Below are positions 1-64,000 of a DNA stretch of 64,000 nucleotides, piece after piece. Source of the stretch: Candidatus Binatia bacterium (GTDB lineage Bacteria; Desulfobacterota; Binatia; UBA9968; CAXXLF01); assembly GCA_963664015.2 (NCBI GenBank), contig CAXXLF010000002.1, positions 1,088,001-1,152,000 of the forward strand, in the 5' to 3' direction. Under the pieces are notes generated by a model, which saw nothing but the letters and a program-made list of their open reading frames with translations, made no database searches and was not told the DNA's origin. The stretch's first letter is position 1. Each line of letters begins with the position of its first letter. The translations under genes were made by a program, and so were the position numbers.

Positions 1-679
1 CAAGATCCCCCACACGTTTGACCACGACCACTTTCTCAATGGTGGGGGTTCCTTCCAGAGCCTCATCCGCGCTGTGTTTCAAGGGCACGATGCCGCCCCG
101 ACGGTATCCGCCGTCTGCCGTGATGAGCAATTTAGCCTCAGCATCGTTGATTCGATCTCTCAAAGACTCGGCGCTGAAGCCTCCGAACACGACGCTGTGG
201 ACGGCACCGATACGGTTACAGGCATGCATGGCTATGACCAGCTCGGGAATCATGCCCATATAAATGGCTACACGGTCCCCGCGCTTCACGCCCAATGTTT
301 TCAGCACGTTGGCAAACTGATTGACCTGTCGCCACACCTCACGGTAGGTCAGGACCCGTTCATCGCCCGGCTCCCCTTCCCAGATAATGGCGGCCTTGTT
401 TTTCCGCCACGTTTTCACATGGCGGTCCAGACAGTTGTACGAGGCATTGATCTGGCCTCCGATGAACCATTTGGCCCAGGGGCAATTCCACTCCAGGACC
501 TTGTCCCACGGCTTGATCCAATCCAGTTCCTTGGCTACGCCAGCCCAGAAGCCCTCGGGATCCTTGTTGGCCCTTTCGTAGACCTTAGGGTCCGCCATAT
601 TGGCCGATTTGCTGAGCTCTTCCGGTGGAGGGAAACTCCTCCCTTCCTGCAAGTAAACTTCGATGGCTTGGTCTGACAT
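1..679 (-). CDS. acs: Acetyl-CoA synthetase, N-terminal part (runs off the window)
   Basis: Not in the ORF track. Manual translation from ATG at 679 (RBS GAGGAGG): [19 protein letters not shown]...[19 protein letters not shown]...[10 protein letters not shown]...[23 protein letters not shown]...TADGGYRRG, a typical ACS N-terminus. Confidence 0.95.
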
Positions 680-862
680 GATACCTCCTCAGGACAAACT
701 GATGCCGCAGGGAAGTTTAGGCCAGTGACTCCCCATTGGCAACATCTGGAAACACCGATCTCAAAAAACAACCATTCAATTTTCTTGACAGATTCCACAT
801 CCTAAGGTTAAGCCTAACCTTTAGCGAATACATTTTCACCGAAACCTTAGACAACTCATGGA

Positions 863-1708
863 GTGAATTCATTGGAGCTGATACAAATTGTAGAGCTCGC
901 CGGATTGGGCCTCGTTGCAGGGACCTGGGGGTCCATGATCGGTGCCGGCGGCGGCTTCATCATCGTTCCAATTCTCCTGCTGATCGACAACACCATAAGT
1001 CCGGCCGTGGTTACAGCCGTGTCTCTAGTGGCCGTCCTCGTCAATAGCCTGTCCGGTACCCTTGTCAATGCGAGTTCGAAACGAATCGACTACAAGACTG
1101 GGGTTCTGTTCCTGACTGCCACCCTGCCCGGAAGTATTTTGGGAGCTTTGCTGGTCAACCTCATTGAAAGGGGTCTCTTTCAAGTCGTTCTAGGCACTCT
1201 CCTATGCGCACTCTCAACCTACTTAATCGCCAAGCCGTCCAGACTTCTTATCGACGGACAACCGCGGCACACCGGTGCCCCGAGTTGTATCACCGACGCC
1301 GGCGGAAGGGTCTTCGAATACAATGTTAATCGCCTATTGGGAACGGGGATGACTTGCATTGTCGGCTTTCTCGCCAGCCTCCTGGGAGTCGGCGGTGGAA
1401 TATTCAATGTTCCGGGCTTCGTTTTGCTCCTTGGAATCCCTATTGAAATCGCTACGGCGACTTCTCACTTTATGGTGATGGGCACCGCCACCATCGCCAC
1501 CGGAACTAACATCATTCAGGGGGACCTCCAGGGACAATGGCCCCTGGCCCTGGCCCTATCCGCAGGGACACTTCTGGGTGGCCAACTGGGGCCTCGGATC
1601 TCGTATCGGTTCGGGTCCCGGTGGCTCAATGTCGCCCTGTCCATCGGCCTGCTCGTGGTTGGTCTAAGATTGATTTGGGGTGGGTGGAACTATTATTCGG
1701 GTCTATGA
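863..1708 (+). CDS. Sulfite exporter TauE/SafE family membrane protein
   Basis: Two GxGGG motifs (GAGGGFIIVP, GVGGGIFNVP), IATATS motif, about 8 hydrophobic segments. Confidence 0.85.
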   Translation: MNSLELIQIVELAGLGLVAGTWGSMIGAGGGFIIVPILLLIDNTISPAVVTAVSLVAVLVNSLSGTLVNASSKRIDYKTGVLFLTATLPGSILGALLVNLIERGLFQVVLGTLLCALSTYLIAKPSRLLIDGQPRHTGAPSCITDAGGRVFEYNVNRLLGTGMTCIVGFLASLLGVGGGIFNVPGFVLLLGIPIEIATATSHFMVMGTATIATGTNIIQGDLQGQWPLALALSAGTLLGGQLGPRISYRFGSRWLNVALSIGLLVVGLRLIWGGWNYYSGL

Positions 1709-1763
1709 AACTGTAAACACTGCCATACAGTAACCGTTTTCCAGCAACTGGCTCTCGTAATTC

Positions 1764-2252
1764 CTACTTTCTTTTTTCCAAGAGCACGACGGCGGCTGCC
1801 GCAATGCCCTGACCTTTTCCGATCCAACCCATCTTTTCAGTGGTGGCCGCTTTCAGATTCAGCGCCCCCGCAGTAATTTTCATGAGGCGGGCCATCCTCG
1901 TCCGGATCTGGGGAAAGAAAGGGCTCAGGGGAGGTTTCTCGGCCAGGACGGTCACGTCGCAATTGACGATACCAAACCCGGCACGCTTCATGATGCCGAG
2001 GACCCGCTTCATAAGGACCTCGCTGGAAATTCCCTTATAACGCGGATCCGTATCGGGGAAGTGGGCGCCGATATCCCCCTTACCCATGGCGCCCAGCAAG
2101 GCGTTGATGAGGGAGTGGAGGATTACGTCGGCATCCGAATGGCCGACCGCCCCCACCCCATGGGGGATATGGACTCCACCAAGTATTAGTTTTCTGCCTC
2201 GTTGCAATCGATGGGCATCAAAACCATGACCGACACGTATTGACGATTTCAA
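1764..2252 (-). CDS. ispF: 2-C-methyl-D-erythritol 2,4-cyclodiphosphate synthase
   Basis: RVGHGFDAHRL, GHSDADVILH, GDIGAHFPD and KAATTEKMG motifs. Confidence 0.97.
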   Translation of the reverse strand: MKSSIRVGHGFDAHRLQRGRKLILGGVHIPHGVGAVGHSDADVILHSLINALLGAMGKGDIGAHFPDTDPRYKGISSEVLMKRVLGIMKRAGFGIVNCDVTVLAEKPPLSPFFPQIRTRMARLMKITAGALNLKAATTEKMGWIGKGQGIAAAAVVLLEKRK

Positions 2253-2440
2253 TAAGCTATCCTTTCCCGTGGTGCAGCAGTGGGTTTCCCCTGGCGCACT
2301 ATGGCTAGAACTTCTGGGCTTCTCTCTTGATCATCCCTCCATCACAAACAACAATCAAGTCGCCGTCCTCCAACCCTATTGCATCAAAAACCTAATGGCT
2401 GATATAAGTTGCCATTGATGCATCCATCTCGGAGACTTTT

Positions 2441-2932
2441 ATGGCACAACAGCTGAACGTTGGCGACCTCTTTCCCGAATACGGCGCTTCCACAGTCGAC
2501 GGAAAAACGCTGAAGATCCCCGCTGACCTTACCGGGAAGTACTCGTCCTATTATTTTACCGTGGTGGCTGGTGACCATACTGCTGCCAGCAGTTGGCCGA
2601 CTACCAAACACAGATTGAAGCCTTCCGACGAGAAAATATCGATGTGATAGCACTGTCCGTTGATTCTTTGGAAAAGACAAAGGAAACCGTCGAACAGCAC
2701 AAGCTGACTTTCCCGGTCGTGTACGGACTCCAGGTTCCCGAGGATGCGGAGAAGATCGGTGCCTATTGGGAGGAGAGACGCAGAATATTCCACGCCACCA
2801 ATTTGATTTTGGATTCAGACCGAAAGGTGGTGAATGCCTGCTACAGCATCGGTCCCATCGGACGCATCACCGCCGCCGACGCCCTGAGCCACATTCAGTT
2901 TTTCAAAAAAGCGGAAAGCCAAACAGAGCTGA
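2441..2932 (+). CDS. Peroxiredoxin-like (AhpC/TSA) selenoprotein candidate with UxxC motif; two single-base frameshifts as assembled
   Basis: MAQQLNVGDLFPEY...GKY, -1 shift near 2545, then VLLFYRGGW-TGA(2572-2574)-PYCCQQLADYQ...VIALSVD...GPIGR. A +1 shift in the A6 run at 2905-2910 restores FFKKRKAKQS* (stop 2930-2932). Confidence 0.8.
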
Positions 2933-2961
2933 CTTCTACCGGGACCGCTTTTCCGATACGC

Positions 2962-4092
2962 CTAGACCGCCGGCATCTGGGAGGTCACGCCGCTCTTCTT
3001 CAAAGCGGCTTCGTAGGTTTGGCGAATCTGTGGATCCTCTTCATCGTAATCGATGAGAGTCCCGCCCTGTTTGGAGGTGAGATAAACACCGTCCTCCTGG
3101 CGCTTGGCCGGGATCGTAAATCCCCAGTGGTGCAACCGGCTACCGCTGCGGACCGCCAAATGACGGGCATTGCTCGGCCCCGTATTGAAGTGCTGATGAT
3201 ACCAACCGCTGGGAGGACAGTAGATACTACCTTCCCGCCATGCGACTTGAACAACCTCCTCACCACGGCCATTTTTGTATGGCTGGGCACCCAACTCCTT
3301 ATTCCAGATCAAGACGTATCCGGAGGACTGCAACCCGAGCAGAATGGCACCGGGCCCATGAAAATGGGCCTTGTGATAGCGCCCCTCGGGCCACTCGGAG
3401 AGATGTCCAATCAATCCGTTCCCCGACGCCTCGAACTGGGTAATCTGCACACCGGCGCCTTTGACATCTCTTGAGTCCAGGGAGGCCGCCTGGAGGTCCG
3501 CTATGAAATTGGTCTCCCAGATATTCTGCATCCCCAATTCGTAGCGCTTTTGCCCTACGGAAAAGTAATCCTCTTGGCCCTTATATCGATCTAAAAAGTT
3601 GAAGGGACAATCAAAAATGAACTCGGGCGAATGGAAGACATCCATCAGCAAAGGGGCATTGGTAACGGCCATAAACTTGACGGCCTCCCTACCACCGTTA
3701 ATCAGCCGATGCCAGGCATTGACCGGCGGCACGAATAGGCTGTAGGGCCCCCACTCGAAAAGATTTCGTTTTGTCTCGCCCTCCTGCCAGATCTCGGTGG
3801 CGCCCTGACCATTCATGATACAGATGACCTCTTCATAGAGATGTCTCTCCGGATTGAGAGCGCCGCCGGGAGGGATCTCGCCGACGTAAACGCTTGTCAC
3901 TCCCTCCATACCGTAGAGCTGAACAAATGAGCCCTTTCCCCCGGTGCGCTTCCATGGGGCCAGTTTAAGTTCACGGATATCTTCGACCCCGTGACCCTCA
4001 ACAACAGGAAGGCCTTCCGAATGCATCCATTTGTAGTAGGGCGTCTTATGAAACGCCTCCAGCAGTTTTTCCATCTGTTTATCAATTGCCAT
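2962..4092 (-). CDS. Bicupin protein (gentisate 1,2-dioxygenase-like fold), paralog 1
   Basis: EIPPGGALNPERHLYEE, NAWHRLIN, YHKAHFHGPGA and WYHQHFNTG motifs. Likely start MAIDKQ after AAAGGAG. Confidence 0.8.
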   Translation of the reverse strand: MAIDKQMEKLLEAFHKTPYYKWMHSEGLPVVEGHGVEDIRELKLAPWKRTGGKGSFVQLYGMEGVTSVYVGEIPPGGALNPERHLYEEVICIMNGQGATEIWQEGETKRNLFEWGPYSLFVPPVNAWHRLINGGREAVKFMAVTNAPLLMDVFHSPEFIFDCPFNFLDRYKGQEDYFSVGQKRYELGMQNIWETNFIADLQAASLDSRDVKGAGVQITQFEASGNGLIGHLSEWPEGRYHKAHFHGPGAILLGLQSSGYVLIWNKELGAQPYKNGRGEEVVQVAWREGSIYCPPSGWYHQHFNTGPSNARHLAVRSGSRLHHWGFTIPAKRQEDGVYLTSKQGGTLIDYDEEDPQIRQTYEAALKKSGVTSQMPAV

Positions 4093-4810
4093 GGGTAGTA
4101 CGACTCCTTTTACCTCGTTTATATTTATAGAATCGGTGTGAACAACGGACAGCTGTAGCACATGACAGCATTGTGATCAACGAGGACAGGAAACGCAAAA
4201 AAGGAGAGGATCGTAGGGCACCGCTTCCAAAAGAAACGACGAGATTTGTTATCTATTCTACAGAAATGTGGACTCGCGTCCCCATATGCTCCCTCCTGCT
4301 CCCTTATTACAAACGGTTAGAATGTTTAGTAAAACAACTCTCAGGGAACCCGATAGACAGCTCCGACCCAGCAAGGCATGTTTCTTGCACAAATTTAGCT
4401 GCAATAGAACTTGAGAATCCCCCCCCATTGAATGGACCATCCGGCTTTTCCGGGCGTCTACGCGGCGGGTATTGTCACGGCCTTTTATAAGGGACTCTCA
4501 TCCAGTCGCCGTCATTCATTCGGGTCCTTATGCCCTAGTCGCCATTTACAAGGGAAACGTCTATGAACTGGTCCCCATGGAAGACTCGGTTCGGCACCGC
4601 CACACGGATACCCGTAAGCAAAAATCCAAGATAGATAAGATTGAAAAGATCGCCCAAGTCGAACCCAGTGGGGCCCATCTCGATTAACCAAAAGACAAAA
4701 GATCACCCCAAGTCACCAACAAAAACCCCAATTAGATCCTCTCTTCTCAATCGCGATGGTTGGGTACCTGCCATCGATTCCAAACAGACCACCAAGCAAT
4801 CAGAAATCAC

Positions 4811-6224
4811 CTAACGCGACTTCTGTCCTGCAGATTTAGGCCAAAAATCGGCTAAATGAATTCGATCCATAACCTCGGAGGGGATAAACGAGCGCTGTTC
4901 ATAGACCGCAGGCGGCGCCGGTTTCGTGCAGTCGAGTCCTGCCCGGGTCCCCAGGGCATTGCCCGTGCTGGTGGGGTCCAGGCTGGTGGTGAACAGGCTG
5001 GGAACTACGATCAGGTCCTTGGCCCAATCGGATCGGGTCCCTATGGCCCACAGGACTTCATGCTCATCGAAGATATCCACGTCCTCGTCAAACACGAAGA
5101 CGTGCTTGATGGACTCGGGTATGGACATCACCGCCATAATAATCGCCCGAGGTTGGGAGTCGTGGGTCTTGCGAAGCTGGACATAAATATGGTGGGGACA
5201 AGAATTGGGCCGAAAAATGTTGGTCACCTGAGGCACAACCCGTTTGACCACATCATGCAAGCTCCCCTCGCGGCGTAGCGCTCCCAACCCATACCCCTCG
5301 TCATCGTAGCCGGGTATAATCGAAACCCAGTGGGCGTCTTGCCGATGGCTGATGCAGGTCACTTCCATGTACGGATTGAGCCGCTGACCGCCAAAGTAGC
5401 GCGTGTATTCTCCAAACGGGGCCTCGGGTTTTCGTTTGCCCCGTGGGACCGTTCCCTCGATGACAAACTCTGCATCCGCGGGTACTAAAAAGTCGTCCCC
5501 CAAGGTCTCCGACGGAACGACCCGCAGCGGCTCACCCATGAGCCCGCCTGCGGTTTCCCAGTGGCTTTCCGGGTAGCCAAGCCTTGCCTCTGCGCCAAGG
5601 TATACGCCCGGGTGGTGCCCCACCCAGTAGGCAATTCGAGAGTCCTGACCCTGCTCCTCCCATTTGCGCATATTCCAACGATTGTGGCTGTGAGGCTCCG
5701 CACAGATGCGAATTTCACGTTGATCAGAAAGCCAGCCACGCTGAAGCGCGCAGTTATCGGTTCCGCTATCCGGGTCGTAACTGGTCAGAAACCCAGCCGA
5801 CACATACGGACCCGGGTCCCATGCTGCATGGACAATGGCCGGTAGCTCACGAAGGTCGGCGGCAGTCCCTGTCTTAACTACTTGCTTGACCGGGGCTTCA
5901 CTGCGGTTGACCACCACCGGTTTGATGCGGTCGGCTCGACGTTCCGATATATCGCGACCCACCTCATGAAAGGTGGAGCCTAGGGCCACAGCACAACGAC
6001 TCCGAGAGGCAAAAAGGTCCAAGACCAATGGGAACGGGGAGATTCTCCCGTCAACAGTGCGAATCTTGTGTAGGATTAAAACCGGGGTCTCTCCCTGCTC
6101 TTTCTGGGCCTTTATGGCAATGGCTGCGGCCTCCCATTTGGCCTTCCACCTCCTTCTCGATATGGATCACGTGATGTGGCTCAGCGGCTTCATAGTCATA
6201 GAGAAATGAATGTAAATCTTTCAT
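4811..6224 (-). pseudogene. UbiD-family (de)carboxylase with one frameshift near the 5' end
   Basis: MKDLHSFL...IEKEV start at 6224. A +1 shift near 6145 joins the frame containing DPGPYVSAG, VPADAEFVIEG, EAPFGEY and FDEDVDIFD. Could be a sequencing indel. Confidence 0.8.
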
Positions 6225-6594
6225 TAAGTTCCCCCCCGAAATTTGGGATCTCCGTAACACAGGGATCAGGAGCCTGTCAACAAGATGTGGCAGGGGCTTT
6301 ATTTCCCCCTGGTCCCCCCTTGACAACCGATGCCGTCCCGAATAAAAGGGGGGTTCAATTCGGTTGAATCCGATTGACAAACGAGGTAGCATAATTGCTA
6401 GCACTTCAGTACGGGGCCTTCTGGAGGTGAATCAGAGAAGGATTAAGGCCCAGTTAGTCTTACCTTGTGAAGCATTACCCCAAGGACCTTCCGACCAGAG
6501 CGTGGTTTCATACCATCTATTTCCCATGTTCTGCTCCCGCTGGTAATCAGATGCCCAGGGTCAAAGACAAAGAATCCTTTTCAAGGAGGAGAAC

Positions 6595-6942
6595 ATGAGC
6601 AACAAAATATACGTGGGAGGATTGCCCTACAGCACGACCGATGGTCAACTGCAGGAGATCTTCGCGGTCCATGGGACCGTGGAGTCGGCCCGGGTGATTA
6701 CAGACAAGTTTACCGGTCGGTCGCGGGGCTTCGGCTTTGTCGAAATGGGTACTGATGACGAGGCCAAAAAGGCCATTGAGGCCTTGAATGGAACCGATCT
6801 CGAGGGACGCTCGCTGACAGTCAACGAGGCCCGTCCTCAGGAAAAACGCACCGGTGGCGGCGGTGGCGGTGGTGGTGGATTCGGCGATCGCCGTGGTGGT
6901 GGCGGTGGCGGTGGCGGTGGCGGTCGACAGAATCGCTGGTAA
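6595..6942 (+). CDS. RRM RNA-binding protein with glycine-rich tail
   Basis: RNP2 IYVGGL, RNP1 RGFGFVEM, poly-Gly C-terminus, RBS AAGGAGG. Confidence 0.97.
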   Translation: MSNKIYVGGLPYSTTDGQLQEIFAVHGTVESARVITDKFTGRSRGFGFVEMGTDDEAKKAIEALNGTDLEGRSLTVNEARPQEKRTGGGGGGGGGFGDRRGGGGGGGGGGRQNRW

Positions 6943-7338
6943 CGTTTAGACCCTGAGCGGGACGGGCGTAAGGTCGGTACGCCCAGCCTCTCAAAACATC
7001 ACTGCTTCCAAGCAAGCAGCCGGTGTGGATTTCTTTTTGCAACAGGATACGTCTCAAGCTCCGGCTGCCAGATTCTTTATTATCTTGTTTCTCTACAGCC
7101 CCCCCAATTGTCAACCTTGCGTCAGGCTGAGTAGGGTTATATAAGTCAACACCATTTCCAGGGAAAAGGCATATGGCAACGAGCTTGACCTCAATCAGCG
7201 GTAGAGAGTTGATCCAGCGCATTCTGAAAGGCGAGCGGGATTTATTCCAATCCCGACTATCGCTAACGAGGGAACACCGTTCCGACTTATCTGTTGATGC
7301 ACCCAGAGCCGTTCTTCGGCTAATTCCCGTCCGGAACC

Positions 7339-8214
7339 ATGATTGATGCTCACGTTCTACTTCCCATTATCCCCGTTTTTATCCTAATCGGTATCGGCTT
7401 TCTCTTCGCCCAATGGCGCAAGATCTCGCTACAGCCGGTTACCGAATTCATCATCTACCTGGCCTCCCCCAGTCTGGCCTTTACTTCGCTTTCGGCCAAG
7501 CCTCTCATGGTGGCCGATATCATGGTGGCGCTCTCTGGAATAGTAGGAATCATCGGCGGAGTGGGAGGTATGGTTTGGATTTACTCAAAGGCAACCGGAT
7601 TTTACTCACGGGGTTTTACTCTTCCCGTGATGTTCATGAACGCGGGCAACATGGGGGTCCCTCTCGCCCTCTTCGCCCTGGGAGAGCCCGGCCTGCAAAG
7701 GGCCACCCTCTTGTTCGTTATCATGGCTGTCCTTCAGTACACCCTGGGACTGTACATCGTCAGCGGGGACCGTGGTTGGAAGGAGGTCTTTCGCGTCCCC
7801 TTGATCTATGCCGCCCTCGCTGGGCTATTCGTCAATCTAGTAAAGATCCAGATCCCCTGGCCCATTGCTGAGCCCATCCGCATGCTGGGATACTCCACGA
7901 TTCCTCTCATGCTCGTCTGCCTCGGATATCGACTGAGCAGCATCACTTCTCTCACCTGGGGTCATTCAGTGGCGGGTGCGCTCCTTCGCATTGTGGGGGG
8001 TTTTGCCTGCGCCTATCTGGTCGTCACCATTCTGGGGGTCCATGGAATCAACCGCCAGGTCCTCCTTCTGTACGGCTCCCTTCCGTCGGCAGTGGTAAAT
8101 TTCGTGTTCACTGAAAAATACGGCCAGGACCCGGAGCTCGCTGCATCCATCATTTTAATAACGACGGTGCTCTCCCTCGTCACGATCCCGATTGTTTTCA
8201 CGATCATCCTTTAA
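7339..8214 (+). CDS. AEC (auxin efflux carrier) family transporter
   Basis: NAGNMGVPLALFALG, PLMLVCLG and LPSAVVNFVF motifs; about 10 TM segments. Confidence 0.9.
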   Translation: MIDAHVLLPIIPVFILIGIGFLFAQWRKISLQPVTEFIIYLASPSLAFTSLSAKPLMVADIMVALSGIVGIIGGVGGMVWIYSKATGFYSRGFTLPVMFMNAGNMGVPLALFALGEPGLQRATLLFVIMAVLQYTLGLYIVSGDRGWKEVFRVPLIYAALAGLFVNLVKIQIPWPIAEPIRMLGYSTIPLMLVCLGYRLSSITSLTWGHSVAGALLRIVGGFACAYLVVTILGVHGINRQVLLLYGSLPSAVVNFVFTEKYGQDPELAASIILITTVLSLVTIPIVFTIIL

Positions 8215-8262
8215 TCCGTTCATTTGAATTGAACACCACTTGAGAACCGTTTAGATCATGAG

Positions 8263-8302
8263 TTAAAAAAAGAGGCCCCCACGATGGGGCCTCTTTTTTT
8301 AA
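8263..8302. terminator. Bidirectional intrinsic terminator
   Basis: AAAAAAAGAGGCCCC-cacgat-GGGGCCTCTTTTTTT between convergent genes. Confidence 0.9.
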
Positions 8303-8320
8303 GAAAAACAGTCGGAGAGT

Positions 8321-9250
8321 CTAGGCAGCCGATACCTGCAGGTTCTGGTAGTGGTGCGATTTAGAAACCGGACCGATATCACGGATGACCTCACGCCAGT
8401 GCTCTCCTTCATCGCTACTGTAAAAGGCCTCACCATTGGTGGTGCCGGCAAACAGGGCATACGCGCCTTTCCAAACGTCCATGGCCATCCCCTCCCCATT
8501 GCCACGGATATGCTCGGGCAGACCACCAACCAAGACCTCCCAACTTTTGCCTCCATACTGACTCACACAGACCCAGGCGGTCACAGTCTCATCGCAGTTG
8601 GTCGTCGGCATGACCTGAGACACCTTGTCCGGGTCTGAGGCGGGGATCAGGACCCGATGCGCATCCGGATTCAAGCCGATTACGATGCTCCAGGTTTTTC
8701 CTCCGTCGATACTCTTAAATATGCCTCCGACCTCGACCGCCGCATAGATGGTATCGGGCTGCCTGGGATCGAATGTGATGTCTTTCACATGGGGCCAGAT
8801 GGGGAGCACCTGGGTAGGTCCAATTCTCGACACCGGGCACCTGGCGCAACCCGGTAAATTCGGTCCAGCTCAGACCCAAGTTGTCGCTGTAAAAGAGATG
8901 GGCCGGATCGGTGCCCGCATAAAGCCTGGGACGTCCGGCGACCTTCTGGAAGGCCAGAGAGTAAATTCCACGATCCCCGATACCCTGGTCTCTTCGGTCC
9001 CAGCTTCGTCCCAAGTCAACGCTAGCATAGATGCCACGGCCATAGGACCCAGCAAATAACATTTGACTCGATGGCTCGTAGATGAGTGCGCTAATATGCT
9101 TGTCCGGCAGCATGGTCTGCTGGGAACCCCAGTAAGGCGTTCTGCGCGCACAAAGGAATATACTCCATGGGCGGTGCCGACGAATAACCGATCGTCGGGC
9201 GTCTCACCTACTGTCATTGTCTGCCCTCCCGGCGATAAACAAACAGGAAT
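8321..9250 (-). pseudogene. BNR/WD40-YVTN beta-propeller protein, frameshifted
   Basis: Asp-box repeats (SVDLGRSW, SDNLGLSW, SIDGGKTW, SSDEGEHW) are split over three frames. The presumed start reads ATT (9248-9250) behind an RBS. Confidence 0.8.
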
Positions 9251-9587
9251 GGATCACCTTCCTTTTCTTCACCTGGTTAAAGTATCGATTCTTCGCGAAG
9301 TCTTATCGTTTGGCTAAACCACGATTCTGTAAGATTATTACCAGCAAAGTGGGTTGCCAATATCGTTTATCCCTATTGGCTGTCAACTTGTTCACTAACC
9401 CGCTATACGTCTCACCAAATGGGCATTTTTCTGATGGTGCGAAAATCATGGGGGGAAACAATTTGACCTGGAAGACGTTGGAAATCTTCCCTCAATCCGG
9501 TTTATGCCTTATTACAGACATAGATAACCGCCGATTGGAAACAGAAGGATGCAGGTAGACGATAGATGGGTGCTATTCAGCAAGTTT

Positions 9588-10670
9588 TTATAAACCGAAG
9601 AAGGCTTCGGCGTTATCCTTGACAATCTTTTTCTTAACGCCGTTAGTAACATCCGTGCGTTCCACAAAGGTGTTCAACGCCTTGACGTTGGAAAATGGGT
9701 CCGTGTGGCCAAAGTCGGTACCGATGATTAGCTGGTCCTCGCCGGCGTACTGAATGATATAGGGCAGGTGGTCTTCGTACTCGCACGCGATCCAGACTCG
9801 CTTTTTTGCCAAGAGGTCAAGGGTGGCGTTCATTGGCAGATTGAGCACCCGAACCACGCCCTCCAGCACCCATACGAGCCACTGGGCGCCGGCCTCGATA
9901 AAACCGACCCGCAGCTTGGGAAACTGCTCGGGAACATCGCTCTTGAGATAGGTATGGCACGCGGCCACGGTAGGGACCCGGAATCTCCAGAAGAGGCTCT
10001 GTTTCACCAGTTCCACATGTGCCGGACAGGCGTTGGCGATATGTACAGTTATAGGCAGGTCGAGACTTTGAGCTTCCTCATAGATAGGGAAAAAATAAGG
10101 ATCCGTCAGGTGGCGGTCGCCTTCCAGCGGACGCAGGGAGATACCCACCGCTCCGTTTTCCTTACACCAGCGAACCTCTTTGACGGCGTCTGTTATGCTA
10201 AGCGTCGGCGGCAGGCAGGTCCAGCGCAGCCGTTCTTTGTCTTGCGCCCACGTATTCCCCATCCAGCGGTTGTAGCTTCGGCACAGCGCTAACTCGGCAT
10301 CAGGGTTTACCGTCACTTGCGACAACCAGAGGCTGTTATGCATCACCTGGACGTCGATTCCCACCTGATCCATTTGTTCCAGCCGCTGATCGGCCCGGGT
10401 TAGCTCCCTCGCTCCAGTGGAGGTTCTCATCTCTCGGCCGGTACTCTCGGAGAGCTCTACCAATTCATGCTCGGTCCGGTCTCTGGGACGGAACCCCACT
10501 TCCTTACCGTCCAACAGCCAACACTGCTGGCCTGGCTCCGTGGCGGACTGGACTAGCCGAGGGCGGAAGGGTTCCTCGGAGGGACCCAGGTAGGCCCACG
10601 TGCTTTCATTCTCGATAACATGGGAATCCGAATCGATCATCAAAACCTGTTCGCCGCCTATGTTGAGCAT
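9588..10670 (-). CDS. Amidohydrolase family 2 protein
   Basis: IDSDSHVIE, YNRW, ITVH, GFIEAGAQW, GTDFGHTD and NAEAFFGL motifs. Confidence 0.9.
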   Translation of the reverse strand: MLNIGGEQVLMIDSDSHVIENESTWAYLGPSEEPFRPRLVQSATEPGQQCWLLDGKEVGFRPRDRTEHELVELSESTGREMRTSTGARELTRADQRLEQMDQVGIDVQVMHNSLWLSQVTVNPDAELALCRSYNRWMGNTWAQDKERLRWTCLPPTLSITDAVKEVRWCKENGAVGISLRPLEGDRHLTDPYFFPIYEEAQSLDLPITVHIANACPAHVELVKQSLFWRFRVPTVAACHTYLKSDVPEQFPKLRVGFIEAGAQWLVWVLEGVVRVLNLPMNATLDLLAKKRVWIACEYEDHLPYIIQYAGEDQLIIGTDFGHTDPFSNVKALNTFVERTDVTNGVKKKIVKDNAEAFFGL

Positions 10671-10873
10671 CTGTCTTCCTCCCGACCGAGTTTACCCAGC
10701 TAAAACCCACACCACGAGCTTAGGCCCATACTCTGCAACACTCCCTTTTCAAGTAGTCCGAAAGAATTATCCCCCGCTCATACACGGGTTTTTCTCTGGT
10801 TCGGGTTAAACCTAATTAATTGTTCTGACGTTGTCAACGCCGGCAAAATGTAACGCCGTGAGTCTACAACCGG

Positions 10874-11563
10874 TCAGATGATGGGAGTCTTTCTGCTCAC
10901 GATACGCTCCAGGTGGAGGTGTCGGGCGGCGACCTTCGCTTGACCGCGGTCCCACTCGATACCGATCCATTGACGCCCCATTCGGGCTGCCACGGCTCCG
11001 ACCGCCCCGCTGCCAAAATAAGGATCCAGGACCCTCCCGGTCGGGGCCAGGTTAAGGATCTTCTCAACCACCGCCGGAGGCATAGCGTCCCAAAGGCTGC
11101 CGGAGGGCGACCAGGGGATGGGCAGGTGCAGGCAAAGGGGATCCTTGGGAGGAAGGCTGCGTATCCCGGCCTTGATAAAGCGTAGCAGGTAATTGATCTG
11201 ATCATCCCACCGAAGGCTGGAAGGGCACTCGATCCAAAATCCCTTTCCCTGAAACGACCAGCCCTTCTGGCGGAGCGAATCGGCCACCAGGGCATCCATG
11301 GCGATCCACTCGCGGCCATCATGACGGTCTCCCATGATAAGCCAGAGCTCGCCGCGAGGCTTTAGCACCCGAAGCCACTCGCGACCGTGTTCGGTAGCAA
11401 TCCTAGTGGCGTATCGTGATGCCGAGGGGCGCCCCGTACCCCGTATCCAGTAAGGCGGGCTCGTCAAGATCACACCCACCGAACCGGCAGCTATCATGGG
11501 CATCGTCCGGTTGTCTCCAACCACAAGAACACCCGACCCGTCTTTACTCTGGTATCGAACCAA
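10874..11563 (-). CDS. Orphan beta-class N4/N6 DNA methyltransferase
   Basis: Catalytic TSPPY precedes the SAM-binding VLDPYFGSG and WIGIE motifs. Confidence 0.75.
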   Translation of the reverse strand: MVRYQSKDGSGVLVVGDNRTMPMIAAGSVGVILTSPPYWIRGTGRPSASRYATRIATEHGREWLRVLKPRGELWLIMGDRHDGREWIAMDALVADSLRQKGWSFQGKGFWIECPSSLRWDDQINYLLRFIKAGIRSLPPKDPLCLHLPIPWSPSGSLWDAMPPAVVEKILNLAPTGRVLDPYFGSGAVGAVAARMGRQWIGIEWDRGQAKVAARHLHLERIVSRKTPII

Positions 11564-11576
11564 CCGTGAATCTCCT

Positions 11577-11675
11577 TTAGACCTTTCTCCAACCTATTTC
11601 TGTAGGCTGAAGAACCTCCTGGATCGACTTGATGATGTGACCGTCACAATCGATAACCTTGATCTTTTCTCCCAT
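11577..11675 (-). pseudogene. 5' remnant of an amidohydrolase-2 gene
   Basis: MGEKIKVIDCDGHII..., stops after 32 codons. Confidence 0.6.
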
Positions 11676-11884
11676 GCCAATTCTTCTCATATGAAAAATA
11701 TCTGAGGTCAACTTTTAGAGATCATAGAAAGCACAACGGACTGCCCGTCTCTTTTCGTATAATACTTGTGGCCCCGTTCTTAAACTTCAAGCACACAACT
11801 TTATTCTGCCATCAACTAATGGAACGTTAGCGCATAGCAAAGAATTGATTTAGTTGAATAGAAATTGCTTTTAAACATCCGCCG

Positions 11885-13099
11885 TCACTCAATGGCTTTT
11901 TCCGGACTAGGCAGCATCCAGTACGTGAAACACCCAAGGACAAGGGACCCGATTCCACCGATGAGATAGAGGGCATCGATCCCCGCATGTTCCAGAAGCC
12001 AACCGGCCCCTATATTGGACGTGATTCCGGCCATTCCCATTCCGACCATCGAGTAAAGGCCTTGGGCTGTGGACCGAAGCTGCTCGGGGGCTACCGCGTC
12101 CAGGTAGAGAGGGGCGCCCAGTAAAACACCGACGACCGTCACAGCATGCAGCGCCTGGATAGGATAGAGCCAGAAAAGATCATCGATCATACCGCACAGG
12201 GTCCAGCGCAGCCCACTTGCCAAAATACCAATCAGGAGAAGGCCGCGGGCCCCAAACCGGGTGAGACCGATGCCCGTGAACAAGATCAGCGGGACTTCAA
12301 CCGCGAGCATCAGAATCCACATGCCTCGTATTGTATCGATGTCCCCCCCACGCGAGCGGATGAAGACTGGAAAAAACCACATGGGACCATGGAGCATAAT
12401 ATAGGCGACAAAGACAAAGAGTAGGAATCGAACGAAGGCTCTGTTTCCGAACAAACCGCGCCAATCACCACGGGCCGCGCGAAGTGCGACGCTTCCTTCT
12501 CGGGGAAGTCGGAAGCTAATCAGGGCGGCCAAAAATACAAGCACCGAGGCGACAACAAACATAATCTCTAGTCCTGGTTGTGATGGCCCTCCTGGTTCCT
12601 GGGCCAGGCCGGACCATTTCTGGTAGGCCTTCAAGACCCAGGGAAAACCGACAACGAGCACAAAAAACCCGAGGGTCCCCCACACTCGGACGAAGCCATA
12701 GGCGTGGGGCCCCGCGTTACGAAGCACGGCAAGGCTTACAGACATCGTGATCGGCATAACGCCGGTCTCAAAGACGGCAAAGAGCGCCGTTGCAGCAATG
12801 ATCGCCAAAAATCCCGTGGCCCCGGCAAGGACCAGATAACCAAGAGACGTCCCGATGACAAGGCACGCCAGCACACGGCTTCGAGCACCGGTCCGGTCAG
12901 CCACCTGCCCCCACAGAGGTTGTACCACGATGGCTATCAAAGGCATGATCGCGAGGGCGATTCCAACTTCAGTACCCGATAGTCCCGCATTCTCTCTCAG
13001 ATAGAGGCTGAAATAAGGGAAGAATATGCCCAGGGCACCCATGTAGACGAACCAGAATAGGTTGAGTGGCCCCGAGTGCCACAGGATCGGAGCTATCAT
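11885..13099 (-). CDS. MFS transporter (nucleoside:H+ symporter/HcaT-like)
   Basis: QPLWGQVADR, YGFVRVWGTLGF and RSTAQGLY motifs; about 12 TM. Confidence 0.88.
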   Translation of the reverse strand: MIAPILWHSGPLNLFWFVYMGALGIFFPYFSLYLRENAGLSGTEVGIALAIMPLIAIVVQPLWGQVADRTGARSRVLACLVIGTSLGYLVLAGATGFLAIIAATALFAVFETGVMPITMSVSLAVLRNAGPHAYGFVRVWGTLGFFVLVVGFPWVLKAYQKWSGLAQEPGGPSQPGLEIMFVVASVLVFLAALISFRLPREGSVALRAARGDWRGLFGNRAFVRFLLFVFVAYIMLHGPMWFFPVFIRSRGGDIDTIRGMWILMLAVEVPLILFTGIGLTRFGARGLLLIGILASGLRWTLCGMIDDLFWLYPIQALHAVTVVGVLLGAPLYLDAVAPEQLRSTAQGLYSMVGMGMAGITSNIGAGWLLEHAGIDALYLIGGIGSLVLGCFTYWMLPSPEKAIE

Positions 13100-13103
13100 C
13101 TTC

Positions 13104-14414
13104 CTAGTGCTTCACTTTTTGGGGCGAGCGAATGGCAAGGCACAGGAAGGCCGAAACCGTTAAAGCCATAATTAAAATAGTAAACGGGAGGAAGTAGCTT
13201 TTGGTGATGTCATATAGAAACCCAAAGAACGGAGGACCCGCAGCTGCAAAACCGTGGGTCATGAGCAGTCCCAATCCCCTCACTGTCCCCAACGACAGCC
13301 GACCGAAGTAAGCGGCCCAGAGTAGATCGGTCAGGACCATACCCCCGGAGATACCAATCCCATAGAGGAAAAACCCTAGATAGACAGGAACGAGTTGGGT
13401 CGTTGCTACGGCCATGGTTAACCCTACAGCCTGAACCGCAAACTTGATGACCAATGCCTTTCGAACTTCGATTCTCTCAGCGACGATTCCCCAGATCAGG
13501 GGAAAGGTTAACTGGGTGAACGCAATGATGCTCAAAACCGTAGCGGCAACGACGGCCGAACCGCTCATCTCGCTGACGTACGGAAAGATGTGAAGGTTCA
13601 AACCGGCAACGCCGACATTGGCAATAGACAAGGCGGCAACAATCAGCCAGAAGGCTTGAGTCCGAACCGCTTCTCTGCGGCTCCAGACCACTTCCTCTGA
13701 AGAATGCTGAACTGGGGGAGCTGCCCTTTCCCCCCCTCTTTCGGATGAGCCGGAATGGACAATGGGCTCCGCCGCCCCATCAGGATGAAAACCCATGTCT
13801 TCAGGGCGCCGGCGCATAAAGACAGCAGCGGGACCAACCACGAGGAGCAATGTCAAAACGCCGAAGACCGCCCAAACCAGCCGCCATCCAATTCAGGCAA
13901 TGAGGGAAGCGGCAATGATGGGCATCCCAATTTTCGCCGAGCCGATTCCCATGCTGGAAAAGGCAAGGGCGCGACCGCGTTTCTTAAAAAACCAACCGGA
14001 GATGGCCACGTTAATGACCATATAAGCCATAAAGGCATCGCCGATGCTGAGAACCCACCGTACAGTCAAAAACTGCCAAAAGGCTTCTACCTGACTCAAC
14101 ACAATAAATCCCACGCCGACGGCCAATGCTCCAAAAGTCATCAACCAGCGAGGACCATGACGGTCAACCATGGATCCGATCATGGGCGAGAGACCCGCAC
14201 TGATAATCCCTTCTCCTGATCGCAACAAAGAAAACACACCGCGGGAGATCCTCAGGTCCTGCGTCATGGGTTGCAAAAACACCCCCAGGGTACTCGAGAG
14301 GGAAAAGACGGACGCAAAGTTACCGAGGAAACCCACGGCCACGATATACCAACCGTAGAAAAACCTTCGTCCCTGGGGGTCGTGTGTTTCGCTACCTATG
14401 GATCCCATCGCCAA
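13104..14414 (-). pseudogene. MFS transporter (OFA-like) with one in-frame TGA
   Basis: FFYGWYIV, VDRHGPR, WFFKKRGRA. TGA at 13893-13895 in IA*IGWRLVW (probably TGG>TGA); both halves share a frame. Confidence 0.85.
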
Positions 14415-14925
14415 CTCCGCACCATGATTCGATCGTCCTTCCGTCCGACTTTAATCGTTCCAAGAATTCATCGGCAGCAAGTCCCGTACGATAGGTAATG
14501 AGCAACCCCTATAACGCTCCGGTGGAGACGAGAATCCACGGGACAAGCCTAAGATCTTGCTTCAGAGTTGCCTTGACCGCAATTTGGAAACTCACCTGTA
14601 GTATCCTTGCCGACCTGGGATGAAAGGTCTCCGACTGTTCCAACCCAGGCCCAGGATAGGACGTGACTTCGCCGTTGTTGTCGGATCGGAGTTAACCATA
14701 GCTCAATCCAACCCCGAACCAAAGCCAACCTCCCCCGAATGGCGGAACGACTCAGACGCCATCGTCTTTGAATCGGCACCGACCTAACTGGGATTCACCG
14801 ATGGCATTCGGATTGAGTTGTCCTGCGTTGTCTTGCCGTGCAAGCTGGCCGGCGGTGGGCAACAGACTCAACGCTTGATGACAGCGAAGGGTGGGACGAT
14901 GGAACCCCAAAATTACGTGCAACCG

Positions 14926-15420
14926 TCAATGCTTTTTGCTCAAATACGGTATTAATTGATAGATTAGCCACACCACACCGAAAAAAAGCATATGGTTCCA
15001 GAACGGGGGACCGAAGGTCCGGTTCAGTCCGGGTAGCACCTCAGGTTGTCCCTTCCCCGCCAGCAGGCTGATGGTTACGGCGATTGCAGGCGCCGTAATC
15101 AAAGTTGTAAACCATCCCAGCCCGGCGGCAATGACCAGACCCAGGAGCATCTTGGCGAAATCGGTCAGCAGGAACGGAATCAGCATCAAAAGCGCGAAGA
15201 ACAACGCATACCCCAGGCTTACTCCCAGGTGGACTACCCAACCGAGAGGCAGCGTCAGAAACTGAGGATACCCCCCTTGCCTTACGACCTGCTGCCCCAT
15301 GAATCCGGTAATAGTGTGTGGCCCGGTGAGAACCTGAAAAACCCAGAACACCAGAGATCCGGCGATCCCCGCAACCAACCAGAGACTAGAATTAAAATGT
15401 TTCAATATATCTCCCTGCAA
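14926..15420 (-). CDS. Hypothetical membrane protein (about 4 TM)
   Basis: Hydrophobic segments with intramembrane His (GWVVHL, WNHML). Confidence 0.65.
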   Translation of the reverse strand: MQGDILKHFNSSLWLVAGIAGSLVFWVFQVLTGPHTITGFMGQQVVRQGGYPQFLTLPLGWVVHLGVSLGYALFFALLMLIPFLLTDFAKMLLGLVIAAGLGWFTTLITAPAIAVTISLLAGKGQPEVLPGLNRTFGPPFWNHMLFFGVVWLIYQLIPYLSKKH

Positions 15421-15555
15421 CAGAATTTAAGGGCTTCAAACTATTCCATAGGCCGCGCCAACCGGAACTCAATTTAAAACTAAGTGAGTTACACGTGTGG
15501 CGTCAAGATAAAAAAGCCAAAACTCACAGGTTCAGAAAAGACAATCACACCGTGG

Positions 15556-16047
15556 TCAATCATCAGCAACGGGGCTTTGCCTACCGTAGAGCCCCATGGC
15601 AGCGATACCCACACAAACAGAGACCGAAATGAAGAAGAAGGCTGGCTGGTTCATGGCGGGTAATACGGTAGCGTCCAGAGAATAGGGGCCAGGTCCCATG
15701 ATTCCGATGGCCACGCAGGTCCCGATTACTGCAATATTATACTCGTACCCACCGTCTCTCTCCCAAAACCCTTTATCCCGTTTGATCGTGATCATGGCCA
15801 CGACCATAACCGTAACGATTAGGGCACATCCCAGAAAGGTGACGGCACCCAGACTGAGCAACAGGCCGCCCGTTAGATTACCCAGTCCGCACAGGCTTGC
15901 CCAAAGACGCGGCACACGGAATCCCAGGCGTTGCATCACACTCGCCATAGTCCCGCCTCCAAACCAACCCATGTATTGATGCAGGCCATGGAACAGAAAG
16001 ATGATTCCGAACGTCAGACGCAGGATCAGCAGGCCGAGAGATTCCAT
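15556..16047 (-). CDS. DoxX family membrane protein
   Basis: LLILRLTFGIIFLFHG, GGYEYN and GPGPYSLD motifs. Confidence 0.9.
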   Translation of the reverse strand: MESLGLLILRLTFGIIFLFHGLHQYMGWFGGGTMASVMQRLGFRVPRLWASLCGLGNLTGGLLLSLGAVTFLGCALIVTVMVVAMITIKRDKGFWERDGGYEYNIAVIGTCVAIGIMGPGPYSLDATVLPAMNQPAFFFISVSVCVGIAAMGLYGRQSPVADD

Positions 16048-16065
16048 TAGGGGTAATCCTCCCAG

Positions 16066-17385
16066 TCACCTAGACGGAGGACCTAGTCTTTCTGCCTTTC
16101 TATGGGCACCCGCCTTAGAAGCGTCTGGAGGGAAGAGGCTGTCTCGCATGACATCGATCCAACGGACATGACGAGGAACGACCCTCCCCATAGCCCGCAC
16201 CCCATAATAAGTCGGGTCGAGGCCGAGGGGGTCGCCCCCTTCCCGAGTTTTGTGCACCGCCTGCATTAGCAAATGACGACCCGCAATGACTGCCCGGTCG
16301 GTACTCCCCAGGTGCTCGTGGGTCCGGTCCACGATGGGCCCCATACTTTCGGTAATCGCATGGTCCTGGGTATTGATCCCTTCGATCCCGGTATAGGTTT
16401 CATATTTCTGGACTTGCCGGTCGATAAGCCAGTCATTGTCTATGTTTCTGATCTTTCGAAAATCCGACGACTGTTCCTCGGAGCCTCTCCCCCGTACCTG
16501 TTCGATGTGAGCAAGTTGGCCGTCCTCCAGCGACTGATTGCCAAAGGCATACATCCAGTTATAAACCATACAATTTTCATCATCCATGGGTACCCACACA
16601 TGGCCTTCCACCATGGATTCCTGAGCAACTCCGGCGACAAAAGAGGAACGAATCTGGTGGAAGGGCATCACGAACTGGGCCGTCCAAACCATATTTTCTT
16701 TATCATTGATTGGATGAAGAGAGGCGCAAACATACCCGCAGTCCGTGATCTCAACATCCGATTCGGGAGTTGGGGATTCAATCCAGAAGCGTCGCGTTCC
16801 CGCCTTTGAAGTCTTGGGATCAACCACGCGGTGAAGGTACGATGCATGGGCGCCGTCGAACCCTCCTTCCAGAGCCTGCAACCAATTGCACTCCTGCCAG
16901 GTCTTTGACACAAACCGCCGCCCTTCTGGCACCTGGGTCCATTCGAACTTGGGTAATGGGGGCATCTTGTCTTCCGGCCCCATGTATGTCCAAATCACTC
17001 CGCCCAGTTCCACCGCCGGGTATGCCTTTAGGCGGATCTGGTCCTTGAAGTTTGTCGCCGCCGGTTCATTGGGCATGTCGATGCACCGGCCTTCGACATC
17101 GTACTTCCATCCGTGATAAACACAGCGCAGTCCCGACTCTTCATTGCGCCCCAAAAACAGCGAGGCCCCGCGGTGGGCGCAAAACTGGTCCAACAAACCG
17201 AGCCGGCCCTGGCTATCGCGAAATGCCACGAGACTCTCTCCCAGAAGCTTAATCCGGATCGGCGGGCAATCAGGCCCTACCAGTTCGGAGGAAAGGGTCG
17301 CCGGGATCCAGTATCGCCGCATCGCCGCTCCCATCGGAGTATCGGGCCCCGTTCGCGTCAACAGATCGTTTTCTTCCTTCGTCAT
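16066..17385 (-). CDS. Rieske non-heme iron oxygenase (phthalate 4,5-dioxygenase/LigXa-like)
   Basis: CAHRG...CVYHGW Rieske ligands, EGGFDGAHASYLH iron motif, QDHAITESMG. Likely start MTKEEN at 17385. Confidence 0.92.
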   Translation of the reverse strand: MTKEENDLLTRTGPDTPMGAAMRRYWIPATLSSELVGPDCPPIRIKLLGESLVAFRDSQGRLGLLDQFCAHRGASLFLGRNEESGLRCVYHGWKYDVEGRCIDMPNEPAATNFKDQIRLKAYPAVELGGVIWTYMGPEDKMPPLPKFEWTQVPEGRRFVSKTWQECNWLQALEGGFDGAHASYLHRVVDPKTSKAGTRRFWIESPTPESDVEITDCGYVCASLHPINDKENMVWTAQFVMPFHQIRSSFVAGVAQESMVEGHVWVPMDDENCMVYNWMYAFGNQSLEDGQLAHIEQVRGRGSEEQSSDFRKIRNIDNDWLIDRQVQKYETYTGIEGINTQDHAITESMGPIVDRTHEHLGSTDRAVIAGRHLLMQAVHKTREGGDPLGLDPTYYGVRAMGRVVPRHVRWIDVMRDSLFPPDASKAGAHRKAERLGPPSR

Positions 17386-17398
17386 GACCAAGACTCCT

Positions 17399-18883
17399 TC
17401 AATGCTTAGTTCGTCCGCGCAAACGACTTCGATCCTCAACCTCGAGGTAATCGGCCAGATTCACAGTTGGCCATTCACTTCGAGTAAAAAATCCGATGTC
17501 CTCTCCCTTTTTCATCTGGCGAAGTTTCCACGGAATTGTAGCGTCAATCACAAGCTTTGCCCTTGTAACCGGCTCACCCAATCGCTCCTGAACCCCGGCG
17601 ATGGGATTTACCCGGTTGGTTCTTGCCCTTGGCAATACATGGTGCTGCTCTGCAGGATCGCAACGTGTCGTACACGCCCACTCTACTTCGGTCAGGTCAT
17701 AGATGTTGATGTCCTCGTCCACCAGGACAACCTTGTCTAGATAATTGAGGAACCCGTATGCCGCCAGGGCGACGTTCATCTGCAGGCCCTCGTGCTGGAT
17801 CTCGGTTTTTCGGACCTTGATAATGCCCATATGGCCTGCAGTACGGGGCAAGAGATGGAAATCCACCACGAACTCGCCAAAGATCGACCGCAGGAATCGG
17901 TAGAACTGGGCCTGGGTTCCAATTCCCAGCATATGCGGCGCCAGACCTGGGATTAGGATATTCTCGACCGGATCGTTTCGGTAGGTTAGACACGTAATGT
18001 CGACGATCGGCGGATGAACCTCCATGCCCAGGTAACCCAGATACTCGGGCCAGGGACCGTCGTTACCCCGCTCATAGGGTGGCCGAATCTCCCCTTCGAC
18101 AACGATCTCCGCCGCTGCGGGGACTTCCAGGTCGACGGTCTTGCACTTCACCATCTGAAGAGGCGACTTCAGGATGCCCCCGGCAAAGTCCGTCTCGTCC
18201 GACCCATAGGGTAGCTTGCTGACTGCCGCCAGATAAACGGCCGGTGGAACGCTGATACATAGGGCAACCGGAAGCGGTTGGCCCAACTCCACCGCCTGCT
18301 GAAGATAGAGACCGCTATGCTGGTCCCACTGGATGTTAATGATCAAACGCCCGTCCGGTTGGATGCAGGCCCGGTTAACAGCCAGATTCAGCACACCCGT
18401 ACGTGGATGCCTTAGAAAAATTGCCATTTGATAGTACTTCCGCTCAACCTTGAGCGCCCCATGGGTCGGCGGGAGGTACTGTTCGAGGGCAACCGGTCCA
18501 AGCACAACGTTTTCCTGACACGGAGCGGCATCGACGAGAATGGAAGGGATGGGGTGATCGAGCGCATCCAAAAAGCTCGACTTGGTCATTGCCTGCTCTG
18601 GAGAGAAACCGCACATGAGTGCGAAGCGCCCCTGTTCGGCGAAGAGATTCCCGACCACCCGGCGACCCGGGTAACCTCGCACGTTCTCGAAAAGCACTGC
18701 CGGGATCGGTGTGATCGATGCAGCCGCACGGAGAACAGCAGGAATCTCGATGAGGGGATCCACTTCCCGTTGGATCCGTATGAGCTCATCCAGGGAATCT
18801 GCGGTCTCAAGAGCCCCCCGAAGGTCATGGGCGGACCTGGACCCTGTAGCACCTTCCAACGTGGGACCCTTGACCTGTTCCAT
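17399..18883 (-). CDS. UbiD-family (de)carboxylase
   Basis: DLRGALE, VLFENVRGY, VPAAAEIVVEG, DGPWPEY and VDEDINIYD motifs; start uncertain. Confidence 0.9.
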   Translation of the reverse strand: MEQVKGPTLEGATGSRSAHDLRGALETADSLDELIRIQREVDPLIEIPAVLRAAASITPIPAVLFENVRGYPGRRVVGNLFAEQGRFALMCGFSPEQAMTKSSFLDALDHPIPSILVDAAPCQENVVLGPVALEQYLPPTHGALKVERKYYQMAIFLRHPRTGVLNLAVNRACIQPDGRLIINIQWDQHSGLYLQQAVELGQPLPVALCISVPPAVYLAAVSKLPYGSDETDFAGGILKSPLQMVKCKTVDLEVPAAAEIVVEGEIRPPYERGNDGPWPEYLGYLGMEVHPPIVDITCLTYRNDPVENILIPGLAPHMLGIGTQAQFYRFLRSIFGEFVVDFHLLPRTAGHMGIIKVRKTEIQHEGLQMNVALAAYGFLNYLDKVVLVDEDINIYDLTEVEWACTTRCDPAEQHHVLPRARTNRVNPIAGVQERLGEPVTRAKLVIDATIPWKLRQMKKGEDIGFFTRSEWPTVNLADYLEVEDRSRLRGRTKH

Positions 18884-19090
18884 GGGGCACTTGTACCACA
18901 GGACCTCATACCCATCCAAGTCCGGTGACACCCCTAAGGCCAAGCCAAATGACAAATCGCCATATGGGGTTTACTTCCCATGCTCATCTAAGGTATTAGG
19001 CAACTGAGCCATGCGCGCTGAAATACCATTGGCGCTCACACCAATACTGAAATTAGGGTTAACAATCCTCATCGAAGAGTAAGGACTACC

Positions 19091-20221
19091 ATGCCTGAAG
19101 GGGTTCGCTTATACGCCGGCACACAAGACGGCCTGTCCGTCTGGCGTTCGACCAGTAACGGCTTCGAAACGGTTGCTTCAAGCTTTTCCGGTGGCATTAT
19201 TGAGGCGATCGCCGGTTGCACCCTCCACCCGGAAAGAGTCTTCGTCGGCGTCGCCCACGATGGGCTATACCGCACAGTCGACGGGGGAAACCATTGGACC
19301 AAGGTCTTGCAGGGTGACGTCAGGTCGGTCACGGTCGATCCCAATTCGGACGATATCGTATACGCGGGCACCGAACCCGTGATCCTCTACCGAAGCGATG
19401 ACGGAGGCGATAGTTGGGAGGGGTCCACTTCCCTGATGTCCTTTGCGTTGGCCCACGGTGTCCACTTTTTTCAGACCTTCATCCTACCAAGGGATTCCCA
19501 TCCCCCTGAGGTGAAGAACAAGTGGTGGTTTCCCCGTACTCCTCACGTAGCCCATATCACCTGTATATTCATCCATCCTGACGATTCGAACATCATCTAC
19601 CTGAGCGTCGAACACGGCGGCGTCGTGCGTAGCCATGACCGGGGGAAAACTTGGGAGGATGTCAGCCAGGGAATTGATTACCTCGACATTCACGTGATCA
19701 AGAACCAACCCGGAAGTCTTGAGCGTTACTTTGTATCCAGCGCGCGTGGATTTTATACCAGCACTGACCCTTCCCAAGGGTGGGTGCTGGCACAAAACGG
19801 ATTTACCCGCAACTACTTTCACGATTTTCTCTTCCTGCCGCCTCAGCGCGTAGACGACAATGCGACCCTAGTCATCGCAACTGCCGATCAGTCGCCGGGA
19901 TTCTGGAACCGACCGCAAAACGCCCGCTCCGCGGTCTTCCGCAGCTTGGACTACGCTCAATCTTGGCACCGCGTTGGCGAGGGACTCCCGGATATTCTCG
20001 AAGCCATGGTTTGGGCGCTTGCCCCGCATCCCCATGACTCCAATGCGCTCTATGCGGGATTGGGAAACGTCTCCCGCGGGTACGCGCTCCCCCTACCCCA
20101 CTACATGGGATCAGGGGGAAACGGTCACATCCTTTTCAGTCGTGACCGGGGCGAAAGCTGGGAGGACCTACATCTCCAGTTGCCTCCCGACCGTGTCCTT
20201 TGGGCCGCCCCGGATTCATGA
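19091..20221 (+). CDS. BNR/Asp-box beta-propeller protein, no signal peptide
   Basis: RTVDGGNHW, RSDDGGDSW, RSHDRGKTW, RSLDYAQSW, SRDRGESW. Confidence 0.85.
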   Translation: MPEGVRLYAGTQDGLSVWRSTSNGFETVASSFSGGIIEAIAGCTLHPERVFVGVAHDGLYRTVDGGNHWTKVLQGDVRSVTVDPNSDDIVYAGTEPVILYRSDDGGDSWEGSTSLMSFALAHGVHFFQTFILPRDSHPPEVKNKWWFPRTPHVAHITCIFIHPDDSNIIYLSVEHGGVVRSHDRGKTWEDVSQGIDYLDIHVIKNQPGSLERYFVSSARGFYTSTDPSQGWVLAQNGFTRNYFHDFLFLPPQRVDDNATLVIATADQSPGFWNRPQNARSAVFRSLDYAQSWHRVGEGLPDILEAMVWALAPHPHDSNALYAGLGNVSRGYALPLPHYMGSGGNGHILFSRDRGESWEDLHLQLPPDRVLWAAPDS

Positions 20222-20278
20222 CGCACTATTGACAAGATTGAATAATAAGTCCGCACATTAGGTTGCCATGTAACTAAT

Positions 20279-21631
20279 TTGACACGTCCCGATTGGGACT
20301 GTTACCGTTCAACAATGGATAACGAATCCCCCATGCAGCCGAAGGCGCACCCACCCTTACCCGTCCCATTCCATTACGGTTGGCTCGTTGTAGCCCTGAC
20401 CTTTATAACCAGCCTCACTAGCGCCGGAACACGTTCCGCCCTAACGGTTATGATTCATCCTCTAGAAATTGAATTCGGATGGACCCGGGTCGCCATCTCT
20501 TCGGCGGCCAGCCTGAACCTGTTCATTCTCGGCCTGACTTCCCCGCTGGGAGGATGGCTCATGGATCGTTTCGGGCCTCGGCGCATGATGATCATCAGCC
20601 TCACCCTACTGGTGATGGGAGTTACTGCGACTACCCAGATGCAACATCTGTGGCAGCTCATCCTTTTTTGGGGAGTCCTTACCGCAGTGGGTTCTGGGCT
20701 ACTTGGAGGAATCCTAGGAGCAACCGTAGCCAATCGCTGGTTTGTCTCTCGGCGCGGGCTGGCCATTGGAATCCTCCAATGCGCCAATTCTACAGGACAG
20801 CTGATTTTTCTACCTCTGTTGATGACTGTTATCGTTATCGCCGGCTGGCGAAGCAGTGTTTTAGTAGTGGTCGGTTGTGCCGTGGTCCTGATACCGATCA
20901 TTGCCATTTTAATGCGAGACGATCCCGCCCAGGTGGGTCTCAAGCCCTACGGAATGGCCGAGTCCGAATCAGCCTCAACCTGGGGACGGGACCGAAACCC
21001 AAGCGCCGCCGAACTAGCTCGTACGACCTCCATCACCGAGGCGATCAAGACACCTACTTTCTGGCTCCTCTGTGGCTGCTTTTTCGTTTGCGGGGCAACC
21101 TCAGGGGGACTGATCGGCACCCACCTCATCCCCCATGCCATCGATCAGGGGTTCCCAGAGGTCAAAGCCGCCGCCACGATTGGTGTCATGGGAGGGATGA
21201 ACTTTGTCGGGACCATGCTGTCCGGTATCATGACCGACCGGGTTCAGCCCAAAAAACTCCTGGCTATTTTCTACTCACTGCGAGGGGTGTCATTATTCGT
21301 TCTCCCCTACGTCACCAGCTTCACGGGCCTTTTTATTTTTGCAGTTATCTACGGACTAGACTGGTTCGCAACGGTTCCGCCAACCATTGCGATCACTGCC
21401 GACAAATTTGGCCGACGCTCCATCGGCCGCGTTTACGGATGGATCTTTCTCTCACACCAGGTAGGGTCCGCCTGCGCCGCCATTGGTGGAGGCCTTCTCT
21501 ATAACTGGTATGGAAACTATACCCTGGCCTTTATCATCGGGGGAATTTTGGGATTGATGGCTGGAGCAACCGCGCTGATGATACCCGAACGTCCTCCCGC
21601 ACCGCCACTGGCGGAAGCGGTTCCTGCTTAA
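20279..21631 (+). CDS. MFS transporter (OFA-like)
   Basis: HYGWLVV, MDRFGPRR, RWFVSRRGLA, YGLDWFATVPPT; start may be 20315 or 20333. Confidence 0.9.
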   Translation: MTRPDWDCYRSTMDNESPMQPKAHPPLPVPFHYGWLVVALTFITSLTSAGTRSALTVMIHPLEIEFGWTRVAISSAASLNLFILGLTSPLGGWLMDRFGPRRMMIISLTLLVMGVTATTQMQHLWQLILFWGVLTAVGSGLLGGILGATVANRWFVSRRGLAIGILQCANSTGQLIFLPLLMTVIVIAGWRSSVLVVVGCAVVLIPIIAILMRDDPAQVGLKPYGMAESESASTWGRDRNPSAAELARTTSITEAIKTPTFWLLCGCFFVCGATSGGLIGTHLIPHAIDQGFPEVKAAATIGVMGGMNFVGTMLSGIMTDRVQPKKLLAIFYSLRGVSLFVLPYVTSFTGLFIFAVIYGLDWFATVPPTIAITADKFGRRSIGRVYGWIFLSHQVGSACAAIGGGLLYNWYGNYTLAFIIGGILGLMAGATALMIPERPPAPPLAEAVPA

Positions 21632-21675
21632 TTGCCTAACTGCCTAATCTTAAGCCCTTAGACAAATCTCATTTT

Positions 21676-22842
21676 CTACGACCGTCCCCAGAGCAACTTG
21701 CTGGCCAGACGAGCCCCTTCGACCATGGCTTCGAACTTGGCCCAGGCAATTTTGGGATGGCCCACCCGCGGTCCAAGGCCGCAATCCGATCCCGCAATGA
21801 CGTTTTCGCGGCCCACCAGCTTGGCGTACCGTACGAGCCGTTCCGCCACCAGCTCCGGGTGTTCGACAAAGTCACTACAGTGACTGACAACTCCCGGGAC
21901 CAGAATCTTACCGTCGGGAAGTTTGACGTCGGCCCACACGCGCCACTCATGGGCATGGCGGGGGTTCGAGGCCTCAATCGAGTAGGCATGGGCGCGCACC
22001 TTTAAAATGATATCCACGATGTCGCTGAGCGGGATATCGTACTTGTGGGGACCGTGATAGCTCCCCCAGCAGACATGCAATCGCACCTGTTCTTCGGTGA
22101 TGTCCCTGAGGGCATGGTTGAGGGCATCGACGCGTAGTTCGGCAAATTTACGATACTCGGGCACAGACATATGGGAGTTGATCTGCCACCCGTCGGGTAG
22201 ATCGGGGTCGTCGATCTGGAGGATAAACCCGGCATCGGCGATGGCCTTGTACTCCTCGTGCATGGTATCGGCCAATGCTTCCAGGTATGCCTCGTCGTTC
22301 GGGTAGTAATCGTTCTTTAACCAATGTTCGATAGTCCCGGGGGCAACCGCGGGCAAGAATGCCTCCTCGACCTGAACCCCCTGAAGGGCGGCCTTGAAGT
22401 TTGCGATATCCGTCTGTACGGCGGACTGGCCGATATACTGGAGCGGCTGATTGCAGTAGGCCCGCCATGGGCGTGAGCCGGTTACGGCGCGCCCTCCCAG
22501 GTTAAAGTATTCGGGGAATTCGGCCAGGTCCCGGCCAAAGATCATGCCGCGATAATCGCCCGGCGTTACTGGCCGTTCCTCGAAGCCACCGATCCGCTCG
22601 CGAACGTAGCTGGAGAAATTTGGTTTGCCAAACTCACCGTCGTTAATGACGGCGAGACCTGTGTCGGCCTGCTGCTTGACCACGTCCACAACGGCGCTTT
22701 GCACCCGACTCGCCAGGACCTCCGGGTTATAGGCTTCCCGGTTGTTCTTAGCGAGAAGCATCTTCTGCAAGTCTTCCGGCCGGGCGATGGCCCCTGCGTG
22801 TGTGGTCAGGATCCGTTCCGTACTGTGTTTCATGTCGATCAA
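21676..22842 (-). CDS. Cobalamin-independent methionine synthase II (MetE C-terminal-like / epoxyalkane:CoM transferase-like) protein
   Basis: ILTTHAG, DGEFGK, LQIDDPD, Zn ligands HVCWG...E...DCG. Confidence 0.9.
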   Translation of the reverse strand: MIDMKHSTERILTTHAGAIARPEDLQKMLLAKNNREAYNPEVLASRVQSAVVDVVKQQADTGLAVINDGEFGKPNFSSYVRERIGGFEERPVTPGDYRGMIFGRDLAEFPEYFNLGGRAVTGSRPWRAYCNQPLQYIGQSAVQTDIANFKAALQGVQVEEAFLPAVAPGTIEHWLKNDYYPNDEAYLEALADTMHEEYKAIADAGFILQIDDPDLPDGWQINSHMSVPEYRKFAELRVDALNHALRDITEEQVRLHVCWGSYHGPHKYDIPLSDIVDIILKVRAHAYSIEASNPRHAHEWRVWADVKLPDGKILVPGVVSHCSDFVEHPELVAERLVRYAKLVGRENVIAGSDCGLGPRVGHPKIAWAKFEAMVEGARLASKLLWGRS

Positions 22843-22868
22843 TATCCTCTCAATGATTCAGTCTTGAT

Positions 22869-23655
22869 TTACCTGCGGGAAGAACGCTGCTTTCTCTGTT
22901 CTTCCTTGATCAACTTGAGAATCGGTTTCATGTTCATCCATTTGTGATTATCAACCCAGACAAATTTACGGCCTTCCACGCGCTGCTTGTATTTTGGAAC
23001 GTTGTCCTTCGAGATATCGATCCTCATGGAATCCCGGCCGCTAGAGTATTTGAGATGATACTGTTGGTAAAGGTATTGTCCCTCCCGTGACAAAAACTAG
23101 TTCAAGGCCAGGCGGGCCGCATTGGGATGGGGCCGTTTCTTGAACAGGACAACACTCCCACTGCCTGAACTCAGAGGAAACCCCTCGGCAAGGCTCCCTA
23201 CTCCGAACCAGTCAACGGGGAGACCTGCCCTTTTGGCATCCGGCATATTCATCCTGCCCACCGGGCTCAAAAGAGAGATGGCATACCTTCCCTTGGCCAC
23301 CCAGTCGGTCATCTGAGCAGCGTTCCGGCTAATGGTAAGGTCCGACTCGCTGAAGAGCCGCCTCAGGAACTTGGGGCCCAATTCGGGGATATAATAGAAA
23401 AAGACCAGGGTCGCGCCGGAGGATCGAACCGCCGTGTCCTGAGCTACGATCTTCCCCTTCCATTTTGGATTCAGAAGGTCCCAATTAGGATTTAAACTAC
23501 GACGGGTCCACCATCTTTGTATTACAGGTCGTGGTAGGGAAAAGATCGCCTTTAAAGGCCAGGATGTGCTTAACCGAAACCTCTCTCTGTATCCGACACA
23601 CCTCGCGGGGATATTTTTCTTTCCTCTCCTCGAGAAAAGACCGTAGATCCTTCAT
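22869..23655 (-). pseudogene. Chimeric remnant: UbiD 5' end joined to the 3' half of an ABC solute-binding protein
   Basis: MKDLRSFLEE...RIQREVSVKH runs into ...WDLLNPKWKGKIV...PHPNAARLALN*FLSREGQ...SMRIDI; contains stops and a frameshift. Confidence 0.8.
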
Positions 23656-23704
23656 CCCTCACCTCCCGAATTTTTAGAGAGCCGTTCCATTTTTCAAAAG
23701 ACGT

Positions 23705-24721
23705 TTAATCAAATGCAGGCATCACCCGCTCTGCGAACAGGCGAATATTTTTGAGGGCCAGTTCCTGGGGCAGACCTCCGAAATGAAACGTCCCTGACAG
23801 CGTGGTAAGCCCCGTCTGCTCACGCCAGCGATGAATGGCGTCGATACAGCGCTGGGGATCGCCCGCGATGATAAATCCCTGCTCCATCTGGGATACCAGG
23901 TCGCGCTTGTTACCCATCATGCGACTGGGATCCGCCGCCCTGTGAGCATCGTGGTAGTTTTTTAAATAGGGGGCCGTCTCGGTGACGGCCTGATCCAGAC
24001 TATCGGTTACGTAGATGTGGAACTTGCCGAGGATCTCGCGCCGTTTCATCTCGTGGCCGGCCTCCACAAGGGCGTTGCGGTAGACCCCAACGTTATGGGC
24101 CAAGAAGTCAGGGGTCGGATACATGTAGGGAAGCGTCATCAGATTATAGCCATTTTTACCGGCCCATTGGAAAGTGTCCTCGCTCTTGGCAGCGCCGACC
24201 CAGATGGGAGGATGGGGTCGCTGAACCGGTTTGGGAAGCACGTTGATATCATGGTAGTCGAACAACTCGCTGGAGAAGTCCACGGGATCATCGGACCAGG
24301 CCTTACAAAGAATTTCGGTCGCTTCCTTCATGCGCACGGCAGCCGATTCCTGGGGAACAAGCCATTTTTTATACTCGACGGCCTCGCTGCCTTTACCCAC
24401 TCCAAAATCCAGCCGACCATTGGATAGGACGTCGACCATGGCATAAGACTCTGCGATCTCCAACGGGTTGTGCAATGGGAGCACACTGATAGCGACGCCG
24501 AGACGAATCCGCTGGGTGGACCGGGCGACAGCAGCCAGAAAGGTCGGCGGGTGAGGGATGGTTCCTCCGTAACCGCTGAAATGATGTTCCGTAACCCAGA
24601 TATCGTGAAACCCGAGTCGTTCCATCTCCTCCATTTGCTTGAACATCAACCCGTAAAAGTGATTGACCGATCCGTCCAGCTGGGAAACGTAAGTTGGAAG
24701 ATAGTGAGCCCCGAAACGCAT
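23705..24721 (-). CDS. Luciferase-like (LLM) flavin-dependent oxidoreductase
   Basis: WVTEHHF, SNGRLDFGVG, PKPVQRPHPPIW, FAERVMP. Confidence 0.92.
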   Translation of the reverse strand: MRFGAHYLPTYVSQLDGSVNHFYGLMFKQMEEMERLGFHDIWVTEHHFSGYGGTIPHPPTFLAAVARSTQRIRLGVAISVLPLHNPLEIAESYAMVDVLSNGRLDFGVGKGSEAVEYKKWLVPQESAAVRMKEATEILCKAWSDDPVDFSSELFDYHDINVLPKPVQRPHPPIWVGAAKSEDTFQWAGKNGYNLMTLPYMYPTPDFLAHNVGVYRNALVEAGHEMKRREILGKFHIYVTDSLDQAVTETAPYLKNYHDAHRAADPSRMMGNKRDLVSQMEQGFIIAGDPQRCIDAIHRWREQTGLTTLSGTFHFGGLPQELALKNIRLFAERVMPAFD

Positions 24722-25001
24722 GGATTTTCACCTCCATCGATACTCTGCCCAAGCCTCAGCGTGGGGGTTAAAGACACGCGCGTATTTATATTCCCCGCGA
24801 CGATGTCTTGTCAACGCTGAGCGCTGGTACGATTCGACGGTCGCAAACAGTTACCGGGAGGTTGTCGAGATTCCCAAAGGGAGAAGGGCGGCAAGAGTCA
24901 GAGTGATCAATACGAGGCCGCGCGCCAGGATTTCTGAACCATGGGATATCAAACCGCTAGGCTGATTGACCTGCATGAGTTGGCCAGGTTGTTACGAATA
25001 T

Positions 25002-26086
25002 TCAGCCTGCGCTTGAGTTCTTTTTCGAAGGTCTCGTGGATCTCCCGATCCTCATCCTGGTACTCGATCTACCACCCACCCTGCTTAACGCTCTTTTGCG
25101 CGCACTCTCCCCTAACCCACTGAGATGTGCGCATCCCCATATTGCCCGAGTATATGGCAAAGTACCGGGCTCGAGTCGCCCCGCTGTTGAAGTGCTGGTG
25201 AGAATAGTTGTCGCTGGGGACAATGACCAGGGCCCCCTTCTTCCAGTCCTCCTTGACCATGTCCGAGCGATCGTCTTTGGTCCAGCATAACGAATAGCCT
25301 TTGGTGCCGTTCAGCAGCGCCAGGTTGGCGCCCGGGCCGTGACGGTGGACCTTTTTGTAGGTCCCCACGGGGAATTCCGAGATGTGACTCTTCATGTTGT
25401 TGTTTGCTATCTACAGCATTGCGTTGATACCGCAGGCGCCTCGCTCTTTCCAGCCGTACAGGGGCATGTCCGGCGCATTGGGAATAAAGTTGGACTACAC
25501 ACCCGGTGAGCGAAAAGCTTTCCGTTACCGTTGAAGTATTCCTGCGGTCCGTCATAACGGCCACGGAATACGTGGGAATCGGCGAAAATAAAATCCGGGT
25601 CGTTGAATAATCGCATCATGGGAGGTGCGGTGGTTACGGCCAGGTAACGCAACGGTTGGTCACCGCTACCGTTAAAGTGCTGGGATCAGGTATTGAGCGG
25701 GAGGGAAAAGAGGCTTCCCTCTTGCCATTCGAGGTCTGCTTTTGTTTCTTGTCAACCCAAATGGTGGTCGCCCCGCGCCCGGAGACCACATAGACTGTTT
25801 CCTCGTATAGATGGTGCTCGGGCTCCGACTTGCCTCCGGGCTTGATCTCTACGACCTGAAAATTATTGTTCAGATGATCGTTGGGGATATTGATGATAGC
25901 ACCGTTGCCGCCCTTACGGTCCCACGGCGTCAACTCGATCGCGTTTAAATCCTCGAAGGCAAAGTCATCGATGACGCGGACGCCTTCTCACTTCTGCCAT
26001 TGCTTGTAAGCGTCCTCAATTTCAAAGTCGTCGAGCCCACCCGTGGGGGTTTCGGCGACCTTCATATCGGTTCCCAGCATGACCAT
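25002..26086 (-). pseudogene. Bicupin paralog 2, decayed tandem copy of 26265..27437
   Basis: Shares GTDMKVA, EIKPGGKSEPEHH, HISEFPVGTYKK and QHFN with its neighbour, but has several frameshifts and a TAG where the neighbour has GAG. Confidence 0.9.
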
Positions 26087-26140
26087 GGCTTACTCCGATC
26101 TCCCAGAGTCAGGCTTCAACGAACTCTGTTCAAGAGTTTT

Positions 26141-26220
26141 TCTCGAAAAAACACCAAACCCACAAAAAAAAGTCTTCTCTTTTCTCTCCGAACTTGGCGT
26201 CCTTAAGGTCTTTGCGCGAG
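26141..26220. repeat. Imperfect inverted-repeat element with CGCAAAG-type arms
   Basis: Right arm AACTTGGCGTCCTTAAGGTCTTTGCGCGAG resembles 28519-28576; degenerate left arm TCTCGAAAAAACACCAAACCCACAAAA. Confidence 0.55.
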
Positions 26221-26264
26221 TCCTCTATTCCGGATTCAGAAATCCAGAATTCAACATGGTTTGC

Positions 26265-27437
26265 TTATGCGTCGCGCTCGCTCGTCGGGCCGACCTCACC
26301 GGTGCACCAGGGGACAAATGCCTTCATCCTGCATGGCGCCCCATGGGCCTTCAAGTCCTTTTCGAAGATCTCGTGAATCTCCCTTTCCTCGTCCTCGTAC
26401 TCAACCTGCCAGCCGCCCTCCTTCATGCTCTTGTCGGCGCTCCAGCCACCACCGCCCTGGGGCGAGTTGAGACCCATATCGCCCGACCGCATGGCTAGGT
26501 AGCGGGCCCGGTTGGTCCCCGTATTGAAGTGCTGGTGGAAGCAGTCGTCGCTGGGGACGACGACCATGGAGCCCAGCTGCCAGTCGCATTTGATCATGTC
26601 CGAACGGTCTTCCTTGGTCCAGACCAGGGAGTAGCCGCCGCTGCCACTCAACAGCACCAGGTGCGCACCCGGGCCATGGCGGTGGGCCTTCTTGTAAGTG
26701 CCCACGGGAAATTCGGAGATATGGTTCTTCATGTTGTTTTCCGCCATCTCCAGCATGGCGTTGATCCCGCCAGCACCCCGCTCCTTCCAGCCGTACAGGA
26801 GCATATCCGGCGCGTTGGCAATAAAGTTGGACTCCCACACCCGCCGTTTGAAGAGCTTGCCGTTGCCGCTGAAGTAGTCTTCCTGGTCGGCATAACGGGA
26901 ATTGAATTTGGATGGGCAGCTGAACATGAAGTTGTTGTCCCGGAACAAGCGCATCATGGGCGGCGCGTTGGTCACCGCAACGTAGCGGACCGGCTCGTCA
27001 CCGCTTCCGTTGAAGTTCTGGTACCAGGCATTGAGCGGGATACAGAAGAGGCTTCCCGCATGCCATTCGAAAGTCTGTTTGTGTTTATCGTCCTGCCAGA
27101 TAGTCGTAGCGCCCCGGCCTGAAACCACATAGATCGTGGCCTCGTACATATGGTGCTCGGGCTCCGACTTACCGCCGGGTTTGATCTCGATGACGTGGCA
27201 GTCGTTGGGCATGTGGCGGTTGTCGATATGGACAACTGCACCGCTACCCCCCTTGCGCTCCCACGGTCCAAGCTCCACCTTTGCCAGGCTGGGGAAGTAA
27301 AATTCCTTAATAACCTTTACGCCTTCCTTCTGCAGCCAATCCTCGTAGGCATCATCCCTTGTGTAGTCCTTCAGGTCCCCCGTGGGAGCCTGGGCGACTT
27401 TCATATCCGTACCTTGCATAACGCCTTCCATCGACAC
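26265..27437 (-). CDS. Bicupin protein, paralog 3
   Basis: EIKPGGKSEPEHHMYE, YKKAHRHGPGAH, FHQHFNTG; GTG start with GAGGAGG RBS. Confidence 0.85.
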   Translation of the reverse strand: MSMEGVMQGTDMKVAQAPTGDLKDYTRDDAYEDWLQKEGVKVIKEFYFPSLAKVELGPWERKGGSGAVVHIDNRHMPNDCHVIEIKPGGKSEPEHHMYEATIYVVSGRGATTIWQDDKHKQTFEWHAGSLFCIPLNAWYQNFNGSGDEPVRYVAVTNAPPMMRLFRDNNFMFSCPSKFNSRYADQEDYFSGNGKLFKRRVWESNFIANAPDMLLYGWKERGAGGINAMLEMAENNMKNHISEFPVGTYKKAHRHGPGAHLVLLSGSGGYSLVWTKEDRSDMIKCDWQLGSMVVVPSDDCFHQHFNTGTNRARYLAMRSGDMGLNSPQGGGGWSADKSMKEGGWQVEYEDEEREIHEIFEKDLKAHGAPCRMKAFVPWCTGEVGPTSERDA

Positions 27438-27473
27438 GGGTTAAATCCTCCTCATGAGTGAGAGTTATATCAA

Positions 27474-27535
27474 TATTCGAATATTCGAATAGCTGTTTTT
27501 CGCTGGACAATAGGCAATAACGTGGGGTTTGTCAA
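27474..27535 (-). promoter_or_regulatory. Sigma70-type promoter with an 18-bp palindromic operator
   Basis: Minus strand TTGACA(27535-27530)-N17-TATTGT(27512-27507), followed by the perfect palindrome TATTCGAATATTCGAATA (27474-27491). Confidence 0.7.
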
Positions 27536-27600
27536 CCGAAGCCCGGTCCCTAAATCAGCCCCGATTCTGCCCCCAATTAAAGGCGTTCTGACTCCCTGGA

Positions 27601-27644
27601 TAGATCGGCGCTAAATCAGCAATAGATCAGCGAAAGATCGGCTT
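27601..27644. repeat. Four imperfect 11-bp tandem repeats
   Basis: TAGATCGGCGC/TAAATCAGCAA/TAGATCAGCGA/AAGATCGGCTT. Confidence 0.65.
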
Positions 27645-27666
27645 TTGCAAAGCGCCGAGGCGGTCT

Positions 27667-28431
27667 TCAGCCTCGCCGGTTTGCTATTCGGGTCTCGTAG
27701 TGGCGCCACACCCCGCTGGGTTTTCGCGCGGTAGGAGCTGCCTCCGGCCTGAGATGGGTCTGCTCGCTCAACGTCCTCATATTAGCTCCAAAATCGGCGA
27801 TCTGCTCCTTGGTAATGCTGGGATGATCGGCACCCATGGCCGTGTAGGCATAGTAGTTCATCCGTGCCTGTTCTTCGAGGTGGAGCATGTTAACAACGGC
27901 CTCTTCCAGGTCTGCACCGACGGTGGCCGCGCCATGCCCCTGGAGCAGGATCGCCTTAGAGTCGCCCATCAGCCTGGCGACTTCCACGCCGTCCTCCTCC
28001 CGGATAATAAGCCTCGGATTGGGAAAAACCGGTAACGGTTTTTGAAACATGGCCATCCCCTCGATGCACATGGGCCGGATATTGGCCTGCAAAACGCTCA
28101 TTAGCACCGCGAACCGAGGATGTACGTGCACCACAGATTGGACTTCAGGGTATTCGCGCAGGATACAGGAGTGCATCTTCACCTCATTGGGCAGATTCAA
28201 TTCCTTTCGCCCATCGGTCTTGAAACCGTCCAGGTCACATACAACCAGATCGTCTTCCCCCACAAGCGAGAGCGCCGGTCCGAGACCTTTGATTACGAAT
28301 CGATCGGGCCGGCCGGGTAGCCGCATGCTTGCGTGGCCCCGTTCGATGGTCGGACCGTCAGCAAGCCCCATCTCGGACAGCATACGATTGGCAAGGACAA
28401 CCTCCCGCTTGACGTCATGGATCTCGGACAT
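27667..28431 (-). CDS. Class II aldolase/adducin family protein
   Basis: GHASMR, PNEVKMH, VVHVHP, LLQGHG. Confidence 0.9.
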   Translation of the reverse strand: MSEIHDVKREVVLANRMLSEMGLADGPTIERGHASMRLPGRPDRFVIKGLGPALSLVGEDDLVVCDLDGFKTDGRKELNLPNEVKMHSCILREYPEVQSVVHVHPRFAVLMSVLQANIRPMCIEGMAMFQKPLPVFPNPRLIIREEDGVEVARLMGDSKAILLQGHGAATVGADLEEAVVNMLHLEEQARMNYYAYTAMGADHPSITKEQIADFGANMRTLSEQTHLRPEAAPTARKPSGVWRHYETRIANRRG

Positions 28432-28467
28432 GCTCTCCTCCTATGAATAAAAACTCAATCAAGAATT

Positions 28468-28708
28468 TCGCGCTAAGACGCTAAGCTCGCAAAGAAGACG
28501 ATTTATCTATTTTCTTAGAACTTGCCGTCCTTGGCTCAGCCTGAGGCTGATCCGTCCTCTGGCGGAGCCTTTGCGCTCGCCCCGTGGAATAGCCCTTCAG
28601 GCGAACAATTCGTCTTAAGTCGCGTTGGTAATCTATGGTGCTCACCCTGTGGGACGTCTCTCTCGCAGAGATGTTTTCTTCCATTCCAGCATTATTCCAC
28701 AGGGCGAG
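28468..28708. repeat. Nested palindromic/MITE-like elements
   Basis: CGCTAAG/CGCAAAG-armed inverted repeat, interrupted by the twin hairpin TCAGCCTGAGGCTGA-TCCGTCCTCTGGCGGA (28536-28566) and abutted by a unit with 16-bp TIRs CTCGCCCCGTGGAATA (28576-28591) and TATTCCACAGGGCGAG (28693-28708). Confidence 0.7.
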
Positions 28709-28777
28709 TAACCGTTAATCCGAATATCCAACGGTACCAGAAAGCTTTAGCAAATTGGTTTCGAAGGGTAGCCTAGG

Positions 28778-30400
28778 TCAGGAAAGGACCTGCCTGAAAA
28801 AGTCGTTTCCCTTGTCGTCGATAAGGATAAAGGCTGGAAAGTCCTCCACCTCGATCTTCCAGATCGCCTCCATCCCCAACTCGGGGTATTCGATCACTTC
28901 GACTTTCCGGATATTTTCCTGCGCGAGGAGCGCGGCGGGACCGCCGATAGAGCCGAGATAAAATCCACCGTACTTTTTGCACGCCTCGGCCACCTGCGGG
29001 CTCCGGTTGCCCTTGGCCAACGTGATCATGGAAGCACCATGGGATTGGAACAGATCGACGTAGGAGTCCATGCGCCCGGCCGTGGTGGGACCGAAGGAAC
29101 CGGAAGGCAAGCCTTTGGGTGTTTTGGCGGGCCCTGCATAGTAGATCGGATGGTCCGTCAGGTACTGGGGTAACCCCTCGCCCCGGTCCAGCCGTTCCTT
29201 TAATTTGGCGTGGGCGATATCGCGGGCAACGATCATGGATCCGTTAAGGGACAACTGGGTAGTCACGTTATGCTGGCTCAACTGTGCCAATATCTCCTTC
29301 ATGGGGCGATTCAGATCGACCTGGACCACCCGGCTGGCGATCTTGCCGCGATACTCTTCCGGGATCAGGCGTCCGGGCTCCCGTTCCAGGACCTCGAGCC
29401 AGACACCGTCACGGTTGATCTTGGCCCTGGCGTTGCGGTCCGCCGAACAGGAGACCCCGATCCCCACTGGGCAGGAGGCCCCGTGGCGCGGCAAACGAAT
29501 CACCCGAACGTCCAGGGCGAAATACTTTCCGCCGAACTGCGCCCCGAACCCGGCCCCATAAGCCAACTCGAGCATCTCGGCTTCCAGCTTGGGATCGCGG
29601 AAGGCGCGCCCCCCCTTGTTTCCAGACGTAGGTAAGTGGTCCAGGTAACGCGAGGTGCCCAACTTGACCGTCTTCAAACAGGCCTCCGCAGAAGTCCCAC
29701 CGATGACGAACACAAGATGGTAAGGCGGGCAACCGGCAGTGCCCAGGGTTTTCATCTTTTCCGAGAGAAACTTCTTCAGGCTATCGGGATTGAGCAGGGC
29801 CTTGGTCTCCTGGTAGAGAAACGTCTTGTTGGCCGAACCCCCTCCTTTGGTGATCATGAGAAGGTTGTATTCCATCCCTTCGGTCGCGTAAAGATCGATC
29901 TGGGCCGGCAAATTAGTCCCCGTGTTAACCTCCTCGTACATGTCGAGAGCCGCGGTTTGGGAATAGCGCAGGTTTTCCTCATTGTAGGCTCTAAAAATCC
30001 CTTTGGAGAGGTACTCCTCGTCGTGGACTCCGGTCCAGACCTGCTGTCCTTTTTTGCCGAAGACCGTTGCGGTACCGGTATCCTGACAAAAAGGAAGGAT
30101 GCCTTTTGATGCGATATCCGCATTTCGAAGCATGGCCAGGGCCACGTACCGGTCGTTTTCCGATGCCTCAGGGTCCTTGAGGATCGCGGCTACCTGTTTG
30201 AGATGGGCGGTCCGAAGTAAGAAAGAAACGTCCCTTATCCCTTCCTGTGCCACTAGAGCCAGGGCCTCCGGCTCAACCTTCAATATTTCCTTTCCCATGA
30301 AGGAAGTGACCGAGACATGTTCCTTGGTCAAGAGGCGATACTCGGTATCGTCTTTGCCAAGGGGAAAGGGATCTTCATACACAAATTCAGGAGTTGCCAT
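28778..30400 (-). CDS. fumA: Fumarate hydratase class I (Fe-S)
   Basis: [48 protein letters not shown]. Confidence 0.97.
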
Positions 30401-30767
30401 GATCGAAACCTCGTTTGTTTTGTTGCTGCTTTAGAAAGAAAGACAGGTTCTTTCCTTGGATCTAAAGATTTTAATAGTTCTGGCCTTGATGTCAACCCAA
30501 CGGCGGCGACCGCGGAGGGCCAGGCCCCCGAGCCTACAATTTCCTCGGGGATCGAGCCTCCGGTTCGGCTGAGCTCACCCTCGAAGCCAGGCCTTGGCAA
30601 TAGGCAGATGAATATTTGAAGCGGTCGGATCGGATACCTGCGGTCTTTCGCCTCGCTCCCCTTCGGAATAACACCACTGGGCTAAGGGGGCTTGGAATTC
30701 TTTCTTTTCCTCTTGTTTTTCATGCCGATTATTGGCTAAAGATTACCTATCGAAAGGAAACAGTCCT

Positions 30768-31883
30768 ATGGCCAAGCCGGAACAGACCTTTGATCAATGG
30801 TGGGTGGGCAGCCACTACATGAAATTCGTCGAGCAGGAGGGGGCACCCCTTTATGAAGGGAGTTATCTCCTGGACATGCAAACCGTCCCCCTTGGAGACT
30901 GGGAACGGAGGGGGGGGAAAGTCGCCTACACCCGCCTGGCCAACCAAGAGCGTCTGAACCTTCAAATCGTGGAGATCCCTGCCAAAGGACAGCTCAAGCC
31001 CGAGCACCACATGTACGAGGCCGTGATGTACGTGATCAAGGGGGCCGGAGCCACCGAGATTTGGCAGGAAGGAGAGCCCAAACAGACCATCGAATGGTCC
31101 GAAGGATCACTGCTCGCCATACCGCTCAACGCCTGGCACCAGGAGTTCAACAGCTCGGGAAGCGAGCCCTGCCGCGTGGTCTTCGGAACCAACATGGCCC
31201 AGGTGATAAACCTCTACCACAACATGGACTACGTTTTTAAAAACCCCTTCTCCTTCAAAGACCGCTACAACTGCCGGATGGAGGGTTACTACAGCGACGA
31301 GGGAAAACACTGGAACCTACGGCTCTTTGAGACCAATTTTATTCCCGACATTCGGAACTTTGGCCTGGACGAGTGGGCGGAAAAGGGCACACGCACCTCT
31401 ATCATGCGCCTCTACATGGGCAACGCAACTTCTCAGATCCACATCCTGGAAGTCTCCGAAGGGACCTATGTCACGGCGCACCGGCATGGCGCGGGCGCCC
31501 ACGTGATGATCGTCGACGGCGAGGGTTACGAGCTTCTATTTATGCCCGGTGAAGAGAAGGACCCGGCCAAAAGGGTCAAGCTGCCGGTCAAGCCCTACAG
31601 CGTTATTTCGCCCATCCTCAACCAATACCACCAGCACTTTAACACGGGGAAGGTCCCGTTTCGGCAACTCGCCTTCAAGGGTTGGGAGCCCAGTGCGGTC
31701 ACCGTCAACGCCAAAGGCAAGTACGATCCCGTTGGCGCAGCGCGGAGCGACAATCCCCACGCCTATTCGTTCAAGCTCCGCTACGACGAGGAAGACCCGG
31801 CTGTACGGGAGGATTATTACGCCGAGTTGGAAAAAAACGGTGTGGACCTTCGGCTCCCGCCGCTGGACCAGGGTCCCGGATGA
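30768..31883 (+). CDS. Bicupin protein, paralog 4
   Basis: EIPAKGQLKPEHHMYE, LNAWHQEFN, YVTAHRHGAGAH, YHQHFNTG, YDEEDP. Confidence 0.85.
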   Translation: MAKPEQTFDQWWVGSHYMKFVEQEGAPLYEGSYLLDMQTVPLGDWERRGGKVAYTRLANQERLNLQIVEIPAKGQLKPEHHMYEAVMYVIKGAGATEIWQEGEPKQTIEWSEGSLLAIPLNAWHQEFNSSGSEPCRVVFGTNMAQVINLYHNMDYVFKNPFSFKDRYNCRMEGYYSDEGKHWNLRLFETNFIPDIRNFGLDEWAEKGTRTSIMRLYMGNATSQIHILEVSEGTYVTAHRHGAGAHVMIVDGEGYELLFMPGEEKDPAKRVKLPVKPYSVISPILNQYHQHFNTGKVPFRQLAFKGWEPSAVTVNAKGKYDPVGAARSDNPHAYSFKLRYDEEDPAVREDYYAELEKNGVDLRLPPLDQGPG

Positions 31884-31964
31884 TCGGCTCCCGTCACGAC
31901 GGTACATTTACAGCCCAAGGTCGTCGTTGTTAATCGTGATTGATCAACCGGACTAGAGTTTTCC

Positions 31965-33191
31965 TTGCTTAACAAAAGCGTCATTTCGGTTTTGTCCTTG
32001 GCCTTCATAATCACGTTCGGCTATGGGCTCATCTTACCCAGCCTGTCCCTGTACGCGGTTTCGCTGGGCGCCAGCCGTTCTTTTATCGGATTCATCGTCT
32101 CCATATACGCTTTATCCCAGCTCCTGGCCCAGATCCCCGCGGGCCGCTTCGCGGATCGTTTGGGGCGAAAGAATTTCATCCTTATCGGTTGTGCGGGCCT
32201 GGCCTCTGCCGCCGCCCTGAACAACTTTGCCTCGGAACCGACCCACTTTTTCATTTTCCAGGCCCTCGCCGGTGCATCGGCGGGCTGCATATTCCCCTCA
32301 CTCATGGCCACATTAAGCGAGTCTGCCAAAGCCAATGTGCGGGGCAAGTTGATGGGCACCTTCAGCACGGTTTTCTTTCTGGGCATGGGGCTGGGGCCAT
32401 TTGTGGGCGGACATGTCTCCACAGCGTTCGGATTTCTCGCTTCGTTCAACCTCTGGTCCGTAACCGCGATCCTGGCCGGGATAGTCGCAGCGTTGACTTT
32501 CGAAGGGGCGCCGAAGAAATCGGCCTCTCAGCTAGTGGGGGACCGCGGATCGCCAAAAGTGGTCAAGAGTATGGTTCAGCCCGGGCTATTTCCCACATTC
32601 ATAGCAACCCTCACCATGCGTGCCAGAGGGGGGTTTTGCGGCAGCTTCAATAACTCCATTCTGCCCCTCTACGTCGCCGTGCTATTCAACGCCACGCCCA
32701 AGATGATCGGGGGCCTCATGCTGGTCCATGCGTTGGGACTGGCCTTCTTTAACATTCCCGGAGGAATTGTAGCCGATCGAGTGGGTCGTAAATGGCCTGC
32801 AATCGCTGGATCTCTGGTCGCCACCACGGGAGTTTTTTGGTATTCATTCCCGGCCGGCTTTTGGGCGTTGCTGGCAGCGGTGGGACTGGCCGGAGCGGGC
32901 TCCGCCTTTTCATCGCCCGCCCTCTCGGCATTGACAGCGGATATTTCGAACCCCGAACGGCGGGCCGAAGCCTTCGGTTATATTCTCAGTTCATTTCACG
33001 TCGGTATGATTCTGGGCTCGACCATATTTGGCGTAGTCGCCGATATCATCGATCTTCCCGGTGCCGTTCTGGCCTGGGGCGTTACCAGCCTCTTGCTCTC
33101 TCTAGTCGGCCTTTTGATCCGCGAGCACGGCTCCGTACCCGCCACGGCGAGCGTCCCCCAAAAGGCAGCCCAGAGCGCCGTCCGCCTATAG
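31965..33191 (+). CDS. MFS transporter
   Basis: GRFADRLGRK, RGKLMG, GIVADRVGRK. Confidence 0.9.
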   Translation: MLNKSVISVLSLAFIITFGYGLILPSLSLYAVSLGASRSFIGFIVSIYALSQLLAQIPAGRFADRLGRKNFILIGCAGLASAAALNNFASEPTHFFIFQALAGASAGCIFPSLMATLSESAKANVRGKLMGTFSTVFFLGMGLGPFVGGHVSTAFGFLASFNLWSVTAILAGIVAALTFEGAPKKSASQLVGDRGSPKVVKSMVQPGLFPTFIATLTMRARGGFCGSFNNSILPLYVAVLFNATPKMIGGLMLVHALGLAFFNIPGGIVADRVGRKWPAIAGSLVATTGVFWYSFPAGFWALLAAVGLAGAGSAFSSPALSALTADISNPERRAEAFGYILSSFHVGMILGSTIFGVVADIIDLPGAVLAWGVTSLLLSLVGLLIREHGSVPATASVPQKAAQSAVRL

Positions 33192-33228
33192 CCCCTTACC
33201 GGCAACCGCTCAACAGAACGATCTCAGC

Positions 33229-33446
33229 TTAAGAATATTACCGCAGAGGCGCAGAGGTCGCAGAGAATTCATTTTTTGTTTGTCGGGAGACGACGACAAA
33301 CAAAAACTTGGCTCTTCTAAAGCGTAAGTCTTTTGCCCAATCGCCGTCTCCCGATTGGGCAAAACTTCTTCCCTCAGCGTACTCTGCGTCTCTGCGGTGA
33401 AATATCCGAATCCTTATCTGCGATAATCTGCGGTGAATAGTCTTAA
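33229..33446. mobile_element. MITE/REP-like 218-bp element with TTAA-ended inverted repeats and twin internal hairpins
   Basis: TTAAGAATATTACCGCAGA ... TCTGCGGTGAATAGTCTTAA; internal perfect 13-bp stems at 33273-33306 and 33331-33364. Mobility is inferred, not shown. Confidence 0.65.
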
Positions 33447-33496
33447 CGCTTTGCGCCGTAAACGCAATTTCAGAGGAAATCTTTGAATATGTTTGT

Positions 33497-34000
33497 CTAG
33501 TCCTTATAGAGCCGGCCGCGATCGGTCTTTTTCCTGTCCCGGTCGAACCCCATCACCGGAACTCCGTATCCACAGCTCGTCATGGTGGATGTCACTTCGA
33601 TGTCAATGACCTGACGCGCCTTCGGCCCCATCTCGACCGCTGGTTTGCCCAACAGTCGCTCCGCTATGGGTGATTCCTCGATGTTCGTGACCGTCGCCTT
33701 ACCATACAGACGAACGACGGCGGCGTTTTTTCCCTCGAAGCAGGAGACCATAACGGTAATTGGCCCCCCGGTTCTGACGTGGCGCGCGGTTTCGTTGCCG
33801 CTGCCGAAATAATCCAGGAAGGCAACGTGATTAGCCGATAGAATGTGAAGCGGGACACCGCCTTTGGGTGAGACATTGACCGGACCTGCCCCATCGGAGC
33901 CCGATTGAAGTTTGGGATCAGCGGTAGCGACGAAAAACAGCTTTGCCCTATTGATAAGCTCCGCCTGTTCTTTAGTAATCGACTTGTAAAACTGTGACAT
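33497..34000 (-). CDS. Pyridoxamine 5'-phosphate oxidase-like FMN-binding protein
   Basis: LFFVATA, VNVSPKG, GSGNETARH, TSCGYGVP; start MSQFYK. Confidence 0.88.
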   Translation of the reverse strand: MSQFYKSITKEQAELINRAKLFFVATADPKLQSGSDGAGPVNVSPKGGVPLHILSANHVAFLDYFGSGNETARHVRTGGPITVMVSCFEGKNAAVVRLYGKATVTNIEESPIAERLLGKPAVEMGPKARQVIDIEVTSTMTSCGYGVPVMGFDRDRKKTDRGRLYKD

Positions 34001-34233
34001 GCTTTCCTCCTGCCCAACCGACTGGTTCAAACCCAAAGGAGTCGTTTATCCCTACCCACTAACTCCGGTACAGCTCTGATTGCAAGGCCACACAGTAAAC
34101 GATTCCTACGATGAGGGCACTAGCAGGTTGTTTCGAATGAGGCTTTTTCAGCAGCCTGCACGTGCCATCTGGCCAATTGGATACTGTTCGTGATATAGAC
34201 GCTTGGAGAAATTGCCAGATTAAAGGAGATGCC

Positions 34234-35181
34234 ATGAGCACTGAAAAAAAGGTTGCGTGTGGACTCATTGGCCCATTGAGTCTAAACAAGTCAACGGTCG
34301 ATCCGGATGAAATTAAAGCTTACTTCCAGCGCGCCGAGGAACTGGGATTTGACAGCGTCTGGTTGCCGGAACAGTCGGGTTTCAGAGGCAAGGTCGGCTC
34401 GCTGGAGAGCATGACCGTATTGAGCTACGCGGCGGCAGTGACCACACGGCTCAAATTGGGCTACGCAGTGATGTTGCTCAATCTGCGCAATCCCATGCAC
34501 GTGGCCAAAGGTTTGGCGAGCATCGACCAGTTGAGCCAGGGGAGGTTAATTTTAGGAGTGGCACTGGGGGCTTCCACCGCGGTCTATAGCGCATACGGTT
34601 TGGAGCCCGAGCACCGGGTAACGAGATTCAACGAGGCGCTCAATTACGTTAGAGCCCTGTGGACTGAAGAAGACCTGACCTTCGAGGGGAAGTATTGGCA
34701 GGTCAAAAACGCCAACCTCCTGCCCAAGCCATTTCAAAAACCCCATCCGCCCCTCTGGTTTGGCGGCAGCGCACCGGCGGCCCTGAAACGAGCCGTGCGT
34801 CGCGGCACCGGCTTTATCGGAGCCGGTTCCTCATCCACCGCTGATTTCAGATCCCATGTGCAAACCATTCTGAAAGAGCTTGATGCGGCCGGAAAGGACC
34901 CGAAGGACTTTGCCATTGCGAAGCGGGTCAACCTCGCCGTGGATAAAGACAGTGACCGCGCACATAGGCGGCTCAGGGAATGGTTCGGCGGATATTACAA
35001 CAAGCCCGACCAGGCCGACCGTGTGGCGGTGTGGGGCAGTCCCGAGCAAGTCATTGAAGGACTACAGGAAGTCATCTCCGCCGGCGCTCGCCTCGTAATC
35101 TTGAGTCCCGTCTTCGACGGCATGGAGCAGATGGAAATTCTGGCTAGCCAAGTAGTTCCGCACATCACTGGCGTGAAGTAG
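34234..35181 (+). CDS. LLM-class (luciferase/F420-type) oxidoreductase
   Basis: AEELGFDSVW, DQLSQGRLILG, PKPFQKPHPPLWFGG; RBS AAAGGAG. Confidence 0.9.
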   Translation: MSTEKKVACGLIGPLSLNKSTVDPDEIKAYFQRAEELGFDSVWLPEQSGFRGKVGSLESMTVLSYAAAVTTRLKLGYAVMLLNLRNPMHVAKGLASIDQLSQGRLILGVALGASTAVYSAYGLEPEHRVTRFNEALNYVRALWTEEDLTFEGKYWQVKNANLLPKPFQKPHPPLWFGGSAPAALKRAVRRGTGFIGAGSSSTADFRSHVQTILKELDAAGKDPKDFAIAKRVNLAVDKDSDRAHRRLREWFGGYYNKPDQADRVAVWGSPEQVIEGLQEVISAGARLVILSPVFDGMEQMEILASQVVPHITGVK

Positions 35182-35239
35182 TAGAATTGCATCAAATTAA
35201 ACGGCCGTAACTGAGCTCTGCGTTACACCGCATTTTGCC

Positions 35240-35953
35240 TTAACTCGTTCCCCAGATCAGGACTTCCGCACCGATGGTCCCATTTGCGATTAATTTGCGG
35301 CTGCCAGCGGCCATCAGTGGCACGGCGTCTCAATTAGCGAGTCCACCTGCACCTTTTAGTTTCACAGCTCCCCGCGCCACGAAGAGATATACAAAGGGTG
35401 CATCGGGAACGGTCGTGGTTTCTCTCGGCTTGAGACGCCCGGCCCAGAGGACGGCGCCGCGCTGGCGGATGGATATGGCCGCGTAGTGGTCACGACCGGA
35501 AGCGACGGGGACCAAACCACCCCCTTCGAGCTGGGGATTGATGTCCAACTGTTCGTAACCCGGTTTGATCTTTTCAGTATCCGGAGGCACCTACATCTGG
35601 ATAAAGTGCACGTCCTTACCATCCCTCGGGTTCAACTCGGAATGCCAGATGCCGGTCCCGGCGCTCATCCGTTAGGCCAGCCCGGGGTAGATGATCCCTG
35701 AATTACCTTCCGAGTCCTTGTGCTTAAGCTCGCCATCCAGAACCCATGTTACGATTTCCATGTCACGGTGGGGGTGGGTCTGAAACCCGGCCCCCCCTTT
35801 GACGATATCGTTGTTGCTTACGAGCAGGAGCCCGTGGCCGGTATTTTTCGGATCGTAATAGTGACCGAAGCTAAAGCTGTGATAAGAATCGAGCCATCCG
35901 ATCCTCGTATGAAAGCGTTCGGAAGCGCGGTGGATATCGATTGCCGCGGTCAT
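35240..35953 (-). pseudogene. Pirin-family protein with three in-frame stops
   Basis: SYHSFSFGHYYDP, HPHRDMEIVT, HKDSEGN. TAA 35672-35674 (Gln position), TAG 35591-35593 (Trp position) and TGA 35330-35332 (Gly position), all in one unbroken 238-codon frame. Confidence 0.92.
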
Positions 35954-36138
35954 GACCTCGCCGCTATTTGATGTCTTATCCATAGCCATACCTACACTCC
36001 TTGAAATCCCCACCTATCTCTTAATAAAAGGTCAATCCACATATCCAATTTGTAAAGTACTCATCCCGAATGCTATTTGCTTGTGCGGGAGCAAGCACGG
36101 GCATGGAACTGAATGCTGCGTAAGGAAAGGAACGAACA

Positions 36139-37584
36139 ATGACGATCAGAATAGACGGCGGAGTCGTAGTGGGGTGGTCCGGGACCCATCACGAATTGAT
36201 TCTTGACGGCAGTGTGGTGATCGATGGAGATTCAATCACCTATGTGGGCACCGACCGGACCAAACCAGTGGACCGGATTATCGACGCATCGGGGAAACTC
36301 GTCTGCCCTGGTTTTATCAATCTACACGTTCATTCTCAACTCAACATCGGTGATTACCTGCTTACGGACACGAACAAACGGGATTACTGGACAGCCAACT
36401 ATTTTGTCTTTGGCGCACCGGCCAAGGGTAAACCCGCCCCATTTACTCCGGAAGGAATTGCTATAGGCAGGAAATATGCGCTTTTAAGCGCCCTCATGAA
36501 CGGCGCAACTACCATTCTCGATCCGGGAAGTGGGCCCGGTGATCTTGATGGCTATGTGGAAATCGTGGGCGCTGTGGGGGGCAGGGTTTTCTTTGGTCCT
36601 TCATTCCGGAGTCACGATACTGTCACCGATCAGGAGGGGCGCCACCACTATGAAGAACGCGCCGACCACGGCCGTCCGGGCCTTCAAGTGGCGGTGGATT
36701 TTATTGGCAATCACCACGGGGCCCACAACGGGCGGTTGCAGGGTATCATCAACCCGGGCCAGGCAGAGACCTCCGAGCCCTCACTGCTAAAAGAGGCAGT
36801 GGCGGCGGCGACCGAACTGGGGGTGGGCATCTCCATCCACGCGGGAGGGAACCTGCGCGAGGTCGTGTACATTCTTTATAATTACCGACAGACCGTCCTC
36901 GAATACCTTGCCGATGCCGGTATCCTGCGGCCCAAGACGGTCCTCGGCCACAGCGTCCTTACCGGAGATCACTCGAGGCTGGAGCGACCCTTTTCCGACG
37001 AGTTAAAATTGCTGGCCGAGTCCGGCGCATCGGTTGGCCACTGCCCGCACAAGTACGCAAAGATGGCCCTGGCACTGGAGTCTTTTGATCGTTTCGTGGA
37101 AGCCGGCGTCAATGTCGGGCTAGGCACCGACACCTATCCCCTCGATATCGTCTCGGAGCTACGATACACCTCGTTGATCTCGCGGCTGGTGGACAGAAAA
37201 TACTATGGCGCCCGCCCGTCGAGTGTTTTTAATGCCGCTACGGTGGGAGGGGCTAAGGCGCTCGGAAGAGATGATCTGGGTCGGCTCGCACCGGGTGCCA
37301 AGGCCGACGTTGTCATCGTGAACCAACGGACGACCCGCTACGGACCCGTGCGCGATCCGATCACGGCGCTGGTCGAATACGGCTCAGGCACCGATGTGGA
37401 AACGGTGTTGGTCAACGGGAGAGTTGTTATTGAAGATGGCCGCTCGACTTGCATCGATGAGGACGACCTATACGCCCGTGCTGATCAGGCGGCCAACCGG
37501 GCCTGGGACAACTGGCCCAAGCGGGACTGGGCCGGTCGGTCGGTTCAGGAAATCCTACCGCCCGCATTCCCAACCAGAACTTAG
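36139..37584 (+). CDS. Metal-dependent amidohydrolase (chlorohydrolase/deaminase-like)
   Basis: PGFINLHVH, ISIHAG, VLGHS, GLGTD, GRLAPGAKADVV. Confidence 0.9.
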   Translation: MTIRIDGGVVVGWSGTHHELILDGSVVIDGDSITYVGTDRTKPVDRIIDASGKLVCPGFINLHVHSQLNIGDYLLTDTNKRDYWTANYFVFGAPAKGKPAPFTPEGIAIGRKYALLSALMNGATTILDPGSGPGDLDGYVEIVGAVGGRVFFGPSFRSHDTVTDQEGRHHYEERADHGRPGLQVAVDFIGNHHGAHNGRLQGIINPGQAETSEPSLLKEAVAAATELGVGISIHAGGNLREVVYILYNYRQTVLEYLADAGILRPKTVLGHSVLTGDHSRLERPFSDELKLLAESGASVGHCPHKYAKMALALESFDRFVEAGVNVGLGTDTYPLDIVSELRYTSLISRLVDRKYYGARPSSVFNAATVGGAKALGRDDLGRLAPGAKADVVIVNQRTTRYGPVRDPITALVEYGSGTDVETVLVNGRVVIEDGRSTCIDEDDLYARADQAANRAWDNWPKRDWAGRSVQEILPPAFPTRT

Positions 37585-37597
37585 TAAAGCTTTTCGT

Positions 37598-38440
37598 TTA
37601 GCGTAGGATCGTGGTCGACGATAGCGGTTTGGTGGCGGCGTGATAGCGCTCAAACCACACCACTTCATCCATAGCCCCCGAGTAGGCCTCCGCGAGTGCG
37701 TCACGGTCGATAGGATCGATCTCACCCCGTGCTATGGCCTCGATGCGCTCCTTGGGAATCGGGTTGCCATACTGATAATTGCGCCCGTGGAGACGGATGG
37801 TCGAGTATTCACAAATCACCTCTAGGGCTTTTTCCTCGTCTTCCTCACTCTTCACCAGACTATAAAGCGAGTGGCGATTGCCCAACACATCGCCGTGCGC
37901 CATTTCGTCGTGCAGGATCATCTTACCGACTTCCGCGAGGAGATTCTCGTAGTCACCGCCGTTGAGGCCGATCACTCCGAAGGCGACCGAGCCGGCCCCG
38001 CCACTGTTGAAGGAGCCCGCTGATCCGTGCAGTGGGGATACGGCCTCCCATTTACTTCGGCACTCCCTTTCCTTGCGGCCGTACTGGGTCCACTCGGCAG
38101 TGTCCCGCTGGACGTTCAGCTCTTTCCAGTCGACGCGCTCACCGCTGATACCTTCCAGAAGATAAGCGAGAGTGGCGTAGTGGCGGATCTCGAAGTAGTG
38201 TTCGGCCAAATTATGGACCAGATCTTCCCGCAGGACGCCGTGGTCGGTGCGGTCGACCACGTCCGTCAACTCGCCCTGGGATATCTCACGGAGATTACGC
38301 ACCTCCCGGGCCACCTGGATCCTAAGCGAAAAGACGTGCTGTACGAGGGGTCTCGGCTTGGAGAAAAAGGTCCGTGATATCTCCGCCTCGCCGGCCCGAA
38401 ACCGGGCGCATGTGTCCTCGATCTTATCCATTAAAGCCAT
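37598..38440 (-). CDS. Hypothetical protein, probable ferritin-like diiron fold
   Basis: Two ExxH motifs (FEIRHY, DEMAHG) with helical spacing. Confidence 0.6.
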   Translation of the reverse strand: MALMDKIEDTCARFRAGEAEISRTFFSKPRPLVQHVFSLRIQVAREVRNLREISQGELTDVVDRTDHGVLREDLVHNLAEHYFEIRHYATLAYLLEGISGERVDWKELNVQRDTAEWTQYGRKERECRSKWEAVSPLHGSAGSFNSGGAGSVAFGVIGLNGGDYENLLAEVGKMILHDEMAHGDVLGNRHSLYSLVKSEEDEEKALEVICEYSTIRLHGRNYQYGNPIPKERIEAIARGEIDPIDRDALAEAYSGAMDEVVWFERYHAATKPLSSTTILR

Positions 38441-38618
38441 CGCAATTCACTCCTTTTTTTTTGGGGGGGGTCTCTTGCCATTCCAAGCTTATACGAGCGT
38501 AAGCATTCTGACCCGATTCTGTCAACTCCACTAAGGGCGTTGACCTGGCGGGGAACGCTGTGGTACCACATTCCTTGAAGGGAATAGAATCCCATATTCT
38601 CCAAAGGAGGTAAGAATC

Positions 38619-38999
38619 ATGTCCATTGAATTCGCCGATATGCATGAACTGGCCAAGGCAAAGAAGCGAAAGAGCATAATCAACACGCCGCGTTTCCATG
38701 CCTGGCATCATTACTATCCTCCAGGCAAAAAGGACGAGATGCACTGCCACAATGCGGATCAGACCTTTTATGTGATCGAAGGGGAGTGCACCATGACTTT
38801 CCCTGATGGCAACAAAAAAGTGCTCACCCCGGGCATGGTCGCAATGATTACGGGGGGGTCTTTCTATCAGCTGGAGAACGCGGGTTCAGGCCCTATGGTT
38901 ATGATGGGCAACCGATCGGGATCGCAAGAAATTCTTAAAACCATTAGCCATGCGACGGGCAAGGAAATCCGCTTCGGCAATTCTCGTAAAACAGCTTAA
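38619..38999 (+). CDS. Monocupin protein
   Basis: MHCHNADQTFYVIEG, LTPGMVAMI, YQLEN. Confidence 0.85.
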   Translation: MSIEFADMHELAKAKKRKSIINTPRFHAWHHYYPPGKKDEMHCHNADQTFYVIEGECTMTFPDGNKKVLTPGMVAMITGGSFYQLENAGSGPMVMMGNRSGSQEILKTISHATGKEIRFGNSRKTA

Positions 39000-39039
39000 G
39001 CTGTTTTCTCTGGGATTTTGAAAAGCGGTATCTTCGAGA

Positions 39040-39336
39040 TCACGCTTTCCCTTTAAAAAAAGGCCGGGTGTTTTTCCTTCTGCATAGTCCTTGAGCCGGT
39101 ACAGCAAGGTACCCCAGGCAGTCCCATACAACCTGGTTGTCGGGAACGAGCTCTACCAATCGAGCACGCAGATGGGTTCCCTCCTCACCATGGCTGAACT
39201 CTGCGATACTTCCGACACGGGGCTCCACTATCATGTCTGACGTCCACCACGCGCGCAGTCCCGCTTGTGTGGATAGAGACTGGTAAACCGTGCTGGGTGA
39301 TGCGCATATCCTCACCTGCTGCTTCATCTGGGACAT
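39040..39336 (-). pseudogene. SRPBCC domain protein with internal deletion
   Basis: VYQSLSTQAGLRAWWT...VVWDC jumps out of frame straight to the C-terminal helix AWGTLLYRLKDYAEGK. Confidence 0.8.
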
Positions 39337-39494
39337 TTAAGCCTCCAACTCATTGACACGACCCCAAACGATATAGCACCCTATTAAAGCGCCTCGGCCT
39401 TCGTCAAGCTCCTAACGAATACAATACCCACATGAAGGGAGCCACGGTCTTGCATTTCATCGATCAAGACTTTATTAAGGATTAGATTGGAATC

Positions 39495-39947
39495 ATGCTA
39501 CAGCGAAGCACAAGTTGCCTGATCCTCTTGATCTCTCTGTCAATACCCCCCCCCGCTTCTGCCGATCCGAGGATACTTGAGTTGATGTTCGCACGAAGCG
39601 TCGTGCTCCGGGAGCCCGTGAATCCTTTCCTGCCGGGTGCCCACTGCCAGGGCCAAAACGACTCAAACGGTCCTATACCCATCATAGACTCCCAGGTGGA
39701 AACCGAGATCTATTTTTGGAGCCTTTTTACAGATGCGAGCAACGGTGTATTACACCACAGCTGGGTTAAAAACGGAGTCGAGCGTTACGGTGAAGACATC
39801 AAGATCGGAGAATCCGGTTGGTGGCGCAGCTGGAGCGCAAAGAGCATCGTTCCCAAAGAGGATACGGGAAAGTGGAAGGTAGTGGTTTCCAGGGTGGATG
39901 AACAAACCAGTAAAGTCCTCTGTGTGGTCCATTTCAGGATAGAGTAA
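39495..39947 (+). CDS. Secreted DUF2914-like protein
   Basis: Signal peptide; IYFW, HHSW, WRSWSAKSI, GKWKVVV. Confidence 0.75.
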   Translation: MLQRSTSCLILLISLSIPPPASADPRILELMFARSVVLREPVNPFLPGAHCQGQNDSNGPIPIIDSQVETEIYFWSLFTDASNGVLHHSWVKNGVERYGEDIKIGESGWWRSWSAKSIVPKEDTGKWKVVVSRVDEQTSKVLCVVHFRIE

Positions 39948-40057
39948 CCCTCCCCCTTTGTCCCTATTCCCATACTTCATACCTGGCCTCATCGACCGTC
40001 AGAGCACTCCCAACAATAAAAATTGCCCTCCGATAGCACTAATCCTAACATAGAGTT

Positions 40058-41453
40058 ATGGCATCTGGCAGGCCTATAGACCGGCATAGGGAACCTGACA
40101 TCCACACGATTCCCGGAGAGCTTCCGCGCTTTTGGGATCGAAACGTCCTATTTTTCTCCAATATCCACTCAATCTTTTATGACAACGTGGAAGAGGAAAG
40201 GCAGCTCATCGAAAGAATCTCCGGTGCAAAAACCTATGGGAGCCGGGTCCTTTCAATTCTCGACCTACTCTATACAAAGCCAGCCCAATCTAATGCTCCT
40301 GGAGGGGAAGCCGGATCCCAATCTCGTGCACTATCTCTCCGAGGAGCTCGGCTTATCCATACCCCAGCACGAGATCTTGAAACCAAACGACTACCCATCG
40401 CTTGCCTCCATAATCGCGGGGAAGCCCTCCCCGTCGACTCAGTCACGGGTGGAAGAACTCCGCCACCACCCGGCTCCCTGGATCGACGGATTCGTGACCG
40501 ATCGCGTTCTTGTGGAAGTAGCCGCAGCACTGGGCAAGAAGACAGTAAGCACCCTGGAGGGGAGTCAAAACGGCAACAACAAATACCTGCTCTACCAGCA
40601 TCAATTGGAGAAGGAACTTCCCGTGTTCGAAACCCTCATCGCCTACGATCATGGCGAACTCGCCAATGGTCTCGCCGAATTGGGCCGCAAGGGCTACCAA
40701 AAGGCCGTGGTGAAGGCCCAGATCGGGGCTTCAGGGTCCGGCATGATTCAACTGGCAACGAATGACTTGAATGTAGAGGGAGTGCCGGACTTTATGTTTC
40801 TTGAAGGTCCCTACATGGTTCAAGGTCGGATCGACGAGAGTATGGCAGGAGTCCGGCGGGTAGGCTCACCCAGTGTTCAACTCTTTCTCAATGACGATGC
40901 TCTCTTTCTCTTCGACTTGACGGAGCAGATCTTGAGCGCGCAGAGTGTCCACGAAGGCAATATTTCTCCGCCCCCATACTTAAGCGATCACCCCGACCTG
41001 AAAGACGAACTGCTACGCCAGGCCCAGGTGGCGGGAGAATGGCTATTTGCTCAGGGCTACCGATGGACCGCAAGTACCGATTTCATTGTCATCGAGCGGG
41101 ATGGAAAGGCTGAAACGATTCTGTGCGAGATCAATGCACGCGTCACGGGAGCCACCTATCCGGCGGTCCTGGCACGGCACTTCCAGCCTCACGGTAGCTG
41201 GTGTATGAGAAATATTAGCTTTTGCAGTCCTCTGGAGGGCCAGAGGTTGCTCTCGCTCATGAAACGCGCTGGAGTCCTGTACCAGAGAGGCGCACCCAAG
41301 GGCATGCTGCCCTTCAACTTTAACACCGAGGCTGCGGGCAAGGTGATCAAAGGACAGTTCCTTTGTATTGGGGAGGATGGCGACGAATGCTTCACACTTC
41401 TAACCCACGCGTGGTCCGTGCTGCCCGTAGAATGGGGATATGACCGTGACTGA
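40058..41453 (+). CDS. ATP-grasp peptide ligase (PGM1/BesA-like), frameshift near 40280
   Basis: VVKAQIGASGSG, SPSVQ, EQIL..HEGN, CEINARVTGATYP. The N-terminus (ATG 40058) is in another frame until YTK/QPNL. Confidence 0.75.
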
Positions 41454-42570
41454 CCCACATGTGCTAAGTTCCGATGTTCTACGTAAACGGCTAATCGGGC
41501 TGACACGCGACCTGATCATGATCCCAAGTACCGGCGACCGGCCGGAGGAGATTGACCGGTGTATGGAGTTTGTCATCAACCATACGGAAGTATCCAAATC
41601 GGTGAAGGTCATGAGGTTTCACGAACACGGCGTCCTGTCCACCGTGCTTCTGCCTAAGGAAGTAGAAAGGCCCGAGGTCATGCTATTTGGTCATCTCGAC
41701 GTGGTCTCCCTCCCCGAGGGGGCCGAGTACCGTTCTTCCGTCCGGGACGGGCGGATATACGGACCCGGCGCAGGGGATATGAAAGGAGAGCTGGCCATCC
41801 TGATGGAGCTATTCCGCGTCTTCCACGAGAAGCATCCCAGAATCTCTTTGGGGCTTACGGTGACTTCCGATGAAGAAATCGGTGGCACCTGGGGCACACG
41901 CTTTCTTCTGGAGGACTTCGGACTGCGTTGCGGGGCAGCGATCATTCCCGATTCCGGTTCCTTGAACGAAATTGCAGTCGAGGAAAAGGGGATGCTCCAC
42001 CTAAAGATTCACGTGCGCGGAACTGCCGGGCATGCCTGTCGGCCGTGGCTGGCGGACAACCCCATGGATCGTATGTTCACCGCCATCAACAGGATTCGGG
42101 ATCATTTTAATAAACTCGCCAATGGAGACGGCTACTGGTACCCGACCTGTACCTTTACGGGAATTCATACCCCCAACCGGGTAGCTAACCGAATTCCTGA
42201 CAACACGGAAACGACCTGCGACATCCGATTCCCGTCTCCCTACACAACCGACCAGATGATCTCCGCCATCAAAGGCCTTCTGGACGATCAGATGCAGATA
42301 GAAACCCTCGTCTCAGCGGAACCGACGCTCCTGTCGCCGGACCCCCTTTACCTCAAGGTCACCGAAGAGATCACGGGTCAACCGGTAAGCCTGCTTCGCG
42401 AGCATGGCGGCAGCGACGCCAGGTATATTGCCCGTTACGGTATCCCGGTCATCATGTCCAGGCCATTCATTGGCAATCTGCATACGGATAACGAATGGAT
42501 CGACCTGGAGTCCATGGAGACCCTTTATCGCATTTACGAACGCTACCTGGAGGCCAAGCTGACCGGTTAG
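41440..42570 (+). CDS. M20 family metallopeptidase (ArgE/DapE-like)
   Basis: GHLDVV, GPGAGDMKG, SDEEIGG, GGSDAR, HTDNEWI; overlaps the upstream gene by 14 nt. Confidence 0.93.
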   Translation: MTVTDPHVLSSDVLRKRLIGLTRDLIMIPSTGDRPEEIDRCMEFVINHTEVSKSVKVMRFHEHGVLSTVLLPKEVERPEVMLFGHLDVVSLPEGAEYRSSVRDGRIYGPGAGDMKGELAILMELFRVFHEKHPRISLGLTVTSDEEIGGTWGTRFLLEDFGLRCGAAIIPDSGSLNEIAVEEKGMLHLKIHVRGTAGHACRPWLADNPMDRMFTAINRIRDHFNKLANGDGYWYPTCTFTGIHTPNRVANRIPDNTETTCDIRFPSPYTTDQMISAIKGLLDDQMQIETLVSAEPTLLSPDPLYLKVTEEITGQPVSLLREHGGSDARYIARYGIPVIMSRPFIGNLHTDNEWIDLESMETLYRIYERYLEAKLTG

Positions 42571-42714
42571 ATCTCCGTTTTTCACTGACATTTCCCTCTC
42601 TTACCTTTCGCTTTCATTCCACAATCAAAAAGGTTATAAGAATGCCCTTGGCAACCCGAGAGTTCGGGTTATTGCCCGAGGCAAAGTTTTCCATCCTAAG
42701 TTTAGGTTAAAGAG

Positions 42715-44409
42715 ATGTTACACTACATCATTTTTATAGCTGTCTTTTTTCTCGTTCTCACGCCGGTTGCCTTTCTGGTACTCGGAAGTTTCAGCACGGC
42801 GTCGCTGCCCATGGACTTTTCTTTCCAAACCATGGGATGGATCAATTACCTGACCGTCTACAGCGATCCGGGCACCTATGCGCTTTTGAACAACACTGTG
42901 ATCTATGTGGTGGGAAGCGTCACGGTCGCCATTTCCGTTGCAACAGTCCTGGCATGGTTGGTTGAGCGGACTAATATCCCCCTCAAACTCGTGATCTATG
43001 CGGGGGTCCCCATGGAAATGGCAATGCCGGGCATGCTGCAGGCCATGGCCTGGGTGCTGCTGCTGAGTCCCCGTATCGGATTCTTCAACGTCACTCTCAT
43101 GAATTTCCTTGGTCTGTCGGAAGCGCCCCTGAACATCTACTCTCTGGGCGGTATGATATTCATCGAAGGCATGAGTCTCGTATCCACGGCATTCCTCATG
43201 TTGGTTCCCCTGTTTCGTAGTATGGACCCCTCCCTCGAGGAAGCCGCTGCAGTCTCGGGGGGGCGTCCCAGTTCGATCACCCGAAAGATCACCCTGCGTC
43301 TTCTCGCGCCCGGCTTGATCGCGGTGACCGTCTATCAGACCATTTCGGCGATGGAGAGATTCGAGATTCCCGGTGTCCTGGGTTTGCCCGCAGGGATTTA
43401 TGTTTTCAGCACTAAAATTTACTCATTAGTGCATTCGGCGACGTTTCCACCTCCCTATGGCCAGGCCAATGCCCTTTCTATGGCCTATATCGCAATAGCT
43501 GTGGTGGGAATGTATTTCTACTACCGGGTGATCAGACAGTCGGAGAAGTTTACCGTCGTCACGGGGAAGGCGTATCGGCCCCGGCTGGTCAATTTGGGAC
43601 CGTGGCGCTATCCGGCTCTGATCTTCGTCTTTCTCTATCTTTCGGTGGCCATAATCATTCCGTTTTTCACCCTGCTCTTCACCTCTTTTCTACCCTATCT
43701 CCAGACTCCGTCATTCGAAGCCATGAAAATAATGACACTGCAAAACTATCGGATGCTGTTCGAGTTCGAAGAAGCGGGGATCGCTTTGAAGAATACACTG
43801 ATCGTGGTAACAGTCACCTCAACAGCCACGGTATTGTTCTCCTTTGCCATCTCCCTGATTGTGGTCCGGAGCAAGTTCTGGGGACGCAGGATACTAGACC
43901 AACTGGCCTTTATACCGCACCCCATGCCCGGCATGGTTATGGCCCTGGCGTGGGTATGGGTATTTTTGAACTTTGACTTTATTCCCCTCTACGGGACCAT
44001 ATGGTCGATCTGCCTGGCCTTTATGGTCAGCTTTATGGCCTACGGCACTCGCAGTATGAACGCGGCGATTCTCCAGATCCACAAAGAGCTGGAAGAGGCG
44101 GCTTATACCAGCGGCGCGCGCCCCTGGCGAACCATGCTGCGCGTTTTCTTTCCCCTCATGATGCCGGCCTTTGCAGGGGTGTGGATCTGGGCTGCGCTTT
44201 TGTCGTCGCGGGTTGCTGGAACGCCGTTGATGTTGGCCGAGGGAAAGGAAAATACGGTCCTGGCCGTCCTGATCTGGCAGATGTGGGACTGGGGCCATAT
44301 CGGCGCCGTCGCGGCCATCGGCACACTATTGATACTTGCCCTAATGGTCCTGACGATCACAGTGCGTTTCTTGGCGTTCCGCCGCCAAACCCAGGCAGGA
44401 AGTTCTTGA
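42715..44409 (+). CDS. ABC transporter permease (FbpB/ThiP-type, duplicated domain)
   Basis: Two EAA loops (LEEAAAVSGG, LEEAAYTSGA), ERTNIP, VVTGKAYRP. Confidence 0.93.
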   Translation: MLHYIIFIAVFFLVLTPVAFLVLGSFSTASLPMDFSFQTMGWINYLTVYSDPGTYALLNNTVIYVVGSVTVAISVATVLAWLVERTNIPLKLVIYAGVPMEMAMPGMLQAMAWVLLLSPRIGFFNVTLMNFLGLSEAPLNIYSLGGMIFIEGMSLVSTAFLMLVPLFRSMDPSLEEAAAVSGGRPSSITRKITLRLLAPGLIAVTVYQTISAMERFEIPGVLGLPAGIYVFSTKIYSLVHSATFPPPYGQANALSMAYIAIAVVGMYFYYRVIRQSEKFTVVTGKAYRPRLVNLGPWRYPALIFVFLYLSVAIIIPFFTLLFTSFLPYLQTPSFEAMKIMTLQNYRMLFEFEEAGIALKNTLIVVTVTSTATVLFSFAISLIVVRSKFWGRRILDQLAFIPHPMPGMVMALAWVWVFLNFDFIPLYGTIWSICLAFMVSFMAYGTRSMNAAILQIHKELEEAAYTSGARPWRTMLRVFFPLMMPAFAGVWIWAALLSSRVAGTPLMLAEGKENTVLAVLIWQMWDWGHIGAVAAIGTLLILALMVLTITVRFLAFRRQTQAGSS

Positions 44410-44454
44410 CCTTGACTCCGTTCCCCACGAGGATATGGAGGCTCAACAACGCCA

Positions 44455-45176
44455 ATGAACATACGCCGCCCGATTTTTTGAACCGCAATTGCTAGCATAC
44501 AAGGCCGGACAAAATTGACTCGCGCTTCGGTAGGAGAACAATTTGGACCGACAAGCTTGAAGCCAGCCACCCACGCAAGACGGCAAGAGGGGCTGAATGA
44601 AAGGGCAAGATCGTTTCAGCCGATCCCTTGAGGCCCGGAATCGTAGGCCACGCACTTCGTTTTATTTACCACAATCCCGAATTGGGTCCCCGCTTTTTAA
44701 CACGGCTTTACAGCGAGATCAGTATCAGGTTCAGCAGGGACAAACGCCAAATGGTCGATTGGCTCGCCAGAGGAAGATATCCGGTTTGTCTATTTTGCTA
44801 CAATATCATTGACGCCAAGAAGCAGGGGTTACCGGTGAACTATGTAGGCCCCTACGGTTTGAAAGAAGGCGCAAGCACCGTCCCTATTACTGGAACCCTC
44901 GCCATGATGGATCGAGCTCCTCACGCCAAGGCTACCCGTGTTTTTATCAACTGGTTCTTGTCGCGCGACGGGCAGATGGGTTACCAGAGGACCCGCATTC
45001 CAAGCGGAAGGGGAGCAGACTCTTTAAGGATTGATATTCCAAAGGACGACGTCCCTCCCTGGAGCCGGCGCCGCACAACCGGAAAATACCGGATGTCGAC
45101 CAGACCTGAGTGGATCGATATGAAACCAATCCGTAAAACCATCCAGCGCGCCCGTCTGGAGACTAGCAAAAGATAG
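44455..45176 (+). pseudogene. ABC solute-binding protein, 5' half lost
   Basis: *KGKIVSADP, QMVDWLARG, APHAKATRVFINWFLSRDGQ, SLRIDIPKD; paralog of the 22869 remnant. Confidence 0.8.
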
Positions 45177-45197
45177 AATAGGTTATAAGAGGAAGAC

Positions 45198-45884
45198 TCA
45201 GTTCAGCGTCCGGGAAGGCGTCCCCGAAGGGGATACGTCGGATGCACCTCCGAGTTTAAGGAGGTCGAGCAAGATGGTTTCCCTCTCACCCAGCGATAGC
45301 GCCTCGAGCAAAGCCTGTTTTTCAGCGGGGTGAAGTGGCAGCGCTACCGCGAGCCCATTGATCAAGTCACAGTCTCCGATCTTTTCTAGTTGTGAGATTT
45401 CGATCTGGAAGCCCTGGGCCTTACCGTATTCGGCGAGGGCGCCATTGAGCGCCGCTCGATCGCAACGCCACCCTTCCTGATCCTGGGAGTTGGTAAAGAC
45501 CCCATAGTTTGCCTTCACCCGGCGATAGCCCCGGTGCAGCGAGAGCTCCTCCTCGGTGCGAAAGCAGTTGATGCCCCGCAGTTGAACCATGTAGCGTCCG
45601 TCGGGAGATTCCTCCCATTTCTCTATGTAACCGGCGCAGCCCACGCGATAGAGGTCCGGCGATTCCTTCTCCGCTCCGGGCATCGGGCAACCGTCCTGCC
45701 GCGGAACAACCGGCTGGATCATACCGAAGACCTTCCCGGCCCCCAAGGCGTCTTCGACCATATTACGGTAGCGGAGTTCAAAAATGTGGAGCGGGAGCAC
45801 GGTGCCGGGGAACAGTAGAGTCCCGGTGAGTGGGAAGACGGCAAGAATCTCCGGTAAATCCTTGGAGGTATCCAGATTAGTCAT
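45198..45884 (-). CDS. Lon N-terminal substrate-binding domain protein
   Basis: VFPLTGTLLFPGTVLPLHIFE.RY, VGCAG, DGRY, EKQALLEA. Confidence 0.92.
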   Translation of the reverse strand: MTNLDTSKDLPEILAVFPLTGTLLFPGTVLPLHIFELRYRNMVEDALGAGKVFGMIQPVVPRQDGCPMPGAEKESPDLYRVGCAGYIEKWEESPDGRYMVQLRGINCFRTEEELSLHRGYRRVKANYGVFTNSQDQEGWRCDRAALNGALAEYGKAQGFQIEISQLEKIGDCDLINGLAVALPLHPAEKQALLEALSLGERETILLDLLKLGGASDVSPSGTPSRTLN

Positions 45885-45984
45885 AGTCCTATCCTCTGGT
45901 CCTAATCTATCGGGTCAGCCCTGTCGAGGTCAAGAATTGTTTTCATCTGCATCTGAAAAATAAGGGGAAAATCCATACAGGTCA

Positions 45985-46989
45985 TCAGCTTACGAAACCC
46001 GCTAACTCAGCGTAGTTTTGCATCCCGAGATGCCGCTTCCCATCTTCGATCTCATGGATCATCCCACCGAGGGCCTCGCAGAGCGGCGTGGGGACTCCTG
46101 CCCGTCGACCATCCCGGACTACGTGTCCGACCGTGAATTCAACGTGTGTCGTCACACCGGCCTGAAGCAGATGAGGAACCGCGTCGCGATCCTCCCGCGC
46201 GATGCCGATTGCGGCGGCGGCATCAAAGGCCGCGAAGCGATCTTCCAAAGCGTGGCTGGGATAAAAATCAGCCGGATGATACTCGGCCAGTGGTTCGAAT
46301 TGCACCCCCGTAGCGCCACCCACTTGAGTGACCTCACCCAAAAGAGCAACGCACAGGCGACGACTGACTTCATCGGCGCAGACCGTTCTGAGAGGTTCCC
46401 CGGTCAGGGACGTTAACATCCCCAGGCAAGTGTAGCTGAGCTTGCTCCACAAGACACCGCGGATGTTGTCCGTAATTTCGGTCGGGATTACGCTATGAAG
46501 AAGCGCGTGCACAGTTTTGAGCGCTGTCGTTTCCTTGCCATGGAGATGGCCGATAAAGAGACGCCCCTCCGATCCCGTCCTGACGTGGCCGGGAGCCACT
46601 TTCAGGCTACGCATACGCACCACCGCTCCGATGGTCCGATCCGGGCCCACGATCTCCTCGATCAGAGGAGGGTTAAGACCGTTTTGCAGGGATACTAGAA
46701 CACCGTCAGGATCGAAATGGTGGACTACCAGAGTAATTGCGTTCAGGGTGTAATTGGATCGAACCGCAACCAGCCCAACGTCGAATTTTCCCTCCATCTC
46801 ACCAGGTAATATGGCAGGTACGGACACGTTAAAAGCCCCATCGGGGACATCCACCCGCAGCCCGCGCTCAGCGATGGCGCGCAGGTGCTCGACATCCACA
46901 TCCACCAGCGTTACGTCCTTACCCGCACGGGCGAGGCGTCCACCCACGATTCCACCGATAGGCCCGGCCCCAATGACAACGATTCTCAT
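45985..46989 (-). CDS. Ketopantoate reductase (PanE/ApbA) family protein
   Basis: IGAGPIGG, SLQNGL, LWSKL, GVPTP. Confidence 0.88.
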   Translation of the reverse strand: MRIVVIGAGPIGGIVGGRLARAGKDVTLVDVDVEHLRAIAERGLRVDVPDGAFNVSVPAILPGEMEGKFDVGLVAVRSNYTLNAITLVVHHFDPDGVLVSLQNGLNPPLIEEIVGPDRTIGAVVRMRSLKVAPGHVRTGSEGRLFIGHLHGKETTALKTVHALLHSVIPTEITDNIRGVLWSKLSYTCLGMLTSLTGEPLRTVCADEVSRRLCVALLGEVTQVGGATGVQFEPLAEYHPADFYPSHALEDRFAAFDAAAAIGIAREDRDAVPHLLQAGVTTHVEFTVGHVVRDGRRAGVPTPLCEALGGMIHEIEDGKRHLGMQNYAELAGFVS

Positions 46990-47068
46990 GGTTCTTCGTA
47001 GTTCCTATGATTCACCTAGGGGAAATTAAGGCGGAGGTCAAGGGTGACGACCAAAAATATAGATTCGA

Positions 47069-47096
47069 TTGACAGGGTACGATTTAATCGTATAGT
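47069..47096 (+). promoter_or_regulatory. Sigma70-type promoter
   Basis: TTGACA-N16-TATAGT upstream of the RBS AGGAGG and ATG 47146. Confidence 0.65.
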
Positions 47097-47145
47097 GTCC
47101 ATTCAATCCGCTTCAACGCCTTAACCCAAGCTAGGAGGTTGCCCC

Positions 47146-48234
47146 ATGCTATCGATCAACGGAGAACAGGTCCTCGCTATAGACTCGGATACCCACGTCA
47201 TCGAATCAGAAGATTCGTGGTCCTATCTGGAACCTTCCGAGGAGCACTTCCGCCCAAAGCTTTTCGGTTCTGACAAACACCCGGATCAACAATATTGGAT
47301 ATTGCAGGACAAGGTGGTGGGGTTTCGGTTCCCGAGTCTGACCGCTAAAGAGCTGGAGGAGTTGTCTCAACGTACAGGCCGCGACATGAACACGTCCCCT
47401 GAGACGCGCGAACTTGCCAGGGTGGACCTCCGCTTGCAGCACATGGACCAAGCCGGGATAGACGTTCAAGTGCTCCACAACACCTTGTGGATAGAACAGG
47501 TCACCAATCGCCCCGACGCAGAGCTGGCGCTCTGTCGAAGTTACAATCGCTGGCTCGCGGATACTTGGGCCCGGGGCAAAGGGCGACTGAGATGGTCCTG
47601 CCTTCCTCCTACACTCAGCATCCCCGAAGCCGTTGAAGAGGTTCGTTGGTGCAAGGCCCATGGAGCCGTGGGCATCTGCCTGCGCCCCATTGAGGGGAAC
47701 CACCACCTGGTCGACTCCTACTTTTACCCGCTCTACGAAGAGGCGCAGCGCTTGGACATCCCGATCACGGTCCACATCGCAAATGGTAACCCCACCAACA
47801 TAGACCTTGTAAGACACAGCCTGTTCTGGAGGTTTCGGGTGCCGACCGTGGCCGCCTGCCATAGTTATCTGCGAAGCGAGGTCCCAGAACTGTTTCCCAC
47901 ACTCCGAGTGGGTTTTATCGAAGCGGGGGCCCAATGGCTGGTCTGGGTACTTGAGAGGGTTGTCCGGGGTCTGAACCTTCCCAAGAGCTCGATTCCCGAG
48001 CTCCTGTCAATGAAGCGGGTGTGGGTGACATGTGAGTACGAAGATCACCTGCCGTACCTCATGCAGTACACGGGCGAGGACAACCTGATCATTGGAACGG
48101 ATTACGGGCACACGGACCCATTTTCCAATCTCCAAGCTTTGAAAGAGTTTGTGAATCGCCCTGACCTCAGCGACACGGTTAAAACGAAGATTATCAAAAA
48201 CAACGCGCAGGCTTTTTACGGCCTGTCGGATTAG
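47146..48234 (+). CDS. Amidohydrolase family 2 protein, close paralog of 9588..10670
   Basis: IDSDTHVIE, SLFWRFRVPTVAACH, GTDYGHTD. Confidence 0.9.
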   Translation: MLSINGEQVLAIDSDTHVIESEDSWSYLEPSEEHFRPKLFGSDKHPDQQYWILQDKVVGFRFPSLTAKELEELSQRTGRDMNTSPETRELARVDLRLQHMDQAGIDVQVLHNTLWIEQVTNRPDAELALCRSYNRWLADTWARGKGRLRWSCLPPTLSIPEAVEEVRWCKAHGAVGICLRPIEGNHHLVDSYFYPLYEEAQRLDIPITVHIANGNPTNIDLVRHSLFWRFRVPTVAACHSYLRSEVPELFPTLRVGFIEAGAQWLVWVLERVVRGLNLPKSSIPELLSMKRVWVTCEYEDHLPYLMQYTGEDNLIIGTDYGHTDPFSNLQALKEFVNRPDLSDTVKTKIIKNNAQAFYGLSD

Positions 48235-48359
48235 GACACCGATCCTAACAATGAATAACAATTCTCACCAAAGTATCTTACTGGAATACTAGCCAATATT
48301 TTCCTTATACCGCATAACCACTTGTCACGAGCCAATCGGCCCCACGGGCACCTAGGGTT

Positions 48360-49279
48360 TATTAGTCTTATATCGTGAAATACCTGACGTGTATTGCCCT
48401 CATAGATTTGTTGGCGCTCGCTGCCGAAAAGACACCGGTCCACGCCCACAGCTCTGAATAATAAGTCGAGGCTTTCCCTAGAGTACAGTACTGTATCAAA
48501 ATAGAGACGTCGGAGGCTTTGAGCAAAACTTTTGTCCAATTTCCTACGACCCGGACGATCGTAGTAGCCGCGGAACCGTCCTAGTTGATAAGGAATCGTC
48601 CCACCTCCGTGGCAAACGATCAATTTTAATCTTGGAAAATCCAAAAACACCCGCGACTCGAGCAAGGATATGATGGCGATGCTCTCTTCGTTGATGAAAT
48701 GGAGTGTATAGGGTTCCCTCGGATTACAAAACTACGTAGCGTGAATCAACGCCGGCACGTTCAGCGCCACAAGCTTTTCGTACAGGGGTACCAGTACTCG
48801 TCGCCGAGACCGGGAAGGGGAGGATAGAAGCCTTTTCCCGGATCCGGATTCAGGATACATCCCACAAACCCCAACTCTTTAACGCAACGTTCCAACTCCT
48901 CGCCCCAGACGCTCGGAGAAGTTTTGGGATTCTGGGATAGACCAGCTAATCCACGGAACAAGTCAGGGTGGAGTTGACACTGGCGGTGGATTACGTTGTT
49001 GCCCTGTTCGATGTACCAGCGACCAATTTTTTCCGACTGTTCGTGATGCCCCATGGAAATGGGTCTTAGAGACAGAAATTGGACATCTGTACCGACGTCG
49101 CGAACCTGCTCTATCAGAGATTTTCCGCGGAATGATGGCTTGCTTAAAGGCTCATCAATTTCCTCGTCGGTAAGTTTCAGGCTCCCCCGCCCATGGCTTC
49201 CCCTGGAACTCAAAAGTCCTAACCAGTATGACTGCAGTTTACTAGTAGCGAGGTTATGTCCATGAACGTCAATAATCAT
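48360..49279 (-). pseudogene. LigJ (4-oxalomesaconate hydratase)-like amidohydrolase-2, frameshifted and truncated
   Basis: MIIDVHGH, ELERCVKELGFVGCILNPDP, DEYWYP, HGGGTIPYQLGRF, YFDTVLY, LFGSE, with frameshifts and deletions; 3' boundary approximate. Confidence 0.8.
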
Positions 49280-49449
49280 TGGCTACCCCACACTGTTCGT
49301 TATCGTCAAAATGCTAGATCGAGGCCCGTGCTGGTCTCTGCTGTAAAGGGGCGAGGGTGTCGACTAGAGGTCACCAGTACTGGACCCTAATAAAAATAGA
49401 TAATTGGACGTCGAAAAATGAATCGAAGGGGATTTGACCCGATGATTAT

Positions 49450-50319
49450 TCAGTTCAGCTCGCCGCTTTGGCGTAGAGTCTCGCAGGTGGGTTTGGAAGG
49501 TTTGATCCCCGAAATCAAAATTCTCTCCCAAAAGACCGTGAGGCGCTCACTCTCGGCACCGCGGCGCCTCTCACCGCACCAGAAACGCTCGGTCCGGCAC
49601 AAGGTCTTTTGGGTCCAAGCTTCGACCAGGTCCTCTCCCCCGGGACCGGAGCGTAGACTGCTGTCATTACCAGTGAGCTCCGCGCGCCAGTCCCATTCGG
49701 CTAGCACCGTCAATTGATAGATGGCGATCACGGCCTGAACGTCGTGGGTTGCGGGCGCCCTCCTTCTTGCCTCATCCAGTTGTCTCCTTGCGCTTTTGAA
49801 CCAACGCACGGCCTTGGTTGGATCGGGCTCGGCACGCCCACCGATGTAATCGTATAGGCCGTAGAGCCCCCGCATCACCACACGATCCCGAGTCCCATAG
49901 GCAATGGAAGGATCACAGGACTCGGGATAGACCTGGCGCAGAAAGGCGAGGAGCTCCTGGCACGTGGCCTTGGCCTCGTCAATCTGTGGCTTATCCAAAC
50001 TCGGGCCTTCCCCACTGACAATTCGATCGGTTTCCAGGTCGGCGATATTGAAAAGGGTAAGCGCCTTCAGTGTGTACGCCACTCCCAGCAATCCATCTTT
50101 TTCCAGTCCCTCTTTATCACCCGCAATCACCTCGTTGACCGTTGCAAGGGCGATTTTATATTGGGACAGGGCGGACAACCGCGAGTGTATGGTGATCGAG
50201 CTTTCGGCCTCGACAGCGTTGCTATAGCTGTCCTGGGCCTCCCTCAAGTTACGTGTGCTGCAGCCTAAAACCAACGTCGCGGCCAGGACAGCCCTGAATA
50301 TTTGGATTCCTCGCACCAC
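49450..50319 (-). CDS. Hypothetical lipoprotein, helical-repeat-like
   Basis: Lipobox LVLG-C after a hydrophobic stretch; RBS GGAGGAGG. Confidence 0.7.
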   Translation of the reverse strand: MVRGIQIFRAVLAATLVLGCSTRNLREAQDSYSNAVEAESSITIHSRLSALSQYKIALATVNEVIAGDKEGLEKDGLLGVAYTLKALTLFNIADLETDRIVSGEGPSLDKPQIDEAKATCQELLAFLRQVYPESCDPSIAYGTRDRVVMRGLYGLYDYIGGRAEPDPTKAVRWFKSARRQLDEARRRAPATHDVQAVIAIYQLTVLAEWDWRAELTGNDSSLRSGPGGEDLVEAWTQKTLCRTERFWCGERRRGAESERLTVFWERILISGIKPSKPTCETLRQSGELN

Positions 50320-50337
50320 AGGTCCTCCTCCCTTGGG

Positions 50338-52124
50338 CTACGCCCCTTGCAGCGTCGCCTTGATCTGCATGGCTACGTCTGACAGTAACGGGTCTCTATC
50401 GATCCAACCCCGGATATGGCTTCTTATCTCGTCGAATTGGGATTGTTTGACACCGTTTTCCGCGGCGACGACCGCAAACTTCTCAAGGACCACACCCATG
50501 GCCGCCTGCAGCGCCGAATTGCGTGACTAGCGCCAATGGCTCCTGGTATCGGAACCGCTCCCGAACACGCCCTCGAAAATGGCGTCGAAGGCGAAAGTAA
50601 GGGCGGTCCCGACGGAACCGGCCGCAGCCCCGGGTATTTTTTCCAACAGCGACAGTTCCATAGCCCCTGCCCTCAGCCCGGCCTTGAGAGCGCTGGCTAC
50701 AGTCTCGCTGTTGATCTGTCCCGGGGCGAGCTTGGTGAGAGATGCCATGACAGCGCCAATACAGACACCCACGGGGGTGTCCTCGGCTCCGCCCACGTTG
50801 GAAATCCTCTTCACCCAGTACGGGTTGTCGATCACCTCTTCGAATACGGATTCGGCAACTCCCAGCACCTGCGTTCGTGTAAGGGTCGCCGTCCACTGCC
50901 CACCAACCGGTTCATGGTAAAACTGCTTCAGTAATTCGGATGTGGCAAGAACCAGGAGATGTCTTTTGGGGTCGGTTTCATCGCTCTCCCATAGGAGGTT
51001 CAGATGGCGGCCGGATTTTTCCAGAATGAGCCGCACCAATCCTGGGAACATGTCTTTAGCCTAAGGGGCCTGAACCGTTTCAACCTGGTCGGCAACTTCG
51101 ATGAAAACCTTTTTGAAGCCCTGGTGCCCGATCTTGAGGATATAGGGATTGTCCGTGACCGCCTTGAGCGTTGACTTGAATACCGTATCAAGCCCCTGGC
51201 CGGAGAAAAGTCTTTGAAACTGGAGTTGCCGGTTGGAGTCCGATCCCAGCAAAAGGTCGGCGACGGTACCGCCAATTTCCTTGATGACCGCGCCTTCGTT
51301 TTCGTTGAAACCCAGGATCTTCTCGGGATCCCATAGAACCGTTTCGGCGGTGCCCCGGACCATGGCATGAGCGATCCACTGGGGCTACCCCCCCCTTCCG
51401 TCTGTTTAGTGGTCAGCAGGTTTTTAAGATGCGTCTGGGTCGACTCCGACAGGCACGTTGCAATGTTTATGACGACCTTCTCGGTCGTGTCGCCATTGCC
51501 ACTGAGCTGTGGCTCGTTTTTGACCGCTTCGACGATCGCAATTAGAAGGTCTCCAGCCAGATACTCGAGCGGGGACTCGGCAAAATCCGTGCGGTCAATG
51601 GCCTCCAGAAAGGCACGAAGCGCCCGTCCCTCGGGTTTTTTGTCCGAGATAGCCCCGGGAGTTAGTAGGAAACAATCAATAGCAAGGTTGACAAGGGTTC
51701 CGGCGATTCGCTGGAGCGCTGTGATCCTTCCGCCGGCCTCCCCACTAGACCATTAGCGGATAGTAATGAAGCTCTGGACCTCTTCGATACTGGGCCCTGG
51801 GGCCAGTCGAAACTCATCGGGGAGCTCGGTTTCGAACTGCAGGAAGGCCGCCACATAGAGCTCGATGAGTTCGCTCTCTTCCACAGGATTCAGACTGGTC
51901 TTCTTTAAAAGCAAAGCGATACGGTGGTTTTCTTTTACGATCGCTTGTCCGATCTCACCCCGAAACCATCTCTTGGCCGACAAGCGATTGACCTTCACGC
52001 CACTGAGAAGCGGCAAAGGCATAGAACGGGCCAGGGTCTTTTTCACGTAGACCCGTTTGCCCGCTGAATAGAGTCGAAGCCCATCCGCAATGGCAAAAAT
52101 CACGGTGCTAACGTTTGGTGTCAA
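50338..52124 (-). pseudogene. Large (about 590 codon) hypothetical helical protein, interrupted
   Basis: Fragments join across TAA 51753, a frameshift at the C8 run near 51390, TAG 51061 and TAG 50527. Confidence 0.75.
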
Positions 52125-52202
52125 GATCCCCCCCGTAGATGTTTGAATTGCCCATTATAATTTGTTAGCGTCGTACAGTCCATCAAGTTAGAGAATTTCT
52201 CC

Positions 52203-53126
52203 ATGGCAGAATCCCAGTCCGGCATCCTTCCTGAATCCAACCCGTATGCGCTTTCCCTCATTCTACGCATTCGTGACCCACAGACCCACGCACCGGCCAT
52301 TACTAAAGTCGCTTCTCAAGTGCCCGTACTGCTAATAAAAGTAGGGACCGCCGATCCCAAGGCAAGGCTTGTTTGTACCATGGGTATCGGTTCCGAATTC
52401 TGGGACCTTGTCTCTCCCGGCAAGAGACCTGCGGCCCTCAGACCGTTCAAGGCGATCGAGTCAGGCAGCAAAACGGCGCCCAACACTGGCGGGGATCTCC
52501 TGTTCCACATCATCTCGAAACGTCATGATCTCAATCTGGAGCTAGCCATGCGTTTCAGAAGCCAGTTGGGTGATCTGGTCGAAGTGATGGATGAGACCCA
52601 CGGCTTTCGTTACGTCGATAGCCGCGACCTCACGGGTTTTATCGACGGCACGGAGAACCCCAAGGGGAAAGAGCGAAAAGGGGTGGCGCTGATCGGCAGG
52701 GAAGATCCAGACTTTGCCGGCGGCGCTTACGTATTCACCCAGAAGTATGTGCACAAGCTGGCCAAATGGGCGACCCTTTCTCAGTCGGAACAAGAGAAGG
52801 TCATCGGACGGCGCAAGCCGGACAGCCTAGAGCTTTCAGACAAGATCAAACCGCCCACGGCCCATATCAGTCGGGTCGTCATCAAGGAAAACGGGGAAGA
52901 GTTGGAAATCGTCCGTCACAGTTTTCCCTATGGAACGACTTCCGAATCCGGGCTTTTCTTCATCGCTTACACCAAAGACCTCGATATCCCTGAAAAGATG
53001 CTCAGCCGGATGATGGGGACAGGCGGGGATGGAATACATGACCACCTGATGGACTACACACAGGCGGTCTCTGGGGCCACGTTTTTCGCCCCTTCTTTAA
53101 ATCGTCTCAAGGCGCTGGCGAGATAA
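52203..53126 (+). CDS. Dye-decolorizing (DyP-type) peroxidase
   Basis: RDLTGFIDGTENP (GxxDG), PTAHISR, IVRHSFPYG, GLFFIAY. Confidence 0.95.
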   Translation: MAESQSGILPESNPYALSLILRIRDPQTHAPAITKVASQVPVLLIKVGTADPKARLVCTMGIGSEFWDLVSPGKRPAALRPFKAIESGSKTAPNTGGDLLFHIISKRHDLNLELAMRFRSQLGDLVEVMDETHGFRYVDSRDLTGFIDGTENPKGKERKGVALIGREDPDFAGGAYVFTQKYVHKLAKWATLSQSEQEKVIGRRKPDSLELSDKIKPPTAHISRVVIKENGEELEIVRHSFPYGTTSESGLFFIAYTKDLDIPEKMLSRMMGTGGDGIHDHLMDYTQAVSGATFFAPSLNRLKALAR

Positions 53127-53150
53127 CCGCCACCTTACCCCTCTTGCAAA

Positions 53151-55472
53151 CTACTCTGTTCCGGGTTTCGATTGGGCCCGCTGAATGGCCGCCCAGAGCT
53201 TGGGCGCCGTATAGGGCATATCGATATCCCGTATCCCCAGCGGGGCCAGGGCGTCCAGGACCGCATTGGCAAGCGCGGCAGGTGCACCGTTGGTACCCGC
53301 CTCGCCAACTCCTTTGACTCCCAGCGGGTGAAAGGGATTGGGCGTCACCGTCTCACCGAGCAAGAGGGGCGGCATGTCGCTGGCCCGCAGCACCGGGTAA
53401 TTCATCAACGAACCGGTGAGGACCTCGCCGTCCTCACCAAAGATCATGTGCTCTCCGAGGACTTCACCAAGCCCCTGGGTCACACCGCCGTGGACCTGGC
53501 CTTCAACGATCATGGGGTTAATCAATACGCCGCAGTCATCGACAAGCACTAGCTTCTCGATTTTCAGTTCACCCGTCTCCCGATCAATCCGGACTACTGC
53601 TACATGAGCCCCGAACCCCCAGGCCTCACGCTTAGGGTCATAAAAGGCCGTTTCCTGAAGCCCCGACTCCATGCCCGCCGGGACCCTGCCGCTGTAGGCG
53701 GCACCGGCAATCTGACGCCACGAAAGATTTTTTTCCGGGACGCCCGCTACGGCGAAGCCTCCCTCGGTTTGAACGATATCACCAGGAGCCGCCTCCATGA
53801 TATGCCCCGCAATTAACTTGGCCTTTTCAACCACGCGTTCGACAGCAACGGTCATCGCGCCTCCACCCATAACCGCACTGCGGCTTCCGAATGTTCCTAC
53901 ACCTTGCTGCACTGCTAGTGTGTCCCCGTGTCGCACGGCTACCTGATCCATGGTAACTCCCAATTTCTCGGCCGCGACCTGGGCAAAGGCGGTTTCATGG
54001 CCCTGTCCATGGGCGCTCGAACCGGTAAGCACCGTGATGACTCCGCTCCGCTCCACTCGTACGGTCCCGCTCTCAAAGCCGGCGCCTCCACTGGGCTCGA
54101 CAAATGTCGAGATGCCAATCCCGATCAGTTCCCCCCGCTTTCTCGCCTCGCCTCGATAGCGAACGAGGCCTTTGTAGTCGGACAGTCGCAAGGCCTCGTC
54201 CAGGGACTTTTCATAATCACCCGAATCGTATTCCACATTCAGTCCCGTAAGGTAAGGGAACTGATCTGGCCGTATAAAGTTCTTGCGCCGGATCTCCAGG
54301 CGGTCAAGTCCCAATTCCACCGCCGCCATGTCGACCAGCCGTTCGATATTCTGGACCGACTCGGGCCTTCCGGCGCCCCGATAGGGTCCGGTGGGAACCG
54401 TATTCGTAAAAACAGCAACGACATCAACCTGGACGTTCTGAATTTGATAGCATCCGGGCGCCATGGCCATCATGCGCTGGGGCGGCCCCGCCGTGCTCGA
54501 GTGGAGATAGGCGCCGAGGTTGGCAACAACCCGCGTGCGCAAACCCAACATGGTGCCGTCCCGCTTGAGCGCGAGCTCCGAGGTCATGGCCTGGTCACGA
54601 CCCTGAATGGTCGTAACAAAGTCATCGCTGCGTGTGGCGATCCATTTGACCGGACGCCCTAACTGGAGGGCCAGGAAACAGACCAGCACATCCTCCCGGT
54701 AGAGTGGACCTTTACTGCCGAAGCCCCCTCCGACATCCGGCGCTATCATCCGGATCCTGTGTTCGGGGAACCCGAGGGCCTCCGCTAGGTCCGCACGCAC
54801 CCGGTGGGGCCCCTGGCACGAAGCCCATACGGTGAGTTCCTGACCCATGGCTTGCGGATTGGCCACAATCCCCCGCGGTTCGAGGGACATAGCAACGAGC
54901 CGAGGGCTCACGATGTGCATGCGACAGATATGGTCGGCCTCAGCGAAAGCCTTTTCTACATCGCCGCCCTTTTTGGTCACCGTGTAGCAGACGTTACTGT
55001 CCAGCTCCTCATGGGCCAGCGGCGCACCGGGCTTCAATGCCTCCTCGGCGTTCACGACCGCCGGCAGCGGGTCGTATTCCACCTCGATCGCACGCGCCGC
55101 ATCCTCCGCTAATGCACGGCTTTGAGCGACGACGGCTGCCACGGCAGTGCCCGCTGCGTGAACGGCTCCACGAGCCAGCACGGGGAATTTGGGCATCAGC
55201 ATGCCCCGCACCATAGGACGGGGCGGAATCCCCAGCTCACCGATGTCATCACCGGTCAAAACGGCTTCAACGCCCGGTAGATTCAGTGCGGTTGCCGTAT
55301 TAATCGAGGTGATCTTTGCGTGGGCGTATGGGCTACGCAGCAATGCCAGGTGAAGCATCCCAGGTAACTTGACATCGTCCACAAAACACCCGTGTCCCGT
55401 CAGCAGAACCGGATCTTCAACCCTTAAAACGGACGAACCGATCAAACCTCTATCATTGCTTTCCGATGTCAT
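53151..55472 (-). CDS. Xanthine dehydrogenase-family molybdopterin large subunit (CoxL form II-like)
   Basis: RVEDPVLLTG, DVGGGFGSKG, PYRGAGRPE, HGQGHET, GVKGVGE. Confidence 0.93.
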   Translation of the reverse strand: MTSESNDRGLIGSSVLRVEDPVLLTGHGCFVDDVKLPGMLHLALLRSPYAHAKITSINTATALNLPGVEAVLTGDDIGELGIPPRPMVRGMLMPKFPVLARGAVHAAGTAVAAVVAQSRALAEDAARAIEVEYDPLPAVVNAEEALKPGAPLAHEELDSNVCYTVTKKGGDVEKAFAEADHICRMHIVSPRLVAMSLEPRGIVANPQAMGQELTVWASCQGPHRVRADLAEALGFPEHRIRMIAPDVGGGFGSKGPLYREDVLVCFLALQLGRPVKWIATRSDDFVTTIQGRDQAMTSELALKRDGTMLGLRTRVVANLGAYLHSSTAGPPQRMMAMAPGCYQIQNVQVDVVAVFTNTVPTGPYRGAGRPESVQNIERLVDMAAVELGLDRLEIRRKNFIRPDQFPYLTGLNVEYDSGDYEKSLDEALRLSDYKGLVRYRGEARKRGELIGIGISTFVEPSGGAGFESGTVRVERSGVITVLTGSSAHGQGHETAFAQVAAEKLGVTMDQVAVRHGDTLAVQQGVGTFGSRSAVMGGGAMTVAVERVVEKAKLIAGHIMEAAPGDIVQTEGGFAVAGVPEKNLSWRQIAGAAYSGRVPAGMESGLQETAFYDPKREAWGFGAHVAVVRIDRETGELKIEKLVLVDDCGVLINPMIVEGQVHGGVTQGLGEVLGEHMIFGEDGEVLTGSLMNYPVLRASDMPPLLLGETVTPNPFHPLGVKGVGEAGTNGAPAALANAVLDALAPLGIRDIDMPYTAPKLWAAIQRAQSKPGTE

Positions 55473-55556
55473 TTCAATTCCTCAAGTTTTCATCTACCAC
55501 CAACACTTGATTCCGATTTCCTGAGACTTGTTCATTCAAAAAAGATCATCGACACC

Positions 55557-55716
55557 CTGACTTCTGACCGCTGATCTCCAACCTCTGGCTTTTTGCTCTT
55601 TGCCCTATGCTCTTCGCCGTCTTCTTGCCTCTTATCATTTGCCTCTTTACTTTCGACTCCCCCGTTCCTCCATCCTCGATCTTCTATCCTCGTTTTAACT
55701 TTTTACCTTTTCCTTC
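55557..55716. repeat. Consecutive blocks of degenerate 7-nt tandem repeats
   Basis: CTGACTT CTGACCG CTGATCT CCAACCT CTGGCTT / TTTGCTC TTTGCCC TATGCTC TTCGCCG / CTTGCCT CTTATCA TTTGCCT / TCCATCC TCGATCT TCTATCC / TTTTAAC TTTTTAC CTTTTCC. Confidence 0.7.
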
Positions 55717-55718
55717 TG

Positions 55719-56576
55719 TCACCCGATTGCCTTCTCAATCGCCCGCCGCACAAGGACCGAGGCCATTTTCCGCTTGTAATCGGCGCTGGCGTACACATCC
55801 CCGTCAGGATCGGACCCTTCGGCGGCTTTGGCTGCAGCAGCCGCGATCACCTCTGAAGCGAGGGTTTGTCTTTGCAGTGCGGCTTCCGTACCGGTGGCCC
55901 GAATGGGCCCGCTTCCCAAACCACCAACTACAACCCGGGCCAATTCGCAAACACCCGACGGCTGGCGTGTTATCACTACTCCCGCACTTACGACCACATA
56001 TCCGGTTGCCGGGTTTCCCAGCTTAACGTAGGCCGAGCCGGAACCGGAAGGCGGTAACGGTACACGAATCTCCGTTAGTATCTCGTTGGAGGCGAGTGCC
56101 GTGGTGTAGTAATCAACAAAGAAGTCTTGGCTCAAAACTTCGCGGCGGCCTGAGCGCGATACCAGTACGAATGATGCGTCGAGGGCGGCCAGAATAACGG
56201 GAAAGTCCGCGCCGGGATCCGCATGGGCCACGCTACCGCCAATGGTCCCGCGATTTCGCACCTGCATGTCCCCGATAAGCAAGGCTGCATCAGCGAGTGC
56301 CGGTATGTATTTACGAACGATTTCAGAGGCGGCCACATCGCTATGCAGCGTAAGCGCGCCAATGGCGAGAGTATTGCTATCGATCCTCGCTCCGCGCAGG
56401 CCTGAGATCTGACCCACGTCGATCAAGATGCGAGGTGAAGCCAATCTCAGCTTCATGGCCGGGATCAAGCTGTGACCGCCGGCCAGCAACTTGGCGTCCT
56501 CCCCATGCTGGGTAAGTAGATCTAGAGCCTCGTCGATGGAACGCGCAGCGTAATATCCAAAGCTAACTGGAAACAT
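55719..56576 (-). CDS. FAD-binding medium subunit (CoxM-like)
   Basis: [33 protein letters not shown]. Confidence 0.95.
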
Positions 56577-57069
56577 GCTGGCTCCTCATCTTCTCTGCGG
56601 CCAACCGGATTGCCTCGACGATATTGACGTAACCGGTACAACGGCAGAGGTTCCCATCCAGTGCATGTCGGATTTCCTCTTCCGTTGGATTCGGATTGGT
56701 CTCGAGCAGATACTGGGCGACCATGACGACCCCAGGAGTACAGTAACCGCACTGAAGACCGTGCTTCTCGCGGAAGCTTTCCTGAAGCGGATTGAGCGTT
56801 TTTGCCGGTGCGAGGCCCTCGATAGTCGTCACCTCAGCCCCGTTGGCCTGGACTGCCAGGACAGTGCACGATTTGACCGCGCGGCCGTTCAGGTTAATCG
56901 TACAGGCACCGCATTGACTGGTATCGCATCCCACATGGGTACCTGTCAGGCCTAGATCCTCGCGCAGAAAATAAACCAGCAGAGTGCGCGGTTCGACCAC
57001 CGCGTCGTGTTTGACCCCATTGACGGTCACGTTTATGGAAACAGCCAGACTTTCAGCTTGTGCAGCCAT
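56563..57069 (-). CDS. 2Fe-2S small subunit (CoxS-like)
   Basis: [28 protein letters not shown]. Confidence 0.96.
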
Positions 57070-57231
57070 CCTCGTCCTTCCTCCGGTATCAGTTATTCAG
57101 CCCAAATCTACGGCTCTATCTTTTTACACAGAGTTGGGGCGCTTCTCAATACCCGCGCTCAGGGACCGAAGAAACGGTTGACAGCGCTTCCCGCGCGCCC
57201 TACACTCCCGCACGATCAAGGAGGTGGTCCC

Positions 57232-57615
57232 ATGGCCAAGATCCGGCACCTTGCATACCGAGTGGCAGATGTTGAAAAGATGGCGGAAGTCTTTGTTAGC
57301 ACTCTAGACATGACCCTGACCTAGAGACGGAAGAACGGCGCCATTGACCTTTCCGACGGTTCAATCAATATCACCCTGCTACCCAAGCAGAAACCCGGCC
57401 CCAACGGAGAACCGGCTCATCAGGGAATCGACTATATTGGTTTCACCGTCGAGAATGATGATGATGCGGCACGCCGTATGGAAAAGGCGGGGGTAAAAGA
57501 GGCAGGGCTAATCGATCTAGGTGGCGCGGCCTATTTCGAGGCAAAGGACAAGGGCCCCGAAGACATCATCGTCGACATCGGCCACTGGATCGGAACAGAA
57601 CCTATCGAAAAGTAA
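57232..57615 (+). pseudogene. VOC/glyoxalase protein with one in-frame TAG
   Basis: MAKIRHLA...LT*RRKNGAIDLSDGSINITLLP...GIDYIGF; TAG 57322-57324. Promoter TTGACA-N17-TACACT and RBS AGGAGG are intact. Confidence 0.85.
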
Positions 57616-57660
57616 GCCGTCCCCGTTCCAACGACCGCATAATAGTGAAAATCGACCAGA

Positions 57661-58527
57661 TCAGGACACCCGTGCGATCGTACCAGCGCCCGATACCGGT
57701 CGAGGGGTTTTAAAGAGCTCGTTCAAACACCAACTGGCGACCTCACCCCCGGTAGCGAACCACACCCCTTCTGCCCGTTTCATGTGCTCGATAATACGCT
57801 GCAAGGTACTCGCCCTCCCCGGCCTTCCGGATATATAAGGATGGAACTGAAACGGGCAAAACATGGGCTGCCGTTTGGATTCTTCATAGAGCTCGTCAAA
57901 GAGCCCCTTCCAGATCACCAGCGTATCCTCCGGATTACCTGAATCCCTCTGTCCGTAACTGCGGCCGTCACCGAACGGCTGGCGCGGGAGTTCTACCAGG
58001 CGGCGCGGGCCGTCTTCCCACAGGAAGGGCAGGTCATGGGAAAAGGAGTTGCTATTCCAAAGGTAGCCATGCTTCATGAGGAGCTCCAGGCTGTTGGGGC
58101 TTTGCGTGCACGAACGCCAGCCCACGGGCCGTCCCCCCGAGTTGCGTTGGATGATGTCCGTCGTGCGCCGCATCACCTCTGTCTCCTCTTCTTCAGTCAG
58201 ATCACGCGCAACCTCGTGATGGTACCCGTGCCCGGCGACTTCATGGCCCTTCGCAACGATCGTCCTGACGGCTTCAGGATACCTCTCGGCGATCCCTCCG
58301 CAGGTTAAAAACGTTGCCTTTACCCCTTGCTCTTCAAGGATTCGAACGATCCTCCAGACCGCAGTGTTCGGTCCATACTCAGCCTGGGTGTACTCCTCGT
58401 GGTTGATCTTTCCATTGGCGAGGGGCTTAACATCTTCCCCTCCCTGAAAATCAAAGGTCAAGGCGACGGCAATCCGGGCATCGGACGGCCAGGAAAACCG
58501 GGCCTCAAGATGACGTTCCTTTAACAT
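57661..58527 (-). CDS. Polysaccharide deacetylase family (PuuE-like) protein
   Basis: LTFDF, EYG, HEVAGHGYHH, PVGWR, FHPYISGRP. Confidence 0.9.
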   Translation of the reverse strand: MLKERHLEARFSWPSDARIAVALTFDFQGGEDVKPLANGKINHEEYTQAEYGPNTAVWRIVRILEEQGVKATFLTCGGIAERYPEAVRTIVAKGHEVAGHGYHHEVARDLTEEEETEVMRRTTDIIQRNSGGRPVGWRSCTQSPNSLELLMKHGYLWNSNSFSHDLPFLWEDGPRRLVELPRQPFGDGRSYGQRDSGNPEDTLVIWKGLFDELYEESKRQPMFCPFQFHPYISGRPGRASTLQRIIEHMKRAEGVWFATGGEVASWCLNELFKTPRPVSGAGTIARVS

Positions 58528-58574
58528 TGCCTAGTCCTCCGAAATCTCAGCGACCCAACCGAAGAAAGATAAAG

Positions 58575-59048
58575 CTACCCTTTCCATTCGTAGTTAAGAG
58601 CAGCAAAGTCGATGGTCATCTTTCCGCCCGCTTTTGACGACCGCGGTAGCTTGTCGGCGTCTTTCAGTCCCTCCGGGCAGTACAACTCCATGAGGTTCCC
58701 CGATGGATCACGGAAGTACATGAGAGCCTCGATTCCATGCCGGGTCCAGGGTTCATGGATTGGAACTCGGTGGGCCTTGAGGTTTTCTATAAACGGATAA
58801 AAGCTCTCCGGGTCCATGGTAAAGGCATTGTGGGGATACTCGGCATCGCGTCCCGTCCAGCCCTCCTCACGTTCCGCCAGACCTACGGTGGCCCCCCCCA
58901 GCGTGACTTCGGCAAAGCCCTTAGCCAGGTCTCGGACATTCTCTCCCCCCAGGACCTCCACATAGAAGCGTTTCGACTGCTCCAGATCCCGCACCGGAAT
59001 ACTCGTATGGTTGAAGTTTCCCAACTTCGGCTTGGTAGCACTGGACAT
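58575..59048 (-). CDS. VOC/glyoxalase family protein
   Basis: NHTSIPVRDL..S.RFY, YPHNAF, YFRDPSGNLMEL; start MSSATK after AGGGAGG. Confidence 0.9.
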   Translation of the reverse strand: MSSATKPKLGNFNHTSIPVRDLEQSKRFYVEVLGGENVRDLAKGFAEVTLGGATVGLAEREEGWTGRDAEYPHNAFTMDPESFYPFIENLKAHRVPIHEPWTRHGIEALMYFRDPSGNLMELYCPEGLKDADKLPRSSKAGGKMTIDFAALNYEWKG

Positions 59049-59100
59049 GATCGTATCCTCCCTTTGCTTGATTTTAATCCGATTTGTCAAGAACGCAACG

Positions 59101-59523
59101 CTAGCGAACCAATGCGGGTTCGGTGGTCGCCTTTGATTCCCGCACCAAGGGTTCCGTTCGCCACCCGGCTTCAGAGAGATCAACGCGTACACCAATGGGA
59201 TCCCGGATGAACGCCTCGGCAAACCGGCCATCGCGCGGCGTACCCTCAGGCCCTTGAGTCGCGCCTGCTTCGACAGCCAATTTCGCCGTCTCTTCCTTGC
59301 TGTCTACTTGAAAGCCGAAATGGTCAAGCCCCTCGGGACGGCCCTCTCGAGCTGGTAAAATTGCCAGGTTCAGCTACCCATCGGAAAGGTACACCGCTTC
59401 TCGATCCTTCGTGCTGGCACTGGGGGGGCGAAACACGATCTTCATGCCGAAGATTTGGGTATAGAATTCCACCATCTTTGCCTGGTCTTTGGCAAAGAGT
59501 GCAATGTGGCGAATCTTGGCCAT
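59101..59523 (-). pseudogene. VOC/glyoxalase protein with one in-frame TAG (absent from the ORF track)
   Basis: MAKIRHIA...VYLSDG*LNLAILP...GLDHFGFQV...FAEAFIRDPIGVRVDLSEAGW; TAG 59374-59376. Confidence 0.85.
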
Positions 59524-59690
59524 AATCTGCCTCCTTTCAAATTGGCCCCCTAGACATCCAGTCTGGGGGGAGATGAGGAATCCAACAATGTGACCCTAAG
59601 TTGTGCAGTCTGAGTTGTTCGAGCCGGGAGCGGCCCCAAAGTAAGGCAGATCCATGGATGTGTCAAGGGGAAGATGGTTCAAGTACTAGT

Positions 59691-60262
59691 CTAAATTTTG
59701 AGAGGTTGCTTTACCGTGGCACGGTAACTCCGGTAGGTCCCCCAAGTGAGCTGGACCAGTCCGTTCAACTCCGTGACATAGGCCTCGTAACGTTTTTTGT
59801 CGATCAGCTCCGGGGGTGCAGTTCGAGGCGGTCTTCATCCGTATTGAGGAAGAAGTGCTGGGAGAGAAATGTGTTCAGTTTCACGAGGGTGCGCAGAAGC
59901 CGGTCGAATGCCTGTCCCACCTCGTTGTCGAGAAACTGATTCCCCTGCCGATTAAACTCCTCGTAGAGTCTGGGTATCTGGGCGGCGTCCTTGCTTGGAC
60001 ACATTCGCTGCGCCAGATACTGATCCAGGAAGGACTCTAGAAATCCGTAGGAAATATATTCCTCCGACTTATTGAAGAACGCGGCATCGTGCTCAACGGA
60101 TCTCTCATCGGATAGCCATCGGCCAAGGGGCCTGCGGAAGAGGAAACAGACGATAAAAAAGCCGAAGAAGAAAAGCACCACGGCTCGCCAGAGGGCAACC
60201 GAATCCCAATAGGTCTGCAAGTCAGGGGCAAACTGATTCCAGATGTTATTTAAAATCTCCAT
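59691..60262 (-). pseudogene. Hypothetical single-TM protein with a +1 homopolymer frameshift
   Basis: Removing one base from the G5 run at 59812-59816 extends LELHP into ELIDKKRYEAYVTELNGLV...VKQPLKI*. Confidence 0.65.
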
Positions 60263-60383
60263 CTCGCAACTAAAATGTTGCCAAGAACCGAATTTTAAAG
60301 AAAGAAAAGGCTGGAAAAGATTTTGCAGCAACCATCCGAAAGACGATTATTTTTTTCTCTTGAGCCATGCTAGGTTGGAAAGT

Positions 60384-61547
60384 ATGGGAACGTATACACC
60401 TCCCTGCCCCCACTTCCCCAACTGTTTCGGCTGTTCTTTGATCGACCGGCCCTACCCCGTGCAATTACAGAGCAAACGGGACCGCCTCGTTAAAGCCCTG
60501 GCCGCCTATCCGGACCTGGCGCGTCTCGAGGTTCCCGCCGTCGTTGGCTCGCCCCGGCGTTTGGGTTACCGGGGAAGAGTCAAGCTCGCAGTCAGCCGGG
60601 CCAAAAGGGAAATCGTGACAGGTCTATATTTCCCCCAGAGCCATAGGGTCGTCGACATCTCTTCCTGCCCGGTCCACCCGAAACCGGTGAACCAGGCGGT
60701 TCAGGAATTGAAACGGCAGATGCCTCGGTTGGGAATCGAACCCTATAACGAAAGTGACGATAGCGGCCAGCTTCGCTATCTGGACTTCCGTTACAGCTTT
60801 TCACGGCGCGAGCTTGGAGTCACGTTAGTAACTCGCCACCCTGCCTTTCCTCAGGGGCCCGAGTTGAGCCGGGCACTGAGGCGGCGGTTTGCTTTCATCA
60901 ACGGAGTCATCCAGAACATCAACGAGGAACGTGGCAATGTTATTTGGGGAAAAGAATTTCGCTCCCTGGCGGGCCGGGATTCGATTTTGGAACAGATCGG
61001 ATTTTTAAAACTCAGGTTCCCCGCCGGCGTTTTTTCACAGGCAAATCCGCCCGTGGCCCGGCGACTCTATGAAGCGGTTGTCCAACTCGCGGGACTGACA
61101 GGGGAAGAGAGAGTCCTGGATCTTTACTGCGGGGTTGGGCCCCTTTCGCTCTATCTGGCGACGGCTGCGGCAACCGTCTGGGGCATTGATGAGTATTCCC
61201 TTTCCATTTCTACGGCCAAACAAAACGCACGCATGAACGGTTTTCACAACTGCCGGTTTTTTGTCGGGGATGCAGCAGAAAAGATCGCGGAGCTCAAAGA
61301 CAACCTGTCCGGGATCGACCTGCTCGTTTGCAACCCGCCGCGTAAAGGCATCCAATCCCAGGCCCTACAAGCCGTGCTCGCTGCCGGCGCGCCCAGGATC
61401 ATCTACGTCTCATGCGAACCCGTAACGTTGGCACGGGATCTGGATCGTTTTTCACAGGACGGGTACCGAACCACGACAATTCAGCCTTTCGACATGTTTC
61501 CACAGACCGAGGAGGTCGAGACGGTCGTGCTTTTAGAAAAACTCTAA
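60384..61547 (+). CDS. rlmD: 23S rRNA (uracil-5)-methyltransferase, RlmD family, lacking a TRAM domain
   Basis: CPHFPNCFGC, FSQAN, LDLYCGVG, NPPRKG, YVSCEPVTLARD, DMFPQT. Confidence 0.9.
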   Translation: MGTYTPPCPHFPNCFGCSLIDRPYPVQLQSKRDRLVKALAAYPDLARLEVPAVVGSPRRLGYRGRVKLAVSRAKREIVTGLYFPQSHRVVDISSCPVHPKPVNQAVQELKRQMPRLGIEPYNESDDSGQLRYLDFRYSFSRRELGVTLVTRHPAFPQGPELSRALRRRFAFINGVIQNINEERGNVIWGKEFRSLAGRDSILEQIGFLKLRFPAGVFSQANPPVARRLYEAVVQLAGLTGEERVLDLYCGVGPLSLYLATAAATVWGIDEYSLSISTAKQNARMNGFHNCRFFVGDAAEKIAELKDNLSGIDLLVCNPPRKGIQSQALQAVLAAGAPRIIYVSCEPVTLARDLDRFSQDGYRTTTIQPFDMFPQTEEVETVVLLEKL

Positions 61548-61830
61548 AGCTGCACCTGCTCCGAACTCTCCCTACAGAACTAGGCACCATCGGTCCCGTC
61601 ATTCAGCAATCCTTCGTCTTCAACCCCAGGGTCTCCTCATAGACACTTTCCTGCGTGTCGCCCCGCTAGCTGATACTTCAAAACCCCGGCATGGAGCTTG
61701 CGTACTCTTCCCATCAATCGATGATGAACCGGTGTTGTGAGATGGCAGAGTAAAGTCTATTTAGGAACAATACCGAAGGATTCATGATTATTAAGAGCAC
61801 TCCACCCTACGCAGGGACCGAGGCTTTCAT

Positions 61831-62386
61831 ATGAACGGGCTTTTGGTCATAGCGAAGATTTTTCTCTTAGTGTCCTTAAATTGGTTATGTGTGGCTGGTA
61901 GCCACTGCCTTTAAAAGGAGGGTAGGGTCAGGGTGTGGCATTCTACTATTCTCACCTATTTCAGCGGTGATCTTTGGCCTCAAATATTGGCACCACGTTA
62001 AAAAGCCATTTCATATCTATATGAGCTCGTTCACTGTCGCCTTCGGAATCGCCTTTATCGTTTTTACCTCCTACGGCGCTTTGGAAATGCTTGGTGCCGG
62101 GAAACAAATCGCCATGGGCATCTCTCAGGGGAATCTATCCGAAGAAGATGCCATGAAGTTTATGAACAAGGGCATAGATGTCACAGAGAACGCGTCTTCA
62201 GATCCAGAAGAAAAGAAGAAAGCGGCCCTGATGCGCCGGATGATGGTAGTGATGAAATCCAAGGAATCCCAAACCTCCCTTTCGTGCAAGCTCCCTCGAA
62301 ACAACAGTTCTCTATTTCATCACCCTTCCCAGTTAGTTGACGATCTCGGTGCGTGTTTCCACCCACTCTTCCTTAATAATTCATAG
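61831..62386 (+). pseudogene. Hypothetical membrane protein, probable 5' frameshift
   Basis: ATG 61831 (MNGLLVIAKIFLLVSL) joins IGYVWLVATAFKR only through a frameshift near 61878; the 3' end looks non-homogeneous. Confidence 0.5.
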
Positions 62387-62441
62387 GAAAATCCGGGGGT
62401 GAGTCAAGGGGAGTGAAGTTAGAAGAAGGAAGGAAAAGGGA

Positions 62442-62462
62442 AGCGGCCCGAGACGGGCCGCT
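62442..62462 (-). terminator. Intrinsic terminator-like hairpin
   Basis: AGCGGCCCG-aga-CGGGCCGCT followed by a pyrimidine tract on the minus strand. Confidence 0.65.
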
Positions 62463-62481
62463 CGATGACAAAGGATCTTGA

Positions 62482-62871
62482 TCAGGCCTGCCCCATAGGC
62501 ACGCCGTCGAGATCCATACTAGGCCCGGTAGAGTAAAGCTCGTCGAACACTTCTTCCGGTTCGGCCGGTTTTACTTTAATCTGGTCTTTATCGATATGGA
62601 CGCGAAACGAGATGAGCGGCCTTAGCGCCTCTAGCCCCAGGTAAGTCCTCGCCGGCAGATAGAAGGCGGAGGCATCTGAAGAACAGGTACTCAACGTTCC
62701 CCGGAACTCGCACTCGGACAGTGCGTTGCCGCAGCCGGTACAGTGCCCCTCGACAGCAAAGTATGCCCCCCAGGAGTTGAAAACCGCAATTAAAACCCCG
62801 TTGTGGCGAAAGAGTTTTCCTTTTCCCGGTTCAATCTCACCCACATCGGCAATCTTTATGAAATCCTCCAT
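62482..62871 (-). CDS. Rieske-fold ferredoxin/NirD-like protein with non-canonical ligands
   Basis: FIKIADVGEIEPGKGK...IAVFN..G.YFAVEGHCTGC...TCSSD...F; start MEDFIK after GAGAGGAG. Confidence 0.75.
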   Translation of the reverse strand: MEDFIKIADVGEIEPGKGKLFRHNGVLIAVFNSWGAYFAVEGHCTGCGNALSECEFRGTLSTCSSDASAFYLPARTYLGLEALRPLISFRVHIDKDQIKVKPAEPEEVFDELYSTGPSMDLDGVPMGQA

Positions 62872-62905
62872 CTTGACTCCTCTCTTATTGTCCTGAAAAC
62901 CCAAC

Positions 62906-62944
62906 AAAAAAGCGCCGCCATCTTCCGATGGGAGCGCCTTGCTC
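62906..62944 (-). promoter_or_regulatory. Leader terminator/attenuator with an overlapping ANTAR-like hairpin
   Basis: Minus strand GAGC-AAGGC-GCTC overlaps the 5' arm of GCGCTCCCATC-GGAA-GATGGCGGCGC-TTTTTT, about 35 nt before the start codon. Confidence 0.55.
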
Positions 62945-63366
62945 TTTTCCACTCTTGAGAAGCTTCCCGGTCGTTAAGGATCTTATTACCTAGCAGTTAA
63001 TGTGTCGGCTGCGCGTCGTATTGTTCCTTTTTTTACAGTAAATACCATGCCAAATGGATTAGTGCGGAAAAATAAGGCTTTGCGAGGGGGGACTGTACGA
63101 ATTCGCCCAGGAACCATCTTTGGCGTGATCAATCTTCGTTAAGACCCAAGTCAGCGTTCGTCACCTCTTTCTAATTTAGCGAAATAGTTTTTTTGACCCG
63201 GGTTTCTGACAGAGCGAGTTTCAGCGGATTGCGAAATGCAGTGTCAACCGACTATCTCAGATTTACCCAGTAGAAAGGAACGAAGTCTAAACTGAGGTGG
63301 AGTATCCGATACCGGATTCGAAGGATAACTGAGAGTTGGAAGTCTCGCCCCACGGCTGCAGTACTC

Positions 63367-64000
63367 TCACCCCCAGAGCCGCTTGGTGGCAAGCCTGGCA
63401 CCCTCTACTAAAGACCTTAGTTTGGCCCAAGCGACATCTGCCTGGACCCGGTCACGGCCGGCGAAAGTCCCGAACCCGCAATCGGTACCCCCTATGACGT
63501 TCTCCCGACCCACCACCCCGGCGAACTGCTCGATGCGTTGAGCCACTAACTCAGGGTGCTCTACGAAGTTCGTTGTCGTATCGATCACGCCGGCGATGAG
63601 CACTTTGCCAGGAGGGAGCTTCACCTCTTGCCACACCTGCCACTCATGGGCATGTCGCGGGTTGCAGGACTCCACCACGTAGGCGCCTGCCCGCACCTTC
63701 AGGACCAGGTCGATGATGTCCCGCAACGCTACGTCGTGGGTGTGGGGCCCTTCAAAGTTTCCCCAGCAAATATGGTAGCGAACCTGCTCCTCAGGGATCC
63801 CTGCCAGGGCGTGATTCAGCGCGTCGACCCGAATGGCCTGAGCCCTACGGTACTCATCCAGTGTGCTGTTCCGAAAGCTTACGCTTCGGTCCATGGCGTT
63901 ATCCGGAGCATCGATTTGCACTAACAGTCCCGCTTGTGCGATGGCCTGATACTCTTCCTTCATGGCGTCGGCCAGGGCAAAGAGGTACGCCTCCAAAGAG
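63367..64000 (-). CDS. Second MetE C-terminal-like protein (5' part outside the window)
   Basis: VQIDAPD, HICWGN, NPRHAHEW, VEHPELVAQR, GTDCGFGT. Confidence 0.9.
   Translation of the reverse strand, partial: SLEAYLFALADAMKEEYQAIAQAGLLVQIDAPDNAMDRSVSFRNSTLDEYRRAQAIRVDALNHALAGIPEEQVRYHICWGNFEGPHTHDVALRDIIDLVLKVRAGAYVVESCNPRHAHEWQVWQEVKLPPGKVLIAGVIDTTTNFVEHPELVAQRIEQFAGVVGRENVIGGTDCGFGTFAGRDRVQADVAWAKLRSLVEGARLATKRLWG

Follow-up and report, generated by a model that had tools for sequence, protein, structure and literature searches.

A probable gene-less copy of a palindromic GxxExxY nuclease cassette, with paired complementary-loop hairpins, in a Candidatus Binatia genome

The element at positions 33229-33446 of the window (the whole stretch of DNA that was analyzed, 64,000 nucleotides long) probably represents a small palindromic cassette, otherwise built around a GxxExxY nuclease gene, in a non-autonomous form that lacks the gene, and we put the probability of this reading at about 0.6. 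The element belongs to a family of repeats, the stems of its two hairpins covary, the loops are conserved, and in relatives a gene lies between the same hairpins. The full form of the cassette would consist of terminal repeats, a three-unit arm, a hairpin with a GAGA loop, a GxxExxY gene of ~125-130 aa, a hairpin with a pyrimidine loop, and the inverted arm. We propose that copies spread as mobile DNA, in support of which we describe turnover at an orthologous spacer, and that the two hairpins, extruded from DNA or single-stranded, may serve the nuclease of the cassette as its pair of sites for recognition or cutting. Because the genome that contains the window (here, the host genome) has no nuclease gene, the window copy would now be an inert orphan, unless the host has adopted it as a transcript-end or processing structure.

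Two perfect hairpins within nested inverted repeats

The element is located between two convergent genes, which encode an MFS transporter (31965-33191, + strand) and a PNPOx-like protein (33497-34036, - strand). Its parts are as follows.

33203..33228, no strand: possible degenerate remnant of a further outer layer (by-eye comparison with flanks in the related genomes G004 and G000; uncertain)
33229..33239, no strand: left terminus in the short-arm form, TTAAGAATATT (read from the sequence)
33240..33265, + strand: left arm of three tandem 8-9-nt units, ACCGCAGAGG CGCAGAGG TCGCAGAG, on the purine-rich strand (read, and inverted-repeat search)
33273..33306, + strand: hairpin H1, perfect 13-bp stem with the purine-rich 8-nt loop GGAGACGA (inverted-repeat search)
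33307..33330, no strand: 24-nt linker, the empty gene slot (comparison with the gene-bearing copy on contig C6 of G004)
33331..33364, + strand: hairpin H2, perfect 13-bp stem with the pyrimidine-rich 8-nt loop CCGTCTCC (inverted-repeat search)
33373..33402, + strand: right arm, the reverse complement of TCA plus CCGCAGAG ACGCAGAG TACGCTGAG (pairs with the left arm)
33403..33446, no strand: right outer arm in the long form, ATATCCGAATCCTTATCTGCGATAATCTGCGGTGAATAGTCTTAA, with CGCAGAT-type repeats and a terminal TTAA (direct repeat TCTGCGGTGAA present twice)

An earlier note on this DNA had described twin perfect 13-bp hairpins whose 8-nt loops are complementary at 7 of 8 positions, and both direct reading and a repeat search bear this out. 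The arms of H1 (33273-33285 and 33294-33306) and of H2 (33331-33343 and 33352-33364) are each 13 nt long, match at 100% and are separated by 8 nt. When the closing bases are included with the loops, positions 33283-33296 and 33341-33354 are 93% complementary over 14 nt. The hairpins are enclosed by an outer stem (33235-33265 with 33373-33403) that is 81% complementary over 31 nt. Within this stem, the left arm reads TTA-CCGCAGAG-GCGCAGAG-GTCGCAGAG and the right arm, in reverse complement, TCA-CCGCAGAG-ACGCAGAG-TACGCTGAG, each arm being a short tag followed by three tandem 8-nt units.

The termini of the element, TTAAGAATATTACCGCAG (from 33229) and TTAAGACTATTCACCGCAG (up to 33446, reverse complement), are inverted repeats that finish in TTAA. 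TTAA is found at both ends of all full copies examined, where a terminus and a target duplication are indistinguishable. The earlier note's description of an element bounded by terminal inverted repeats with TTAA ends calls for a refinement as to the arms: full copies in relatives have two arms of ~75 bp, and in the window copy the right arm is long and the left one short and degenerate. The short end at the left terminus of the window copy (GAATATTCTTAA, reverse complement) also closes seven copies in G004 and G000. Downstream of the stop codon of the MFS transporter gene, positions 33203..33228 resemble the TTCAACAGAACGACTTCAAC module that is found outside full copies in relatives.

The combination of twin hairpins, complementary loops and an outer stem is far above chance expectation. 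The predicted RNA fold of the region (226 nt) has a free energy of −96.2 kcal/mol on the + strand (z = −9.9, with 0 of 200 shuffles as good) and of −93.1 kcal/mol on the − strand (z = −8.2). Perfect hairpins with a stem of at least 13 bp and an 8-nt loop occur 18 times in the 3.51-Mb host genome, and by reading 11 of these belong to the element's family, compared with 0 in a shuffled control of three megabases. An intrinsic terminator was ruled out, as both strands show A-runs at the stem ends and lack a U-tract thereafter.

The element belongs to a dispersed and modular repeat family

A BLASTN search for further copies, which the earlier note had recommended, found 35 pieces at 24 loci of the host genome, and a covariance model of the hairpin pair (R1) yielded 34 matches (both strands counted), listed at 17 loci. 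The element is a member of a dispersed repeat family and not a single-copy RNA gene. The host genome has 14 copies with twin hairpins and 5 with a single hairpin, all of them intergenic and distributed over tandem, convergent and divergent spacers; four copies sit in ~105-aa ORFs that span the element and are taken to be spurious.

The copies are mosaics whose parts are a CGCAGAT-rich outer repeat that finishes in TTAA, an arm with three CGCAGAG-type words of 8 nt, H1, a linker, H2 and the inverted arm. Some copies also have a GC-rich palindrome nested in the arm, and copies in relatives have additional palindromic layers beyond the ~75-bp arms. By itself, the outer repeat forms mini-elements of ~101 bp with another center. 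This repeat contributes TTAACCGCAGAT, which among non-simple 12-mers has the most occurrences in the host genome (26), and TTAA outer ends number 146 in G004 and 44 in G002, another related genome, with 0 for a control pattern. In public sequencing runs, the contigs cover the arms at 34-199×, versus about 4× for the flanks, and the contig joints proved to be further members of the family, whose arms enclose different cargo (16, 31 or 83 letters). The contigs of one public run break off within the element. A family of this kind would account for a very common intergenic hairpin repeat that breaks short-read assemblies.

Single copies of an arm plus a hairpin are present in the host genome, and in one relative the order of modules is permuted (H2, arm, TTAA, arm, H1). 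These arrangements are most simply described by a repeating unit in which a purine-rich arm, with three words spaced 8-9 nt apart, precedes the purine-loop hairpin, and the twin element would then be two such units face to face. The loops would be complementary because one kind of unit is inverted relative to the other, and loop complementarity alone is no proof of loop pairing. Since the stems of H1 and H2 differ, each hairpin folds on itself and not on its partner.

Compensatory changes in both hairpin stems

The earlier note had also called for a check of stem covariation and of loop complementarity in homologs, and the claim of a constrained structure came through on both counts. Among 34 aligned copies from 6 genomes, 96.5% of hairpin cells are paired, versus 86.1% in shuffles and 39-57% with slid partners. 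Changes on both sides of a pair are found in 7 of the 13 pairs of H1 and 9 of the 13 pairs of H2, counts that rest on few independent lineages. The invariance of the loops in this alignment (A1) reflects ascertainment, as the loops were fixed by the search pattern.

The geometry of the hairpins is nearly constant across 78 strand-readings: the loops are 8 nt long in all of them, and the stems range from 11 to 16 bp, with most being 13 bp. The linker between H1 and H2 measures 17-27 nt in most copies, with extremes of 6 and 34 nt. Weaker matches to the covariance model were found at 37 loci in five further genomes. At 27 of these loci a purine-loop and a pyrimidine-loop hairpin lie on one strand, a share that is biased by a model built on hairpin pairs, and the other 10 loci have a single hairpin.

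Loops in homologs remain complementary. The loop types are GGAGACGA with TCGTCTCC, TGAGAGG with CCTCTCA and GAGATG with CATCTC, and mixed pairs also occur (for example, GGAGACGG with CATCTC); the core that these types share is GAGA for one hairpin, with TCTC in the other. At least 10 different stem pairs exist across lineages, and the two stems within one element differ in every copy examined. Because the stems differ within an element, a 34-bp duplex of H1 with H2 is prevented and only the loops are left complementary. Taken together, the alignments indicate that both stems have been replaced by compensatory changes across lineages and that the structure appears to be under selection.

Distribution of the family across genomes

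The element has matches in 18 of 61 related genomes, when matches to the arm type are included. Within this set, only the window's own family has both hairpins, and 3 of its 4 other genomes match. One sister family has the arms only, with a plain long hairpin whose loop is 20-30 nt (14 of 28 genomes), and a further family (f3) has the element in 0 of 28 genomes.

A scan for the two loop sites, with stems unspecified and one genome per species, returned 55 stretches, of which 32 are family members on reading of their flanks and the other 23 are unrelated GC-rich sequences. The family members comprise 14 loci in Candidatus Binatia MAGs, 16 loci in a MAG labeled Desulfobacterales, and one locus each in MAGs labeled “delta proteobacterium” and “Nitrospirales.” The covariance model R1 has 116 matches in the Desulfobacterales-labeled genome G061 (both strands), 17 in G001, 12 in G062 and 2 in G063. 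It matches in 14 of the 41 genomes searched around G061, G061 included, and in 8 of 150 other sampled genomes of the phylum, which represent five families besides the window's own. One genome is common to the phylum sample and the G061 set (with the same coordinates), and therefore both sets lie within one phylum.

A GxxExxY gene lies between the same hairpins in relatives

The earlier note had suggested that longer copies might enclose ORFs, and this expectation was realized in G004, a relative from the window's own family. At positions 1083127-1083790 of its contig C6, we found, in order, an outer end, an arm, H1, a GxxExxY (PDDEXK_3) gene, H2 and an arm, and the stems are the same as those of the window copy. 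BLAST pieces from this locus match window positions 33221-33309 and 33321-33401 with 88% identity each and are 462 bp apart. Because the same H1 and H2 flank a gene in G004, the 24-nt linker of the window copy is the empty slot of that gene. The reading frame of the gene between the window's stems is broken once, by one TAA, which may represent decay or a long-read error. A neighboring copy in G004 is intact, encodes 132 aa and is bracketed by outer repeats. Its product scores 144.6 bits against TIGR04256, has on reading the E of GxxExxY plus D...ExK, and has no sequence relative among solved structures. Full copies in relatives thus enclose a gene of the PDDEXK_3/TIGR04256 type, which the window copy lacks. 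What the earlier note had missed is the cassette, of which the hairpins form the two inner end-modules and which in relatives carries a PD-(D/E)XK nuclease gene.

Matches to PF13366 (PDDEXK_3) number 5 in G004, 9 in G061 and 3 in G087, and 6, 2, 1, 4 and 1 in five further carriers. The host genome and G002 have 0, and both contain copies of the element; since the host genome is without a PF13366 gene, the window copy is an orphan. At six of the 28 PF13366 loci examined, from 5 genomes, the gene lies between a purine-loop hairpin and a pyrimidine-loop hairpin. Five of these six genes are additional to the one on contig C6 of G004 and come from four other genomes. The hairpins are inside the arms at five of the six loci and outside at one. 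Read in the sense of the gene, the purine loop precedes it and the pyrimidine loop follows it in all five cassettes whose hairpins are inside the arms. Many of the 28 PF13366 genes have only arms, or hairpins of other types, on their two sides. Given that only 6 of 28 have the GAGA/TCTC hairpins, the hairpins are an accessory module and not a requirement.

The arms are more widely associated with the gene. Octamer arms bracket PF13366 genes at at least 9 of 13 loci of two related families, mostly within ~15-40 bp on each side, and at one of the arm-bracketed loci (L254) the arms are of the CGCAGAG type, as in the window. Of the 61 relatives, arms are present in 18, a PF13366 gene in 12 and the two together in 10, and family f3 scores 0 of 28 for both. 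Fisher's test for this co-occurrence gave P = 2e−5 overall and P = 0.018 within one family, values that overstate the association on account of kinship. Arm matches are absent from two PF13366-positive relatives.

Turnover at orthologous loci

At one orthologous spacer, with flanks that are 88-89% identical, an outer arm layer is common to G004 and G002. The TTAA-ended twin-hairpin element at this spacer is found only in G004, and G002 has an unrelated filler of ~150 bp. Three near-identical copies of a related outer layer in the genome MAG8 are flanked by CTAAG/CTAAG, CTAAG/CTAAG and CTTAG/CTTAG. The locus of the window copy is itself variable: the distance between the conserved genes on either side is 0.3 kb in G002, 1.9 kb in G004 and 2.3 kb here. 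In G004, the spacer at this locus contains an ORF that was read by eye as formylglycine-generating-enzyme-like.

The empty TTAA site that the earlier note had hoped to see in relatives did not materialize: none that is clean for the twin-hairpin layer was found in three synteny comparisons, which revealed a variable island, a deletion that also removes a transporter gene, and a replaced inner layer, and none of which defines the ends. Because there is no clean empty site in these comparisons, transposition of the twin-hairpin layer is a process that we infer and did not see.

Could the hairpins act in RNA?

The purine-upstream, pyrimidine-downstream polarity of the five cassettes would suit a role at the RNA level as well as, or better than, a DNA site, and it could also be due to shared descent. 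If the cassette worked as RNA, the arms would pair in the transcript and the long duplex would be cut, as RNase III cuts rRNA intervening sequences. The nuclease mRNA so released would carry one hairpin as a cap at either end (5′ and 3′), the two loops would kiss and thereby close the RNA or control its translation, and gene-less copies would persist between genes of the host as transcript-end or processing structures. We consider this unlikely as an account of the family. Several observations are nevertheless consistent with it. The purine loop that lies upstream in these five cassettes resembles a Shine-Dalgarno sequence (GGAG/GAGG), mixed-type loop pairs have kept at least 5 contiguous complementary bases (checked by eye), and the constant difference between the H1 and H2 stems precludes a long H1-H2 duplex and keeps the loops free. 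The folds predicted for both strands are very stable, the 14 twin and 5 single copies of the host genome are intergenic if the four ORFs that overlap copies are taken as spurious, and a family member is present in one metatranscriptome contig, a weak case that does not in itself demonstrate transcription.

Other observations run against an RNA-level module. Copies show no significant bias in orientation relative to the upstream gene (13 versus 6; tandem spacers of two genomes, counted by hand), and stem mismatches read on the purine-loop strand show no significant strand asymmetry (21 G·T versus 34 A·C). The hairpins lie outside the arms in G087 and G001, and the polarity of the loops may have been inherited instead of selected. 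The earlier note's candidate of a structured RNA with a loop-loop pseudoknot or two-state switch would, as a stand-alone RNA gene, have some of the evidence against it, namely, the many copies, their occurrence in both orientations, the lack of mismatch asymmetry, and the existence of single-hairpin and permuted versions. The role of the hairpins would be either that of a putative nuclease recognition site or an RNA-level one with loop kissing.

Mobilization by a transposase

If the family were a classical MITE, the TTAA-ended outer inverted repeats would be the ends of an IS with a DDE transposase, and the arms and hairpins would be passive cargo. The element does have terminal inverted repeats (TTAAGAATATTACCGCAG and TTAAGACTATTCACCGCAG), and across the family these long, imperfect repeats always finish in TTAA. 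The abundance of such ends (the 146 in G004 and 44 in G002), the minimal ~101-bp versions with other cargo, and the target duplication within CTNAG of the related outer layer in MAG8 also point toward a MITE. However, the places examined yielded no transposase-bearing copy and no autonomous element with the same termini: in G004, a 2.7-kb pair of outer ends, the only one inspected, contains ordinary genes, and in the host genome the only multi-copy IS (4 copies, with a weak rve match) has unrelated ends. Compensatory changes in the stems and loops conserved across families are not what passive cargo would show, and a GxxExxY gene in G004 is itself bracketed, in one copy, by outer repeats of this kind. 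A MITE of this sort is, in our view, quite improbable.

The earlier note had offered a BIME-like substrate for an HUH-type enzyme as one reading of the element. Its BIME/MITE-like, TIR-bounded character stands, and the HUH enzyme falls away: the host genome has no Y1 transposase above the cut-off and no TnpB zinc ribbon, and the repeats are not found near the Y1 genes of the five genomes examined. HUH Rep origins have iterated units beside a hairpin with a conserved loop, an arrangement that the three iterated units beside a conserved-loop hairpin may recall by analogy. A REP/REPIN-like element whose single-stranded hairpins serve as substrate for a Y1 HUH (RAYT-type) transposase supplied in trans would also fit the inverted doublets, which like those of REPINs give a long hairpin on folding, and the presence of Y1+HTH genes (320-350 aa) in most carriers. 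We regard such mobilization as highly implausible, given that the only Y1 candidate in the host genome is a 245-aa relic ORF (22.4 bits, or 21.0 when scanned alone) with HLQ where HUH is expected, that 13 Y1 loci in five genomes have 0 covariance-model matches within 1.5 kb, that family f3 has Y1 genes in 24 of 28 genomes and the element in 0 of 28, that a GTAG or CGTC tag is lacking, and that stems and loops differ in size from those of described REPs. The relic ORF adjoins a gene judged by eye to be NusG-like. A palindrome-associated element derived from IS200/IS605 was ruled out, since the numerous IS200-type copies in G004 end in unrelated GC-rich hairpins.

Implications of a gene-less nuclease cassette

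We therefore return to the gene-less copy of a GxxExxY nuclease cassette as the preferred reading of the element. Two features of the family appear to be new. One is a hairpin pair with conserved complementary loops at the borders of a gene, whose stems are shared by copies with and without the gene; the other is the covariation of the stems of this pair across the phylum. In the element's lineage, a pair of 13-bp hairpins with GAGA and TCTC loops is placed between the arm and the gene, and outer layers ending in TTAA are added.

More speculatively, the family may represent an undescribed class of selfish elements driven by a tiny PD-(D/E)XK (GxxExxY) nuclease, and not by a transposase or an HUH enzyme. 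The ends of such an element would be an iterated-word arm plus a hairpin, and their purine and pyrimidine loops would kiss, as RNA or as extruded DNA, and thereby join the ends for cutting, copying or RNA closure. We hold this broader proposal to be doubtful, if possible. Should the loop-loop pairing be real, it would provide a case of natural end-to-end pairing within a mobile cassette.

A classification table gives the function of PDDEXK_3 as “Unknown.” PDDEXK_3/GxxExxY is a large family of prokaryotes and viruses, and it is now tied to a defined DNA shell. Two structurally constrained hairpins with fixed loop sequences at the borders of the gene offer a concrete and cheap assay substrate for the GxxExxY nuclease.

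Comparison with known systems

The earlier note had not recognized the element as a named family, and we agree with this assessment. Rfam searches with the window region and 20 variant loci returned chance-level matches only (E ≥ 0.07). A literature search found no published description of the element, with repeat catalogues in supplements being a place where one may exist, and searches of the literature for the element's sequence strings gave, among the matches listed, unrelated subjects only. The size and tag of REPs also do not fit, as the element has neither a 20-40-bp imperfect palindrome nor an unpaired terminal GTAG or CGTC tag. The element does share with REPs the occurrence of inverted doublets alongside singletons (its arms pair over 31 nt at 81%, and single units and permuted doublets exist). 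A Y1 HUH (RAYT) gene flanked by the repeats is lacking, and the two do not co-occur across the 61 genomes.

The closest parallel in organization is the REPIN-RAYT system, in which, according to the portions of the reports available to us (PMC3116915, PMC5581495), REP doublets are associated with a single-copy domesticated transposase. As far as those portions describe it, both systems have short intergenic palindromes in tens of copies, inverted doublets that fold into long hairpins and singleton remnants, and in both the repeats are tied to a small, few-copy gene that is far outnumbered by gene-less copies. The differences from the same portions are that here the gene encodes a GxxExxY protein of the PD-(D/E)XK fold and there a Y1 HUH transposase; that here the gene lies inside the repeat and there beside it; that the arms here have three tandem 8-nt units in place of a 20-40-bp palindrome with a GTAG/CGTC tag; and that the element has extra hairpins with conserved complementary loops.

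In the part of the survey of GTAG/CGTC REPs available to us (PMC3733652, Di Nocera et al. 2013), the described CGTC REPs have 8-9-bp stems, 4-5-nt loops and a tag at the unpaired end. Like the element, the REPs described there are dispersed intergenic hairpins that are mostly arranged as head-to-head dimers, and CGTC is present in the pyrimidine loop of the element. Unlike them, the element has 13-bp stems, 8-nt loops and its conserved motif in the loop.

The ORF-bearing intervening sequences of 23S rRNA, as presented in the accessible part of the report on the Coxiella IVS (PMC4990558), are likewise small selfish units whose inverted termini form a stem around a small ORF. In contrast to the insertions in helix 25 or 45 described there, the element is located between protein-coding genes, those for the MFS transporter and the PNPOx-like protein. 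With MITEs and mosaic BIME-type elements, finally, the element shares terminal inverted repeats, an intergenic location, a modular and nested composition and the lack of coding capacity. It differs from them in that no matching autonomous DDE element was found and in that its inner hairpins are under structural selection.

Variation at the window locus

The DNA that separates the cupin gene from the luciferase-like monooxygenase gene (window 30732-35181, with counterparts in the related genomes G002 and G004, loci L162-L165) varies in content among the three genomes. The interval between the two genes spans 2.3 kb in the window, where it holds an MFS gene, the element and a PNPOx-like gene, 1.9 kb in G004, where it holds other repeats and a putative formylglycine-generating-enzyme-like ORF, recognized by reading, and 0.3 kb in G002.

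Nested, reduced, and permuted forms of the element

Several copies in the window's source genome (G000; contigs C1 and C2) carry a separate GC-rich palindrome, of the CCCTCGAC.GGCTCGGG.CCCTGAGCC.GTCGA.GGG type, nested within an arm. The same genome also contains mini-elements of ~101 bp, in which the element's own type of TTAA-ended outer repeat encloses a short CTGGCCGGTCCGGCCAG-type hairpin, without arms and without the twin hairpins. Examples are as follows.

C1:745040-745100, GC-rich palindrome inside an arm
C1:840520-840600, GC-rich palindrome inside an arm
C2:1002050-1002140, GC-rich palindrome inside an arm
C2:1598925-1599025, mini-element
C2:1634585-1634685, mini-element
C2:1639989-1640089, mini-element

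A permuted order, in which H2, arm, TTAA, arm and H1 follow one another, was found at no fewer than three loci of another genome, G001 (L033, at G001:C309:2500-2780, and two further contigs).

Y1-like ORF and insertion sequences

A 245-aa ORF of G000 (C1:436074-436811, minus strand; L104:1051-1788) weakly matches Y1_Tnp and the DnaA C-terminal helix-turn-helix. It has HLQ in place of the expected HUH motif and adjoins a putative NusG-like gene, identified by eye; single-copy relatives of 320-360 aa occur throughout the order. Genes for IS200-type transposases (149-150 aa) are present in at least 20 copies over several contigs of G004 (L148, L151 and L156), with GC-rich subterminal hairpins, and none was detected above the cut-off in G000. 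The only multicopy insertion sequence found in G000 is represented by four near-identical copies of ~1.5 kb. Every copy contains an ORF of 429 aa whose integrase-core match is weak (20 bits), and one of the four has a 31-nt insertion near its left end.

C1:807261, insertion sequence copy
C1:1239738, insertion sequence copy
C1:1247345, insertion sequence copy
C2:423810, insertion sequence copy

Composition of the start of contig C2

Contig C2 of G000 begins with 160 kb (positions 1-160000, outside the window) that look like a foreign or mis-joined assembly segment. Their GC content is 48-51%, and they hold 264 of the 265 dinucleotide microsatellite tracts of the genome, counted as (AC)n or (GA)n of at least 12 nt (longest, 282 nt). 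An inverted duplicate of several genes from the start of contig C1 lies at 160.7-164.7 kb of C2.

Other hairpins around PDDEXK_3 genes

Other PDDEXK_3 genes are flanked on both sides by different hairpins, with 12-bp stems and the loops CGGAA/GTCCG, GAACGAA/GTTCG and GGACGGA. In one instance, such hairpins are repeated in arrays with a spacing of ~124 bp.

L242, L245 and L246 (G061:C99), PDDEXK_3 genes with 12-bp-stem hairpins
L266, L270 and L271 (G085), PDDEXK_3 genes with 12-bp-stem hairpins

As a family, the PDDEXK_3 genes thus seem to move together with hairpins of several unrelated kinds.
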